From: Candidatus Poribacteria bacterium
GTDB taxonomy: Bacteria; Poribacteria; WGA-4E; WGA-3G
Reading direction: 5' to 3'
DNA length: 64,000 nucleotides
NCBI GenBank assembly: GCA_965197475.1
Contig: CBDANF010000003.1
Span: 3,104,001-3,168,000 of the forward strand
The translations under genes and the position numbers were made by a program. Below are positions 1-64,000 of this stretch, piece after piece. Within the stretch, counting starts at the first letter, position 1. Each line of letters opens with the position of its first letter. The notes below the pieces were generated by a model. It was not told where the DNA came from. It did no database searches and was given only the letters and a program-made list of their open reading frames with translations.

Positions 1-1
1 C

Positions 2-1309
2 TCAAAACATTTTCACAAATTGATTAGTTCGCGTGGTTACAACCGCCTCCGCTCGGGTGCCAAAGAGTTGGTGAGTTTCATCTCATCCGATGCAAAAGCA
101 CTCGCGCAGAAAATTGAAGCATCGCTAAAACCTGGCACACTATTTGAGGAATTCGGATTCCGATATTTCGGTCCCCTTGATGGAAATGATTTGGAGTCGT
201 TAATACCTGTTTTAACAGGGATTCGTCAGTTGTCCGGTCCAATCTTAGTGCATGTAGTTACAAAAAAAGGAAAGGGATATCTTCCAGCTGAAGAAGACCC
301 GGTTAAGTTCTATAGTGTTAGTGGTCAGTTTGACGTGAAAACAGGTAAATCAATTCGTCCCGCATCCGCAATACCTAAGTACACAGATGTTTTCAGCCGC
401 ACACTGATTGAAGAGGCAAAACAAGATCCGAGAATTATAGGTGTTACAGCAGCCATGTTAGGTGGAACGGGTTTAGACAAGTTTTCGGACGCATTTCCAG
501 ACCGATGTTTTGACCTCGGATTGGCTGAGCAGTGCGCTGTCACCTTTGCTGCAGGACTTGCCACTGAAGGGCTAAAACCGGTCATAGCCATCTATTCAAC
601 TTTCCTACAACGCGGATACGATCAAGTACTTCACGATGTCTGTATTCAAAATTTGCCTGTTGTCTTTGCTCTTGACCGTGCGGGACTTGTCGGTGCAGAT
701 GGGCCGACACATCATGGCGTTTTTGACATCGCATACCTACGTTCAATTCCCAATATTGTATCAATGGCACCAAAAGATGAAAATGAATTGCAGCACATGC
801 TCAAAACGGCATTGACATACGAGATGGGTCCTATTGCGTTGCGTTATCCACGCGGCATCGGCATTGGCGTAAAGTTGGCAACTGAACCTACACCGCTTCC
901 TATCGGCAAAGCTGAAATCTGTCGCGAAGGTGACGATCTGCTAATTGTAGTACTCGGAAACCGCGTGTACCCAGCACTTGAGGCAGCGCAAACTTTGAGT
1001 GAAACTGGAATAGAAACTACAGTGGTGAATGCTCGCTTTATCAAACCTTTAGATACTACACTGATTGTTGATTTGGCAAAACAGATTGCCAAAATTATTA
1101 CGGTGGAGGATGGTGTATTGATGGGTGGATTCGGCAGTGCTGTGCTTGAAGCACTTGCATCGGAGTCGGTGACAGATGTCCGTGTAACGACACTCGGTGT
1201 GCCAGATCGGTTTATTGAACATGGCGACGTGAAAACATTACAAGATAGGTACGGTTATGATACGCAAGCCATTATCCGTGCTGGAATTGCTTTAGCTGTG
1301 GGGTCGTAG
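2..1309 (+). CDS. dxs: 1-deoxy-D-xylulose-5-phosphate synthase (5' end outside window)
   Basis: Motifs FEEFGFRYFGPLDG, HVVTKKGKGY, AIYSTFLQRGYDQ, DRAGLVGADGPTHHG; frame open to window edge. Confidence 0.96.
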   Translation, partial: SKHFHKLISSRGYNRLRSGAKELVSFISSDAKALAQKIEASLKPGTLFEEFGFRYFGPLDGNDLESLIPVLTGIRQLSGPILVHVVTKKGKGYLPAEEDPVKFYSVSGQFDVKTGKSIRPASAIPKYTDVFSRTLIEEAKQDPRIIGVTAAMLGGTGLDKFSDAFPDRCFDLGLAEQCAVTFAAGLATEGLKPVIAIYSTFLQRGYDQVLHDVCIQNLPVVFALDRAGLVGADGPTHHGVFDIAYLRSIPNIVSMAPKDENELQHMLKTALTYEMGPIALRYPRGIGIGVKLATEPTPLPIGKAEICREGDDLLIVVLGNRVYPALEAAQTLSETGIETTVVNARFIKPLDTTLIVDLAKQIAKIITVEDGVLMGGFGSAVLEALASESVTDVRVTTLGVPDRFIEHGDVKTLQDRYGYDTQAIIRAGIALAVGS

Positions 1310-1454
1310 GGCAAAATATGAGGAAAGCGGTATTCAATGGGAATTGAAATATGTAAGTTTTCAAAGACTTGCTTAAGATTGCGATTCTTCTCCTTCTCAT
1401 ATTTCTGTTGTTTCTGTAGCCTGTAATACCAAATTAACTTGATTCCAATCTATC

Positions 1455-1641
1455 GGTGCAGTTAGGAAACCGCACCTTAGGCATCAATTTAGTGGTTTTT
1501 CAAATATGAGAAATGCTCTTCAGTCCCGTAGGGACTAAATATAGGACAATCTCAATCATCATGCCTATTGAGAAGTGTTAATAAAAACTCAGATATTTTC
1601 TTAAATTGACGCATAAGGTGCGGTTAGGAAACCACACCTAC
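1455..1641. repeat. REP-like palindromes plus a 25-bp inverted-repeat-bounded (MITE-like) segment
   Basis: GGTGC(A/G)GTT-AGGA-AACC(G/A)CACC at 1455 and 1617; 1468-1492 and 1601-1625 are inverted repeats with 3 mismatches. Confidence 0.6.
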
Positions 1642-1684
1642 CGTCCGGAAAATAGGACAAATCGCGTTAATTGGGTATAATAAG

Positions 1685-2941
1685 ATGTTTCACTTACTCA
1701 GGTCATTCTCCACGCATTTTGGTGGGATCAGTGTGAACGTATTATCTCAATTCAAGCAGCATAAATGCTTACATCATGCTGCATCGCTTGCGTTTAGTTC
1801 ACTTATCGGTTTTGTGCCTTTATCAGCGGTTGCGCTCTACTTACTTAAAACCTTCGGAGTAGTTGAAAATAAAGAATCTCCGTTGATCGCTGCCTTGGAT
1901 AATTTCTTCCCCCGTTATAGGGCAGACGAAATAGTATCAGGGATATCAGAATTTACCAACAGAAATCTAACGGGACTCGGTGTAGGTGGTTTTCTATTAT
2001 TCCTTGTGGTTTCCGTACTCTTGTTTATGTCTATTGAAGGACATTTCAATGGTATTTGGGGAATCGATCAGCGTTTGCCGTTTGTAAAAGCGTTTCAGAA
2101 ATACTTAGTCTTTTGCATGCTGTTGTTGGTAGGACCGCTTGTAATCTTTTTTATTTTTTCATCTGTTGATAATCGGTTGCTGGCGAACCTATTTCCGTTG
2201 ATTTTAACCTGTTTTTTGTTATTTTTCATGTATATAGCCTTACCAAACGCCACTGTTAACTGGAAGGCTGCACTATTTGGCACGTTTGTGGCAGGGACGC
2301 TTTTCCAAATTGCACGGATCGCATTTAGCAATTACTTTGAATTAGTGTGGCAGGACTATAATGCAGTCTATGGGACGCTGGCAATGTTGGTAATCTTGGC
2401 TATATGGATTTACGTTACATGGATTGTGATTCTATTAGGAGTTGAGGTGACGCACTCAATTCAGTATTCCAATTATAAAAAGGGTTCGTACGGAAAGGCT
2501 ATTGACGAAAACAATAGTTATATCAATGATCTCGGCGTTATAACACTATTTCTCATCGTTGCAGTACACTTTCAGGAAGGTAAGGGAGCATGTTCAGTTT
2601 CAGATGTTGCTGCAACTGCAAGAGTTTCTGAATCATTAGTCCATAAAATTTTTAATCGATTTAAAGCAGCAAAGTTCATTTATGAGGTAGAGGGCGATAC
2701 AAAAGGGTATCTTCCGGCCTGCTCGTTAAGCAAGATCACCTTTGACTCGCTTGTAGCAGTTGTAGATGGAGACCTAACATGCCATTTTACTGATGTGTTG
2801 CCGGCATCGCCTAAGTTGATGCAGTTATTTCGAGAAATTCAACAAACTCAAGCTGACATGCTCAAGAATATTACAGTCAGTTCTTTTTTAGATAGTGATA
2901 GTAACAACGAGAGTTCCCATTTAGATGAAGAAATTGATTGA
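1685..2941 (+). CDS. YihY/BrkB family membrane protein with C-terminal Rrf2-like winged helix
   Basis: AASLAFSSL, FNGIWG, YNAVYGTLA..WIYVTW.VILLG.E motifs; multiple TM segments; C-terminal HTH-like region. Confidence 0.88.
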   Translation: MFHLLRSFSTHFGGISVNVLSQFKQHKCLHHAASLAFSSLIGFVPLSAVALYLLKTFGVVENKESPLIAALDNFFPRYRADEIVSGISEFTNRNLTGLGVGGFLLFLVVSVLLFMSIEGHFNGIWGIDQRLPFVKAFQKYLVFCMLLLVGPLVIFFIFSSVDNRLLANLFPLILTCFLLFFMYIALPNATVNWKAALFGTFVAGTLFQIARIAFSNYFELVWQDYNAVYGTLAMLVILAIWIYVTWIVILLGVEVTHSIQYSNYKKGSYGKAIDENNSYINDLGVITLFLIVAVHFQEGKGACSVSDVAATARVSESLVHKIFNRFKAAKFIYEVEGDTKGYLPACSLSKITFDSLVAVVDGDLTCHFTDVLPASPKLMQLFREIQQTQADMLKNITVSSFLDSDSNNESSHLDEEID

Positions 2942-2944
2942 AAG

Positions 2945-3799
2945 ATGGAAAGGTTAGATATAGTCCTTGTTCAGCGAGGTTTGGCTGAAACCCGCCTCCA
3001 AGCGAAGCGGTTGATTTTAGCGGGATCAGTCAAGGTAAACAACAATTCACGGGTTAAGCCAGGCCAACGCGTATCGCAAGATGCTCTGATAGAAGTTGAA
3101 CATCCACCCAAATACGTCAGTCGTGGTGGACTGAAACTTGAAAAAGCACTACAAGATTTTGATATTACCATCGAAAATAAAGTTGCAATTGACGTAGGTG
3201 CTTCCACTGGTGGTTTTACTGACTGTTTGCTTCAACATGGGGCAGATTTCGTTTACGCGGTTGATGTCGGGTATGGACAACTCGCTTGGAAACTTCGCAA
3301 TAATCCGCGTGTGAACGTGCTTGATAAAACCAATATTCGCTACATTGACCAACACTTCTTTTCACACTCACTTGACATAGCAGTGATTGATGTTTCTTTC
3401 ATCTCCTTACGAAAAGTATTGCCTGTAATAATTGAAAGTTTAGGAGTTTCGGATGTTATTGCACTCATCAAGCCACAGTTTGAGGCGGGGCGCGATCACG
3501 TCAAAAAAGGCGGTATTGTTGACGACCCAAACGTACATAAGGAAACGTTGGTTAATTTGATTGACTTCGCGCAGGAAAATTTTTCAGCAAAACCTATGGG
3601 GTTAACCTTTTCTCCAATTCATCGAGACATTGGTAATATTGAATATCTACTCTGGTTTCAGAAACCCATTACAGCAACGCAATTGAATTCAGGATTAGAA
3701 ATCCCTCCTACAAAGGAAACAGATTTCGTCAGTGATGTAGTTAACACCGCCCACAACGCTTTTTATGCTAACACGGTAGAAAATACGGAAAAAGAATGA
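2945..3799 (+). CDS. tlyA: TlyA family rRNA (cytidine-2'-O)-methyltransferase
   Basis: S4 domain RLD..L; YVSRGGLKL, DVGASTGGFTDCLLQ, DVSFISL, LIKPQFE. Confidence 0.95.
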   Translation: MERLDIVLVQRGLAETRLQAKRLILAGSVKVNNNSRVKPGQRVSQDALIEVEHPPKYVSRGGLKLEKALQDFDITIENKVAIDVGASTGGFTDCLLQHGADFVYAVDVGYGQLAWKLRNNPRVNVLDKTNIRYIDQHFFSHSLDIAVIDVSFISLRKVLPVIIESLGVSDVIALIKPQFEAGRDHVKKGGIVDDPNVHKETLVNLIDFAQENFSAKPMGLTFSPIHRDIGNIEYLLWFQKPITATQLNSGLEIPPTKETDFVSDVVNTAHNAFYANTVENTEKE

Positions 3800-6700
3800 T
3801 GACAAGACGAAAGATTGTTTTAATTTCAATATCCATAATCATCCTTCTTTTTCTAATCGGTGGATTTCTTTACACCAGTTCAGACTCTTTCTTAAATAAT
3901 GTTATCAAACCTCGCCTTCAACAAGCCTTGGAAAACCAGATTAAAGAGAAATATAAAGTAAGAATCGGCAAATTGGGTGGAAATATCTTCACTGGCGTTG
4001 AAGTAGAGGAATTTGCCCTAAAAGAGAAAGAAACCGAAAAACCGCCTATACTTTCCACTCAGAAGGTCGTCCTAAAATACAATTTTTTTGCGCTGCTACA
4101 ACGCAAATTGCTTGTTACGGCTTTGGAGATCAACTCCCCAGAGATAAACGTGACACGCAGTTCAGATGGACAAGTAGACCTTACAGATGTGCTTCGCGAA
4201 TCTTCGTCTGATTCTGAGTCTAATAATTCCTTTGCATTTGCTGTTTCTAATGTTGAAATCAAAAGAGGTGAGATTCGCCTAACTGATACACAGCAGAACA
4301 TTGAATTAGAACTTCCGAATATTGATGTTACGTTGGATGGTACGCTCCAAAATTGGGATCATACAGGCTCCCTCTCTATTGATAAAGGGAGTTTCAAACT
4401 TAATGGAACAGAGATGCTAATTGAGCGGTTGAATAATATTCAGTTTTATGTGTCAACGACTGAAGGTGATTTGGAAAGACTACAACTGAAATCAGGAAAC
4501 TCTGAAATAGATATACAGGAATTCAATTATAATTGGGATAAAGAAAAATGGGCTTCGGTTGTTAAACTAACAATTGATGCAGCAGATGTTCAAAAGTTTC
4601 TTAGAGATGACACCCAACTTGAAGGTTCATGCGAAGTTCTACTGGACTTAAAGGGAACAAATTCAACGTTAAATGGTAAACTCACAGGTACATCGGACGC
4701 GTTTTCAATCAAGAAAAGCCTTGGCTCAGCAACTGGTAAATCTGAATCTAATACCAGACAAATAGATATTACGAATTTAAACGTTGACACAACTTTGGAA
4801 TTAGGGGAAGTTCCAAAAATAAAGTTAGATGATTTCAGTGCACAGGTCGCAGACGGAAAACTTACGGGAAGTGGCAGTGCGACATTTGATAACACCTCTG
4901 AAGGTAATCTTATCAAAAGACTACAGCACATCGTAAAACAACCTATTACATATAAAAGTAATTGGGAAGTTGAAAATATCCAACTCAGTTCGCTATTGTC
5001 TATGTTCATAGAATTTCCAGCACAGTCACCTCAGATTGAATCTGGAACGTTTACCGGCACGGCAAAGGTAAACGGGAATACGTCAAGGAATTTTCACCTT
5101 GATAGTAGTGTGAAACTTTCAGGGACAAGTCTTCTTGTAAAAGACGAGTCTATACCTTTGAAAGATTCATCTCTGAATTGTAAAATATCTTCAGCACCTG
5201 ATAATGGTTCAAATATCACGGCAAATGGTACCATTGACGATACAACCGTTGACATAAATGGATCTTTAGAAAGTTTTGATGTAACACTCAAAAATGTTGA
5301 TTTTGGTAAACTACTTGAAATTGCCAACACTATTCCATTTAAAGGTATCGGAGATATAACAGCAGAAATAAAAAAAGATGGCACAGTTACCGGACATGCT
5401 GAAGTACCTGAAGCGTTCTATGCACATGATAAGGCAAAACCGATTCCACTTGGAAGTTTAACAGGAGATTTTCGGTTTGTAGATAGAGTTGTTTATTTTC
5501 AAAACACACACTTGACGAAAAAAGGTGAAAACGGAGATACGAACGTTTCCATTGAGGGCAATGTCAGTATAGACGGCAAACTCCCCGCTAATTTTCGCGT
5601 CGTCGCTGAGCCGCTTGTTCTGGACGCTGATTACAACAATCTCCTTTTTCAACAAGCGTACCCCATTGAAGGTAATATGAGAGGTGAACTAAAATTATAC
5701 GGTTCACTCATTGATCATCTTGATGGTGAGGGAAGTTTGGCAGTTGATTCTGGAAAAGCATGGGGCATCAATTTAGATACCGTAACACTTCCGTTAGAAA
5801 TTGACGACTACTCACTTACAATACCTGATTTTAAGATAACGACACGCGGTCAATTAGTTACATTCAATGCACATGTAAAAAGTAATGGAGAATTTGAATT
5901 CAGTCTAAAAAACAATAAAGCCAAGCCGGTTCAATTGGCTGCACTTTCACTGGCTGCAGATATTTCTGATTTTCCACTTGATGGCAAAATGGATGTCAAC
6001 ATTGATTCGTATCAAAAAAAGTCCCAAGACTTGGTATTCCACACTGATTTAACCTTTTCAGACCTTACGTTCGAGGGTAATCCTCTCGGCGATGCCTCTC
6101 TACAGGCCATCCTCAAAAAGCAAAAAGAACTTACCAGTGAACCCGACTACTACAAATTAACTGGAAAAGCACTTGCGGACACGTGTAGCATTGAGGGTAT
6201 AATCAGTAATGCCAAAGATAATCCCTACCAGATTACACTGACGAGTGATAACACCGCTGCCACCCCCATTCTACGCATTTTACATTCTTCGCTTGATGTT
6301 ATTACTGGTACTTTTGATGGCACTGTTGAAGTAAAAGGCACGATTGCAGAATTAACTTCTACAGACCCAGTGAAACCTTCTAAAAAACGCGTTTATCCCT
6401 ACGATGTTGATATTTCTATCAGCAAAACACTACTTCAATACAATTCATTGCACATGATAAATCCGAAGCAAATTCGTTTAAAATTAGAAGACGATATTCT
6501 AACGATTGCCGATAGTTCCTTAAGTGTGAAGGGCAAAAAATCTCCATTTATTCAACTCACTGGCACCATTGATGCAAAGACTGAGGAAATCAACATTTCT
6601 TCCAAACCCGACCAAGACTTAACGCTTGAATCTTTTGGTGCAGCATTAGGACTCCCAATTTCTGGTGCAGCACAATTTGAATTAAAAACAAAAGGAACCT

Positions 6701-9700
6701 TGACCGATCCTATCATTGATCTCAATTGGATGATACCAACGTTAGTTGTAGAAACTGATGTAGGAGATATCGGTATAAGTGATGCAAACGGTGAATTAAC
6801 ATATCAAAATAACACTGTCCTTATCAAACCTTTCTCAATGCAGGTGTTGGATAATTTGGTCGCGGTAGAAGGAAATATCGCAATCAACCCCGATGATTTT
6901 AACAGTTCCAAACTCAACTTTGAACTCAACACTCTCAATCTCAATTTAGCGAAGTTTTCAGATATAATCATGAACAGTATGTCTGTAGAGGTTGCAAAAC
7001 GTCTAACGGTTGAAGATTCTGCTCTAATTGAAGGCAATATCGGGGTATTACTAAATGTGGATGGCACCATCGCTGAACCTGTTATTGATTTAAATGCGAA
7101 TACAACTGATAACCATCCCATAAAGTTTGGTGCGTTTGCTAAACCAATCATACTTGAAAAACTGCATGCGGTAACGACTGTCAGAAAGGAATTGGTACAT
7201 ATTCGCGACTTAGTTGTGGATGGACAGATAGGGTCAGGCAATTTTCATTTAAAAGGTGGCACTTCGTTTTCAACCCAAAATAAAGACGAAATTAAATTTG
7301 ATATGGGTGTGTCAGTTGAAAAACTGGAGGTAGGTGATTTTATCACTTTTTTCCAGCAACGGCAATTTCCCCTAAGTGGTACAGTTAGTGGCACAGCAAA
7401 TTTAGCTGGAACAGGTTTCACCGAGGAACTCATAACAGCAACATGCAAGATAGATGAACTCAATTTACAAGCATATAACTACCAAATTGCGAATACCTTG
7501 CCGATAGACTTCAAATTAAATAACAATAACATTACCACCCTTTTCCCGTTACAGGTCACCTCTCCTAAAATAGAAACCAGTGTTGACGTTAGTCTTGATG
7601 GTCCGCTTGTCTCCCCAAACATATCGCTGGAATGGCAAGGAATACTCACCGATCTGTTAGAGCAGGAGGTTGATTTGCCATTACATTGGCAGGGGAAGGC
7701 GGAATATGCTAACAAATTGTTTACACTAAGTACTGAACTTGCAAATAACGGTGACACGTTAACACTCAAAGGCACGGTTCCGTTCGATCTGTCTTTTACA
7801 GAGATTGATTTATCAGAACGTTTCCTTGATGTACCTATTATGGTTCAACTGAATGGAACAGAACTTCCTCTCAATTTTTTTCCAGGATTTGATAACGTAT
7901 TTTCAGAAGCTGATGGTGTTACGGATATTGATCTGACACTTAAAGGTACGACCCGTTCACCTTATTTGGAAGGGAATGTCTATTTTCACGCTCCGCATCT
8001 CCACCTAAAGAAATTTTATCCGCCTCTCAAAAACGTTGAAGTTCAACTCAAGGCACGCGAGAAGGCTATTGAACTTACAGCGTTTCAATTTGAAATAGAA
8101 GATGGAACGTGTAATCTCCAAGAGGGCGAATTGGAACTTGACGGTTTGACACCGAAGTCATTCTCAGTAAACGGTTTGACCTTAAAGCAATATCCTCTCG
8201 GTTCCACCCTACGTCAGGTAATTCCACAAGATTCCTTAGAGGAAGTGAGCGGTCATGTTACGGTTATACTTACACAATTGAAAATACCATTTGATACTTT
8301 TTTTGAAAACGGAGAGAAAACTCCAATTCCCAAAATACGCGAAGTTATCACCTTTGACAGGCTCAGTCAGAAAGCAGAAGCAGTATTCACCATTAATGAA
8401 TTTTCTCTCGGTTTTACGGTTCTGGATCAAAAATATAAATTTGTAAATCCAGAATTAATTCCGATTTCTCTGACTTCAGGCGAATTCAAAGTTGAGGCAC
8501 TCAAACTTAAAAATACTATTGCAATCCCTGCTACCGTAACACAGGAACCGCTTATTTTCGCTTGTTATGGAAGATGGAACATGCAAGGTAGTATATTTGC
8601 CAATCTGAAACTGGAGAATTTTAATATCTCTGCTCTAAATTCTGTTTTATCAGATGCGAATCTTGATGCATATAAGCTCAACGGAATGTTGTCAACTGAA
8701 ATCAATATCACAAACACTTATGCAGCACCAGAGGTAACAGTAGAGTTTGATGGACATAAACTCACAATTAACCAAGCAAACATCGATAAATTCACAGGCG
8801 AACTCTACTATCGTTCTAAAGATCAGCAGTGGGCAATTCCAGAAAATACTGAGATTCTTAGATTAGGGAACAATCGACTCATCTGTTCAGGGAAGTTTCC
8901 TTATTTCCTTTCCTTTTCAAAACTTCAAGCGAAACCGTTCTCTAAGGATATGGAGGTTAGGATTGACTTGCAATTAGATGAACTTGGGGTATTGCCCTTG
9001 ATTGAACCACTTATTCAATCCGCTAATGGACAAGGAACAATCAAGGCAACTATTACTGGCACACTAAATGCACCACAACTGAAAGGTAAGGGTGAATTTA
9101 ACCAGGTATCCTTAAAATTGGAGGGCTCGCCCGTTTCTTTTGAACAGCTTGATACCTCATTTGCCTTCTCGGATACAGGTTTAGAAATTCAACGGCTACA
9201 AGGCCAATTGAATGATGGTGACTTTTCCGCTAACGGTAAAATTACCTCCGATTGGCTAAAGTTAGACGAAATTGACCTTAAGGCAAGCTTGCAAAATTGC
9301 AACTTTGAGGAGCCAGGGTCGTATCAGATTAACGTAAGTTCTGACAATCTACATCTACATGGCAATATTACAATACCAACTCTCATAGGAGATCTTAATA
9401 TCCATTCTGGACACTACGAACAAAATTGGGAAAACGTTCGAGATTGGTTCAGTGGTAGTACTGTAAGTGATGTGGAACTTGCATTTGACACTCCATTCTT
9501 GCGCAGTCTCCAGCTATATGTTGGCATTGAAATACTAGACAATTTTCACTTTCTTTCATCGTTAGGTGGACCTACCGACATTGAAATTGGTTGTAGTGGC
9601 CGACTCACAGGTACGATTCAAAACCCTATTTTCATAGGTAATGTTTCTCTCCTCAGAGGGATAATTAGCACTGTTACACAAATTTTTGAAATTGTTGAAG

Positions 9701-10128
9701 GTTCAACTATCAGAAACCAGAACCCTAACGACTTTAATCCTGATTTAGATATTTCGCTACAACTGCCGAATCCAATTCGCGGTGTATTACTTAAAGACGG
9801 AAGCACAGCGGATGTAGCCATTACAGCGACTGTTACAGGCACCCTTAAAAACGCGAAACCCAGTTATCAGGCAGAACCAACCAATTCATCTACAACTGAG
9901 ATTTTTACGGAGGCAGACGTTCTTGCGCTCCTTTTACCAGGTAATTCCTTCTCGCTATCGTTTGGTGGGATCACCTTCACAATCTCTAAAGGTTTCGATC
10001 GTGACGAACGTCACATCATCGCAGAAAAGCAGGTATCCATCTTTGGCAGAAAAATACCAATTAAAATGGAACGTGATGAACAAAACAAATATGGGGTAGA
10101 TGTTCAACTGCTGGAGGGCCGTTTCTAA
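3796..10128 (+). CDS. tamB: TamB/AsmA-like translocation and assembly module protein (2110 aa)
   Basis: N-terminal membrane anchor, long beta-rich repeats with 'G(T/S)L..P.I/L.G' units, directly upstream of an Omp85 gene. Confidence 0.8.
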   Translation: MMTRRKIVLISISIIILLFLIGGFLYTSSDSFLNNVIKPRLQQALENQIKEKYKVRIGKLGGNIFTGVEVEEFALKEKETEKPPILSTQKVVLKYNFFALLQRKLLVTALEINSPEINVTRSSDGQVDLTDVLRESSSDSESNNSFAFAVSNVEIKRGEIRLTDTQQNIELELPNIDVTLDGTLQNWDHTGSLSIDKGSFKLNGTEMLIERLNNIQFYVSTTEGDLERLQLKSGNSEIDIQEFNYNWDKEKWASVVKLTIDAADVQKFLRDDTQLEGSCEVLLDLKGTNSTLNGKLTGTSDAFSIKKSLGSATGKSESNTRQIDITNLNVDTTLELGEVPKIKLDDFSAQVADGKLTGSGSATFDNTSEGNLIKRLQHIVKQPITYKSNWEVENIQLSSLLSMFIEFPAQSPQIESGTFTGTAKVNGNTSRNFHLDSSVKLSGTSLLVKDESIPLKDSSLNCKISSAPDNGSNITANGTIDDTTVDINGSLESFDVTLKNVDFGKLLEIANTIPFKGIGDITAEIKKDGTVTGHAEVPEAFYAHDKAKPIPLGSLTGDFRFVDRVVYFQNTHLTKKGENGDTNVSIEGNVSIDGKLPANFRVVAEPLVLDADYNNLLFQQAYPIEGNMRGELKLYGSLIDHLDGEGSLAVDSGKAWGINLDTVTLPLEIDDYSLTIPDFKITTRGQLVTFNAHVKSNGEFEFSLKNNKAKPVQLAALSLAADISDFPLDGKMDVNIDSYQKKSQDLVFHTDLTFSDLTFEGNPLGDASLQAILKKQKELTSEPDYYKLTGKALADTCSIEGIISNAKDNPYQITLTSDNTAATPILRILHSSLDVITGTFDGTVEVKGTIAELTSTDPVKPSKKRVYPYDVDISISKTLLQYNSLHMINPKQIRLKLEDDILTIADSSLSVKGKKSPFIQLTGTIDAKTEEINISSKPDQDLTLESFGAALGLPISGAAQFELKTKGTLTDPIIDLNWMIPTLVVETDVGDIGISDANGELTYQNNTVLIKPFSMQVLDNLVAVEGNIAINPDDFNSSKLNFELNTLNLNLAKFSDIIMNSMSVEVAKRLTVEDSALIEGNIGVLLNVDGTIAEPVIDLNANTTDNHPIKFGAFAKPIILEKLHAVTTVRKELVHIRDLVVDGQIGSGNFHLKGGTSFSTQNKDEIKFDMGVSVEKLEVGDFITFFQQRQFPLSGTVSGTANLAGTGFTEELITATCKIDELNLQAYNYQIANTLPIDFKLNNNNITTLFPLQVTSPKIETSVDVSLDGPLVSPNISLEWQGILTDLLEQEVDLPLHWQGKAEYANKLFTLSTELANNGDTLTLKGTVPFDLSFTEIDLSERFLDVPIMVQLNGTELPLNFFPGFDNVFSEADGVTDIDLTLKGTTRSPYLEGNVYFHAPHLHLKKFYPPLKNVEVQLKAREKAIELTAFQFEIEDGTCNLQEGELELDGLTPKSFSVNGLTLKQYPLGSTLRQVIPQDSLEEVSGHVTVILTQLKIPFDTFFENGEKTPIPKIREVITFDRLSQKAEAVFTINEFSLGFTVLDQKYKFVNPELIPISLTSGEFKVEALKLKNTIAIPATVTQEPLIFACYGRWNMQGSIFANLKLENFNISALNSVLSDANLDAYKLNGMLSTEINITNTYAAPEVTVEFDGHKLTINQANIDKFTGELYYRSKDQQWAIPENTEILRLGNNRLICSGKFPYFLSFSKLQAKPFSKDMEVRIDLQLDELGVLPLIEPLIQSANGQGTIKATITGTLNAPQLKGKGEFNQVSLKLEGSPVSFEQLDTSFAFSDTGLEIQRLQGQLNDGDFSANGKITSDWLKLDEIDLKASLQNCNFEEPGSYQINVSSDNLHLHGNITIPTLIGDLNIHSGHYEQNWENVRDWFSGSTVSDVELAFDTPFLRSLQLYVGIEILDNFHFLSSLGGPTDIEIGCSGRLTGTIQNPIFIGNVSLLRGIISTVTQIFEIVEGSTIRNQNPNDFNPDLDISLQLPNPIRGVLLKDGSTADVAITATVTGTLKNAKPSYQAEPTNSSTTEIFTEADVLALLLPGNSFSLSFGGITFTISKGFDRDERHIIAEKQVSIFGRKIPIKMERDEQNKYGVDVQLLEGRF

Positions 10129-13100
10129 AATGTGTAAATCGGGTCTCAACAATACACCGAAACCCTGTTCTGTTTGGTCGGTTAAGGGACGTATACATTG
10201 TGCTCTTATTCTAATGCTACTCTGTTTTCTTACCGTTAAATCCGTTTTCGCACAAATTACAGATATCTCTCAACCTCAGAATAAATCTCCAGCAATCTTA
10301 CAACGAGAAAAAGTTGTTAAAATTGAGTACCTAATTGACGAACTGCCTGTGACAAACAACGAAACTCTCAATACACTGAAAAGATTGACGTACATAACAG
10401 TGGGTTCACAGTTTTCGCGTTATGCTGTGCAACGTAGCGTTATTTCGCTTTATTCGTTACAACAGTTCTCTCAGGTCAACGTTTACACATTAGAAACACA
10501 CGGGGGAATTGCGCTCAAATTTGACTTAGAAAATGTAATGCGCATCCAGAAAATTGATATTCGCGGTGTACTCTCTAATGAACTCAGGAGGAATATCAGC
10601 ACTGTTATAAGACTCAAACCTGGGGAAATGTATGTCCCCGTAATTGAGAAAAAAGATGTCGATTCTATCAAAGCAGTATGTGCTGATAACGGTTATTTTC
10701 GCGCAGATGTTAGTGTCAATGCAATTGCCAGTGACAGAAGTTTAACATATCAGATCAACTTGAGAAATCCTACGGTTATCAAAAAATTTCAAATTCACGG
10801 AACTACTGCAATATTCTCAGAACACATCAAAGAAATATGTCAACCCCGTGTCGGAAAAGTATATCGCAGATCTGATGTTGATGAAGATATTGCGGCAATT
10901 CGCGACCTTTATAGAAAAAAGTACTATCCGAGTCCTAAAATTAAACCTAACTTTTACCCCCAATCCGGTGTGCTGACACTCGAAATAAATGAAGGTATAC
11001 AACTCTTGCTTGATTATGTGGATGAGAACGGAAAACCAATTATTCACGACTCTCCTATTCGCAATTTTCTGGCAAAATTAGGCATAAACAGACAAGAGTC
11101 AGAAAAAGATCAACTCAGAAACAAAATAACATCTTTAATCAATGATCAATCTCGATGGGTGCAGACTGTAGAGAGGCACTTTGCAGCAAAGGGATATGAT
11201 GGGACAAAAGTTGATTTAGAAAAATTAACCAATTCTCCTCTCCATGTAAAATTTATTATTAAGCCGGGCACGAGATACATTGTGACTAAAGTTGAATTCA
11301 CCGGCAATGAGGCGTTTCCAGCAAAAGATTTGCTTCGAGAGATGGAGACCATACCTGTCAATTTTTTCTCTCGACATATTAGGAGACGTTTTTTTTCAGA
11401 GCTTACGCTTGAAAGAGATAAGAGAATCTTGAAAATTTTGTATGAAAAAGCTGGTTATCGTGGAGTACTTATAAAACAAGATATTGTGAAACAAAACGCT
11501 AATAATCGGAATGTTGGAGAAATCTCTATAAACCTTACATTTTCTGAACCCTACAAAGAAATTATTTACCGATGTCATTTTATCGGAAACAGTATTCTTG
11601 ACACGACTACTCTCTTTGAAGCTTTGCCAAGTCCACTCCCGGTCCCAAATGCGCTGTTGGTCCAAAAAAATTATGAGAACGCAATACTTAAAGCATATCA
11701 AGATCGCGGTTACTTTTTTGCTAAGATCAAAAACACATATTTTCTACAAAAAACGGACACTCCAGTTTTTCAGGTGAAGGGCAATTTTGCGAAACAATTG
11801 GATGCTGGTACACTACCTAAGAAATTAAGTGATACATTTAGAAAACACAATTTACCACTTGCCGGAACATTTATTGCTACTAAAATAGGTGAAGAGTGGA
11901 TTATCCAGGATACTGATGGTAACGCTCGTTATACGCTCAAGCAGGAAAAGGAACAACTTGCTGTATTTGAACATGGCATCCTACATTTAGAGATAGATGA
12001 GGGAAACCAAGTAGTGTTCGGCAATTTTCATTTTGCTGGCGACATTGGTGTTAAACAAAACATTCTCAAACGCGAGGTGGCACACCTGCCAGGCACCCTC
12101 TTTACGCTTGAAAAGTTGAGTCGGGCTACCCAAAATCTCTATAATACAGGAATTTTTGAACCTGGAATCCGCGCGGGACCGGTAGTGCCAACAGTCCTTG
12201 AAGAACAACCAAGTAATTTTGATACAAACAGTTCATCAATTCATTCTTCACCGCAACCAATAGCCAAAGATGTTGAAATCCGACTCCAAAAACGGAAACC
12301 AGGCGCATACGGTGCAAGTGCCGGTGCAAGTTCTTCAGACGGCCTACGCGGCACAATTGCGCTGAGTCATCGTAACCTCTTTAAACGAAATGTTCGATTC
12401 AGATTACGGGGCAGATGGGGAACACGCGGTTATCTATACGATACAACCCTAACTGAACCTTGGCTCATAGGTAGAATAAGCGGTAGTTTACAGTTTTTGG
12501 GAAGGAAATTGGAAGAAGACGATGACGTTCGGGCACTGCAAGGAAGTTTTATACTCAGTAGAAAGTTACCTGGGGCACATCGCCTGAATTTAGAATACAG
12601 CTATCGTGATTTAAAAGATACCTCTGAAACAATAGATACCGCGATAGTCCCTTTAATTCCAAACCCGTCAACAACTGTCAGTAGTCTACGTTTTTTATGG
12701 AGACAAGACAGTCGGTTTCCATCTTTAAACCCAACATCAGGTATGTTAAACGAGGCTACAGTCGAAGTTGCAGGAGGTGTTTTAGGTGGGAAAAGCAGCT
12801 TTTACAAAATAACAGCAGATACTCGCTATCACAAAAAACTAAACGAGCGCGGACTTGTGTTAGCAACAGCACTCCGATTCGGTTACACCCCAGGTCTCCA
12901 AACTAAAGCGAACAGCAAGGCAGAATTAATTTCCTTTGAACGATTTTGGGCAGGAGGCAGCACAACAGTCCGCGGATATGAGGAGAGAGGATTGGGACCT
13001 GAGGATATCACCCGCAAACACCGTGGCAACGTTCAATTTATCTTTAATACTGAATTACGTTTCCCAATTTTTGACCCAATTCAAGGTATTCTCTTCTTCG

Positions 13101-13285
13101 ATTCAGGAAATGTTTGGGACACTTGGGAGGACATTCAGTATGACTGGCTGCCTTCCGCTTTAGGTGTTGGTCTACGATTAAACTGGGGACCTTTCAGCTT
13201 TGGAATTGATTATGCCGTACCGCTTATCTCAGTCCCGGAGGTCCCGATAAATTCATTATTTTTTCGTGTAGGCAGTACGTTTTAG
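10100..13285 (+). CDS. BamA/TamA (Omp85) family outer membrane protein with POTRA domains (start may be ATG 10130)
   Basis: POTRA 'Y..KGY' units, ERFWAGGSTTVRGY motif, terminal Phe. Confidence 0.9.
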   Translation: MFNCWRAVSKMCKSGLNNTPKPCSVWSVKGRIHCALILMLLCFLTVKSVFAQITDISQPQNKSPAILQREKVVKIEYLIDELPVTNNETLNTLKRLTYITVGSQFSRYAVQRSVISLYSLQQFSQVNVYTLETHGGIALKFDLENVMRIQKIDIRGVLSNELRRNISTVIRLKPGEMYVPVIEKKDVDSIKAVCADNGYFRADVSVNAIASDRSLTYQINLRNPTVIKKFQIHGTTAIFSEHIKEICQPRVGKVYRRSDVDEDIAAIRDLYRKKYYPSPKIKPNFYPQSGVLTLEINEGIQLLLDYVDENGKPIIHDSPIRNFLAKLGINRQESEKDQLRNKITSLINDQSRWVQTVERHFAAKGYDGTKVDLEKLTNSPLHVKFIIKPGTRYIVTKVEFTGNEAFPAKDLLREMETIPVNFFSRHIRRRFFSELTLERDKRILKILYEKAGYRGVLIKQDIVKQNANNRNVGEISINLTFSEPYKEIIYRCHFIGNSILDTTTLFEALPSPLPVPNALLVQKNYENAILKAYQDRGYFFAKIKNTYFLQKTDTPVFQVKGNFAKQLDAGTLPKKLSDTFRKHNLPLAGTFIATKIGEEWIIQDTDGNARYTLKQEKEQLAVFEHGILHLEIDEGNQVVFGNFHFAGDIGVKQNILKREVAHLPGTLFTLEKLSRATQNLYNTGIFEPGIRAGPVVPTVLEEQPSNFDTNSSSIHSSPQPIAKDVEIRLQKRKPGAYGASAGASSSDGLRGTIALSHRNLFKRNVRFRLRGRWGTRGYLYDTTLTEPWLIGRISGSLQFLGRKLEEDDDVRALQGSFILSRKLPGAHRLNLEYSYRDLKDTSETIDTAIVPLIPNPSTTVSSLRFLWRQDSRFPSLNPTSGMLNEATVEVAGGVLGGKSSFYKITADTRYHKKLNERGLVLATALRFGYTPGLQTKANSKAELISFERFWAGGSTTVRGYEERGLGPEDITRKHRGNVQFIFNTELRFPIFDPIQGILFFDSGNVWDTWEDIQYDWLPSALGVGLRLNWGPFSFGIDYAVPLISVPEVPINSLFFRVGSTF

Positions 13286-13295
13286 AAATCATGGA

Positions 13296-14240
13296 CTATT
13301 CCGATTGGTCATAAGGTCTTCCCAATGCCAGTGGTGCCTCTGCCCTACCTACAAAACCTGCCAGTACCGCTAAACAAAGCACAAAAGGCAACATCAAAAA
13401 CCACTGATATTGGATCCCCAACCCAGATGCCTGAAACCGATTATCCAGTGCAAATCCGAAACCGAAAAGTAGTGCGGCACCACAGGCTTTCACGGGATGC
13501 CACTTGCCGAAAATTACAATAGCCAACGCAATAAAACCTCGCCCAGATGTCATTCCGGGTGTGAAGTAAGGCACATCTGCAAGCGACAAATAACCTCCAC
13601 CTATCCCCGCCATAGTTCCTGCAAACAACAGACACATCGTCCGCAAAAGTGACACGTTTGAGCCAACAGTAGAAATCGCTTTCGGATGTTCCCCACAAGC
13701 TCGAACCCGTAGTCCCTGTTGTGTGTGGTAAAGGAAGAAGTAAACACACGGCACAAGTAGAAAAGTCAGAAAGACAATGACATTGTGTGAAAATAGTGCC
13801 TTCCCGAATAGTGGAATCTCTGAGAGGAATGGTACATCAATTTGTTTGAAATATGGAACGCTCTGCGGACTACCAGTTTTCCCAAATAGTCGCTGATATA
13901 CTACTTGTGTGAATCCTAACGCTAACAGTGTCACCGCTGTGCCGATGACAATCTGGTCTCCACGCTGTCTTACCGCTAAAAACGCGAAGAGGGCAGCGGT
14001 CATCAGTCCCCCTAACCCCGCTACCAAAATGCCGATCCACGGTGCCAAAAACGGCAGTCCAGCAGTATAAAATGACGCAACCATTCCAAAAAGAGCACCG
14101 ATAAGCATCATGCCTTCAATGCCAATGTTAATGACACCAGCACGTTGTGCAATCACTTCTCCTAATGCAGCAAGCAAAAGAGGTGTTGCTCCACGGATCG
14201 TAGCAGCGAGGATATCTTCAAACATCTCTATAATGTCCAC
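13296..14240 (-). CDS. ABC transporter permease (nucleoside/simple sugar type)
   Basis: PLLLAALGE..RAGVINIGIEG, GLRVRACGEHP, GRGFIALA. Confidence 0.92.
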   Translation of the reverse strand: MDIIEMFEDILAATIRGATPLLLAALGEVIAQRAGVINIGIEGMMLIGALFGMVASFYTAGLPFLAPWIGILVAGLGGLMTAALFAFLAVRQRGDQIVIGTAVTLLALGFTQVVYQRLFGKTGSPQSVPYFKQIDVPFLSEIPLFGKALFSHNVIVFLTFLLVPCVYFFLYHTQQGLRVRACGEHPKAISTVGSNVSLLRTMCLLFAGTMAGIGGGYLSLADVPYFTPGMTSGRGFIALAIVIFGKWHPVKACGAALLFGFGFALDNRFQASGLGIQYQWFLMLPFVLCLAVLAGFVGRAEAPLALGRPYDQSE

Positions 14241-14288
14241 TCCTTCTCTTCATCTATAATCATTTCAATCAACCGAATTTCGTATACC

Positions 14289-15389
14289 CTACAACGCTCT
14301 TTTACGAAGAAATTTAAAAGAACTTGATCCAACAACAAAAAGAAGAATTATTGCTTGCATCATCAAAGTCACCTTGCTGGAGATGCCGACTTCCGCCTCC
14401 ATAGCAAACGAACCCCTCGTTAGTGCGCCAAACAACAGTGCTGTCCCAACCGTTCCGAGTGGATGCAATTTCGCCAATAGAGCAACTGCAATAGCCGTAT
14501 AGCCGTATCCTGGTGAAAACTGTTTGGTAAGCCGAGGGGCGAGTGCCATGAGTTCAATTGCCCCGCCGAGCCCAGCGAGTGCTCCACTAATAAAAAAGAC
14601 GCGCAGCGTGTTATATGTAATTGAAATTCCTGCGGCCTCTGCCGCTGCTGCTCCTTCACCTACGGCACGGAGCTGATATCCAAACGTAGTACGAAACAGA
14701 ACGAATGTTAAGACAACAGCCAATAAAACTGCGATACCGATACCGGGATGAATTCGATGTGATTCGAAAAGACGTGGCAACTCCACCCATTTGACGATCG
14801 GGTCACTCTGCGGACCGGTTTTGGATGCCTCCTGCAATGGACCGCCATCTACCATTAGGCTGACAAATTGAATTGCAACATAATTCAACATAATTGTGCT
14901 TATAACTTCGTTGACACCACGTTTTATCTTGAGTACCGCTGGGAAAACACCCCACATACCACCTGCAAGCACTGCAATGCTGAGACAAAGTGGTACCCCT
15001 ATCCAAGAGGTGCTGGGCAGGAATGTTGCTATCTTCGTTCCGAACCATGTTGCCGCCAATGCACCTACGAGAAACTGCCCCTCAGCACCGATATTCCATA
15101 TTCCGCACCGAAACGCCATCGCGACAGAAAGCCCGGTCATTAGAAAAGGGGTGCTTTTTACTAACGTTTCACCTACCCCACGTAGAGAACCGAATGTCAC
15201 TATAAAAGCTTCTTTGTATGCCTCTATTGGATTATAGCCAAACAATAATATAATGATGCCGTTTGTTATGAACGCGCTCGCTAAAATCAGGTTCGGCACC
15301 ACCACCCATTGGAAAAAGCTGGGATATTTTTCCATCGTGCTGAAACTTATGGATTTCGCTTTACGATATATTTCAGGAAAATTATGCAT
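14289..15389 (-). CDS. ABC transporter permease (nucleoside/simple sugar type)
   Basis: NIGAEGQ, NEVISTIMLNY, GYQLRAVG, GYGYTAIAVALL. Confidence 0.92.
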   Translation of the reverse strand: MHNFPEIYRKAKSISFSTMEKYPSFFQWVVVPNLILASAFITNGIIILLFGYNPIEAYKEAFIVTFGSLRGVGETLVKSTPFLMTGLSVAMAFRCGIWNIGAEGQFLVGALAATWFGTKIATFLPSTSWIGVPLCLSIAVLAGGMWGVFPAVLKIKRGVNEVISTIMLNYVAIQFVSLMVDGGPLQEASKTGPQSDPIVKWVELPRLFESHRIHPGIGIAVLLAVVLTFVLFRTTFGYQLRAVGEGAAAAEAAGISITYNTLRVFFISGALAGLGGAIELMALAPRLTKQFSPGYGYTAIAVALLAKLHPLGTVGTALLFGALTRGSFAMEAEVGISSKVTLMMQAIILLFVVGSSSFKFLRKRAL

Positions 15390-16977
15390 CTGTATCCGTT
15401 TCTCCCATCATTAATAATCCCAATGCTTCAATATTATTACGGTGGGTAGTGGCATCAATTAGTCTTCCTCTTGACATCACGTAGAGTCTATCACTTATCT
15501 GTAAGACTTCGTCTAACTCTGTTGAAATCAAGAGTACAGATTTTTTTCGGTCGCGCTGTGCAAGTAAATTCTGATGCACATATTGTGCAGCACTGACATC
15601 TAATCCACGTGTAGGGTTAACCGCAACAAGCAGCTCAGGTTGCGGTGAAATTTCTCTTGCGAGAACAATTTTCTGTTGATTTCCACCTGAAAGTGCTGAG
15701 GCAGGCGTATTGACGGAAGGTGGGCGAATGTCGTAAGCTTCAATAAGTTGCATCGCTGCCTCATTTTTTGCTTTCTGATCTAATATTCCCCATTTTGCCA
15801 CATGTTCAAAATGCGTTATGTTCAACATCAGATTGTCGGCTGTAGAAAACGAAGTAATTATACCCATAGTCCGCCTATCTTCAGGAATGTAACCGACACC
15901 ACACCGACGGATGTTTTTTGTTCCCACAGGTTGCATACCTAAAACCTCTACCGTTCCAGAAGCAGTAGGACGCAATCCCATAATTGCTTCTGCCAATTCA
16001 CGTTGACCGTTTCCATCCACCCCTGCTATCCCGACAATCTCACCACGATATGTTTCAATAGAGACATCTTCAACTGCGATTTCGTTTCGGGCTCCCAATA
16101 CTGTCAATCCTGAGATATTTAGCACTTTGTGAGTTGTTGCTTTGTTCTCTTTCCGTTCTACCTCCGATATTTCCTCACCAAGCATCTCTCTGGCAAGTCC
16201 ACGAGCAGAAAGTTCGCCTGTCTTCCCGTGATATACTTTTTTGCCACGTCTCAAAACCGTAATCCTATCGCTGATTTCTAATACCTCTTTCATTTTGTGG
16301 CTAATAAAAATGATTGAGCGATTATCAGCTTGTAAGGCACGCAGAATCGTAAAAAAATCGGTAACCTCTTGTGGACTCAGCACTGCTGTCGGTTCATCAA
16401 GTATCAGAATGCGGGCATCAACTGCAAGTGCCTTTAGAATTTCAACCCGCTGTTTTAATCCCACTGAGAGCGTGCGTACAAGCGCACTTGGATCAACTGC
16501 CAGACCGAATCTCTGTGAAAGTACTTCGGTGATCCGGATTGCTTCATCTTTTTTATACCGAAACTTGCTGAGTTTTATGGGGTTTCCGTTTTCTTTAGGT
16601 GAGGATTCCAAGTCAGGTTCAACAGAGTCTGTTGTCCCATCTCTTGAACTAAATTGCGCGACAGTGAGTGCTATATTTTCAGCGACAGTGAGATTCTCGA
16701 TTAACATAAAATGTTGATGCACCATGCCGATGCCGTTGACAATCGCATCACGCGGGGATCTGAAAATTTTTGATTTGCCAGAGATATGGATGCTCCCACC
16801 TGAGGGTTGGTAAAGTCCGTAGATGAGGTTCATTAGGGTGGATTTTCCTGCACCGTTCTCCCCTAAAATCGCGTGGATTTCACCGGCTTGCAGTTCAAAA
16901 TCTACATTGTCAACTGCGACAAGGTCACCGAATGTCTTCGTAATGTTTTGAAGTTCAAGAACGTTTTCTGTTTCCAT
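15382..16977 (-). CDS. ABC transporter ATP-binding protein, two NBDs
   Basis: GENGAGKST, ILDEPT, LSGGNQQK, PTRGLDV. Confidence 0.95.
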   Translation of the reverse strand: METENVLELQNITKTFGDLVAVDNVDFELQAGEIHAILGENGAGKSTLMNLIYGLYQPSGGSIHISGKSKIFRSPRDAIVNGIGMVHQHFMLIENLTVAENIALTVAQFSSRDGTTDSVEPDLESSPKENGNPIKLSKFRYKKDEAIRITEVLSQRFGLAVDPSALVRTLSVGLKQRVEILKALAVDARILILDEPTAVLSPQEVTDFFTILRALQADNRSIIFISHKMKEVLEISDRITVLRRGKKVYHGKTGELSARGLAREMLGEEISEVERKENKATTHKVLNISGLTVLGARNEIAVEDVSIETYRGEIVGIAGVDGNGQRELAEAIMGLRPTASGTVEVLGMQPVGTKNIRRCGVGYIPEDRRTMGIITSFSTADNLMLNITHFEHVAKWGILDQKAKNEAAMQLIEAYDIRPPSVNTPASALSGGNQQKIVLAREISPQPELLVAVNPTRGLDVSAAQYVHQNLLAQRDRKKSVLLISTELDEVLQISDRLYVMSRGRLIDATTHRNNIEALGLLMMGETDTDA

Positions 16978-17826
16978 CTACATCGCACACCACTTCTCAG
17001 CTCTGGCAGTTGTCAATTCACCATCGTAAGCAACAAACCGAAGGGAGATCTTCCATGTCTCATTTGCTTGCGTTGAAACTGGACCTGTCTGTGTCGGGTT
17101 ATAGAGTGCCATACCGTAATCCCGAATGAACCACGGACCGCGAACATCTTCATCAAGAATTGTCATAAAGACACCAAAATGCCCATGCCCTGTAAGTTGG
17201 TTTTGGTATGCCACAAAGTCCGATATACCTTGGAGAGCTTCAACTTTACCTCTGCGATTGTTATCACCGATAACAACGCCTCCCATGACAGGTAAAAGTC
17301 TCGGTTCAACACGCATACCGATGCTCCCGTACTTGGTTTGCGGATATTCAACGGCACCGTAGGCAGCCATCTTTTCACTTGTCATGTCGCAAACTGTAGC
17401 ATCAGCAAGGGAGTATAGATTGACAGCGCGAATTTCGTCAATCAAAGGCTCTTCGTTGGTATCGCGCCAGATAATCTTCTGAACGAATTGAACGCCATCT
17501 GCATGTGGTGCTATGTCAATTTCTTTCCCCGTTTCCATACGTCCCAAATTCTCAAAGAGTCTGTCTGTAAAGGAACGCCGTGGCGGTGCTCCCCAAAACC
17601 ATGCTTCTCGGTCTCCAATCTTCACAGGTGCTTGCCCAACAAAGATGCCATTGTGAAATGGATGATCAAAAGCAAATTCTTGAATAACAGTATGTCCAGC
17701 AGGCGTATAGAATGGAAAGACAAAGGGACGGTAAAAGTTTGCACCAATCCCTCCTAAACAACGTCCCGTATCGGTGTCAACAACCAAATGTGTTTTAGCA
17801 TTAACTATTACTTCAAATGTACTCAT
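16978..17826 (-). CDS. PmoA-like/DUF6807-type hypothetical protein
   Basis: RPFVFP..TPAG, DHPFHNGIF, WFIRDYG motifs resemble this family. Confidence 0.65.
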   Translation of the reverse strand: MSTFEVIVNAKTHLVVDTDTGRCLGGIGANFYRPFVFPFYTPAGHTVIQEFAFDHPFHNGIFVGQAPVKIGDREAWFWGAPPRRSFTDRLFENLGRMETGKEIDIAPHADGVQFVQKIIWRDTNEEPLIDEIRAVNLYSLADATVCDMTSEKMAAYGAVEYPQTKYGSIGMRVEPRLLPVMGGVVIGDNNRRGKVEALQGISDFVAYQNQLTGHGHFGVFMTILDEDVRGPWFIRDYGMALYNPTQTGPVSTQANETWKISLRFVAYDGELTTARAEKWCAM

Positions 17827-17921
17827 TATTCACCAAATTTTAAATTTTATACATATTGTATAGAAGCATATTCTAATTTTGCCCTATTTGCTTGTGTCAA
17901 GCAAATAGGGTGTGACGTTCT

Positions 17922-20117
17922 TCAATTGAGATGTTTTTCAAACCAACCGATGATCCGTTCCCAGCAATCGGCTTGCTGTTCGGATTGCCAACTAAGTGGA
18001 TGATGGCCTTCTCCCCTGTACCAGGCAAAAGTCGCTTCCTTCTTAAGTCTACGTAATCCAGAAAAAAGTTCTCCAGATTGCGCATAGTCAAAACCGCCAA
18101 AACCTTCTCCACAATAAATAAATAACGGTGTTTCAACCTTATCCAAATGAAATATGGGCGAATTGTCAATATATCGCTGGTGTTGTTGCCAGAGCGAACC
18201 GCGCATACGTCCCTGTCCCTCTTCTGCCCAACCAATGCGGTTACTATGTCCCTCTTTAGAAAGTTGCCCGTAAAAGCTAGTCAAATTGTAGAGACCGCCG
18301 CCGCAAGATGCTGCTTTGAAACGGGTGGTTTGCGTTATCACTCCCACTGTACTGTATCCACCGTAACTGAATCCCATTATTCCCAAACGATTTGGATCGG
18401 CGATACCCATTTCAATTACTTCGTCTACGACCGATAGCACGAATCCAGACATATCTTTTAACGATTCGTTGGATTCAGGCGGCATATCAACACCGAGTAT
18501 TGCAAAACCTTGTGCTGCAAGCAGTTGAAAGTTAATCTCTGTCCTCCGTTGGAACCCAAAACTATAAGCATACCTTGATAAGTTGTCTCCGGGATAGACC
18601 CATGTAATTAAAGGATAACACTTTCCTGCCTCGTAGTTGGCTGGCAGCATCAAAACATGACGGAAACATTGACCTTCCACTGTTTCTGATTTGATGAGAC
18701 GGATTTCACCAAAGTCTAAATTATATAGATGTGGATTGAGCTCAGTAACTTGATGTCGTTTTCCCGTGACTATATCGAATGTCCAGATTTCTTCTGATCG
18801 AGTCGTATCTTCTGATCTATATACAATCTGTGTGCCATCACCCACAACCTCAAAATCATCAAGAATTGACCAAGGATGGAATAGATGAATAGGCTCCTCA
18901 AACAGACAGGTAGCACGTGCTTCAGCAGTGTTTATCGAATAAAAACCATCTTTTCTCGTTTCTGGATCATGGGTTTGGATACAGATAGCTCGTTCTTCGC
19001 TTGATTGCCAAACGGCATGTGTCCTCACTTTCGCTATGATGCAAACGATGTCTCGATTCAAGCCTTCTGTAAGTTTCCGCGCATTGCTTCCGTCTGATGC
19101 AATCTCCCACACATGTCCATCAAAACCGCAGAAAACCGAGTTTCCTGATGCGTTCCATAATGGTCGTGTGAAAAACCGAGGGTTCTCTGCAAAATTCTCG
19201 GTAAGGTTTTTCTGTTCATCGCCCTGTGTTGATGTCAAAAAGAGACCATCCGGGTGAGCAAATACCAGCTGCTCAGCATCTGGTGCCCAACTCACGACTC
19301 TTGCTCCATGTCTTATTTTTGTCGCCAAGCGTCGTATTGGTGTTCCATCTAAAGGTACTAATAACAACTCAAAAAGGGTTGCCTGAGATGTCAATTTTTC
19401 CGGTCCTATCAAGTTCATCACCGCAACTGTAGTGTTATTCGGAGAAAGGGACATGTCTAATGCATGTAATCCCCGCATCAAAATCGATACGTCACCAGTC
19501 TCAAAGTCGAAAACCGCTAAATCCGCCTTGAGATATGCGACTGAATTTAGTTTCTTCTTTGAAGAAAACTGTTCATCTGTTTCAGTCTGCCAGACATTTA
19601 TAGCTTGTCCCTCAGAATCAGGAGAAATAATTGTGGAAATATCCATATCTTCTGGCCGTAATCTTGTAATGAGTTGTTTTCCATCTGATGTCCACTGTGG
19701 TGCTTCAAAACCGTATACTGGACAAATCGGTTTTTCGCTAATTCGCCACTGTTTATTTTCAATTTTATCCCAAACCCAAAGTTGCGGAGCACCCATTCGG
19801 TCAGAGCAAAATGCGACATAGCGTCCATCTGGTGACCACCTTGGTGCCCAGTCAACTCCCACATCTGAACCAAGCTTGTAAGACTCCTTTGTCCTGATAT
19901 TGGCAACCCAGACCTCATTACAATGAGCATGAACGGGTGCGCCAGTAGAAAGAAATCCTGAGAATTCTGTGGTTTTCTGTTCAGATGGTGACTTTCGATT
20001 GGGATCCTTCACGACATAGGCAAGCCACTCACCATCTGACGAAAGCTGCAATACCGAAAGTAATGAAAAAGACTTCATTTCCTGTACATCTGAAATGGTT
20101 AATGTATTGTGAGCCAT
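17922..20117 (-). CDS. S9 family peptidase (beta-propeller + alpha/beta hydrolase)
   Basis: WSPDG propeller repeats, GFSYGG nucleophile, C-terminal GEGH. Confidence 0.92.
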   Translation of the reverse strand: MAHNTLTISDVQEMKSFSLLSVLQLSSDGEWLAYVVKDPNRKSPSEQKTTEFSGFLSTGAPVHAHCNEVWVANIRTKESYKLGSDVGVDWAPRWSPDGRYVAFCSDRMGAPQLWVWDKIENKQWRISEKPICPVYGFEAPQWTSDGKQLITRLRPEDMDISTIISPDSEGQAINVWQTETDEQFSSKKKLNSVAYLKADLAVFDFETGDVSILMRGLHALDMSLSPNNTTVAVMNLIGPEKLTSQATLFELLLVPLDGTPIRRLATKIRHGARVVSWAPDAEQLVFAHPDGLFLTSTQGDEQKNLTENFAENPRFFTRPLWNASGNSVFCGFDGHVWEIASDGSNARKLTEGLNRDIVCIIAKVRTHAVWQSSEERAICIQTHDPETRKDGFYSINTAEARATCLFEEPIHLFHPWSILDDFEVVGDGTQIVYRSEDTTRSEEIWTFDIVTGKRHQVTELNPHLYNLDFGEIRLIKSETVEGQCFRHVLMLPANYEAGKCYPLITWVYPGDNLSRYAYSFGFQRRTEINFQLLAAQGFAILGVDMPPESNESLKDMSGFVLSVVDEVIEMGIADPNRLGIMGFSYGGYSTVGVITQTTRFKAASCGGGLYNLTSFYGQLSKEGHSNRIGWAEEGQGRMRGSLWQQHQRYIDNSPIFHLDKVETPLFIYCGEGFGGFDYAQSGELFSGLRRLKKEATFAWYRGEGHHPLSWQSEQQADCWERIIGWFEKHLN

Positions 20118-20208
20118 CTTTTTGCCTCATTTATGTTTTATGTTGCATGACACAAGTCAATCCAATTATTGAAGTGCTACCGTTTATTCAGACCAAAATT
20201 TAGCAAAG

Positions 20209-21039
20209 TTAAGACAAGTTTTTTTGCTCAAATTCCACAGGTGTCAAATACCCTAACGCAGAGTGAGGGCGTTTGTGATTATACACTTGTGTAATAAAAT
20301 GCCCAATGCGGGTTCTTGCTTCGTGGATGTCCTCATAGTCATTGAGATGAACTTCTTCTTCCTTGAGCGTGCGGATAAGTCTTTCAGCATATCCGTTCTC
20401 CCAAGGACACCCTCTCCGGGCGACTGAAATCTCAATCCCATGATGCCTAAGCAGTGAGATGGACGCATTTGAAAGATATTGAACGCCTTGATCAGAATGA
20501 TGGATCTCTGGGACACTTTGACATAATGCTGTCTCCAAGGGTTTCAACGTCAGAGATTGCGTCAAGTGTTGACTGATATGCCACCCTCTGATCATGCGAG
20601 TGAAGACATCCATGAGCAGACAAACATAGATAAAGTGTCCTTTGAGGCGGACGTAGGTAATATCGCCCACCCAGACCTGATTACATCGGGAGACATCAAG
20701 GTTTTCAAGGCGATTGCTCCAGGGACGCACACCCGCAACGGATGTCGTGGTTTGACAGACACGCTTGACAGAAACCGAGAGGTTGGCGGACTTCATCAAT
20801 CGGGCAACACGTTTATACCCGATGGTGTATCCGCTACGCACCAACAACTGTGTGGGACGCCTATATCCGTATGTTGGATATAGCAAAGATAACGTCTCTA
20901 TTTCATCCTGGAGGCCCGCTTCACACGGGGCCTGCTTGGAGTGATAATAGAGGTTGCTTCGGTTGAAACCGAGTGTCTCACATATCTGCCGAACCGAAAA
21001 GTCTGTCCGTAATGCCGTAACCATTTCTCGCTGCTCCAT
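20209..21039 (-). CDS. IS3 transposase OrfB (DDE integrase core)
   Basis: WVGDITYV, HHSDQG, ENGYAER, YNHKRPHSALGY. Confidence 0.93.
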   Translation of the reverse strand: MEQREMVTALRTDFSVRQICETLGFNRSNLYYHSKQAPCEAGLQDEIETLSLLYPTYGYRRPTQLLVRSGYTIGYKRVARLMKSANLSVSVKRVCQTTTSVAGVRPWSNRLENLDVSRCNQVWVGDITYVRLKGHFIYVCLLMDVFTRMIRGWHISQHLTQSLTLKPLETALCQSVPEIHHSDQGVQYLSNASISLLRHHGIEISVARRGCPWENGYAERLIRTLKEEEVHLNDYEDIHEARTRIGHFITQVYNHKRPHSALGYLTPVEFEQKNLS

Positions 21040-21044
21040 CGAGG

Positions 21045-21335
21045 CTAACTCAAGTAAGTTGAGGCTTTTTTTTGGATGTCAAGTGCCAAGGTCAACCGCC
21101 CAACGAGTTGCTCAAGTTGGGCGATCCGCTCCGCAGAGGCATCAGACTGTTTATCAGCGGGTTCAAAGAGGGTCGCCGCTTTTTCAAGAAGCTGTCGCTT
21201 CCACTTTGAAAGTTGTTCATCGATGAGGTTATGTCGCCGACACACTTCTGCTTGGGAACTTTCAACGCTGAGAGCCTCAAGAACAACTTCGGCTTTAAAC
21301 TCGGGGGTGAAGTTTCTTCGTTTTCGTTTCGCCAT
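21045..21335 (-). CDS. IS3 transposase OrfA (HTH)
   Basis: RRNFTPEFKAEVV..VCRRH..WKRQ. Confidence 0.93.
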   Translation of the reverse strand: MAKRKRRNFTPEFKAEVVLEALSVESSQAEVCRRHNLIDEQLSKWKRQLLEKAATLFEPADKQSDASAERIAQLEQLVGRLTLALDIQKKASTYLS

Positions 21336-21499
21336 CGGATACTCCTTTCAAGGAGATGGATATTATACCATAATCTTGTCTTAGAGAGCGGCCCGAATTT
21401 CCGATGGCAGTACATATGCTTGTCTATTACACAATTATTGCTCAATAAAGTATATGGTATCAGTCCAGAGATGTCAACATCAATTTGATACAATTTACA

Positions 21500-21529
21500 T
21501 TGACATCGTAAGATAAAACCTGTTAGAAT
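21500..21529 (+). promoter_or_regulatory. sigma70-type promoter upstream of the UxxU gene
   Basis: TTGACA-N18-TAGAAT with an extended -10 TG. Confidence 0.6.
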
Positions 21530-21623
21530 TTACATGGGAAGGGACAAAATGAATTTAACCGAACAACTGAACGATAAACATCAACTAACAATACAAAACA
21601 CATTATCCTGAGGTAAAGACAAT

Positions 21624-22667
21624 ATGAAAAACCTCCTTTCGGTAATTTTAGCCATCCAATTCATTTTCATCTCCCTCGGTTTCGCACAAGAGAGCTGAGG
21701 CGCGTGAAGCAACCCCACAATCCCACAGGGTGGGGGTAGTGAAGTTAGTTTAACTTCAGAGCAAAAGAAATTTCAAGTCTCTTTTGGCACACGCGGATTC
21801 AGCGCACAAGGTGGACACCTTGAAAAAAAAGGACTTTCTTCTACTGGTAACGTTATAGAGGTAGCAGATCATCGACATGAAGTGCAGTTGAACGTAGTCC
21901 GGTTTGATGTCGGATTTAAATATCAACTCAGTGGAGAGTGGCGATTGGAAGCGACCCAGCCTTATGAGATAAAAAGTCAAGATGCAAGTATTCCAGATAT
22001 CGATTCGGTTGATGATCCTGAAATGAAAAATGCCATGTTACGGAATCAGGATATCCACCATCGTAACGCGACCTATAGCGGTGTTTCGGATATGGATCTT
22101 CTGTTAGGTTATACCAAGCATGGAATTCTTGGAAAAAACGACATGCTCACGGCAAAACTCGGCACGACAATTCCGTTTGGCAAAACCGAAGAGGACCCGT
22201 GGGTGCTCGGAGATATGGGAAAGCAACATCTACACATCCAATTCGGCACAGGGACATTTAATCCGATTGCGGATATGCGCTACAGTTTTCCTGTCTATGG
22301 CGGGTTAGCTGCAAATGCAAGTATCCGAGGTAAGGTTCCTTTCTATGAAAACAGCAAGACCTATCGCGGTTCGTGGGATGTTACCTACACTGGTGGATTG
22401 AATTATCGGGTGAATAAGTGGCTTTCGCTTCAAACGAGTTATCTTGGTCTTTATCAATCCTATGCGTATTGGGCAGGGGAAAAGGACATCAATACTGGTT
22501 TACGTTTTAGTATGGCATCGCTGGGCGCGTCCATTGCGACTCCTTATAACGTTCCGCTGTCTATTATGTTGATGTTGCCGATACAACAGGAAACCCTTTA
22601 TGATGCTGATAGTGATGCGTTTGAATTGGGGATGTTGGTTTCCGTAACTGCGTTGTATTCATTTTGA
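21624..22667 (+). CDS. Putative double-selenocysteine (UxxU) exported outer-membrane beta-barrel-like protein, 347 aa
   Basis: GAGGT RBS, ATG, signal peptide MKNLLSVILAIQFIFISLGFA, then QES-TGA(21696)-G-A-TGA(21705)-SNP, open in frame into ORF 21882..22667; G+C hairpin after the UGAs; terminal Phe. Confidence 0.8.
21713..21737 (+). promoter_or_regulatory. Candidate bacterial SECIS hairpin
   Basis: TCCCAC-AGG-GTGGGG (21721-21735); alternative 5' arm CCCCAC (21713-21718). Confidence 0.6.
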
Positions 22668-22689
22668 ATAATAGTTTGCAAAAACTGAT

Positions 22690-22727
22690 AGGTGCGCATT
22701 TGTAATAGAACAAATCACGCACCTTTT
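22690..22727 (+). terminator. Intrinsic terminator after the UxxU gene
   Basis: AGGTGCG-CATTTGT..ACAAAT-CA-CGCACCT followed by a T run. Confidence 0.6.
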
Positions 22728-22731
22728 GCTT

Positions 22732-22956
22732 TTAATACTCATCGAGTGTGTCATAGCACATCAATATCCCTGCCACAGAGGCGCGAATCTCCTGCCCTTC
22801 CTTGACGAGTAAACGCCTTTTCAGGAGTAGCTCCTCTATCTCATCTTCAGCGGCACTTTCTGTGATAAATCTGCGATAGAGCGGTTCTCTTAATGTCCCT
22901 TGATATGTATTTGGGAGGAACTGTTTGTCAATACGTTTGGTTGAAATGTTATACAT
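22732..22956 (-). pseudogene. Short remnant resembling the middle of an AlbA/Schlafen-RecG-type ATP-binding protein
   Basis: LLLKRRLL..ASVAGILMC resembles 'T.AGLL.F' segments; both ends missing. Confidence 0.4.
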
Positions 22957-22990
22957 TGTTCTTCCAGTGATAGCAGTTTTGTTATTGTTA

Positions 22991-25747
22991 CTACACGCTA
23001 TATGAGTAATCCAAAGATTTCAATTCATACCATATTACATCAATTTCAAGTGGACATAGTTCTTTTTTGATTCTTTCTATGTGATTAGTTATGTTTTGAG
23101 ATGGTTGTTGCTTATCTATACATGAAAACAAAACTATGTCTGGCTTTACTTTCTTGGCAATTTCTGCCGTTTTATCAAAATCATTTATATTGAAAAGACC
23201 TATTGATTGCTTGACTTCACCGATAATGAATTTGCCATCCTGAATGCATGCAATATCTATTTCTGCAATTAAATCTAAGTCTTCGGATGATGTGTCCTGA
23301 CGTTCAGCATATAGATTTAAATTCGGAGAATAGAGGAAAGAGTCTCTGCTTTCATCAAGCAATTGTCCCAAAACCAAAATCAGAGGTGTAGTTCCATGTT
23401 GGGCATGTGCAGCATGGACGAGATTATTCAATCTATAGTACCAATCAAGTTCCGGCTGTAAAGGAAACGGTATCCTGCACCCTTGACAAATTAAGTGCTG
23501 ACCAATATCGTCTACATGGTACCAGTTTGTCATACCGCAATTAGTAGGACATTGTGGTCTTACGCCAATCTGAATAATATTCCTTTGCGTAAGTTCCGAA
23601 AGATTATCTTTAACCTCTTCTGCACTAAAACCAAAACCCGTTAGATCCTTTTCAGAATAGTTACCTGTTGAATTTTCATTTTCAAAAAACTTATCTTGCC
23701 ATGCCTCAGCTTCTGCTGTAAATGCTTTGAAAGGTGACTCTTTCTGTTTTAATGTGAGAACTTTAGCAAGATTTATTGCCTGCGTTGCCAGTGATTCAAT
23801 TGCGTTTTTATCATCTGCAGTCAACGTACCCGACCTATCTATAAGTTTTCTAATTTTGTTAGTAACAAATTCTTGAGCGTTCTGTACTGCGTTAGTGTTT
23901 TTGGATAAAATATCAAACATAGATCGCCAATATGGGTTCCTAAACACCTCATACGCTAAAGTCAGATTACCGAACAGTTCCAAGACACCTTGTAAGTATT
24001 TCCCTTTGTCGGATATGTCAGCGTGATAGTATTCTGTTTTTGTAATCTGAGTGCGTGGATCATTGTTAGCATACACATGACGATTATTATTAAAAAACAG
24101 AGAAGATACTACCGACTCAGGATTCTCCATGGTGAACTTTAATACTTTTTCTCCTCTTTTCATCAGAGCTGAAGAGAAGTTATTTTGTCTGATTCTGCTA
24201 AATCTGTCAAACATGTAATACGTCAAATGATTTCGGCTTGGAAACATCCAGAGAAGGAAATGCCCATCCATTCTCCTTATTACATCGTCGGTATTTCCAT
24301 ACCGATCATGAGTGAACTCAATATAAAAATCTGCCATCCAATGACCGTCCGGATCATGTTGTAATAATCCGTTTGGTTCAGTTAATTCAAGTATGTTTGT
24401 ATTACCTTGTCCCCTATGAAGTTCAATATTACTATCTCTATCGGAAAATGGATTTTCGCGTAGTGAGAATAATGGATATTCAGGACGAAAATTAGGTATT
24501 TGAGGATCACCGTAACATTTTACGTCTGTATGCGTCCTCAGTTTATTTTGAAATCTACTTGCAATATTCTTGAGATCCTCTTCTTCAGTGCTGAAACTCA
24601 CAAACTGGACTGTTTTGGTGTTCTGCCGCTCAATCCAAGAGTTTTTGCTAATCCAAGCACATAGAGCATCTTCCATATTTGGATCGGTTGCTAAGGCAGT
24701 GGGAACCCATAACTGATACATATACTGGCGTTTCCATCGACTTATCAACCAAGGTCTGTTCCAAAAATAGACAAGATCTTCTATGGTATCGCCCACAATA
24801 ACTTGAAAACGATCTTGTTCTTGTTTATCAACATCTCGTTCTGTATTCGGAAAAGCACAAATTTGATCACGGTATATTATATTATTTGTGTTAGCGAGTT
24901 CTGATAAAGCATCAACGAGACTTTCCTGATCAACCGTTAAGTATATATTTTTCTCAATCTCAATCTCATTAGAGTTGAGACTCTTACTTTTCCTATAAGG
25001 ATGAACAATTAATTTTTCATCCTTTCGTTCAATGTAGTGTATACCGTTATTTTCTTTATCTATTATTGCCCAATTTCCAGGTTTTTGCACTGATTCTTTA
25101 CTGAACACTTCCTGAGAAAAAGGTATACCTTTTTCTTCAAGTCCTTTTTCTATAAACCCTTCATGTACCTCTTGAGGCACCTCTCCTCGTGATAACGATG
25201 CCTCAAGCGATTTCGGAATATCAAATGCATCCCAACCGTGATGATACCTTCCGTTTGCAGATACTCCAAAATTGCGGTTAATAAAAAGTTTATCCACGTT
25301 GGTATCCATCTCATCTACATTAAAAAGTCCAAGTATTGGTTCTCCAAACAATACCAATGTTTCAGGGATATTTACTGATTTAGGATTTGCACGGGCGGGG
25401 GAAATGCGTGTACTAACCCCTGTTACTAATCTTGAATTGTCATCTTCTCGAAACTCTTCAATTGTCAAAGGAGATAGGAAGTTCTCAAATTTTTCTATGA
25501 GTTCATTGCTCAGTGGCACTAAGGGTTTGATAATATCTGGGTCAACGTCACGTAGAAACTTCCACCAATTATCTTCGATTGTGATTCCATCAGTTAGAAT
25601 AATTGGGTTGAAACGACCACCCCACAATCCCCGGTTGAAATTTATTATTTGATCGACTATCTCAATACTGTCCTGTGAAGGATTCACAAGGAACACGATC
25701 CGCATCGGACGTTTATCTATGTAAATGGAATATGGATTTGTGAACAT
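22991..25747 (-). CDS. 918-aa hypothetical protein with Zn-ribbon and C-terminal PD-(D/E)XK nuclease-like domain
   Basis: CPTNCG..CQGC; EIDIACIQDGKFIIGEVK; N-terminal RPMRIVFLV..WGGRFNPII. Confidence 0.7.
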   Translation of the reverse strand: MFTNPYSIYIDKRPMRIVFLVNPSQDSIEIVDQIINFNRGLWGGRFNPIILTDGITIEDNWWKFLRDVDPDIIKPLVPLSNELIEKFENFLSPLTIEEFREDDNSRLVTGVSTRISPARANPKSVNIPETLVLFGEPILGLFNVDEMDTNVDKLFINRNFGVSANGRYHHGWDAFDIPKSLEASLSRGEVPQEVHEGFIEKGLEEKGIPFSQEVFSKESVQKPGNWAIIDKENNGIHYIERKDEKLIVHPYRKSKSLNSNEIEIEKNIYLTVDQESLVDALSELANTNNIIYRDQICAFPNTERDVDKQEQDRFQVIVGDTIEDLVYFWNRPWLISRWKRQYMYQLWVPTALATDPNMEDALCAWISKNSWIERQNTKTVQFVSFSTEEEDLKNIASRFQNKLRTHTDVKCYGDPQIPNFRPEYPLFSLRENPFSDRDSNIELHRGQGNTNILELTEPNGLLQHDPDGHWMADFYIEFTHDRYGNTDDVIRRMDGHFLLWMFPSRNHLTYYMFDRFSRIRQNNFSSALMKRGEKVLKFTMENPESVVSSLFFNNNRHVYANNDPRTQITKTEYYHADISDKGKYLQGVLELFGNLTLAYEVFRNPYWRSMFDILSKNTNAVQNAQEFVTNKIRKLIDRSGTLTADDKNAIESLATQAINLAKVLTLKQKESPFKAFTAEAEAWQDKFFENENSTGNYSEKDLTGFGFSAEEVKDNLSELTQRNIIQIGVRPQCPTNCGMTNWYHVDDIGQHLICQGCRIPFPLQPELDWYYRLNNLVHAAHAQHGTTPLILVLGQLLDESRDSFLYSPNLNLYAERQDTSSEDLDLIAEIDIACIQDGKFIIGEVKQSIGLFNINDFDKTAEIAKKVKPDIVLFSCIDKQQPSQNITNHIERIKKELCPLEIDVIWYELKSLDYSYSV

Positions 25748-25808
25748 AATAATGTATGAATCCTCCCGAATGTTTGGTTAACTATCAGTAGACGATAACC
25801 GATTCTGA

Positions 25809-26651
25809 TTAAGTTTGTGTTGTCTGTGGAACTGCTTCAATTTTGAGTAGTCCATCTATCTCTTGTATCCTTAACTTTTTTGTAATTTCTTGATCTTGAT
25901 AAACACTGTATTTAGAAATATCCAGTATTTGCTTAGGGTTATATTTTGGTTCATATGGACTGTTGGTATCAAATATTAATGAGTATTGTAGGTGATTGTC
26001 AATAAGACTAAGAGTCTTCGGATTAATATTTCTGTTTCGAATCGTGTCGTAAGCATCTATGTGTCCAGTATAGAAACCTTGACCGATATTACTGCGGAGC
26101 AGATGTACAAAAATATGTAGATCGTCAAAGTCACATCTCATCTCTCGGTCAAGCACGAAATCAAAAAGTTTAGGTTGTAAATTTCGAAGATTATTTTCTA
26201 TTGAGAGATCCCCTTTATGATTTGGATAATCTATGGATATGAAACAACTCACGATTTGCTTTAAAAGCCTTAAAGGATTGAATCTTATTTCTCCTTCTAT
26301 ACTTTGGACATCAGGTGTTAGGTCAGAATTTGCAATCTGATCCCACTGTTTTTTCCAATCTATGTATGCGTTTCCATACCAAGATCCTGTAGTATTGTTA
26401 CATTTTTCACATAAACTATATTTTTTCGGTCCACCTTGTTCGTGTGTAACTAATCCTGCTCTACTTAATTCTTGAAAATTTCTTGATTGTGGCTTTTCTG
26501 TCATAGATATGTACATTGGATCTTTGATTTTCACTTGGAATGGTTTAGTATGATTACGTTTGGCACCAGGGAATATGTGTTCTATTGTAAGTTCAATATT
26601 TTGGGCATTACATAATGCACATGTTCCAGTCATTTTTTTCTTTTTACTCAT
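25809..26651 (-). CDS. HNH-endonuclease-like protein
   Basis: CALC..LTIEHIFP..LCEKCNNTTGS; GGAG RBS; AT-rich. Confidence 0.72.
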   Translation of the reverse strand: MSKKKKMTGTCALCNAQNIELTIEHIFPGAKRNHTKPFQVKIKDPMYISMTEKPQSRNFQELSRAGLVTHEQGGPKKYSLCEKCNNTTGSWYGNAYIDWKKQWDQIANSDLTPDVQSIEGEIRFNPLRLLKQIVSCFISIDYPNHKGDLSIENNLRNLQPKLFDFVLDREMRCDFDDLHIFVHLLRSNIGQGFYTGHIDAYDTIRNRNINPKTLSLIDNHLQYSLIFDTNSPYEPKYNPKQILDISKYSVYQDQEITKKLRIQEIDGLLKIEAVPQTTQT

Positions 26652-26770
26652 TATTCACTCCTTTAATGGTTTATAAAAATAGGGTATCACAGGATATCGT
26701 AAAATTGCAATCTAAATAAAAAGTCGTATTGGGTGATTTTGTTTAGTGTTTTGAATAAAAACATGGATTA

Positions 26771-27451
26771 TCAACTCAACTTTTCTGCCCATTCACTCAA
26801 CACCCGCGCCATTTCAACAAAAACGTCCTCATCAGATTGACGCGAACGTTTTAGGATTTTGAATCCATGGTCAGCGGTGTCCAGCAGATGTAAAATCGTC
26901 TTGTCGCCAAGTTTTTCGCAGACGGGTTCCAACAACTCAAGATTTGCCAACTTATCGCGTGTGCCAGACAGGAATAGCATTGGAATTGTGACATCAGCCA
27001 GGTGTTCCGCGCGTTCCGTGCCTTCTCTACCAGAAGGATGCAACGGAAAAGCAAAGAAAACAAGTCCACGCACATGTTCAATCGGTGCTTTTGCTGCAGA
27101 CATTGAGGACATACGTCCGCTATAGGAGTGTCCGCCGACGAGGATGGACAGATCGCTTGCTGCTTCATGTGCAGCAGCTGCAGCAGATCGGACTGTTTGC
27201 AGCGCAACCGCCTCTGATTCTCTGCCGCCACCACCCCGTTCCATGTAAGGAAACTGATATCGGAACGTTGCGATGCCGATATCTGCTAATCGTTCGGAGA
27301 TGGTCTGAAGTGTTGAATGGCGCATATTTGTGCCTGCGCCATGCCCAAGCACTAACAGCCATTTTGCGTTGTCTGGACGGATTAGAAGTGAGGAGACCTC
27401 ACCTTTTTCTGGTGTTGCGATAAACTTCGATTCAATTGCTTCATAATTCAT
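26771..27451 (-). CDS. Alpha/beta hydrolase
   Basis: HGAG, GHSYSGR, SGTRD, ADHGF catalytic-triad motifs. Confidence 0.88.
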   Translation of the reverse strand: MNYEAIESKFIATPEKGEVSSLLIRPDNAKWLLVLGHGAGTNMRHSTLQTISERLADIGIATFRYQFPYMERGGGGRESEAVALQTVRSAAAAAHEAASDLSILVGGHSYSGRMSSMSAAKAPIEHVRGLVFFAFPLHPSGREGTERAEHLADVTIPMLFLSGTRDKLANLELLEPVCEKLGDKTILHLLDTADHGFKILKRSRQSDEDVFVEMARVLSEWAEKLS

Positions 27452-27470
27452 TTTTTCTCCCTTCAGTTGC

Positions 27471-27530
27471 TATAGTAAAACCTATAATTACTTGAACCCT
27501 ATTAGCAGCGCGCTTACAAAACGCGCCTAC
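27471..27530. repeat. Orphan IS630-like end plus GTAG-type REP palindrome
   Basis: TATAGTAAAACCTATAATTACTT matches the IS630 end at 28987 (1 mismatch); CAGCGCGCTTACAAAACGCGCCTAC is the near reverse complement of 57157-57181. Confidence 0.6.
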
Positions 27531-27547
27531 AAGACTAAAATTGAATT

Positions 27548-28180
27548 CTACAGTAAACACTGTTGCACAACATCTCGGTAGGTTTCTAACCCTACAGTCT
27601 CTAACCCTTTTACCTTAGCCATATCGTCCCATCGCCGTAAGGTGAGCGCGTCCCGAAAATGCGGAATTTGTTCAAATGCCTCCTGCTCTTTATCAGACAT
27701 AACACCTCCCTGAAGTTTGAGACTCGTTTTTGACGCATTGGATAACCCATCATAGTAGATAGCATCAATCGTGCATAAATATTTTTTCGCTGGCACATGT
27801 AGTCGGATTGGCGTTGTAACGGCTTCCGGAAAGAACGGTTCCAGATATTGCGCGCCAATCTCCTCGTGATTCAGGTCGGCATCCAGAAAGGCAATATCCG
27901 CATTGTGTTCATCTAAGATAAAATGTCCGATGTCGTGGAGTAATGCGCTCGTAATCAGCGTGGGACTCGCATTCTTCTGCTTGGCAAGCGTAGCACATTG
28001 GAGTGCGTGTTCTAACTGTGTTACGGCCTCATCGTAAAACGACTGCCCTTTATTTTCTATGTAGTTGAATAGGATGTCAACCTTTTGCTCTGGTGTTGCG
28101 GTGCTCATTTCCTGTGCTAAGGTAAGATCAACGAACTTTTCAACGCCGCTTGCAAGTTGAAATTTGTTATTACTGGGCAT
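27548..28180 (-). CDS. phnZ: HD-domain oxygenase, PhnZ/TmpB type
   Basis: YDEAVTQLEHALQ, ALLHDIGH, HEEIGA, HVPAKKYL, LRRWDD; overlaps a PhyH gene. Confidence 0.8.
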   Translation of the reverse strand: MPSNNKFQLASGVEKFVDLTLAQEMSTATPEQKVDILFNYIENKGQSFYDEAVTQLEHALQCATLAKQKNASPTLITSALLHDIGHFILDEHNADIAFLDADLNHEEIGAQYLEPFFPEAVTTPIRLHVPAKKYLCTIDAIYYDGLSNASKTSLKLQGGVMSDKEQEAFEQIPHFRDALTLRRWDDMAKVKGLETVGLETYRDVVQQCLL

Positions 28181-28955
28181 GATTTACTGCTTTTCCTTGA
28201 AAATGTGCGATTTTGCTAATTTGTTCGTCTCGATTTGAACCTTCTTTTGCATATTGTGCAAAGGCTTGCCGTTTGTCAGCATAATACTGCTCACGCCAGT
28301 CTCCTTGCGATTTTGCGTTATAGGTGAGATAGATAATACGTCTCGGTTCATTTGAGCGGTTAGTGGGACTCTTATGTGGAATGTAAGAGCCGAAAAGTAG
28401 GATGTCTCCAGGATCTGTAGGAACGGGGACCCACTCCATTGCAACGGCAGTTTCGGGAGCGACACAACCCTTTTCATCCAGCGCGATAAACCCTTCCTGA
28501 TGCCTACCTGGAGCAAAATAGAGACATCCGCTTTGTGGTGTTGCTGAATCCACTGAAATTAGACAGGTAATATGGAAATCCACGAACTCGTAGGCGGGAG
28601 CGTCCTGATGCGCAGCGTAACCGCCGCCACCGGGATACTTGTAATTGATTTTCTCTTTGTAGAGAATTGCTGGTTCTGTCATCAAATCAGAAACAACTTC
28701 TAAAACTTTACCGCCTGTTACGGTGTTTTTTATATCGGTATGATACGGCACAAAATTTTCCGAACGAGAGAGTCGTGCGCCATTTGGTGTTGATTCGTAG
28801 TGATGCATCCACTTGTCTTCTGTCGTTTCCCAAGATGAGATTTCAGAGACACACGTTTGTAAAGCGTCTATCTCTTCGGTACTGAAAAAGCCAGGGATTT
28901 TCAGAAAACCGTTGTTTTCCCAGTCACAGTAAATTGCTGAATTGAGGTAAGTCAT
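28170..28955 (-). CDS. Fe(II)/2OG dioxygenase (PhyH family), PhnY*-like
   Basis: KEKINYKYPGGGGYAAHQD, PHKS..N.S..PRR. Confidence 0.8.
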   Translation of the reverse strand: MTYLNSAIYCDWENNGFLKIPGFFSTEEIDALQTCVSEISSWETTEDKWMHHYESTPNGARLSRSENFVPYHTDIKNTVTGGKVLEVVSDLMTEPAILYKEKINYKYPGGGGYAAHQDAPAYEFVDFHITCLISVDSATPQSGCLYFAPGRHQEGFIALDEKGCVAPETAVAMEWVPVPTDPGDILLFGSYIPHKSPTNRSNEPRRIIYLTYNAKSQGDWREQYYADKRQAFAQYAKEGSNRDEQISKIAHFQGKAVNHAQ

Positions 28956-28986
28956 AATTCCATCCTTGAAGGAACTTTCTTGCTTT

Positions 28987-29912
28987 TATAGTAAAACCTG
29001 TAATTACTTATACACTTTTATAATATCATCAATATATAATATCATCAATAGAGGTCTCAGCGTTGTATTGACGTATCCGCTTGATGTTAGCGAAATCCTT
29101 CTCAATCGGATTCAACTCCGGGGAATACGGCGGTAAAAACAACAAACTCGCACCGCATTCCCGGATCAATGCCGCCGTCTGTGAACCTTTGTGGAAAGGG
29201 GCATTATCCATAATCACAACGTGGCTGTCGTCAAGCAAAGGACATAACATCTCCGAAAGCCATGCGTTGAAGGCAACCGCATCGCAACTACCTTCGAAAA
29301 GCACAGGCACTGTGAAACATCCATCAAGACGTGCCGCAATCAAGGTTGTGGTGGTATACCGATGACTTGGCACTTTATCTTCAACACGGACACCTTTCGG
29401 GCATAAGCATACCGACGGAAATCGGTTTCGGTGAAACCACTTTCGTCAAGATAAACCGGTTTTTTGCCATGCTCGTGTGTCTCTTGTTGAAGTGCCGAGA
29501 GATACTCTTGGCGTTTTACCGGACACTGTTCTTTGTAGGTCGTGGTCTTTTTTTCGCGTGATATTGAGTTTTGCCAAGGCATAAAAGATGCCGTTTGTTG
29601 AAACACCGAAGTGTTTGGCACGTTCGGCGAGTGTGCTATCGGGAAAATCGGCAACATGTTGTTGAAGCGCATCATAATCAATGTGTCGGGGCCCTTTGGG
29701 ACCCGGCTTCTCATAGGCAAAGGGGTCTTCTGCTTCTAACCAGTTATAGATCGTCCTTCTTGAGACACCGAAGGTGCGTTCTGCGGCGGCTTTACTGCCA
29801 CCATTATTGATGAAATCAAGCACGCTTTTGCGTCCATCTGTTGAATATGCCATAATCATAAAGGCTAACATAAATCACAGAAAATGTAAACTTATTTTTG
29901 GGATCTACTATA
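28987..29912 (-). mobile_element. IS630-family insertion sequence; transposase frameshifted
   Basis: TATAGTA ends (TA target); HTH orfA from 29853, A7G slippery site 29548-29554, YLDESG, MDNAPFH, LPPYSPELNPIE; additional frameshift near 29399. Confidence 0.9.
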
Positions 29913-29940
29913 ATATAACGTGTATAAGGTTTTTTGTCAA
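29912..29940 (-). promoter_or_regulatory. sigma70 promoter, probably the original phnY*Z promoter
   Basis: TTGACA-N17-TATATT on the minus strand, abutting the IS630 end. Confidence 0.6.
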
Positions 29941-29989
29941 ATTTTAGTGTTTGTGAAGTGTCGGAGAGGAGAATGAAATGCCTACCTTT

Positions 29990-31741
29990 TTAATCTTTTG
30001 TTGTGGGCTTTGAACTAAACTGAAGCACGTTAGTTGGGTCTGCGACTTCCATCCGATAATCCCACCACCCATTATAATCTCCAGAAAGGATCGTCAAGGT
30101 GTTCCAGCCTTCCTTCAAGGGTAATTCAAAATGCGCCCACCAGGAAAATAGATGTTTGCCTGGGATAGCAGCACCAGGAATCTCAACCCCGTTAAGATAA
30201 AGTCTTCCGAGATTGCTTCCCCACCCAATCTGTGCAAAAACACGCCGTGCATCAGGACTCTTGATATAGGTTATGCCGAAACCGTAAGCCATCTCAGCGT
30301 TTTCGAAGATAGCATCTAATTTGATCCGTTCCTTTTCAGATAGATGTTCTTGCCAAGTGATTTTTCCTGATTTACCTTGATAGGTTTTATTAAGATTAAT
30401 ATCGTGTAGAGGAATTTCAAGAAAACTTTGTGGAACGTCTTTTGAGTCAGCGGGTGCTTTTTCTACGCCGAGGTCAAATGGTCCGAGAAGCATCCAATTT
30501 TTTAGGACGCGCATGTGTTCTCTGGCAATAGGGTGAAACAATTGCCTGCTGCTTAATAATTGTTCGCCACCGTATAGTACGGAATACTTGTAGATAGGAA
30601 ATGGGAGGAAGTCACCCGATGGAACTGAAAAGGTGACAGCCGTTTTTGTAGTTTGCCCAGGTTTTGCTTCAAAAGATAATTGATTTGGAGAAATCTGCCA
30701 ATTCTGACTCGGATCGAAAGCTATTTCAACTTTCAGCAGTTTTTCAAGCGTATTTTCCAGCGAGATTTCAAGACTTCCACTGGAAAATGGATTATCTTTG
30801 TTGAGATAAAATTCAGGCTTAAAGGTAAGTAGTTTGGAAACTTTGTCTTTAAATGCTGCGGTTGAAAGGTCTGCTGGGTGGATGTTGCCCGGTTCGATAA
30901 TCGCGATATTGACATCTTTGTTGTCAACGGTTACGAGACTGTAGTGGTCAAATGCACCGTATTCCCGCACTGCCTGCGGTGTAAATCCGCCACCAGTAGC
31001 ACCAAGCACAAAGTATCGGCGGTCGTTGCGTGTATGAAGTGTCAGGTTATGATAGTGCCCCGCAAAGACTGTATATGCGCGTTCTCCGAGTACTGCTTCA
31101 ATTTCTTCCCAGCCGGAATGTTTCTGCAGCCATAAAGGTCTGTGCAACATGACAAACGTATGCCGCACATCCGTGTGTTGTGTCAATTGGGATTTCACAT
31201 ATTCAATCTGTTCTTCCCCAAACCAGTTCGTCCATTCACCACTGTTTGTGTGCCATTCTTCAGTATTGAGCAATAGAAATAGACAATTTTTGTAGGTAAA
31301 TGCCGAATAGGTTCGTCCGATGTTTTTCTTCCAATAATCATACATAACTGGATTGGTAATGTCATGGTTGCCCGGTAATGGTAGGAATGGGACGATTAAA
31401 TCGGATTGATGATCCCAAAATTCTTGCCATTCTGCTGCGAGTTGATCCTCGTCTGTTGTGTCGCCTTGTATTAAATCCCCAACCATGATGGCAAAGTCCG
31501 GTTTCAATGTGTTGATTTCATCTATTGCGCGGTCAAATACCGGCCACTTATCTAATCCTCCGCCAGTTTTATCTCCAATTATAGCGAAAGTGAACTTGTC
31601 AGGGTCTTCAGAAAAAGGGCGTTCAACAATAGGAATTCGGTCTGGAAAATCGGGTTTTTGGGCAGTGGTTGTAACGTTCGCCAGAAAAAATAGAACAGCA
31701 AACATCACAAAAATTCTCAGCGCGTGAGCATACTTAGACAT
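29990..31741 (-). CDS. Secreted calcineurin-like metallophosphoesterase
   Basis: Signal peptide; GD, GDLIQG, GNHD, GHYH motifs. Confidence 0.88.
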   Translation of the reverse strand: MSKYAHALRIFVMFAVLFFLANVTTTAQKPDFPDRIPIVERPFSEDPDKFTFAIIGDKTGGGLDKWPVFDRAIDEINTLKPDFAIMVGDLIQGDTTDEDQLAAEWQEFWDHQSDLIVPFLPLPGNHDITNPVMYDYWKKNIGRTYSAFTYKNCLFLLLNTEEWHTNSGEWTNWFGEEQIEYVKSQLTQHTDVRHTFVMLHRPLWLQKHSGWEEIEAVLGERAYTVFAGHYHNLTLHTRNDRRYFVLGATGGGFTPQAVREYGAFDHYSLVTVDNKDVNIAIIEPGNIHPADLSTAAFKDKVSKLLTFKPEFYLNKDNPFSSGSLEISLENTLEKLLKVEIAFDPSQNWQISPNQLSFEAKPGQTTKTAVTFSVPSGDFLPFPIYKYSVLYGGEQLLSSRQLFHPIAREHMRVLKNWMLLGPFDLGVEKAPADSKDVPQSFLEIPLHDINLNKTYQGKSGKITWQEHLSEKERIKLDAIFENAEMAYGFGITYIKSPDARRVFAQIGWGSNLGRLYLNGVEIPGAAIPGKHLFSWWAHFELPLKEGWNTLTILSGDYNGWWDYRMEVADPTNVLQFSSKPTTKD

Positions 31742-31804
31742 ATAATTCTCCTGGACATGTAGGTTTTACGAACATATCCCTTGCAAATAATTTTCTTACG
31801 TGTT

Positions 31805-31833
31805 AGTATAACGCACAAGGAATCTTTTGTCAA
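31805..31833 (-). promoter_or_regulatory. sigma70 promoter for the metallophosphoesterase
   Basis: TTGACA-N17-TATACT. Confidence 0.65.
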
Positions 31834-32006
31834 AGTACTGAAAGCTATTACCTATTCGGATGATACGCTAATAAACCTACACATATTTTATACGTCAAAC
31901 GGACAACTATGTAACATTGTTATAGTATAATCCTTAAGCGTCTCCAACATAGCCACACTGTGATTCGCCAACATATCTGTTGACTGTATGCAAAGGACAT
32001 TCACCT

Positions 32007-33092
32007 ATGGCAACGATTTTCTATAGTCTTTCAGGCGAGGGGCGAGGACATGCGACACGTGTCCGTGCTGTTGTTGAGGAATTACGGAAGCATCACAGAA
32101 TAGTAATCTATGCGCCTGGTCACGCTTATGATTTGTTGCATCCGGTGTATGAAGACACAGATGTTGAAGTAAAACACATTCCGGGGTTAGTTTTTCATTA
32201 CAAGGATTGCCCTTCAACAGGACGGCGGCAGCTTGACACGCTTAAGACGGGAATGGAGGGGTTGCACTATATCGCAGGATATGCTGCCCTGTCGAAGCGC
32301 ATCCAAGACGATATTGAGAAAGAAACCCCTGATTTAGTTATTACCGATTTTGAACCAGCACTCCCCAGAGCAGCACGACAAGCGGGAATCCCGTTTATCA
32401 GTCTTGATCATCAGCATTTTTTACTCGTCTCAGACCTGAGCAAACTTCCAGCAGACCTACAGCGACACGCTTTTTTAATGGCACAGATTGTACGCGGGTA
32501 TTATCATGGACAGGTGCAAACAGTTGTTTCTTCTTTCTACTTTCCGCCGCTGAAGACGAATGCTAAGGACGTTTCCCAAATTGGGGTGCTGTTAAGAGCT
32601 GAGGTATTAGAGGCAACACCTGAACATGGCGACCACATTGTTGTCTATTTAAGACGTTTTGGCTCTCCAGAAGTTTTTGAAGCATTAGAAGCTTGCGGAT
32701 GTGAGATGCGGATCTATGGACTCGGTGCACAACCGTCTACTGGACGTTTCCGGTTCTGTGAAATTGACATGCACAGGTTTATTGAAGACCTTGCTACCAG
32801 CCGCGCATTAATCAGCACTGCTGGAAATCAACTCATCGGGGAAGCATTATACCTTGAAAAACCTGTGCTCGCTATGCCAGAGCACGGCAACCACGAACAG
32901 CGTATTAACGGACACTTTCTCCGAGAAGCTGGCGCAGGGATGACTGTGAATATGGAACAAATTACACCCCTTTATACCCGATATTTTATGGAACAGTGTG
33001 ACGCGTTTCGGGCACGCATTAACCGTGGTCAGGTACACGGAAATACCACTGCTTTGAAAATAATTAATCAATATTTGCCCGGGGCTGCATAA
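32007..33092 (+). CDS. Glycosyltransferase, MJ1255/VC2487-like GT-B
   Basis: GEGRGHATR, PDLVITDFEP, TAGNQLIGEA, HEQRING. Confidence 0.85.
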   Translation: MATIFYSLSGEGRGHATRVRAVVEELRKHHRIVIYAPGHAYDLLHPVYEDTDVEVKHIPGLVFHYKDCPSTGRRQLDTLKTGMEGLHYIAGYAALSKRIQDDIEKETPDLVITDFEPALPRAARQAGIPFISLDHQHFLLVSDLSKLPADLQRHAFLMAQIVRGYYHGQVQTVVSSFYFPPLKTNAKDVSQIGVLLRAEVLEATPEHGDHIVVYLRRFGSPEVFEALEACGCEMRIYGLGAQPSTGRFRFCEIDMHRFIEDLATSRALISTAGNQLIGEALYLEKPVLAMPEHGNHEQRINGHFLREAGAGMTVNMEQITPLYTRYFMEQCDAFRARINRGQVHGNTTALKIINQYLPGAA

Positions 33093-33117
33093 ATCTCCGA
33101 GTATAAGGAATCATCAG

Positions 33118-34203
33118 ATGAACCGCATTCTATCATTTCTGCCTACCCTCTGGCGATCAAGGCTACGCAAGGTAACACAGCCGCGTTTTTTGACGTACAC
33201 CGTGACCTTTTCATGCAACGCTCGTTGCATCATGTGCGATTCATGGCGTAAACCTTCTCCGAACGATCTTAGCCTTCAAGAAATAGAAAACATCTTCGAT
33301 CAACTCCCACGCATGGATGCGGTTCGGTTAACAGGTGGTGAACCGTTTGTGCGGCGCGATATGTTGGAAATTGCACATCTTACTCAGGAAAAACTTCGCC
33401 CTTTAATACTCCATGTCACCACAAATGGATTTCTAACCGATCGGATTGTCCAGTTCTGTGAAGAGCGAAAACAGGATGTTCCGTTGAGCATGCTCGTTTC
33501 TGTAGACGGGATGAAAGATAAGCATAACACCGTCCGAGGACACGATAAGGCCTGGGATTTTATCGTCAAAACCCTTGAATCCCTCGCGCCACGTCAGAAG
33601 GAATTGCGGATGAGCCTCTCGGTAAATCAAACAATCGTTGACGCAGAGGGTGTTGAACACTACAAACGCCTGCGGGATTTCTTGAAACCTTTAGGTATTC
33701 GGAATAACGTTGTTATGGCGTATGACATCAGCGCAACCTACAATCTGGAAGAAGAGGTAGATGTCGCACCAACGCAGATAGGGGAATTCGCAACTTTCGG
33801 AGAATTTACTGATGAGCATCTCAACGATCTATTTAACGAGATAGAAAAGGATTTACGGAGTTATCCGCTCATGGATAGAATTGCCAAGAAATACTATCTA
33901 CTTGGTATACGCAATCGTTTACTTGGCGATAAAGGCAAACCTAACCCAAAATGTGTCGCATTAAATTCACATCTACGCATACTACCAGATGGACGTGTAC
34001 CGACCTGTCAATTTAATACGACATCTGTTGGTAATCTGCGTGAACAAAAGTTTGACAAACTCTGGGAAAACACCGACATTCAGAAACAGCGGAAATGGGT
34101 CAACAAATGCCCAGGGTGTTGGGCGGAGTGTGAAGTCCTTCCAAGTGCTATTTACACTGGCGATTTGCTTCGTCAAACGCTCTTTCCCGGTAGCAGTATC
34201 TGA
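33118..34203 (+). CDS. Radical SAM protein with C-terminal SPASM/twitch-like domain
   Basis: CNARCIMC, TGGEP, C..PDGRVPTC..GNL..CPGCWAEC. Confidence 0.92.
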   Translation: MNRILSFLPTLWRSRLRKVTQPRFLTYTVTFSCNARCIMCDSWRKPSPNDLSLQEIENIFDQLPRMDAVRLTGGEPFVRRDMLEIAHLTQEKLRPLILHVTTNGFLTDRIVQFCEERKQDVPLSMLVSVDGMKDKHNTVRGHDKAWDFIVKTLESLAPRQKELRMSLSVNQTIVDAEGVEHYKRLRDFLKPLGIRNNVVMAYDISATYNLEEEVDVAPTQIGEFATFGEFTDEHLNDLFNEIEKDLRSYPLMDRIAKKYYLLGIRNRLLGDKGKPNPKCVALNSHLRILPDGRVPTCQFNTTSVGNLREQKFDKLWENTDIQKQRKWVNKCPGCWAECEVLPSAIYTGDLLRQTLFPGSSI

Positions 34204-34221
34204 ATCGTCCATCAGCACTTT

Positions 34222-35079
34222 TCAATCGGATTCTGGAATGGGCAAAACCTCACGAGATACTGGTTCCATCTTTTCTGAATATGTATTACCCCGAATCCAC
34301 ATGACTGGGCGCACATTCTTTACATTCTTATTAGGTACACGTTCTGAATCTGCACTAATATAATGTGCAACATTACAACGTCGAAAGCGAAGACTTTGGT
34401 TATCAGTGCTTTTATGGAGAATTTGGTTGTTGAACCAAACTACTGCTCCAGGTGGAGCTTCAACAGCAATACCATCTTCGTCCCGCGCACCGCGTGCTAT
34501 CTTAAACTCATTCTGTTGTGATCCTTCAAGGTTTTCATGCTCAAGAACGCCATATTTGTGGCTACCGGGAATAACGTATAGACACCCATTGTCTACATCT
34601 GCTGCATCAATAGCAGTCCATGTTCCGACTGTTTTTGTGGTTATATACTGATTGTTAAAATACCATTTGTCTTGATGCCATGGAAAACCTAAGCCGATTT
34701 TGGGAGGTTTCCAAATATACAGATTGTTGAGACCGAGGATATCTGGACCAATTAAGTCAACAATTGGATCCGTTAGACGCTTATCACGTGTGCGTGCAAG
34801 GAATTCAGGTGAATATTTATTTATATGATGAATACAGTGCATCGCGTGGGTACCTGATGCTTCAGTTTTTCCATCTCTAACTAATGCGTTTTGGTGAAGA
34901 TTTGCAGCAGGGAATGGTCGTTTCCCCACAGCAATGTCGTCTACGACTTGGCGGAGCACATCGTTTTCTTCTTCGGTAAAAACGTTGTAACGGACAAAGT
35001 ATCCATTTTCGTCCCAAGAGGATCGTTCTTTAGGCATCAGTCTAAACTTCCGTTCTTCGGCTGTTGTATTTGTGTCCAT
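34222..35079 (-). CDS. Phytanoyl-CoA dioxygenase (PhyH) family protein
   Basis: PWHQD, NGCLYVIPGSH, LHKS..N.S..R. Confidence 0.9.
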   Translation of the reverse strand: MDTNTTAEERKFRLMPKERSSWDENGYFVRYNVFTEEENDVLRQVVDDIAVGKRPFPAANLHQNALVRDGKTEASGTHAMHCIHHINKYSPEFLARTRDKRLTDPIVDLIGPDILGLNNLYIWKPPKIGLGFPWHQDKWYFNNQYITTKTVGTWTAIDAADVDNGCLYVIPGSHKYGVLEHENLEGSQQNEFKIARGARDEDGIAVEAPPGAVVWFNNQILHKSTDNQSLRFRRCNVAHYISADSERVPNKNVKNVRPVMWIRGNTYSEKMEPVSREVLPIPESD

Positions 35080-35189
35080 TAATTAATGCCCCTTTCATAA
35101 ATTCTACTAAACTTTGGACAATTTTAAAAGTTCCGTATGGTAGATTAGGTTAGGTTGAACGTAACGCTTTACAGCTCTGAAAGATGCTT

Positions 35190-35401
35190 CCACATATTTC
35201 GCCTCGCTGGGGCCAAAGAGGTGTGGATCACTGTATTTCTATAAACATTCCGCCCTGCGGGGTTTAGAATTCGGACAGATTACGGAAAGTGTAAGATTCT
35301 ATTGACATAACGTTACAAATTGCTTCCACAGGAGTTCTGTAATTGTGATTCGGAGATCGCTCCTACAGAATGTAAGAGGCGCAATGAATTGCGCGACTAC
35401 A
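35190..35401. repeat. Cluster of short palindromic REP-like units
   Basis: TTCGCCTCGCTGGGG and TTCCGCCCTGCGGGG resemble units at 60940/60991; two palindromes end in CTAC(A). Confidence 0.45.
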
Positions 35402-35499
35402 AACGCATGTTTTGTTAATGAAAAGCGATCAATTAGAAATGGTATCAGTTGCTGCGATGATTCCTAAAACTCTAGCGAGGATTTATGGTTATAGCAAAT

Positions 35500-35716
35500 T
35501 TATTTTTCATCGTTTGTGTTGTTAACTAAAGCGTCGCGAAGTTCTTGGTAGTATGTATCCACTAAATCACGGACACTATAGAAATCTTTACCTTGCATTG
35601 CTGCTTTAAATTCCTTCTGATGATTCTCAATGAATTGAAAAATCTGGCTCCGAGACGCGCTCAAAGACTCATCGTAATTGATGCTCTTAAGATACATTTG
35701 TTCATCTAATTCTAAT
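35500..35716 (-). pseudogene. 3' remnant of an unknown gene cut by the adjacent IS
   Basis: Frame stays open (ELELDEQMYLKS..) up to the IS end at about 35717. Confidence 0.45.
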
Positions 35717-36721
35717 TCTGATATTTATCAAAATTCTTCATATGTCAATGTTTATCAATGTTTTCTTGGTATTTGTTCATGAAAATGCTCGCTGAGATCA
35801 GACAGCATCTGCCTCTGTCCTGAAAGTTCAAGTTGTCCTTGATGAAAGGTTTTTCGCACGGAGCGACTGACCTGCTGTATCAAAAGGTAGCTCATCACTT
35901 TCACACCTAAGTTCGCATACGCGCCATTCCGTCCTTTTAGGCTCATGGATGCGAGGTTTAGGTCTGTTTTTAGATACCGCCAATACTGTTCTATACCGTG
36001 GTGTTGAGACCATATCCGCAGGATTTCACAAGCACGGAGTGGTTTCCCGAATACGAGCATTGTTCGGACTTTGCCACGGTCTGCCAAGAACAACACCACT
36101 ACTTTTCCAAAAGTTGGACTTGTGGCTTTAGTGCGATAGACCGGTTTATCGCAACCCCATTGATTGGAGAGGAGTTTGATCGGCTTTTTATGCTCCGAGA
36201 GTTTCGCCCTTTTTTCATCAATCATCATCACATAGTTGCTTTTTCCGTGCACAAGGATCGTTTCAAATCCCATTTCTCGCAAGGTGTCAATCAAGTGGTG
36301 GCTGCCATACCACGCATCGAAGGTGATCGGATAGTTTCGGATATCTATTCCGGTCTCTTCAAAGAAGGACACCACTTCCTTGAACATAGTGATGACACAG
36401 GAGGGTTTATCCGTGTTCCCGCGGCCTTGTTTGCTGACCAGTCGCATATTCAGCGGAATGATCTGATTTCCAATCTTTATTGTGATCCCCAATATATTTT
36501 GTCTCTTCATCGGCTGATTTGCTTGAGAAGACCACCAATCAGATACGTAGAAGAGCTCCGCTCCATAACGGAAAACAAAGGTATCATCCACACTGATGAC
36601 GATACACAGACGCGATAGGGTAGAAGCACTTTTTGATACTGCCTCCTATAGCACCTCTAACGCAATAGAACACCCGATACGCACAAAAAGATGCTGCCAG
36701 AGATAAAGACTCATCGTATTC
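35717..36721 (-). mobile_element. Truncated copy of the IS701/IS4-like element also present at 50797-52154
   Basis: Near-identical to 50797-51801; transposase 5' part missing, cut at the IS3 end. Confidence 0.88.
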
Positions 36722-36800
36722 TGTACTGCCATCGGAAATTAGGGCCACTGTCTAAACCAAGATTGTGGTATAATAACAACCTAATTATAAGGAGTATCCG

Positions 36801-37100
36801 ATGGCGAAACGAAAACGAAGAAGCTTCACCCCCGAGTTTAAAGCGGAGGTTGTTCTTGAGGCCTTCAGCGGTGAAAGTTCCCAAGCAGAAGTGTGTCGCC
36901 GCCATAACCTCAGCGAAGACCAGCTCTCAAAGTGGAAGCAGCAACTCGTTGAAAATGCGGCATCTCTGTTTGCCTCCACGGATAAGCGATCCAGCGAGGC
37001 GGCCGAGCGGATCGCCCACCTTGAACAACTCGTTGGACGGTTAACCGTGGCATTAGACATCCCAAAAAAAGCCTCCACTTGGTTGAGTTACCTCGTCTGA
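36801..37100 (+). CDS. IS3 transposase OrfA
   Basis: Close paralog of 21045-21335. Confidence 0.9.
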   Translation: MAKRKRRSFTPEFKAEVVLEAFSGESSQAEVCRRHNLSEDQLSKWKQQLVENAASLFASTDKRSSEAAERIAHLEQLVGRLTVALDIPKKASTWLSYLV

Positions 37101-37122
37101 TAAGCGAAACCTCGTTGAGGCG

Positions 37123-37932
37123 TTGCGGGACGATTATTCAGTTCACCAGATTTGTGAGACGCTGGGTTTCAACCGGAGCCTTCTCTATTATCACCCGAAA
37201 AGGGATCCTTCTGAAGAGGTGCTTGGTGAGGAAATAGAGAAGTTATGTGCGCGTTATCCGAAATATGGGTATAGGCGTATCACGCAGATGCTGTTGGGTA
37301 TGGGATACACCATTGGGTATCGGCGCGTCGCCCGATTGATGAAATCCCAGAACTTGTCGGTTTCGGTCAAAGGGGTTTCCAGTCAAACTACGAGATCGCT
37401 TGAAGGTGCGCAGCCTTGGGTGAATCGCCTTGAAGCACTTGACATCTGTCGATGTGATCAGGTCTGAGTTGGCGATATAACGTATGTCCGTCTCCACAGA
37501 CGCTTCGTCTATGTTTCGGTGCTCATGGATGTATTCACTCGCATGATAAGAGGGTGGCAGGTCAGCCAACATTTGAACACATCTCTGACCCTGAAAGCCT
37601 TGGAACAGGCAGGACGCCAAAGTATCCCAGAGAGCCACCATAGCGATCAAGGGGTTCAGTCCCTTTCAAGTGCCTATATCTCAACGCTGAAACAGCACGG
37701 CATTGAGATTTCCTTAGCGCGTAGAGGGTGTCCGTGGGAGAACGGGTATGCTGAAAGGAGACCCATCCGAACTCTCAAAGAGGAAGAAGTTCATCTCAAT
37801 GATTATGAGGATATAACCGATGCCAGCACACGCATCGGGCATTTTATCACACAGGTGTATCATCACAAACGCCCTCACTCGGCGTTAGGGTATTTGACAC
37901 CTGTTGAATTTGAACAACAAAACTTGTCTTAA
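37123..37932 (+). pseudogene. IS3 transposase OrfB, interrupted
   Basis: CDQV*VGDITYV versus CNQVWVGDITYV in the intact copy. Confidence 0.85.
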
Positions 37933-38164
37933 CTTTACTGATTTTTTGGCCCTAATTAGCGTTGGCACTTCAAACCGTGTCAAAAAACCCCAATGTGTAA
38001 ACAGAAGCGCAAAAATACACGTTTTAACGAGATTAGGAATGAATTCCCCATTGCTTATGTATTATCCTTGAAATATGTCATTGTATGTTGTATACTTAAT
38101 AAACATTTTTTTGTCGTAATTTAAAACTGAGTTTGTCAGGTAATAGGGAGATGATAGTAGAACA

Positions 38165-39157
38165 ATGAAAATTCTGATTGCTGGATTGGGTTCTATTGGC
38201 AGACGACATTTGCGGAATTTGCAAGCCTTGAATGCGGGAGAATTTGTATTGTTACGCTCACGTCGTTCCACACTTCCAGATGATAAATTAGCCGGTTTGC
38301 CCACGGAACAGGATTTAGCGGAGGCACTTCAGAATCATAGTCCTGATGTTGTCGTTATCTCAAATCCGACTTCACTTCACCTTGATGTTGCGATCCTTGC
38401 TGCTGAAGCTGGTTGCCACCTATTATTAGAGAAACCAATTTCTCATACGATGGATCGGGTGTCAACCTTAGCAGACATTGTGAAGCGACAAGACGTGAGA
38501 GTTCTTGTAGGCTTCCAATTTCGCTTTCACCCTGGCTTGCAGCATATTAAGGAATTACTTAATAATGATGCTATCGGTCCGGTTACATCTATTCACGTTC
38601 ATTGGGGAGAATACCTACCTGCATGGCATCCTTGGGAAGATTACCGTGACGGATATGCAGCACGCAGCGACCTTGGTGGTGGTGTTTTACTGACATTGTG
38701 CCATCCTTTTGATTACCTGCGATGGCTTATTGGAGAGGTTGACGCAGTATCGGCGATGACAGCACAAGAGGGTGGGTTAGACATTGAGGTTGAGGACACA
38801 GCGAATGTGATGCTCCGATTTGAAAATGGCGCAAATGGAACTGTCCATCTTGACTATGTTCAACGTCCACCTACACATACACTACAGATTACAGGACAAC
38901 GGGGACGTATTCTCTGGGATAACGAAGATGGCGCAGTCCATTGGTATCAGACTGACACTGAAAAATGGGAAATAGAGGAAATGTCACCCGATTTTGAGCG
39001 CAATACACTTTTTGTTGGAGAAGTTGAACATTTCCTAAATTGTATTGAAAGTGGAACAGAACCGTGTGTTAATCTGAACGATGGAATTGCCACACAAAAG
39101 ATTGTGCTCGCAGCGAAAGAGTCAAGCAGAGAAGGGAAAGAAATCATAATCGCATAG
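38165..39157 (+). CDS. Gfo/Idh/MocA family oxidoreductase
   Basis: GLGSIG, LEKPIS, GGGVLL. Confidence 0.92.
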   Translation: MKILIAGLGSIGRRHLRNLQALNAGEFVLLRSRRSTLPDDKLAGLPTEQDLAEALQNHSPDVVVISNPTSLHLDVAILAAEAGCHLLLEKPISHTMDRVSTLADIVKRQDVRVLVGFQFRFHPGLQHIKELLNNDAIGPVTSIHVHWGEYLPAWHPWEDYRDGYAARSDLGGGVLLTLCHPFDYLRWLIGEVDAVSAMTAQEGGLDIEVEDTANVMLRFENGANGTVHLDYVQRPPTHTLQITGQRGRILWDNEDGAVHWYQTDTEKWEIEEMSPDFERNTLFVGEVEHFLNCIESGTEPCVNLNDGIATQKIVLAAKESSREGKEIIIA

Positions 39158-39189
39158 TTGTGTTGCCTGACGACATCAAGGGTTTCTGT

Positions 39190-40014
39190 ATGGACAAAGA
39201 TTATTTTGATTTACAAGGAAAGGTCGCTATCGTTACAGGTGGTGCAGGCATGTTGGGAAAGGAATATTGCCGCGCGTTTATCGAAGCCTCTGCACATGTC
39301 GTCATTGCCGATTTGCAGGGCGGTGCTGCGAAGGATTACGCAAGCCTCATCAGCACAGATGGAAACCCAAAAGCAATCGGTGTTGAGACTGATGTCACGG
39401 ATAAAATGTCTGTGCAATCAATGGTAACCCGAACCCTTGACGAATTTGGCAGAATAGATATTCTTGTTAACAACGCAGCCCTTGATCCAAAATTCGATAC
39501 TGAGCATGCATCTGAACACACAAACACCTTTGAAGACTACCCGTTGGAACTATGGAATGCAAGTGTAGCAGTTGATTTGACCGGAATGTTTCTCTGTTCG
39601 CAAGCTGTAGCTTCACCGATGCTTAAACAGAAAAGCGGCGTTATCATCAATATATGCTCAACTTATGGAGTCGTTGGACCAGATCAAAGACTTTATGAAC
39701 CAGATGATCCGACAAAAATCCGAACCTATAAACCTATTACTTACTCTGTCACAAAAAGTGCCGTGCTCGGTTTAACGCGCTACCTCGCAACGTATTGGGC
39801 AGGAAAAAACATACGTGTTAACGCATTGACACTTGGCGGTGTATTTAATGAACACGATGATGAATTTGTGAGACGTTATAGTTACCGGACTCCACTTGGA
39901 CGCATGGCAGAAAAATCGGAATACTGCGGGGCACTCCTATTTGTTGCTTCTGATGCTGCATCGTATATGACAGGGGCAAATCTTGTGGTTGATGGAGGTT
40001 GGACAGCATGGTAG
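39190..40014 (+). CDS. SDR family oxidoreductase (PtmA-like)
   Basis: TGGAGMLG, NNAA, YSVTK, TGANLVVDGG. Confidence 0.92.
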   Translation: MDKDYFDLQGKVAIVTGGAGMLGKEYCRAFIEASAHVVIADLQGGAAKDYASLISTDGNPKAIGVETDVTDKMSVQSMVTRTLDEFGRIDILVNNAALDPKFDTEHASEHTNTFEDYPLELWNASVAVDLTGMFLCSQAVASPMLKQKSGVIINICSTYGVVGPDQRLYEPDDPTKIRTYKPITYSVTKSAVLGLTRYLATYWAGKNIRVNALTLGGVFNEHDDEFVRRYSYRTPLGRMAEKSEYCGALLFVASDAASYMTGANLVVDGGWTAW

Positions 40015-41282
40015 ATCAAAAGTCAAACCCATCCTTGAATTCTAAAAAGTTGGAGGTATTAGGGGTCGTTCAAGCGCGCGGTGGCTCAAAAGGTATTCCT
40101 GGTAAAAACATACGAAACCTCGGTGGACACCCTTTGATCGCTTATAGCATCGCCTCTGCTCTGGCATCTTTATCAGTCACACGACTCATTATTTCTACTG
40201 ATGACGAGGAAATCGCTGATGTTGCCAAAGTTTATGGAGCTGAAGTGCTGTTTATGCGCCCAGATGCGTTAGCAACAGATGACGCACAGGATTTCCCGCT
40301 CTTTGAACATGCACTCGCTTGGTTTAAAAGTAATGAAAACTATGTGCCACAAGTGATTGTTCAGCTTCGTCCCACATCCCCGCTGCGTCCAAAAGGTTCA
40401 ATTGATGCTGCCGTTAAATTGCTGTCAGAGAATAATCGGGCTGATTGCGTTCGTACTGTAATTCCGTCTCAACAAAACCCTTACAAAATGTGGCGGGTGG
40501 GCGCAAGATATCTTATTCCACTGTTAGGTGATGAATTTTCGGAACCATACAACATGCCACGCCAGCAATTACCAAAAACCTATTGGCAAACAGGCCACCT
40601 TGACGTGATTCGTTATGAAACAATTGTTGAAAAAAACTCGCTCACAGGTGAACGGGTGCTACCGTTAATAATAGAACCGAAATACTGCACCGATATTGAT
40701 ACCCTTGAAGACTGGGAACATGCAGAGTGGAAGTTGTTACGTAACAACCTTGATATTGATTTTCCTAAAGAAATTGACCTTAACATACAATCAACAGACA
40801 ATCAGAAAAATACGATTCCATCTAAACCAGCTTTAGTTGTGCTAGATTTTGATGGTGTCCTGACCGATAATAGGGTTTGGGTTTCAGAATCAGGAGAGGA
40901 ATCCGTTGCTTGTAATCGTAGTGACGGCATGGGGTTATCTATGCTACGCAAAAGCGGTGTTCAAGTCGTTGTGCTTTCCACTGAACGAAACCCTGTTGTA
41001 GCCGCACGATGTAAAAAACTCAACCTTCCATGTGATCAAGGGATTGACGATAAACGTTCCGCCCTATTGAGATTGACAAAACAATACGAGGCAAACATGG
41101 ATGATGTCGTTTACATCGGAAATGATGTGAATGACTTAGAGTGCATCAATATCGTAGGATGTGGAATTGCTGTTGCCGATGCACATCCTTCTGTGCTTAA
41201 TGCTGCAGATGTTGTTCTTATCAATCGCGGCGGCTATGGTGCAGTTCGCGAATTTTGTGACCTACTGTTAAAATCGCATTAG
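40008..41282 (+). CDS. neuA: Acylneuraminate cytidylyltransferase fused to a KdsC-type HAD phosphatase
   Basis: ARGGSKGIPGKN, LRPTSPLR, DIDT; C-terminal DFDGVLTD..DG.G..GNDVND..GGYGAVRE. Confidence 0.9.
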   Translation: MVDQKSNPSLNSKKLEVLGVVQARGGSKGIPGKNIRNLGGHPLIAYSIASALASLSVTRLIISTDDEEIADVAKVYGAEVLFMRPDALATDDAQDFPLFEHALAWFKSNENYVPQVIVQLRPTSPLRPKGSIDAAVKLLSENNRADCVRTVIPSQQNPYKMWRVGARYLIPLLGDEFSEPYNMPRQQLPKTYWQTGHLDVIRYETIVEKNSLTGERVLPLIIEPKYCTDIDTLEDWEHAEWKLLRNNLDIDFPKEIDLNIQSTDNQKNTIPSKPALVVLDFDGVLTDNRVWVSESGEESVACNRSDGMGLSMLRKSGVQVVVLSTERNPVVAARCKKLNLPCDQGIDDKRSALLRLTKQYEANMDDVVYIGNDVNDLECINIVGCGIAVADAHPSVLNAADVVLINRGGYGAVREFCDLLLKSH

Positions 41283-41338
41283 GGAACACAGTCTCTTGAA
41301 CGCACCTGAACTAAGATAATACTAAAAAGGAGAAAAAA

Positions 41339-42229
41339 ATGTCTCAAGTTGTTCAGATTGGAGAAAAACATGTCGGAATGGGACAACCCGTTTATATCGT
41401 TGCCGAAATTGGGATCAACCACAATGGTGACATTGACATTGCGAAATCCCTCATTGACGCTGCTGTAAAGGCGGGATGTGATGCTGTCAAGTTTCAAAAA
41501 CGGACACCTGAGATATGTGTGCCTGCCGAACAACGGGATCAGATGCGTAGGACTCCGTGGGGATACATCAGTTATATGGAGTACCGCTACAAAGTAGAAT
41601 TCGGCATTGACGAATATACAGAAATTGATGAATATTGTCGTGCCAAAGGCATAGCTTGGTTTGCTTCTTGTTGGGATGAGCCTTCTGTGGATTTTATAGA
41701 ACAATTTAATCCACCGTGCTACAAAATTCCATCGGCAGCGTTAACCGATGCTGAATTGTTGGAGTATCATCGATCGATAAACCGTCTGCTGATTTTGTCT
41801 ACAGGGATGTCTACGCTTGACCAGGTGAAAGCCGCTGTCCAACTCGTTGGACAAGACGATCTAATTCTTCTACACTGTAACGGCACCTATCCTTGCCCAC
41901 CAGATCAATTAAATTTACGTACAATAACAACGCTTTCTAATATGTTTGAATGTCCAATAGGTTATTCAGGACATGAGGTAGGTCTTCCAACAACCCTCGC
42001 CGCAGTAACACTTCATGCTTGTTTTGTTGAAAGGCACATCACCCTTGATCGGGCAATGTGGGGTAGCGATCAAGCCGCATCCGTTGAACCACAGGGTTTT
42101 GACCGTTTAGTCAAATACATCCGCACCGTTGAAGCCTCTCTGGGTGACGGTGTTAAGCGGGTTTATCCAGGTGAAAAATCTGCTATGGAAAGATTAAGGA
42201 GGAAAGATACATTGATGTCACAATCATAA
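41339..42229 (+). CDS. neuB: N-acetylneuraminate/nonulosonate synthase family (short form)
   Basis: AEIGINHNGD, VKFQKR, LSTGMS, GYSGHE, ERHITLDRAMWGSD. Confidence 0.93.
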   Translation: MSQVVQIGEKHVGMGQPVYIVAEIGINHNGDIDIAKSLIDAAVKAGCDAVKFQKRTPEICVPAEQRDQMRRTPWGYISYMEYRYKVEFGIDEYTEIDEYCRAKGIAWFASCWDEPSVDFIEQFNPPCYKIPSAALTDAELLEYHRSINRLLILSTGMSTLDQVKAAVQLVGQDDLILLHCNGTYPCPPDQLNLRTITTLSNMFECPIGYSGHEVGLPTTLAAVTLHACFVERHITLDRAMWGSDQAASVEPQGFDRLVKYIRTVEASLGDGVKRVYPGEKSAMERLRRKDTLMSQS

Positions 42230-42256
42230 TTTTGGTTGAATGACTGAAAATGTAGT

Positions 42257-42832
42257 ATGCGTTCCTATTTGCGCATACACTACTTTATTACCATGCTAAG
42301 AGAATTTACCAATAATGTTACCCGATGGGATACGTTGCTATTCCATCGCATCTTTGGTTGGAGCGATAGACGGTTTTTGAATCGTTCGCTTCGTCTGATT
42401 TCTTGGACTGCTAACGGATATTTGTATCCGTTTATTGCAATCTACCTATTTCTCAGGTTTGAAAGTACAGTTGGTACACCGTTTTTGTTGTCGGCAGTTG
42501 TTGCATTCCCAATTGAGAGATTTTTCTACCATCTGCTGAAACAGTCAATGAAACGTGACCGTCCCTTTGCGAAAATTGATGATGTTCAGTTCCGAGTTCG
42601 ACCACCGGATCAGTTTAGTTTTCCATCAGGACATACTACCTCGGCGTTCCTTGTGATGACACTGCTATCGAATCTCTTTCCTGTTCCAGCATTACAAATT
42701 GGAATATTTGTCTGGGCATCAATGGTCGGTGTCGCACGTGTATATCTCGGGGTACATTATCCGACTGATGTACTCGCAGGTGCGCTTCTCGGAATTCTTA
42801 CTGCCCATATAGGAATGTGGTTCGTCATGTAG
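42257..42832 (+). CDS. PAP2 family phosphatase
   Basis: [25 protein letters not shown]. Confidence 0.92.
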
Positions 42833-43180
42833 TAAAATCCTATTCTGCCAAGAACTTGACGCAAACTTTTTCCACATTTTGCGTTCCAATACTGAATGTT
42901 TTGGAACTTGGCATCTCTTTATCTGTTCGTTGGTTAAATGCAGTTCCAATATTCTTCCACACATTTCTGTGCACAAATAAATTTTAAATCTAAAATATTT
43001 TCCAAAAAAATATATAGTAAATTTTTGTTAATTGGTATAATGTGTCGCAACGCAATCGCTTATTTTTCTAAATACTTCTGCAAAATATATTGAGAGTATA
43101 AATTCGTATTGAGGCTTTGATTCTGCAGGTTTTCCTTAATAAAAAAATTCTACTGCAATAACTTAAAAAGGTGATTTCTG

Positions 43181-44194
43181 ATGAAAAAGAAGATTCTGTT
43201 TATATGCGGTTCAATGAACATCACAACGCAGATGCAACAAATCGCTCAAGAGTTACCTGAATACGAAAAGTATTTCACACCGTTTTATGCTGACGGACTT
43301 ATCAAATTTCTTAATAAACTTAAACTTGTTGAATTCACAATTATCGGAGATAAACGTGCTGGAGAATGCCGCCGTTACCTTGAAGAACACAAAATGCCTA
43401 TTGACTATGGGGGCACGCAACACGATTATGATTTGGTTGTCACATGTAGTGATCTCGTCGTACAGAAAAATATACAAGACAAAAAACGCATTGTCGTCCA
43501 AGAGGGAATCACAGACCCAGAGAGATTTTCTTATCATCTCGTAAAAACCTTCAAATTTCTGCCAAAATGGTTTGCTGGGACTTCAGCGAACGGCATAAGC
43601 AACAATTTCGACTACTACTGCGTTGCTGGTGAAGGTTATCGTGACTTGTTTATCCAAAAAGGGGTTAAGCCGGAGAAAATTCGTGTGACAGGTATTCCGA
43701 ATTTCGATAATTGCCAGAAGTACTATGATAACGACTTCCCACATAAAGGGTATGTTCTGGTTTGCACCTCTGATCTGCGCGAGAAATTCCGTTATGAGAA
43801 TCGGAAAAAGTTCATCAAGAAAGCCCTTGAAATTGCACAGGGACGGCAGCTGATTTTCAAACTTCATCCCAACGAAAAATTTGAACGGCGCACAGCCGAA
43901 ATTAAGAGGTTGGCACCCGATGCCCTCGTCTATACCTCAGGGAGTGCTGAAGAAATGATTGCTAATTCTGACGCACTGATCACCAGTTATTCATCAACGA
44001 TATACGTAGGATTAGCTCTTGGCAAAGAGGTCTATTCTGTTCTGGACATGGATGAACTTCAACAATTGACACCTGTGCAGAACGGTTGTGCTGCACAGCA
44101 TATTGCCGATGTTTGTCGCGAGTTAATCGGAGATGAACACAGCTTAAATGAAGCCGTTTCTTCCACTAAAAAACAGGTTCCGGCACATGCTTAA
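43181..44194 (+). CDS. GT-B fold protein, candidate CMP-nonulosonate transferase
   Basis: VTGIPNFD, FKLHPNE, YSST; next to neuAB. Confidence 0.55.
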   Translation: MKKKILFICGSMNITTQMQQIAQELPEYEKYFTPFYADGLIKFLNKLKLVEFTIIGDKRAGECRRYLEEHKMPIDYGGTQHDYDLVVTCSDLVVQKNIQDKKRIVVQEGITDPERFSYHLVKTFKFLPKWFAGTSANGISNNFDYYCVAGEGYRDLFIQKGVKPEKIRVTGIPNFDNCQKYYDNDFPHKGYVLVCTSDLREKFRYENRKKFIKKALEIAQGRQLIFKLHPNEKFERRTAEIKRLAPDALVYTSGSAEEMIANSDALITSYSSTIYVGLALGKEVYSVLDMDELQQLTPVQNGCAAQHIADVCRELIGDEHSLNEAVSSTKKQVPAHA

Positions 44195-44403
44195 ACCTTC
44201 TTTTTAGTTCTTCAAAGCGCACCAATTTCCTTGGTAAGCGCGCTAATTTTCCTCATAACTTAATTTTCTTCTTTTAAAGACGTACCAATTCTTCCTTATA
44301 GGTGCAATCATCATTCGTGTAGATGTGCACTGCAAACGCGCGCTTCTCATAACCGAATTATAGACTTTACAATAAATAAGTTTTCAAATTATGACGGTCA
44401 TGC

Positions 44404-44433
44404 AACCTTACAACCTCAAAATCGCGTCACTAT
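44404..44433 (+). promoter_or_regulatory. Candidate ECF autoregulatory promoter
   Basis: AACCTT-N15-CGTCACTAT; same layout at 49134-49163. Confidence 0.5.
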
Positions 44434-44466
44434 TAATTGTAGGTATATGTTCTTACGAGGTCTCTA

Positions 44467-47076
44467 ATGGAAAAAGACGACGTTGAATTGATTGACAGCA
44501 TTTTGTCTGGCGACGAAGCTGCTTTCAGTAGTTTAGTCCGAAAATACCAAAAGGGCATTCATGCCCTGGCATGGCGCAAAATCGGTGATTTCCATATCGC
44601 TGAAGAAATTACGCAAGATACCTTCCTACACGTATACAAAAAATTGCCAACCTTAAAAGATCCAAATCAATTTGCTGGATGGTTGTATGTGATTGCTGAT
44701 AGACAATGCATTGCATGGCTGCGGAAGAAAAGATTGGTGATGCAATCTCTGGAAGTTATCGGTGAAGAGATACTGGAAAAAACTGCTTATGCCTCTTATG
44801 TAGCAGAACAACGTGAAGAAGCATCCGCAGTGCGTCGCCGTGAAATCGTTGATAGCCTTCTGGAAAAGCTGCCAAATGCCGAACGCACAACGATGATCCT
44901 CCACTATCTTGGAGAAATGTCCTGTAAAGCAATTAGCCAGTATTTAGGTGTATCTCTGAACACGGTAAAGAGCCGACTCAACCGAGCGCGAAATCGCTTA
45001 AAACTGGAAGAACCCATACTTCAAGATACTCCTGATCAAAGACAAGGAGATAATTTTATGGAAAACCAAAAACCCACAATTCCTGTGCTAGCAGGTTCAC
45101 TTGAAGGTGATGTAACAACTTGGGCACTCCCCGAAGGCGCGATTGCCCGATTAGGGCGCGGAAGTGAACCTGAAATGGCGTTCTCACCTAATGAGCAGTC
45201 CCTTGTCATTGGCACGTGCACAGGACTCTGGTTATATGACCTCGCAACACTAACCCCTGTCGCACTTTGGGAGACGGAACAAAAGTATGTCGAATCTGTA
45301 GTTTTTTCGCCTAACGGAAAATGGATAGCCGCCAGTTTTTCAGGTAGACTTGTTAAGATTTTGGATGTCCAGAATGGTACGTGCTTGACACAAGTCAAAT
45401 TTGAGACTTCCGCAGAAAGCGTGACCTTTTCCCACGACAATAGGTATATCGCAGTTAATTCTTCTGTCTATGATAGCACCCCTGTTGTTGAAGTCTGGCA
45501 TGCGGAAACCGGCAAGCCGTTTGCAAAATTCACTGCAGACGATGAAAGAGTAGGACATTACCAACCTATTAGTTTCTCACCTGATACTCGACTGATTGCG
45601 TCTACGTGTATGTCCGCTAATTCTGATGAAGCAGGCTCAATAGTAGTATGGGATATGAAAAGCGGCGAACAAATTGCGTGTCTCTCAGCACATACACGTT
45701 GGGTAACTACTCTTTGCTTTTCACCGTGTGGGCAGTTCCTTGCCTCTGGAGGTAAAGATAGCACAGTGTACGTATGGGATGTTAATACTTGGCAACAAGT
45801 GAAATGTTATACCGATTATGGTCACGTGTATAGTATTATCCCCTCCTATTCACCAGATGGAATTCTACGTGCAGCGATTGTGAATTATGACGAGACCGGT
45901 CCCGCTACTATCTCTTTACGTGACCTTGAAAGTAATGAGCAACTTTATAATGATCAAGTTTGGGGTAATACGATAAGATTTGCCTCCATCGGTAATTGGG
46001 GAAACAATGTCCTGTTTTCTAACGGTTCACAACTTGCTTACGAATGTCGACACGAATTTATCAACGTATGGACTTTTGATAATCCTGTCAAACGTCAATT
46101 CACGCATTCGCCTATCTCGTGGCCGAGAACGATTGTATTCTCCCAGGATGGTAAAACATTAGCTGCTGAACACTTTCAAGAAGGTGTTGTATTATGGGAT
46201 ATTGAAAGTAAACGTTCGCGTCCAGCAGTTAAAGTGGAATCTGCCGGAAAAAATCAGTTTGTATATAAAACCGTTAGTGGTAAACTCCATGTCGCAAGTA
46301 TCAAAAATGACACTGTTACACTATGGGAAGCTGATGGCAATGGAATACCACTTATTGAAGGAACTGGACGTGAATACTGGAGCGCATCTCCGGCATTAGC
46401 ACTGACAGGAACGCTATTCGCTTATGCTGGCGAGGATGGCACCGTACAAGTGTGGGATGTGCTGAATGGAGAGAAACTTCATGAATTCACTCATCCTCTT
46501 GAGCCATCTGATGACGACGATGATGAGGATGATGGCGATTTTGTTGATGAGTTGAAATTCAGTCAGGATGGAAAATTACTTGTAAGTGAATCAAAATCTC
46601 ATAATGTCAGACTGTGGGACATGGAACTTGGTGAAGAGATAAAACCGTTGCCAGGTGATGAAATCAAGGGAGTCCGATTTTGCAGGTGTGGACGGTACCA
46701 TGCTTACTTGGGAAAAGAAGGGAAGCGATATTGGGATATCACCCAACGGGAATACTGTGAAGATGTAACCTGCTTGTGTAACCCGACATGGGTTGAAATA
46801 GAAAAAAGGTTGTCAATACCACCAGAATTCGAACAATTTGAGGGTCCATCAGCACATTCTTCGTGTGGGAAGTACATAGCACTTCAAACATCGCACAAAG
46901 ATTTAGAGAGGTATCCTATTGATCTATGGGAAGTCGCGAGTGGTAAACATCTTGTCACCTTTCAGGGTCCCTCAGATGAGTTGGAAGAAATCGCCTTCTC
47001 TCCAGACAACAAACTTTTAGCCAGTTCGAGCTATGATGGTATTATCCTACTTTGGGATCTGAAAACTTATCTGTAA
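44467..47076 (+). CDS. ECF sigma factor fused to WD40 repeats
   Basis: AEEITQDTF..FAGWLY (sigma2), TVKSRLNRAR (sigma4), many FSP.G/WD repeats. Confidence 0.92.
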   Translation: MEKDDVELIDSILSGDEAAFSSLVRKYQKGIHALAWRKIGDFHIAEEITQDTFLHVYKKLPTLKDPNQFAGWLYVIADRQCIAWLRKKRLVMQSLEVIGEEILEKTAYASYVAEQREEASAVRRREIVDSLLEKLPNAERTTMILHYLGEMSCKAISQYLGVSLNTVKSRLNRARNRLKLEEPILQDTPDQRQGDNFMENQKPTIPVLAGSLEGDVTTWALPEGAIARLGRGSEPEMAFSPNEQSLVIGTCTGLWLYDLATLTPVALWETEQKYVESVVFSPNGKWIAASFSGRLVKILDVQNGTCLTQVKFETSAESVTFSHDNRYIAVNSSVYDSTPVVEVWHAETGKPFAKFTADDERVGHYQPISFSPDTRLIASTCMSANSDEAGSIVVWDMKSGEQIACLSAHTRWVTTLCFSPCGQFLASGGKDSTVYVWDVNTWQQVKCYTDYGHVYSIIPSYSPDGILRAAIVNYDETGPATISLRDLESNEQLYNDQVWGNTIRFASIGNWGNNVLFSNGSQLAYECRHEFINVWTFDNPVKRQFTHSPISWPRTIVFSQDGKTLAAEHFQEGVVLWDIESKRSRPAVKVESAGKNQFVYKTVSGKLHVASIKNDTVTLWEADGNGIPLIEGTGREYWSASPALALTGTLFAYAGEDGTVQVWDVLNGEKLHEFTHPLEPSDDDDDEDDGDFVDELKFSQDGKLLVSESKSHNVRLWDMELGEEIKPLPGDEIKGVRFCRCGRYHAYLGKEGKRYWDITQREYCEDVTCLCNPTWVEIEKRLSIPPEFEQFEGPSAHSSCGKYIALQTSHKDLERYPIDLWEVASGKHLVTFQGPSDELEEIAFSPDNKLLASSSYDGIILLWDLKTYL

Positions 47077-47093
47077 ATATAGGAGACCTGTCG

Positions 47094-49109
47094 ATGCATG
47101 ACAAAATAATAGAAATTTCCAGGCCAATAGGTGCTGACGCAAATGATGTAACAACTTGGGCACTCCCCGAAGGTGCTATCGCAAGATTAGGGCGCGGAAG
47201 TGAACCTAAAATGACATTCTCAGCTAATGGGCAGTATCTTGCCATTGGAACCTTATTAGGACTCTGGTTATATGACCTCGCAACGCTCTCCCCTATTGCA
47301 CTTTGGAATGTAGAACGAGGGATGGTCGAATCTGTCGCCTTTTCACCTAACGGAAAATGGATTGCCGCCAGTCATTCAGGTCGAATGCTTAAGATTTGGA
47401 ATGTCCAGAATGGTACGTTCTGGACACAGGTCAAATTAGAGAATTTCATATATAGAATGACCTTTTCCCACGATAACCAGTATCTCGCCGTGGCTTATGA
47501 TCGTTCGTCAGTTATTGAAGTATGGCATACGGAAACCGGTAAACCGTTTGCAAGATTGACTGCAGACATTGAAGAAGGTGGCATCTACCGACCTATTTGT
47601 TTCTCACCTGATACTCAACTGATAGCGTCTACGTGTAGATCCGCTACCACTGACAGAGCGGAGTCAATAACAGTGTGGAGTATGGAAAGCGGCGAACAAA
47701 TTGCGTGCCTCTCAGCACACACCTATTGGGTAACGTCTCTCTGCTTTTCACCTTGCGGGAAGTTCCTCGCCTCCGGTGGTGAAGATGGCACAGTGTACGT
47801 CTGGGATGTGGATACTTGGCAACAAGTGCAGTGTTATACCGATTTTGGTCGTGTGTATCGCATTATGCCTTCTTGGACACCAGATGGCATTCTACGCGCA
47901 GCGATTGTCCATTATGAGGATACCGGTCCCGCCACTATCTCTGTCCGTGACCTTGAAAGTGATGAGAAACTTTACACCGATCAAGTATGGGGTAATACAG
48001 CAACAGAATTTTTCTCTATCTTTGAATGGGGCAATAATGTCGTATTTTCAAACGGTTCACAACTTGCTTACGAATGCCGACATGAATTTATCAACGTATG
48101 GACTTCTGACAATCCTGTCAAACGTCAATTTACACATTCTCCTATCTCATTTCCTAAATCAATGGTATTCTCACAGGATGGAAAAACTTTGGCTGTGAAA
48201 CACCACCAGGAAGGTGTTGTATTATGGGATATTGCCAGTAAACGTTCACGTCCCGCAGTTCAAGTGGAATCTGCTGGAAAAAATCAGTTTGTATATAAAA
48301 CTGATGGCGGTAAACTTCTTGTCGCGAGTATCATAGATGATAACGTTACGCTTTGGGAGGCTGATGGTGACGGGACTCCACTTATTGAAGCAACTGGACG
48401 AGAATACTGGAGTGCTTTTCCTGCATTAGCACCGAATGGCACGCTTTTCGCTTATGCCGATGCAGATGGTAACCTAAAAGTATGGGATGTACAAAGTGGG
48501 AAGAAACTCTATGAATTGATACATCCCCTTGAGCCAGGCAATGACAACGATGACGAAGATGATGGTGATTTTGTTGATGAGTTGAAATTCAGTCATGATG
48601 GAAAATTACTCGCAAGTGAATCAAGGTCTAATAATGTCAGACTATGGGACATGGAACTTGGTGAAGAGTTTGATCCGTTTCCAAGTGATAATGTCACGGG
48701 AATCATCGAATTTTCACCGTGTGGACAGTACCTTTCTTGCTGTGGAAAAGAAGATTTGCTAATTTGGGACATCACCCACCGTAGACCCTGTGAGGATGAA
48801 ACAAACTTGTATACACTAACCCGGTTTCATATTGAAGCGAGGTTGTCACTACCTCCAGAAATCGAATATGTTGAAGATCCTGTATTTTCTTCGTGCGGGA
48901 AGTACTTGGCTAACAATGGATCGTGGGATCAGGATTTAAATATCTTTCCAATCTGTTTGTTTGAAGTCAAGAATGGTAAACATCTTGTCACCTTTAGGGG
49001 ACACACCACAGAAATGCAGATACTCGCCTTCTCTCCAGACAACAAACTTTTAGCCAGTGCGAGTCATGATGGCACTGTCCAGCTTTGGGATTTGACACCG
49101 TATCTGTGA
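47094..49109 (+). CDS. WD40 repeat protein, tandem paralog of the upstream WD40 region
   Basis: AGGAG RBS; long near-identical stretches shared with 45058-47076. Confidence 0.92.
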   Translation: MHDKIIEISRPIGADANDVTTWALPEGAIARLGRGSEPKMTFSANGQYLAIGTLLGLWLYDLATLSPIALWNVERGMVESVAFSPNGKWIAASHSGRMLKIWNVQNGTFWTQVKLENFIYRMTFSHDNQYLAVAYDRSSVIEVWHTETGKPFARLTADIEEGGIYRPICFSPDTQLIASTCRSATTDRAESITVWSMESGEQIACLSAHTYWVTSLCFSPCGKFLASGGEDGTVYVWDVDTWQQVQCYTDFGRVYRIMPSWTPDGILRAAIVHYEDTGPATISVRDLESDEKLYTDQVWGNTATEFFSIFEWGNNVVFSNGSQLAYECRHEFINVWTSDNPVKRQFTHSPISFPKSMVFSQDGKTLAVKHHQEGVVLWDIASKRSRPAVQVESAGKNQFVYKTDGGKLLVASIIDDNVTLWEADGDGTPLIEATGREYWSAFPALAPNGTLFAYADADGNLKVWDVQSGKKLYELIHPLEPGNDNDDEDDGDFVDELKFSHDGKLLASESRSNNVRLWDMELGEEFDPFPSDNVTGIIEFSPCGQYLSCCGKEDLLIWDITHRRPCEDETNLYTLTRFHIEARLSLPPEIEYVEDPVFSSCGKYLANNGSWDQDLNIFPICLFEVKNGKHLVTFRGHTTEMQILAFSPDNKLLASASHDGTVQLWDLTPYL

Positions 49110-49189
49110 TTCAAAAATCCATAGATAATTTTAAACCTTTTTTCCATAAACCCTCCTCTCTATATTAAAACTTGCTCTGGAATTTGTTT

Positions 49190-50796
49190 ATGCACAACGA
49201 TTTGCTTGCTTTCAGTAATCTAACAGATCAAGAATTGATTCAACTCGTACAAAACAGGAACGAAGCAGCTTTTGCAGAACTGATTTCCCGTTGGACACCA
49301 CGGATTAGGGGTGTCATTGTTGCTAATTCGAGACAACTTAGAGACGCTGAAGAAATTCACACTGACATCTGGATAGCGGTATGGCAAAATATTGGCGGAC
49401 TCCAGAAAATCGAAAGTTTTGGTGCATGGTTGCACCGTATTGCCTACAACGCCTGCAAGCGATACTACACTTTGGCGAGACAATCACGAAATGAAATACC
49501 GCATCAACGCTCCGTGATAATTGAACACATTGACCAATATGCTGCAGCGCGATATAGAGAAGCACAATTAATTGCTGATGTAAAAGAAGCTATCCATAAC
49601 CTACCACAAAAGGTACGCTCTGTAGCAGAATTGTTTTATTTAGAATCATGGAGTATCAAAGAAATTGCAGAGGAGTTCAATCTCGCTGTTGGTACAGTAA
49701 AAACAAAATTAAGAGAGATACGAACGCTCCTGCGTGAAGAATTTGATGCAGAACCAATAAGAGGAGGAGTTATGTCTTCAAAAAATGTTGAATCACACAG
49801 TCCAATTCAGATTGACACAGATAAAGCGGAACCAATCCGAATACCCGCACAGCTGAATGTTGTTGCCAACGACCCAACCGGGAATACTTGGGCACTACCG
49901 AAGGGAGCAATTGTGAGGTTTGGTAAAGGGAACACGAGAGGTCTCAGACTTTCGCCTAATGGAAAGTTTATTGCTGTCCCGACTGAGTTAGGGTTATGGT
50001 GGTATGATGTCTTGACTACATTACCTGTTTCGTTATGGGAACCGGGTGAAGGACACGTCTTTTCCTTCGATTTTTCACCGGATGGGAAATGGATCATCAT
50101 ATATACAGGGTTCAGCACCATCAAGGTTATGGATATCCAAAGCGGTGAGTGTGTCATGCAGATAGACGATCAAGATGCCTATGTAGCTCTCAAATGTTCG
50201 TCAAATGGAAAATGGATTGCTACAGCAAGCATGGAGGGCATTGTTAAAGTGTTGGATGTCCAAACTGGTGAATGCATCGCACAAATGGATCGTGGAGAAC
50301 ACAAATGGAAGTCAAACGATATTTGGCAACTCCAATTTTCCCCAAATGGTGAACTTCTTGCCGCGGTCGCTGGGAATCCCAAACGTTATTCAAACGACGA
50401 CGAACTTTTGAATCCAGACACAGAAGAAACACAAACTTACGTGTGGAATCCCGAAACAGGTAAACCAATTATCAAATTTGCGGGCCAGGATTTCGTCTTT
50501 TCATCAGATAGTCGTTTATTGGCGGGAGCATGTGCTGACGAAACCTTGAACGACGACGAAGGTATTGACCGTTGTGTCTCAGTATGGGATGTGACATCAC
50601 GCGAACAGATTGCACTTTTTACTGGACACGACGATTGGGTAGACGATATCGCTATTTCACCGTGTGGACAATTCGTTGCATCCGATGATGGGGTACTACG
50701 TGTGTGGGAGATAGCAACAGGTTCACAAAAGAATGTTTATCCAGACTTTGGCGATCCGTATTCCTTATTTTACACAAAAGAAGGTAGACTATTTGC
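49190..50796 (+). pseudogene. ECF sigma-WD40 fusion truncated by an IS
   Basis: sigma2/sigma4 plus WD40 repeats; sequence switches to the IS terminus at 50797. Confidence 0.8.
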
Positions 50797-52154
50797 TCTG
50801 ATATTTATCAAAATTCTTCATATGTCAATGTTTATCAATGTTTTCTTGGTATTTGTTCATGAAAATGCTCGCTGAGATCAGACAGCATCTGCCTCTGTCC
50901 TGAAAGTTCAAGTTGTCCTTGATGAAAGGTTTTTCGCACGGAGCGACTGACCTGCTGTATCAAAAGGTAGCTCATCACTTTCACACCTAAGTTCGCATAC
51001 GCGCCATTCCGTCCTTTTAGGCTCATGGATGCGAGGTTTAGGTCTGTTTTTAGATACCGCCAATACTGTTCTATACCGTGGTGTTGAGACCATATCCGCA
51101 GGATTTCACAAGCACGGAGTGGTTTCCCGAATACGAGCATTGTTCGGACTTTGCCACGGTCTGCCAAGAACAACACCACTACTTTTCCAAAAGTTGGACT
51201 TGTGGCTTTAGTCCGATAGACCGGTTTATCGCACCCCCATTGATTGGAGAGGAGTTTGATCGACTTTTTATGCTCCGAGAGTTTCACCTTTTTTTCATCA
51301 ATCGTCATCACATAGTTGCTTTTTCCGTGCACAAGGATCGTTTCAAATCCCATTTCTCGCAAGGTGTCAATCAAGTGGTGGCTGCCATACCACGCATCGA
51401 AGGTGATCGGATAGTTTCGGATATCTATTCCGGTCTCTTCAAAGAAGGACACCACTTCCTTGAACATAGTGATGACACAAGAGGGTTTATCCGTGTTCCC
51501 GCGGCCTTGTTTGCTGACCAGTCGCATATTCAGCGGAATGATCTGATTTCCAATCTTTAGGACGATCCCCAATATATTTTGCCCCTTCATCGGCTGTTTT
51601 GCTTGAGAAGACCACCAATTGGATGTGTAGGCGAGACCCTCTCCATAGCGGAAAACAAAGGTATCATCCACACTGATGACGATACGTAGACGCGATAGAG
51701 AAGCAGCACTTTTTGATACTGCCTCCTGTAGCACCTCTAACGCAATAGAACACCCGATACGCACAAAAAGATGCTGCCAGAGATAAAGACTCATCGTGTT
51801 CAGTTCCCGATATAGCCTCGTTTTCGGAATAGACAACGCATCCGCCACTTGATTCGGGTTAGTGAGCCCAAACAGATGACAGGTTGACAAAAACACTAAG
51901 GTATTAACAAAATGCTCTTTCAAGGTCCGAAACTGTGAAGATAGAAGTTCTTGAAAAAAAGTGGTAGATTTGATAAGCTGAGTTAGCATGAGATATCCTC
52001 CTAATGTTTGTTTATATTCAAATCTGTAATTAGGATGCTATCTCATGCTATAAAAGTCAAGGAAAATGGACACAGCAAAAACGCATTTTCATGGTGCTAT
52101 ACCTTGTTTCTATTGATTATTATTAGGTTCAAGACCATTCTGAGAAATATCAGA
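50797..52154 (-). mobile_element. IS701/IS4-like insertion sequence
   Basis: IRs TCTGATATTTATCAAAAT / TCTGATATTTCTCAGAAT; no target duplication visible. Confidence 0.85.
50835..51989 (-). CDS. DDE transposase
   Basis: VDDT, FDAWY, GIEQYWRYLK; AGGAGG RBS; second copy in window. Confidence 0.88.
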   Translation of the reverse strand: MLTQLIKSTTFFQELLSSQFRTLKEHFVNTLVFLSTCHLFGLTNPNQVADALSIPKTRLYRELNTMSLYLWQHLFVRIGCSIALEVLQEAVSKSAASLSRLRIVISVDDTFVFRYGEGLAYTSNWWSSQAKQPMKGQNILGIVLKIGNQIIPLNMRLVSKQGRGNTDKPSCVITMFKEVVSFFEETGIDIRNYPITFDAWYGSHHLIDTLREMGFETILVHGKSNYVMTIDEKKVKLSEHKKSIKLLSNQWGCDKPVYRTKATSPTFGKVVVLFLADRGKVRTMLVFGKPLRACEILRIWSQHHGIEQYWRYLKTDLNLASMSLKGRNGAYANLGVKVMSYLLIQQVSRSVRKTFHQGQLELSGQRQMLSDLSEHFHEQIPRKH

Positions 52155-52365
52155 AGGCTTAAAATATCTCAAAGCCGAATGTCTATACATGATAAAACAC
52201 GGAGGCGTAAAACACATTCCTTACGCTATGCTTTACGAGTTTATGAGATTCTTCGGCTATTTTTTAGGTGCCAACCATCAGTACATGCCGCGTTGGCTAA
52301 AAGTAATGCTCTGTAATCAGAAAAATCATTGGAAAAAATACAATGATTTTGTTGTAGAGCGGTGA
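52153..52365 (+). pseudogene. 3' remnant of a rhamnosyltransferase-like GT2 gene
   Basis: EGLKYLKAECLYMIKHG..IPY..FFGYFLG..MPRWL..NQKNHW, with no start; abuts the IS end. Confidence 0.6.
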
Positions 52366-52390
52366 TGTGTGAATATATATCTATCAGGAG

Positions 52391-53769
52391 ATGACAGTGC
52401 GTGATAAAGTCTGGGACAGATGTGTAATTACCGCTACAAATGAGTCTCAAGCGGTTGTCTACCGACTCCAACTACAACACTTGAAAAAAAAGGGGGTACT
52501 CCATCCGGAGACGGAATACCTTGTTATTCCAGACCCCGGTGGGGTAAGAATAGGCAGTGGGGGGCAACATTCCACGTTCTCAGACAGTTGCAAAGCAACG
52601 GTCAAGAAACGGACAGGGTAGATTCCCGCCTTCTTATACTCCACTCGGGCGGAGACAGTCGACGGATTCCCCATCAAAGTCTTTTTGGAAAAGTGTTTGC
52701 CCCGCTTCCACCACCAATGGATTCCATCTTTGAAGTAATGTATCATTTTCTCACGCCCATCGGTGCTCAGATTGATGCGGGAATAGTGGTAGCATGTGGG
52801 GACACATGGATCCAATTGAACACCTCTGGTGCAATGTCATCGTCTCCCGATTCAATTTCACTTTCCGAAGGATTCGACGTGACAGGAATCGCCTATTGGG
52901 GATCTATTGAACTCGGAAGCCGACACGGTGTCTATGACATTGCTAAAAACACGCAGGAAGTCCAGCATTGTCTACAAAAGCACCCTGCTGAAAAGTTGCG
53001 TGATGCAGGTGTTTGCGACCCCTCAGGGAGGGTTGCAATTGATACAGGCATTTTACTCTTTCGCCCCACTGCGATGATGCAACTACAATCGTTAGCCAAC
53101 TTATTCCCTGAAGATGTTTACGTCGATCTGCACGGAGATATACTCCCCGCGATGGCAAGCAAAACTGATCGTTACCGGTTTACGAGCAAACACCCATACC
53201 TTTGGACACTATTATGGGAAAAGTTGTCTATGCTTCGCTTTAGTGTCTGCAGTCCGCCATCGCTTGAGTTTGCGCACACAGGCACGACGCAGGAATACCT
53301 TGAATTGATTAAACACCCGATTAAGGCACACACGTCGATCTCGTGTCAAGTTCCATTGGACGAGGGATGGGTAAACTTGATTTACGGTGTGATGGATGTG
53401 CCGACTGTCTGTGGAGACGATGCCACGCTTTTCGGACAATCTATTCTCCAATGGCTACACCATCATGAGCTAACCCCCGAAGCAATTTGGAACGAAGAAA
53501 AGAGGGCAAACGCTTCCCAATGTTGTCTCTGGAATGCCCGTTTCTATCCCACCTATCATACTACCAACCCGAATGTCGCATTTTCGATTTCAATAGAAGA
53601 TTCAATCGAACAGCCCGACTGGTTCCGGAGGCCCAACGCAGAATGGCGAAACAGTGAACGACTCTCTATGGGAGAAATCATAGCACGTGCCGATAGGGTG
53701 AAAGTTTTCGTTCAACAGCAAAAAGTGGATTCATTTGGTTTCATACGCAATAAAAAATCGTCAAAATGA
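52391..53769 (+). pseudogene. Fucose-1-phosphate guanylyltransferase/fucokinase-N-like gene, frameshifted at G6 (52559-52564)
   Basis: WD..VITA..Q..Y, DPGG.RIGSGG then, with one extra G, ATFHVL..LILHSGGDSRRIP. Confidence 0.75.
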
Positions 53770-53782
53770 CAAAAAGGATATA

Positions 53783-54487
53783 ATGTCAATGGAAATAGAA
53801 GTTTCTGTCGTCATGCCATGTCTTAACGAGGAAGAAACCCTCGGCACCTGCATTAAGAAAGCACAATCTACACTGAAATCTTTAGGCATTCAAGGCGAAG
53901 TCGTTATTGCGGATAATGGATCGACTGATGACTCTGTTGCAATCACTGAACGTCTCGGAGCAAGGGTTGTCCATCAACCGGTTCGCGGATACGGTGCTGC
54001 CTACCTCGCGGGCTTTGCAGCAGCACAAGGGCAATACATTGTCATGGGAGACTCCGATGATACGTATGATTTCACAGATTTAGAACGGTTCATCACACCT
54101 CTTCAAAATGGATACGACCTTGTGATGGGCAATCGATTCAAGGGTGAAATCCTGCCAGGGGCAATGCCGTGGGCACGCCGCTACATCGGCAACCCTATTT
54201 TGTCTGGCATCTTGCGTGTCCTTTTTGGGACATACATATCAGATTCACACTGCGGGATGCGTTCATTCACGGTTGATGCCTATAAACGAATGGCACTGCA
54301 AACAACCGGCATGGAATTCGCCTCTGAAATGGTTATTAAAGCGGTAGAGACAGATTTAAAAATACTTGAAATCCCTATTACCTATCACCCACGTGCAGGC
54401 GAGTCAAAACTGAATGCTATCAGAGATGCATCACGACACCTACGTTTTATGTTAAAATACAAACTCTTCCAAAAGAGTAATGATTAA
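53783..54487 (+). CDS. GT2 family glycosyltransferase (DPM1-like)
   Basis: VVMPCLNEE, DNGSTD, GYGAA, MGDSDDTYD. Confidence 0.92.
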   Translation: MSMEIEVSVVMPCLNEEETLGTCIKKAQSTLKSLGIQGEVVIADNGSTDDSVAITERLGARVVHQPVRGYGAAYLAGFAAAQGQYIVMGDSDDTYDFTDLERFITPLQNGYDLVMGNRFKGEILPGAMPWARRYIGNPILSGILRVLFGTYISDSHCGMRSFTVDAYKRMALQTTGMEFASEMVIKAVETDLKILEIPITYHPRAGESKLNAIRDASRHLRFMLKYKLFQKSND

Positions 54488-54742
54488 CTTGCCTTATAGG
54501 TGTTAATTTTGGACGTGGGTTGGATGAACGGGAAAAATAGACATATCTAAAATCCGCGTAATCCATTTTATCCGCTATTCAGACAATCCTCACATCCCCT
54601 TCCCAGAAAAACACGATACTTGCCTCGTAAATTGACGTATAAACCAAAATTTCTACACACCTATCAAGTTAAATTCCTCTTGATATATAGCAATATATTT
54701 GTTAAAATGACTATCAATTCATTTGAAAATAGGGAGACCTTC

Positions 54743-55603
54743 ATGATTTTTGGACAAGGAACGCATCAATATAAGGTGCAAGAAAATTGGTGGACACTAC
54801 CGGATGGCTGGGAATTTGGATGGATTCCTGCTGTTGCTGTTGATTCACAGGATCGTGTCTATGTCTATAGCCGAAGCGAACATCCGATGGTGGTTTTTGA
54901 CCGTGATGGGAATTTCCTAACCTCTTGGGGTGATGATATTCTCAAGGATGCACACGGTATTTTCATTGATGACGATGATAACATCTATTGTGTGGAACGC
55001 GAAACGCACGTGATGCATAAATTCACTACAGACGGGGAACTGCTCATGACCCTCGGCACAATGGACAAGCCCGGTGCAGAGGGTAAACCCTTCAATCTGC
55101 CGACAGATTTAGCACTCGGTCCAGATGGTGAGATGTATATCAGTGACGGATATGACAATGCGCGGATTCATAAATATTCACCCGACGGAGAGTTAATTAA
55201 ATCTTGGGGAAAACCGGGAACAGGTCCTGGGGAATTTGACTTACCACACTGTGTCAGAGTTGACCCTCGCAATCGGCTTATGGTTGCAGACCGAGAAAAT
55301 AATCGGATCCAGTTTTTCACTTTGGATGGAGAATACATTGAGGAATGGAGTGACCTGCTGCAACCCGACACGATTTTTATTGACGAAGACGAGCTTGTGT
55401 ACGTTGCAGAACTTGAGCAGCGCGTCTCGATTATGACTTTGGATGGGGAAGTAGTTTCACAATGGGGTAGTGAGCACGGCAGTACCGTTCCTGGAGAATT
55501 TGTGGCTTGTCCACACGGTATCTGGTTAGATTCGCATGGAGACATCTACGTTGGCGAGGTTCAAGCAGATGCAAGATTACAAAAATACATTAGGCAACGG
55601 TAA
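54743..55603 (+). CDS. NHL-repeat protein (PAL-like)
   Basis: FNLPTD, SDGYDNARIHKY, PGEFDLPH, ADRENNRIQ. Confidence 0.88.
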   Translation: MIFGQGTHQYKVQENWWTLPDGWEFGWIPAVAVDSQDRVYVYSRSEHPMVVFDRDGNFLTSWGDDILKDAHGIFIDDDDNIYCVERETHVMHKFTTDGELLMTLGTMDKPGAEGKPFNLPTDLALGPDGEMYISDGYDNARIHKYSPDGELIKSWGKPGTGPGEFDLPHCVRVDPRNRLMVADRENNRIQFFTLDGEYIEEWSDLLQPDTIFIDEDELVYVAELEQRVSIMTLDGEVVSQWGSEHGSTVPGEFVACPHGIWLDSHGDIYVGEVQADARLQKYIRQR

Positions 55604-55704
55604 GTCTTTTTCGCTGTCCTTCGATAGAAAAGGATAAACGTGATATTGTCTAAATACTCACAATAGAAACGATGCGTTGGATACCACTGAAAGGATAAAA
55701 TAAA

Positions 55705-57120
55705 ATGGCAGAAAACTTATCATTTTTCCAAAAAGTAAACAAGGATTTTGACAAAGCTGCTCAGTTCACAGAATACCCGCAGGGTTTACTGGACCAAATC
55801 AAAATTTGTAACAGTTCCTGTCATTTTACCTTTCCATTAAAACGTGATGACGGTACCATTCAAACGATGCACGGATGGCGTGCCGAACATAGCCATCACA
55901 ACCTTCCAACAAAAGGTGGAATCCGCTACAGTACATTGGTAAACGAAGATGAGATAATGGCACTTGCCGCTTTGATGACCTATAAATGCGCACTGGTAAA
56001 CCTGCCGTTTGGAGGCGCAAAAGGGGGCATACAACTTGACAGAAATGAGTATTCTGAGAGTGAATTGGAAAGAATCACCCGTCGCTATACTTATGAACTG
56101 ATCCAGAAGAACTATATCGGTCCCGGTGTGGATGTGCCTGCGCCTGATTTCGGAACAAGTGAAAACGAGATGGCGTGGATTCTTGATACATATCTCACAA
56201 TGTCACCCGACAAACTCAATGCTATCGCGTGTGTAACTGGAAAACCGATTGAACAGAACGGAATTCAAGGACGTAGAGAGGCTACAGGACAAGGTGTAGC
56301 CTTCGGATTGGAAGAGGTATGCAGTTTTGAAGACGATATGAAGCAGGTAGGACTTGCTCCCGGTCTGAAAGGGAAAACCGTTGTAATTCAAGGCTTTGGA
56401 AATGTCGGATATCATGCCGCAAAATTCTTAAGCAAATATGAGGCAATAGTTATCGGAATCGCCGAAGTAGAGGGGGCAATCTATAACCAGAATGGATTAG
56501 ATATTGAAAAAGTGTCTATGTTTCGAGAAGAAACTGGCTCAATTCGGCATTTTCCAGACGCAACGTTTATTGAGAATCCGAACCACAGTTTGGAGTTGGA
56601 ATGTGACATTCTTGTTCCCGCAGCGTTAGAAAATCAGATAACTGCGGATAACGCACCACATATAAAAGCTCGGATTGTTGCCGAAGCTGCTAACGGTCCA
56701 ACCACCTCAATAGCTCATGAAATATTGCGACAACGTGGAGTTCTAATCATTCCGGATACATATCTAAACTCTGGTGGTGTAACCGTCTCCTACTTTGAAT
56801 GGCTCCGTAATTTATCGCACGTCGGATTCGGACGGCTTGCCAGAAGGTATGAAGAAAGCGCGTACAATGCAATGCTCCTCTTTATAGAACAAGCCACAGG
56901 ATACCAATTTTCCGACGATGAACGCGGACCTGTACACGGTGCCGATGAAACAGATTTGGTGAACTCAGGTCTTCAAGATACCATGATAAACGCGTATCAA
57001 GAAATCCGAGAAACCCGATTGAAATACGGAAAAGATGTTGTAGATAGCAGAACAGCGGCGTTTATCAATGCTATTCATAAAATTGCGCAATCCTATATGC
57101 AGCTTGGTATTTTTCCATAA
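55705..57120 (+). CDS. gdhA: Glutamate dehydrogenase (Glu/Leu/Phe/Val family)
   Basis: PTKGGIRY, GGAKGG, DVPAPD, QGFGNVG, EAANGP, VSYFEW. Confidence 0.94.
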   Translation: MAENLSFFQKVNKDFDKAAQFTEYPQGLLDQIKICNSSCHFTFPLKRDDGTIQTMHGWRAEHSHHNLPTKGGIRYSTLVNEDEIMALAALMTYKCALVNLPFGGAKGGIQLDRNEYSESELERITRRYTYELIQKNYIGPGVDVPAPDFGTSENEMAWILDTYLTMSPDKLNAIACVTGKPIEQNGIQGRREATGQGVAFGLEEVCSFEDDMKQVGLAPGLKGKTVVIQGFGNVGYHAAKFLSKYEAIVIGIAEVEGAIYNQNGLDIEKVSMFREETGSIRHFPDATFIENPNHSLELECDILVPAALENQITADNAPHIKARIVAEAANGPTTSIAHEILRQRGVLIIPDTYLNSGGVTVSYFEWLRNLSHVGFGRLARRYEESAYNAMLLFIEQATGYQFSDDERGPVHGADETDLVNSGLQDTMINAYQEIRETRLKYGKDVVDSRTAAFINAIHKIAQSYMQLGIFP

Positions 57121-57156
57121 TTCTATTCATAGTATAGTAAAATATTACATCTACCG

Positions 57157-57181
57157 GTAGGCGCGCTTTGTAAGCGCGCTG
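57157..57181. repeat. GTAG-type REP palindrome
   Basis: GTAGGCGCGCTTTGTAAGCGCGCTG; inverted near-copy at about 27506-27530. Confidence 0.6.
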
Positions 57182-57256
57182 ATCAAGGTGCATCGCTAAT
57201 TGTAAAATTTAATGAGTGTGCCTCTAACAACACCTAAAAGAGATAAAGGAGAAAAG

Positions 57257-58009
57257 ATGATCTGTTTGAGCGTCAATGTTAACAAAGTCGCAACATTACG
57301 AAATTCGAGGGGAGGTGACATTCCGGATGTCCTTACTGCTGTCAATACTTGTATTGATGCCGGTGCACAAGGCATTACGGTGCATCCCCGTGAGGATCAA
57401 CGTCATATTAGACCAACGGATGTCTATGAAATCGCAGAACGGTTAAAAAAGATAAATGCCGAAAAAAAATACAACATTGAATATAATATTGAAGGTGATC
57501 CACGCCCAGGACTTCTTGAAATGGTGTTGGAGGTGCAACCAACACAATGCACACTCGTCCCAGTTGTCAGCGGAGAAATCACCAGCCACACCGTCTGGAA
57601 TGTCCAAAAAGATGGCGACATGTTGAAACCAATAATAAACACTCTGAAAAATGCTGGAATCCGTATTAGTCTGTTTAGCGGAACCGATCTTGAACAGATA
57701 GAGAGAACAGCGGACATCGGTGCAGACAGAATTGAACTCTACACTGAACCTTATGCGATGGCGCAGACCGATGCTGAAATCGAACGCGAATTTTCGCTTT
57801 TGAAGAAAGCTGGTGAAAAGGCACTTGATTTAGGTCTTGGTACAAACGCAGGGCATGATCTCAATCTTGATAATCTACCTTTGATGCAGAAATTACCAGG
57901 ACTGCTTGAAGTTTCTATTGGACACCACTTGATGGCAGATGCTCTCTATATCGGGTTAGAAGCTGCGGTCAAAGCTTACCGGGCTGTGTTAGGACAGGAT
58001 ATACAATGA
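57257..58009 (+). CDS. pdxJ: Pyridoxine 5'-phosphate synthase
   Basis: LSVNVNKVATLRNSRG, GITVHPREDQRHI, NAGHDL, VSIGH. Confidence 0.96.
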   Translation: MICLSVNVNKVATLRNSRGGDIPDVLTAVNTCIDAGAQGITVHPREDQRHIRPTDVYEIAERLKKINAEKKYNIEYNIEGDPRPGLLEMVLEVQPTQCTLVPVVSGEITSHTVWNVQKDGDMLKPIINTLKNAGIRISLFSGTDLEQIERTADIGADRIELYTEPYAMAQTDAEIEREFSLLKKAGEKALDLGLGTNAGHDLNLDNLPLMQKLPGLLEVSIGHHLMADALYIGLEAAVKAYRAVLGQDIQ

Positions 58010-58641
58010 AAAAAACGTGTGCTATCTTCGACCTTGATGGAACGCTTATTCGTCTTTCCTCTGAGAAAGTTTTTCTCAAACATTTGCTGAGCCACGGGGA
58101 AATTCCTGTATCAAATCTGCTGGCGTGGATGTCCTATTTTCTGAAAGTCAGATCGTATCCTGAGGCAAAATCAAACAAAGTCCATCTGCGCGGTTTAGAA
58201 CAGCACCACCTTTGTGAACTTGCACGGGAATGTTTTGCCAATTCACTTCGTGATAGTATAACACCTCACATCTCAACGTTAATACACACCCACCGCAGTG
58301 AAGGACGAACGGTAATTCTGATGTCTGGTTCGCTATCGTTTCTGGTTGAACTCTTTCATGAGCATTTTCAGACAGACATCATGATTGCAGACGAGTTAGA
58401 GGTCGTTGATGGAAGGTTTACCGGCAAACGTATCGGATTGCGTCCTTATGCTCAGAACAAGGCATCCCTGGCGCACCAACTCGCTATGACACATGGGTTT
58501 GACCTTAGCACCTCTTATGCTTATGGAAACCATCACTCTGATGTTTATAAACTTGAATTGTTTGGCTATCCAGTCGCGGTAAACCCGAATCGGGAGCTTC
58601 GCCGAATAGCAACAGAGAGAAATTGGCAGATAGAATTGTAG
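58006..58641 (+). CDS. HAD-IB family hydrolase
   Basis: FDLDGTL, MSGS, AYGN..SD, AVNP. Confidence 0.88.
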   Translation: MKKTCAIFDLDGTLIRLSSEKVFLKHLLSHGEIPVSNLLAWMSYFLKVRSYPEAKSNKVHLRGLEQHHLCELARECFANSLRDSITPHISTLIHTHRSEGRTVILMSGSLSFLVELFHEHFQTDIMIADELEVVDGRFTGKRIGLRPYAQNKASLAHQLAMTHGFDLSTSYAYGNHHSDVYKLELFGYPVAVNPNRELRRIATERNWQIEL

Positions 58642-58660
58642 TCATGGGTAGGGGACAACA

Positions 58661-59407
58661 GTGCGGCTTGAGAAATATATCGCTACTTCAGGTATCGCCT
58701 CTCGACGAGCAGTAAAACGAGCAATTCGTGAGGGACATGTCTCCGTAAACGGCACAAAGATTGTCATTCCTGGGCACCCAATTGACGTGGAAAAGGATTA
58801 TATTGAATTTGAAGGAAAACAGGTTGAACCGCTAACAGAATGTATCTATCTCATGTTGAATAAACCTACTGGTTATTTGACAACCCGTCGTGATGAGCGC
58901 GGTCGTCCTACGGTAATGGATCTTTTAGCGGATCTACCTAAATCTATTTATCCAGTAGGGCGTTTGGATTTAGAGACTGAAGGTCTTCTGCTATTTACGA
59001 ACGATGGAAAATTCGCTTATCGGTTGATGCATCCCAGTCATGAGATTGAAAAGACCTATCTCGCGTGGGTAAACGGTGTTCCAAGCAATCGCGCACTGGA
59101 CCGCTTACGTAATGGTGTCGCTATTCCTGGCGGAATAACATCCCCGGCAAAAATCAAGCGGTTAAATGTGAAGCATGTTCCTATTTCAACAGTGAAGAAA
59201 AGAGCAGATAAGAACGAGACAGTATCAAAACTTAGGGTGATTATCCACGAAGGAAAAAAACGGCAGGTCCGTTTTATGTTTAAGGCGGTGGGGCACCGAG
59301 TGATCCGATTGAAACGAACGCGTGTCGGCACATTAGGGTTGGGCAATCTCCCGCAGGGGCAGTATCGATTTCTGACCCCCGCGGAAGTTGCTAAATTACA
59401 AGTTTAG
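58661..59407 (+). CDS. rluB: rRNA pseudouridine synthase (RluB/RsuA family)
   Basis: S4 RLEKY..SRR; PVGRLD..TEGLLL.TNDG; EGKKRQVR. Confidence 0.88.
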   Translation: MRLEKYIATSGIASRRAVKRAIREGHVSVNGTKIVIPGHPIDVEKDYIEFEGKQVEPLTECIYLMLNKPTGYLTTRRDERGRPTVMDLLADLPKSIYPVGRLDLETEGLLLFTNDGKFAYRLMHPSHEIEKTYLAWVNGVPSNRALDRLRNGVAIPGGITSPAKIKRLNVKHVPISTVKKRADKNETVSKLRVIIHEGKKRQVRFMFKAVGHRVIRLKRTRVGTLGLGNLPQGQYRFLTPAEVAKLQV

Positions 59408-60612
59408 TTGTCGCCTTCATCTGCGGCTTCCGCAGATGATTTTTTGACATCTGTCAGTACTTTCTCAGCACCTTGCTTCAACCGTTCATTGGTGGTGTGA
59501 TTCATTAACTTTTCAAGCACCGCAATAGATTTATCAAGCTGTCCGTCGAGTGAATAGGTAACCCCAAGATAATACTGAGCAAAGTCATAAACACTGCTCT
59601 TTGGATATGTGTTTATGACTTTTTGGAAGTGCATCTCAGCCATTTTTGCGCTTTCAGCTGCTACACCTTCTGCTTTGCCTTGAATCAGATTGACGTAAGT
59701 GAGTCCGATTTGCATGTGCATATCAGGAAGAAGTCCCGAAATGTTTTCTGGGTCTTTTTCGAAAACCCTTTCACTGAACGGGAGTGCTTTCTTAATTTTC
59801 TTCTGTTGCAAATAGGTAACAGCGATTTTGTGGTTCAACTTGACATCATTAGGCATCTTCTCACTAATCAGAAGTGCTTTGCCAATTTCGTTCTTACTAA
59901 GATAAAAGAAACCGAATTCGCGGTTAAGTTCAACATCATTAGGCATCTTTTTGCTAATCAGAAGTGCTTTGTCAATTTCATTCTTACCAAGATAAAAGAT
60001 ACCGAATTCGCGGTTGAGTTCAACATCGTCAGGCATCTTTTTACTGATCGGAAGTGCTTTGTCAATTTGTTGCCGTTTCAGATAGAGAATGGCAATTTCA
60101 CGGTTCAGTTTGGGATCGTCAGGCTTTTCCATGAATTTCGCCAATTTTTCTTGGAATTCTGCCTCTTTTTTTAGGACATCTTCCATTACAGGTAAAAATT
60201 CATCAGGAGCCGCGTAACCTGAGTGGTTCTTGATAACACCACCATCCGGGGCAATAAACAGAATTGCGGGGAATCCTCTAACCCCGTATTTTTTCCGTGC
60301 TTCCTCATTTGCAGGTTGTTCCTTAATTTCTGGGTTTACTTTGACAGGAATGAAATTCTCTGCGATGGTAACAATACGCGCATCCGTGAATGTGTCGGCA
60401 TCCAGCCGCTTACACCAACCTCACCAATCTGTATAGAAGTCCATCATAATGGGTTTGCCGGTTTCAGTGGCTTGTGAGGTTGCTTCTGCAATAGAAGTTC
60501 CCCATTGGACTTTTTCCCCTTCTGCAAGAACTGGAATTGATACTGCCATTAACAAAAGAACAGTAAGTCCAGCCAGATAGGGGACGTGTCGGTGAAAAAC
60601 AGAATTAAACAT
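59404..60612 (-). CDS. Putative selenoprotein: exported thioredoxin-like (WUGWC) domain plus TPR-like repeats, 402 aa
   Basis: AAGGAG RBS; signal peptide; MDFYTDW-TGA(60421-60423)-GWCKRLD..YGVRGFPAILF, in frame with ORF 59404..60186. Confidence 0.9.
59764..60123 (-). repeat. Four tandem 90-bp (30-aa) coding repeats
   Basis: AGGC(A/T)T units at 59851, 59941, 60031, 60121; P(D/N)D..LN.E...YL....I.KAL.IS.KM. Confidence 0.85.
60392..60415 (-). promoter_or_regulatory. Candidate bacterial SECIS hairpin
   Basis: GUGU-AAG-CGGC-UGGAU-GCCG-ACAC; upper stem starts 12 nt after the UGA. Confidence 0.7.
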
Positions 60613-60819
60613 TAGTTCTCTCCTTATTTTAACTTGAGCGATCAAAATGAGGCATTTGCCTAAATTGTGATGTTGAGCGGAAATCCGCGCAAACGGGTAC
60701 CGCTTTCATAATTGTTAACATAATATCACATTCAAGAAAAAATGTCCAGAAAAAATAGGATGTGTAAATATTTTGTCACATAGGAGCAATGGATAAAGAA
60801 AACGGCATGTGTTTCTACT

Positions 60820-61084
60820 GTAGGGCGGGGTCTCTGCGCCACGCCAGCAGCACCAGCAGTGCGGAATGTGTAAGAAAACAACCTCCAACACCCTCTTGAG
60901 CCCAGCGGTGCGACAGGTGTATTACAACCCATATAATGGACACCTTTCGCCCCTCTGGGGCTTTGTGAATGGGGGTTACGACTGTTCTATACACCTTTCG
61001 TCCCTCTGGGGCTTAGATATCCAAAATATAGGTTTATTTCCTTAAATTGACATAAGGGTTTCACGGTGTTCCACCCAACCTACA
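60820..61084. repeat. Intergenic cluster of REP-like units
   Basis: GTAGGGCG..; ACACCTTTCG(C/T)CCCTCTGGGGCTT at 60940 and 60991 with an inverted copy at about 60898; ..CAACCTAC. Confidence 0.6.
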
Positions 61085-61230
61085 AGATGTCAGATGTTTC
61101 GGAAGTGGCTGATATTTAAAGTTCACGAATTGCTTTAAAAGGTTTGATAACATCTTCTAAAATAAGGTATAATGTTATAAACTTTAGCAGATCGCGTGAT
61201 ATAGATATTCCTTGCAAGGAGGAAACATAA

Positions 61231-61458
61231 ATGTCTAATGAACGACTGACATTTGAGGAAACGGAACAGAAATATCCTGACGAATGGTTGTTTATCGTTG
61301 ATTGCGAACACAGCGAAAACACAGAACTTCTGTCAGGACGCGTTTTAGTCCATAGTAAATCCCGTGCTGATATTTATAATGCTTCAGGGCATTATAAAGG
61401 TGGTGCAGCAATACGTTATACTGGTGAACTCCCGAAGGGGATAAGGTACCTGTTATAA
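61231..61458 (+). CDS. Small hypothetical protein (75 aa)
   Basis: AGGAGG RBS; KYPDEWL..GRVLVHS..YTG; stop overlaps the next start. Confidence 0.75.
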   Translation: MSNERLTFEETEQKYPDEWLFIVDCEHSENTELLSGRVLVHSKSRADIYNASGHYKGGAAIRYTGELPKGIRYLL

Positions 61459-63248
61459 TGACACACAAAATTGCAATTATCGTACTCTTACTTCTTGCCC
61501 TACCAATAGCAGCGGACGCACAGTCAGACTATACGATACCGAAAAAACATCGCGTCATTCAAGAATCGTCAAAGCAGCATGTGAGTGTGCCTGTTGATGC
61601 CCAACTTCCAAATGTAACCTTTACATCCCTGGAAGATAAAACATTCCACCTTAACACCCTCATCAAGCAGGGATCAGTTGTTTTTGTGTTCCTATCCGCA
61701 GAATGCCCAGTTGCCCAACGATACGCAATGCGGTTGAAGCGGATGGATGCCGAATTTTCTGCCAGACATGTTACCTTTATCGGTGTCTATTCCAACGAAA
61801 ACGATTCGGTAGATGATGTCAAGGCATACATAGCACGGGCAGAGTACCCGTTCCCGATTGTCAAGGATACCGATGGAAGTTTAGCTCGCCATCTCGGTGC
61901 GACGATGACCCCACAGGCACATCTTATTGATATGTCTGGTATTCTGCGCTACCGTGGCCCGATTGACGATAATCGCTACGAAACACGGGTAAAGCATAAT
62001 TACCTGAAAGATGCACTCGTAGCAGTGTTGAATGGAAAACCTGTGCCAGTGAAAGAGACACCCGCTTTTGGATGTACAATCCATCTCCCCGAATTGCCTG
62101 TCCAAAACCAGATAACCTATAGTGAACATATCGCACCGATACTACAAAAAAATTGCCTAACCTGTCATCATCAGGATGGGATAGCACCGTTCGCGCTTGC
62201 GGACTATGATAACGTGAAGACACGCGCTGTCAAAATTGCCGAATACACGCAGGCACGCCTCATGCCTCCATGGAAACCGGTGCATGGTTTTGGCGAATTC
62301 AAAAACGAAAGACGACTCACAGACACCGAAATTGATATGATAGCGAAATGGGTTAAAACTGGCACGGCAGCAGGTCCCGCAACCAATGACAAAACTACAC
62401 CACTATCTTCGGAGACATGGACACTCGGAAAACCTGATTGGGTTATTGATACCCCCGAGGAATTTGCCAAGTGCCATGCCTCAATTGTCATTACAGATAA
62501 TTTTAAGAAAGATATATACATACAAGGAGTAGATTTTCAATTAGAGAAAAATAAAACAGTGCGCGGCGTTACCGCAACCTTTGGTGCAAAAATCTTTACA
62601 ATGCGAACTGATCAACTTGATGGATCTCATGTAATTTCAATTGGAATAAGCCCTAACATCAGTGAAAAGGGTTTACATGGTGTATGTACACCGGGTTTTG
62701 CTCCTGTACTTCTACCTGAAGGCATCGGGTATCTGTTGCCAAAGGAGAAAAATATAATCCTAAACATAGAATATCACAACGCTGATCATCAGGAACACGA
62801 CGGTTTGCGGGTAGGACTCTATTTTTCAAAAACACCAGAGACCGCACAGTTACGTAAAGCAACTCTCATGAACCGCCTACTGAAGAAACCAAGAAATTTG
62901 AATCAGTATAATGTGTTTTCTTCATACGACTTCAAATCCGATGTCTATGTTTACGGTGTATATCCATCAATAGATGCATATAAACATAATATGCGGATTG
63001 TTGCCAAAACTCAAACTGATGAACATATTAAAATGCTATGGATTAAGGCATCTGACTTTAAGTGGCAAGATATATACTACTATCAAGAACCGATATTTTT
63101 ACCCGCAGGTTCACGATTGGTATTTGATTTGCAGGAGGATTCGGAAAATCAGAATGTTCGGAAGTTATCCGATCAAAAGAATAAAAAAGCAGCTAAACTA
63201 ACTTGCCACTTCCTTTATGTGTTAGCATCTGAATATACTCCGGATTGA
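61458..63248 (+). CDS. Exported redoxin-domain protein with CxxCH motif and monooxygenase-like C-terminus
   Basis: Signal peptide; ECPVA, YRGPIDD, FGC; CLTCH; MPPW. Confidence 0.8.
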   Translation: MTHKIAIIVLLLLALPIAADAQSDYTIPKKHRVIQESSKQHVSVPVDAQLPNVTFTSLEDKTFHLNTLIKQGSVVFVFLSAECPVAQRYAMRLKRMDAEFSARHVTFIGVYSNENDSVDDVKAYIARAEYPFPIVKDTDGSLARHLGATMTPQAHLIDMSGILRYRGPIDDNRYETRVKHNYLKDALVAVLNGKPVPVKETPAFGCTIHLPELPVQNQITYSEHIAPILQKNCLTCHHQDGIAPFALADYDNVKTRAVKIAEYTQARLMPPWKPVHGFGEFKNERRLTDTEIDMIAKWVKTGTAAGPATNDKTTPLSSETWTLGKPDWVIDTPEEFAKCHASIVITDNFKKDIYIQGVDFQLEKNKTVRGVTATFGAKIFTMRTDQLDGSHVISIGISPNISEKGLHGVCTPGFAPVLLPEGIGYLLPKEKNIILNIEYHNADHQEHDGLRVGLYFSKTPETAQLRKATLMNRLLKKPRNLNQYNVFSSYDFKSDVYVYGVYPSIDAYKHNMRIVAKTQTDEHIKMLWIKASDFKWQDIYYYQEPIFLPAGSRLVFDLQEDSENQNVRKLSDQKNKKAAKLTCHFLYVLASEYTPD

Positions 63249-63337
63249 AAGCCTTTTATTCCTATCATTGTGAAAACATTTTACGGTTGGATTTTGTATC
63301 AACTATGAAAAAATAGACTATAAGGAGAACAACAAAA

Positions 63338-64000
63338 ATGCCAAAGTTTGGTGTAAATTTATTATTGTGGGCAGATAAATTTGACAGAGAAACTGCTGAC
63401 CTTATTCCGAAAGTCGCTGAAATGGGATTTGACGGAGTGGAAATCCCAATTTTTGATCCAGATACGGTGGACATCCCTTATACCCAAAGATTACTGAAAG
63501 AAACTGGCTTAGAGACTGTCGGGTGCAATATCATGGCAGGCGATAGGAATCCAATTGACGAAGACCCTGCTATTCGCGAAAACGGGAAAACGTATCTCAA
63601 GCGTACAATTGAGGTTATTGCTGAATTGGGGGCAGATACGCTCGTTGGACCGATGTATAGTGCAGTAGGAAAACTCGTTGGACGTGGTAGAAACGAACAA
63701 GAATGGAGCTGGTGTGTTGAAGGCTTACAAGAGGTAGCCGAATTCGGGGGAAAACACGGTGTTACGCTTGCAAGCGAACCGCTCAACCGCTTTGAAACCT
63801 ATTTCGTTAACATTGCCGAAGATGCCGTTAAACTTTGTCAAGCGGTGGATAGCCCATACTTCAAGGTGCATTTGGATACATTCCACATGAACATTGAGGA
63901 AAAAAATCAAGCAGACGCGATTATTAATACTGGGAATTACCTGCATCACATGCACTGTTGTGAAAATGATCGTGGAACTCCCGGCACAGGGCTTGTTGAT
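63338..64000 (+). CDS. Sugar phosphate isomerase/epimerase, D-tagatose 3-epimerase-like (runs off window; absent from ORF track)
   Basis: AAGGAG RBS; GFDGVEIP, EPLNRFE, HLDTFHMNIEE, ENDRGTPGTG. Confidence 0.9.
   Translation, partial: MPKFGVNLLLWADKFDRETADLIPKVAEMGFDGVEIPIFDPDTVDIPYTQRLLKETGLETVGCNIMAGDRNPIDEDPAIRENGKTYLKRTIEVIAELGADTLVGPMYSAVGKLVGRGRNEQEWSWCVEGLQEVAEFGGKHGVTLASEPLNRFETYFVNIAEDAVKLCQAVDSPYFKVHLDTFHMNIEEKNQADAIINTGNYLHHMHCCENDRGTPGTGLVD

Follow-up and report, generated by a model that had tools for sequence, protein, structure and literature searches.

An exported UxxC thioredoxin-repeat-TPR selenoprotein predicted across Candidatus Poribacteria

Results and Discussion

Two open reading frames on the reverse strand of a 64-kb stretch of Candidatus Poribacteria DNA, hereafter the window, are best read as a single gene with one in-frame TGA, whose product would be an exported thioredoxin-TPR selenoprotein. 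With a probability of about 0.82, we propose that this product is an extracytoplasmic UxxC selenoenzyme, a would-be thiol-disulfide reductase or isomerase equipped with a TPR client-binding arm. An exported thioredoxin-TPR selenoprotein was also the original prediction for the locus, and the Cys/Sec pairing with homologues, the conserved TGA, the fit to the SECIS model, synonymous constraint, a compensatory base pair and purifying selection all speak for it.

One reading frame across a conserved TGA codon

Under translation table 11 the locus appears as an ORF at 60421..60645 (-), which ends in ...DFYTDW-TGA, and a second ORF at 59404..60186 (-); both ORF ends, the TGA and the frame continuing beyond it were found where the split gene had been described. 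Reading 60612..59404 (-) with TGA as U yields 402 residues and a TAA end, with U64 as the sole recoded step and the sequence ...DFYTDW-U-GWCKRLD...YGVRGFP... across the recoded codon (Table 1). Translation is assigned to the ATG at 60612, the TTG at 60645 not being a real start, and of the 80 genes analysed, 79 share this start together with a strong Shine-Dalgarno match (5-6 nt). The promoter-like site further upstream agrees with the consensus at 10 of 12 positions, the scan having returned 8 such sites vs 3.9 +/- 1.9 in shuffles, and a similar stretch also lies upstream in the close relatives L015, L011, L002 and L012.

Table 1. Features of the predicted selenoprotein gene (window coordinates)
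Feature	Position	Strand	Basis or remark
Full CDS	59404..60612	-	402 codons + TAA, single in-frame TGA; codes for a predicted exported selenoprotein, thioredoxin(UxxC)-repeat-TPR
Sigma-70-like promoter match, TGGACA-17 nt-TATTAT, TG extension	60720..60748	-	consensus match only
Shine-Dalgarno AAGGAG	60620..60625	-	7 nt 5' of ATG 60612
Signal peptide, Sec/SPI-type, residues 1-30	60523..60612	-	heuristic call: basic n-region, hydrophobic core, ...PVLA/EG cleavage-like site
Thioredoxin-fold domain, residues ~33-146, DsbD-gamma/DsbH/Thioredoxin_7 type	60175..60516	-	Pfam, NCBIfam, structure
TGA codon 64	60421..60423	-	predicted Sec; first position of U-G-W-C, start of helix 65-74
Cys67, predicted resolving cysteine	60412..60414	-	sole other Cys of mature protein in 79/80 genes
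Predicted bacterial SECIS, CGGC/GCCG 4-bp stem, UGGAU 5-nt loop	60396..60408	-	+16..+28, T of TGA = +1
G-F-P115, thioredoxin cis-Pro loop position before strand 116-120	60268..60276	-	Pro invariant; cis geometry inferred from fold
Tandem array, 90-nt unit, 2.5 copies, 90% match	59843..60068	-	encodes 30-residue helix-pair repeats
Conserved C-terminal TPR-like helices, residues ~273-398, incl. (Q)YYLG(V)TY motif	59419..59796	-	Pfam, conservation, structure

Relatives of the gene were gathered from 80 different Candidatus Poribacteria contigs (L001-L080), complete chromosomes such as OZ244563.1, OZ250160.1 and OZ244616.1 among them, in a search that covered GTDB genomes. Codon 64 is TGA in all 79 related loci that cover it and TGC or TGT in none, a count that is not biased toward this codon because the search patterns came from the C-terminal TPR region, and the recurrence of the same codon in every covering locus makes the TGA more than a chance event. 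The TGA and an intact frame are retained in 79/79 genomes, even where identity in the domain falls to 47%. Over residues 65-142, from the TGA to the following Met, dN/dS is 0.11 (median of 13 pairs), and before the TGA it is 0.19, indicating that the stretch 3' of the codon is under purifying selection.

These values bear directly on the possibility that nothing is recoded here and that the TGA represents an error in sequencing, a nonsense mutation or the boundary between two products, namely a 63-residue secreted peptide and a restarted TPR protein. Databases do carry the gene as a pair of proteins whose locus tags are consecutive (for example OXI43_00620/00625, OXM61_21615/21620 and J4G08_00440/00435), and the downstream hairpin is energetically unremarkable. 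However, the 79/79 conservation of TGA and frame and the low dN/dS over supposedly untranslated residues largely refute this reading; predicted restart sites are moreover scattered among relatives, and a stop would cut through the active site of a single folded domain, so that we regard it as extremely unlikely.

A genome-wide reassignment of TGA to Trp or Gly (code 4 or 25), with WWGWC or WGGWC as the motif, has a similarly negligible probability. Six database proteins (P0003, P0071, P0084, P0085, P0090, P0095) carry W at this position, but on the tree they are placed next to TGA loci, and gene-caller artefacts are the best explanation for them. In the 80 genes, which comprise 26,130 codons, in-frame TGA occurs solely at the codon 64 site (80 times), whereas the 205 Trp codons are TGG; three of the genes end on TGA at normal length, and complete window genes such as pdxJ terminate with it as well.

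Beyond the Poribacteria set, the closest full-length relatives read DFYTDWCGWCKRLD, giving a Cys/Sec pair, and the residue opposite U64 is the first Cys of the motif, WCGWC in outside homologues and WCGPC in PDB 2kuc. WCGWC, the motif anticipated for homologues, is indeed the commonest found, with 76 motif matches among proteins P0002-P0266. The database entries also favour one recoded gene: of 82 short proteins, 52 have the motif as their exact end (the pattern used misses 2 more), and most long matches begin 3' of it.

A minimal candidate SECIS hairpin

The CGGC-UGGAU-GCCG hairpin proposed as the recoding signal is present, with 12 nt between codon and stem. The bacterial SECIS consensus in the Fig. 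2A legend of PMC13188914 specifies a 3-9 nt apical loop, a 4-16 bp stem, a G within the first two loop positions, a UGA-to-loop distance of 16-37 nt and an MFE <= -7.5 kcal/mol, and the U-G-G-A-U loop, 4-bp stem and 16-nt distance agree with this model, stem length and spacing both at its lower limit. The same stem and loop lengths, G at loop position 2, spacing and MFE <= -7.5 (+1..+45) recur in 80/80 sequences. Folding stability was rejected as evidence for the hairpin: the window's +1..+45 region has an MFE of -11.2 and the conserved hairpin by itself about -6.8 kcal/mol, and the 64-nt segment scores z = +0.89, with 165 of 200 shuffles folding as well. The hairpin features in the MFE structure of 49 of the 80 sequences and has a pair probability above 0.5 in 44; a longer stem was likewise discarded, there being no conserved lower stem and an alignment fold that keeps the 4-bp helix only.

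Support for the hairpin is thus conservation, not stability. Codons 69-72 have the lowest synonymous entropy of 167 four-codon windows (ratio 0.09, the median over the remaining 166 scored codons being 0.81), with Arg69 encoded by CGG in 73/73 cases and Leu70 by CTG in 80/80. All four stem pairs are kept in 56/56 distinct rows. Pair 17-27 is G-C in 48 of these, A-U in 7 and G-U in 1, a degree of pairing that none of 500 shuffles reaches; a Fisher test on the pair (p 2.5e-9) takes no account of kinship, and we give it no weight. Pair 17-27 is the only one of the four that varies, through 2-3 events on a quick tree, its 5' change is also an Arg-to-Gln change, and the number of pairs with two-sided changes is no higher than in shuffles (341/500). 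With its 4 bp, UGGAU loop and natural compensatory variants, this tiny, near-invariant predicted SECIS provides a ready test case for the minimal element required by SelB.

Selenocysteine machinery

Machinery for selenocysteine insertion is recorded in the lineage. A supplement to PMC5649159 lists SelA/SelB/SelD counts of 2/1/1 for WGA-3G, 4/1/2 for bin44 and 2/1/1 for bin70, and the WGA-3G locus (L061) carries the TGA gene; for a further Poribacteria MAG, a supplement row of PMC13582414 gives selABD and two tRNA-Sec entries and no tRNA(ReC). We infer active Sec decoding in the window's organism. ARAGORN and Rfam return 0 hits in the 64-kb window, ARAGORN finds three ordinary tRNAs and no tRNA-Sec in the 80 loci, and tblastn with E. 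coli SelA, SelB and SelD, which would reveal sel genes, gives 0 hits at E 1e-3; these searches cover the window and 1.52 Mb of related flanks (Rfam the window only) and are uninformative for the whole genome.

The same supplement row and counts weigh on a reading in which a SelC*/tRNA(ReC)-type tRNA uses the hairpin to insert cysteine and the product is an ordinary CxxC enzyme. SECIS-dependent UGA recoding tRNAs are described in PMC13582414, and all DNA measurements are compatible with either residue. Yet the row names tRNA-Sec only, SelA and SelD are required for selenium alone and occur in the three genomes checked, and if TGC yielded an identical product there would be little reason for TGA to be kept in 79/79 loci, which leaves recoding as cysteine very unlikely.

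Other recoded genes were sought as well. A six-frame scan of the window, judged by eye, contains no second convincing TGA, and in the flanks 2,910 TGA-centred windows reduced to 95 spanning a homologous ORF and 10 with Cys opposite, all rejected by eye as antisense or shadow frames, so that no convincing second selenoprotein emerged there.

Domain architecture and predicted structure

The N-terminal 30 residues, which have low pLDDT in the predicted structure, show a net positive n-region in 78 of 80 genes and an AxA-type site in 70, and both lipoprotein and Tat export were rejected (lipobox 0/80, twin-Arg motif 0/80). Pfam thioredoxin models span the TGA (Thioredoxin_2, residues 48-142, E 1e-14; Thioredoxin_7, residues 37-122), and PF13098, the best Pfam match, scores 55.2 bits vs a cut-off of 27 in the full recoded protein, whose UGWC is a UxxC motif; taken alone, the 63-aa piece has no Pfam match and the 260-aa piece matches TPRs only. 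The predicted structure has a mean pLDDT of 90 and places UxxC at a helix start, and Foldseek matches the thioredoxin domain to DsbD-gamma and DsbH. The TPR part of the original prediction stands for the downstream region, where TPR models match, but needs qualifying for the middle repeats. These are helical hairpins of 30 residues, not the 34 of a canonical TPR, and their copy number varies, with 0 to 3 additional copies in relatives. TPR_20, at residues 149-187, remains at 18.4 bits, below its cut-off of 25.

Relation to known systems

Among catalogued selenoproteins, the 'Thiol:disulfide interchange protein' (with a PF13098 domain and UxxC; representative WP_011366075.1) shares with the Poribacteria protein the UxxC motif, the thioredoxin fold, PF13098 and a SECIS, predicted in the latter, within the coding region. 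No entry of the 119-family catalogue names a TPR or repeat arm, a distinction drawn from descriptions rather than sequences, and the term TPR occurs neither in the selenoprotein review nor in the main text of the GOS paper. The layout of signal peptide, UxxC thioredoxin and repeat/TPR region, matched by no NCBIfam family and no entry of that catalogue, is apparently uncatalogued.

The closest solved folds are DsbD gamma (1uc7, NF001419) and Chlamydia DsbH (2ju5, NF043050), with TM-scores by target of 0.74 and 0.67. Both are extracytoplasmic reductants. The Poribacteria protein lacks the membrane and Ig-like domains of DsbD, differs from both in its Sec and TPR arm, and falls far short of their NCBIfam cut-offs (54 vs 330 and 39.9 vs 190 bits). 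TsoB (NF045694), Trx7/PDZ (NF041199) and VPGUxxT type 2 (NF041383) are selenoproteins with a related thioredoxin domain, and the last domain of TsoB is the best NCBIfam match; nevertheless, their catalogued Sec motifs (UxxxxU, CxxU, VPGU) and partner domains differ, and the scores (80.4/805, 25.4/300 and 24/275 bits) stay below the respective cut-offs. The same architecture occurs in unnamed proteins of other bacteria with a signal peptide, a WCGWC thioredoxin and TPRs (P0102-P0110, P0142, P0157 and others), which have a near-identical active-site context but Cys in place of Sec, share 29-42% identity and are themselves uncharacterised. They likely represent the Cys-containing parent family.

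Layout also recalls CnoX/YbbN (E. coli b0492, PDB 3qou), in which an N-terminal thioredoxin is followed by TPR helices, and one may ask whether the Poribacteria selenoprotein is mainly a chaperone, an extracytoplasmic CnoX counterpart whose TPR groove holds unfolded exports and shields their cysteines, with redox activity secondary. E. coli YbbN/CnoX is the top Foldseek match (E 3.6e-7), the fusion of its thioredoxin to a TPR domain is described in PMC8129009, and rnpA-yidD-yidC-jag-mnmE, a set that contains the gene for the membrane insertase YidC, precedes the gene in 67 of 79 loci. The match, however, holds by parts only, with the domains arranged differently (TM-score 0.21, rmsd 20.6), and CnoX membership was rejected at 17% identity (E 0.055) and for lack of the C-terminal TPR_20 block, which scores 103.5 bits in CnoX. 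The Poribacteria protein has a Thioredoxin_7/DsbD-gamma-type domain, Sec and a predicted signal peptide, with export features in 70-78 of 80 genes, whereas the CnoX thioredoxin domain begins at residue 6 with no export signal and its partner GroEL/ES is cytoplasmic. The gap after mnmE spans 189-2039 nt, a promoter-like site of its own stands before the window gene, and the linkage is lost in the window and in 8 loci with enough flank, so that coupling to yidC amounts to suggestive synteny, broken in the window. A chaperone-like main job is, on this evidence, unlikely. More speculative still is a selenium-dependent extracytoplasmic chaperedoxin that, its gene being kept next to the yidC operon throughout Poribacteria, would both hold and redox-repair envelope proteins just exported.

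Proposed mechanism and origin

Our preferred model is that of an exported UxxC thiol-disulfide selenoenzyme. We strongly infer that SelB-Sec-tRNA(Sec), acting on the GG-containing loop 16 nt downstream, would insert Sec at UGA64, and failure to do so would release a 63-residue stub. The signal peptide would then, with high probability, direct the protein to the Sec translocon and be cleaved after Ala30, giving an extracytoplasmic enzyme. Fold and motif suggest that the Sec64 selenolate would probably attack a disulfide or oxidised thiol of a client and that Cys67 would resolve the mixed bond, after which an electron donor in the membrane, probably one of DsbD/CcdA type, would re-reduce the Se-S bond. 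Envelope proteins would be the substrates of such a reductase or isomerase; the direction of catalysis, reductase vs oxidase, is proposed by resemblance to DsbD-gamma and DsbH, and none of the gene neighbours points to a client or electron donor. In the weakest step, for which we see even chances, the helical-repeat/TPR arm might grip a client or partner and set specificity, with its length varying by 30-residue units. The gene appears to behave as a Poribacteria housekeeping gene, and it probably arose from a widespread WCGWC signal-peptide-thioredoxin-TPR family when, early in the lineage, Cys was replaced by Sec.

Biological implications

No kind of selenoprotein is commoner than one with UxxC in a thioredoxin fold, and selenium enzymes with this fold are well known. 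The present reading corrects an annotation in which the gene is listed as a 63-aa hypothetical protein and a 'TPR protein' that has neither active site nor signal peptide. In PMC3909097, TPR counts of Poribacteria genomes are discussed as eukaryote-like host-interaction factors; the TPR region here would be the tail of a predicted redox enzyme. Were the chaperedoxin reading true, the envelope quality control of a dominant sponge symbiont would depend on selenium supply, and a CnoX-like function would have arisen independently outside the cytoplasm and been upgraded to Sec. The only published Poribacteria selenoprotein that we found in the literature is a hydrogenase variant from one MAG. With the gene described here, the bacterial selenoproteome would gain an apparently uncatalogued layout of signal peptide, UxxC thioredoxin and expandable helical repeats/TPR, and the Poribacteria, which are uncultured but abundant symbionts of sponges, a predicted selenoprotein conserved throughout the lineage.

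Reading frame and protein architecture

Under translation table 11 the locus falls into two minus-strand ORFs, a short one that terminates ...DFYTDW at the TGA and a second one of 260 residues, and reading the TGA as selenocysteine from the upstream ATG yields a single 402-residue frame with U64 as the sole recoded step. Pfam thioredoxin models cross the TGA (Thioredoxin_2, 55.2 bits over residues 48-142), with TPR models matching downstream of it; on its own, the 63-residue piece has no Pfam match and the 260-residue piece has TPR matches only. The ORF, Pfam and hairpin coordinates reproduce the split ORFs, TGA position, hairpin and thioredoxin/TPR content of the original prediction, whose reading of a thioredoxin-TPR selenoprotein was correct: the gene is real and conserved across Poribacteria, and its product is a predicted exported UxxC thioredoxin-TPR selenoprotein.

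Coordinates of the gene and of surrounding features in the window
Feature	Position	Strand	Basis or remark
Gene under study	60612..59404	-	402 codons
TGA (codon 64)	60423-60421	-	end of short ORF
Second ORF	60186..59404	-	260 aa
Shine-Dalgarno AAGGAG	7 nt before ATG 60612	-	sequence match
Promoter-like TGGACA-17-TATTAT	60748-60720	-	consensus match only
Hairpin CGGC-UGGAU-GCCG	+16..+28 from T of TGA	-	predicted SECIS
Convergent stops and terminator-like hairpin	59404-59439		4-nt overlap
GC-rich repeated units	60880-61020		upstream of gene
Divergent redox protein gene	61458-63248	+	596 aa
Overlapping ORFs in different frames	52391-53769	+	76 aa and 393 aa

A genome scan with two patterns from the C-terminal helices returned 106 stretches encoding a relative, of which we retained the best 80, each from a separate contig. 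By simple rules, the first 30 residues resemble a cleavable signal peptide, with a basic n-region in 78/80 and an AxA-type site in 70/80 of the genes analysed, and neither a lipobox nor a twin-Arg motif was found in this region of the 80 genes. In an AlphaFold2 model built from a 30-row alignment with Cys substituted at position 64 (mean pLDDT 90.2), U-G-W-C opens helix 65-74, Pro115 immediately precedes strand 116-120, and helix pairs then run to residue 398. Cys67 is the sole other cysteine in 79/80 mature proteins. The middle of the protein is encoded by a 90-nt tandem array. The distance from anchor to anchor is 16 residues (56 genes), 46 (1), 76 (16), 82 (2) or 106 (5), the window's gene being one of the longest, so that arm length increases in complete units of 30 residues.

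Conservation and selection across the TGA

One retained locus (L016) is truncated before the TGA site; all 79 loci of the best 80 of 106 that cover the codon carry TGA there, with no TGC or TGT, in a frame open for 62-103 codons before it and 232-338 after it. Their thioredoxin domains share 47-86% identity, and all named close matches are Candidatus Poribacteria. By the simple Nei-Gojobori method, median dN/dS against 13 close relatives comes to 0.19 (residues 31-63), 0.11 (residues 65-142, from the TGA to the next Met), 0.12 (residues 143-190) and 0.24 (residues 270-395); the value of 0.11 after the TGA argues against a broken gene. Among 26,130 codons of the 80 genes analysed, an in-frame TGA occurs once per gene and only at the U64 site. 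Against an alternative code for TGA stand the 205 Trp codons of this survey, written TGG, the use of TGA as terminal stop at normal length in 3/80 genes, and the TGA stop of the window's pdxJ.

The candidate SECIS hairpin

The predicted SECIS has a 5-nt loop (U-G-G-A-U), a 4-bp stem and 16-nt spacing. Loop, stem, G and spacing fall within the consensus set out in PMC13188914 (loop 3-9 nt, stem 4-16 bp, spacing 16-37 nt, G within the first two loop positions, MFE <= -7.5). The +1..+45 segment reaches this MFE in 80/80 sequences. A 64-nt segment of the window, for its part, is no stabler than its shuffles (z +0.89). Codons 69-72 are synonymously frozen, their entropy ratio of 0.09, versus a median of 0.81 for 166 other scored codons, being the minimum of 167 windows; Arg69 is CGG in 73/73 and Leu70 CTG in 80/80. 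All four stem pairs are kept in 56/56 distinct rows, with 0.4-75% of cells paired in slid control structures. Stem pair 17-27 is G-C in 48 rows, A-U in 7 and G-U in 1, a pattern reached by 0/500 shuffles; the A-U form is carried by L079 and by a single six-locus group, within a sub-group of which it probably returned to G-C, implying two to three events on a quick tree. Several results count against the element: the other three pairs are invariant, and the number of covarying pairs is not above that of shuffles (341/500). The hairpin lies within the MFE fold of 49/80 sequences, and no conserved lower stem was found in the 80.

Selenocysteine machinery

The original prediction called for a search for sel genes. 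The window and 1.52 Mb of related flanks yielded no sel gene, tRNA-Sec or second selenoprotein gene. SelA/SelB/SelD are recorded for all three Poribacteria in the supplement table of PMC5649159 (WGA-3G, 2/1/1; bin44, 4/1/2; bin70, 2/1/1), where SelA counts above one may include paralogues. WGA-3G corresponds to our locus L061, in which the TGA gene is present, and the supplement of PMC13582414 lists SelA, SelB, SelD and two tRNA-Sec for one more Poribacteria MAG of another order. These rows and the TGA gene of WGA-3G thus show that the phylum has the Sec trait, as does at least one genome carrying the gene, and we infer it for the window's own genome.

Evolutionary history and genomic context

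Distant full-length relatives with the same layout of signal peptide, thioredoxin and TPR carry WCGWC, the motif expected from the outset, and thereby provide a Cys/Sec pair. In a catalytic-domain tree of 26 chosen TGA genes, four poribacteria-like Cys/Ser proteins and 16 outside Cys proteins, the TGA genes and the four form one group against the 16 (support 99). The four share the architecture of the TGA genes and carry WCDTC (P0050, P0065, P0068) or WSRWC (P0123). Grouping the TGA genes without them is rejected at p-AU 0.031, which is only modest evidence because the tree was quick, the model simple and the group named after inspection of an earlier tree. These proteins are probably a derived branch, nested in the TGA group, that went from Sec to Cys/Ser, and the simplest history would be one early Cys-to-Sec gain followed by this branch without Sec.

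At 67/79 loci the gene follows mnmE, the last member of rnpA-yidD-yidC-jag-mnmE, at a distance of 189-2039 nt; contig ends truncate 4 of the remaining 12 within 1.4 kb, and in the window the linkage is lost. Each of the three main branches of the gene tree shows the common position, which suggests a single-copy orthologue. Downstream, the window's pseudouridine synthase, HAD hydrolase, pdxJ, glutamate dehydrogenase and NHL protein genes recur in 51-64 of 80 regions (window included); from this and from the named close matches we take the window to be poribacterial. The stop of the gene under study overlaps that of the convergent pseudouridine synthase gene, and a terminator-like hairpin for the latter sits within the final codons of the former. 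Upstream, where relatives have mnmE, the window holds short, imperfectly repeated and palindromic GC-rich units that may mark the rearrangement splitting the gene from the yidC operon. In 65 regions an HNH-like gene (e.g. L028:3886-4422, +), with a weak IscB match (56.9 bits, cut-off 175), directly precedes rnpA-yidD-yidC-jag-mnmE.

The divergent 596-residue protein has a signal-peptide-like start, an AhpC/TSA-Redoxin domain whose single Cys lies in SAECPVAQ, and a heme-like motif, CxxCH; it is likely a second exported redox protein, outside the conserved neighbour set. The overlapping ORFs look like one frameshifted gene, presumably sugar-kinase/pyrophosphorylase-like. We take ORFs or fragments at 20209-21493, 29446-29871, 35755-37932 and 50835-51989 to be transposase-like; the copies at 35755-36591 and 50835-51989 are near-identical, and an in-frame TGA at 37465 in one such ORF looks like ordinary decay.

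Proposed function and relation to known families

CnoX (YbbN of E. coli) is the top Foldseek match, but a TM-score of 0.21 and rmsd of 20.6 indicate a match by parts. Next come DsbD-gamma and DsbH, which match the catalytic domain, while the tail matches consensus TPR proteins. The likeness to CnoX is one of layout, that to thioredoxin-fold selenoproteins one of working. By analogy with the nearest folds, DsbD-gamma and DsbH, we favour a reductase or isomerase role; among other functions, that of a holdase like CnoX is the chief rival. From bacterial Sec insertion and thioredoxin biology in general, SelB would recognise the hairpin loop and Sec would be inserted at the UGA; the chain would then be exported, Sec64 would attack client disulfides for resolution by Cys67, a membrane donor would recycle the enzyme, and the TPR arm would select clients. 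Background to these steps is given in sections 5 and 7 of PMC13188914.

The protein fell into none of the specific families tested, the comparison with the catalogued PF13098 entry covering the domain and the UxxC motif, and no NCBIfam 20.0 family (TsoB included) scored above its cut-off. The 119-family table of PMC13188914 holds several UxxC thioredoxin-fold entries, one under PF13098, and no TPR-bearing entry (Table 1). A term search of the accessible text of PMC12013277 returned no mention of Poribacteria, TPR or thioredoxin; the comparison extended to accessible parts of PMC8129009, PMC2398784 and PMC3909097. Searches of the accessible literature found 3 papers that mention Poribacteria together with selenocysteine, and none jointly naming Poribacteria, thioredoxin and TPR. 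Generic thioredoxin-like entries in deep-Sep, GOS or groundwater-MAG supplements or in subscription papers could already include these genes.

Database annotation

The gene is systematically mis-annotated. Protein databases hold it split, with the majority of long matches starting downstream of the TGA site and 52/82 short proteins terminating exactly at the motif; two more, ending YTNT, are missed by the pattern. Six database proteins (P0003, P0071, P0084, P0085, P0090, P0095) carry Trp at the Sec position and cluster among the TGA loci in the tree. They are probably artefacts of gene callers switching to TGA=Trp, records that would conceal selenoproteins as WWGWC.
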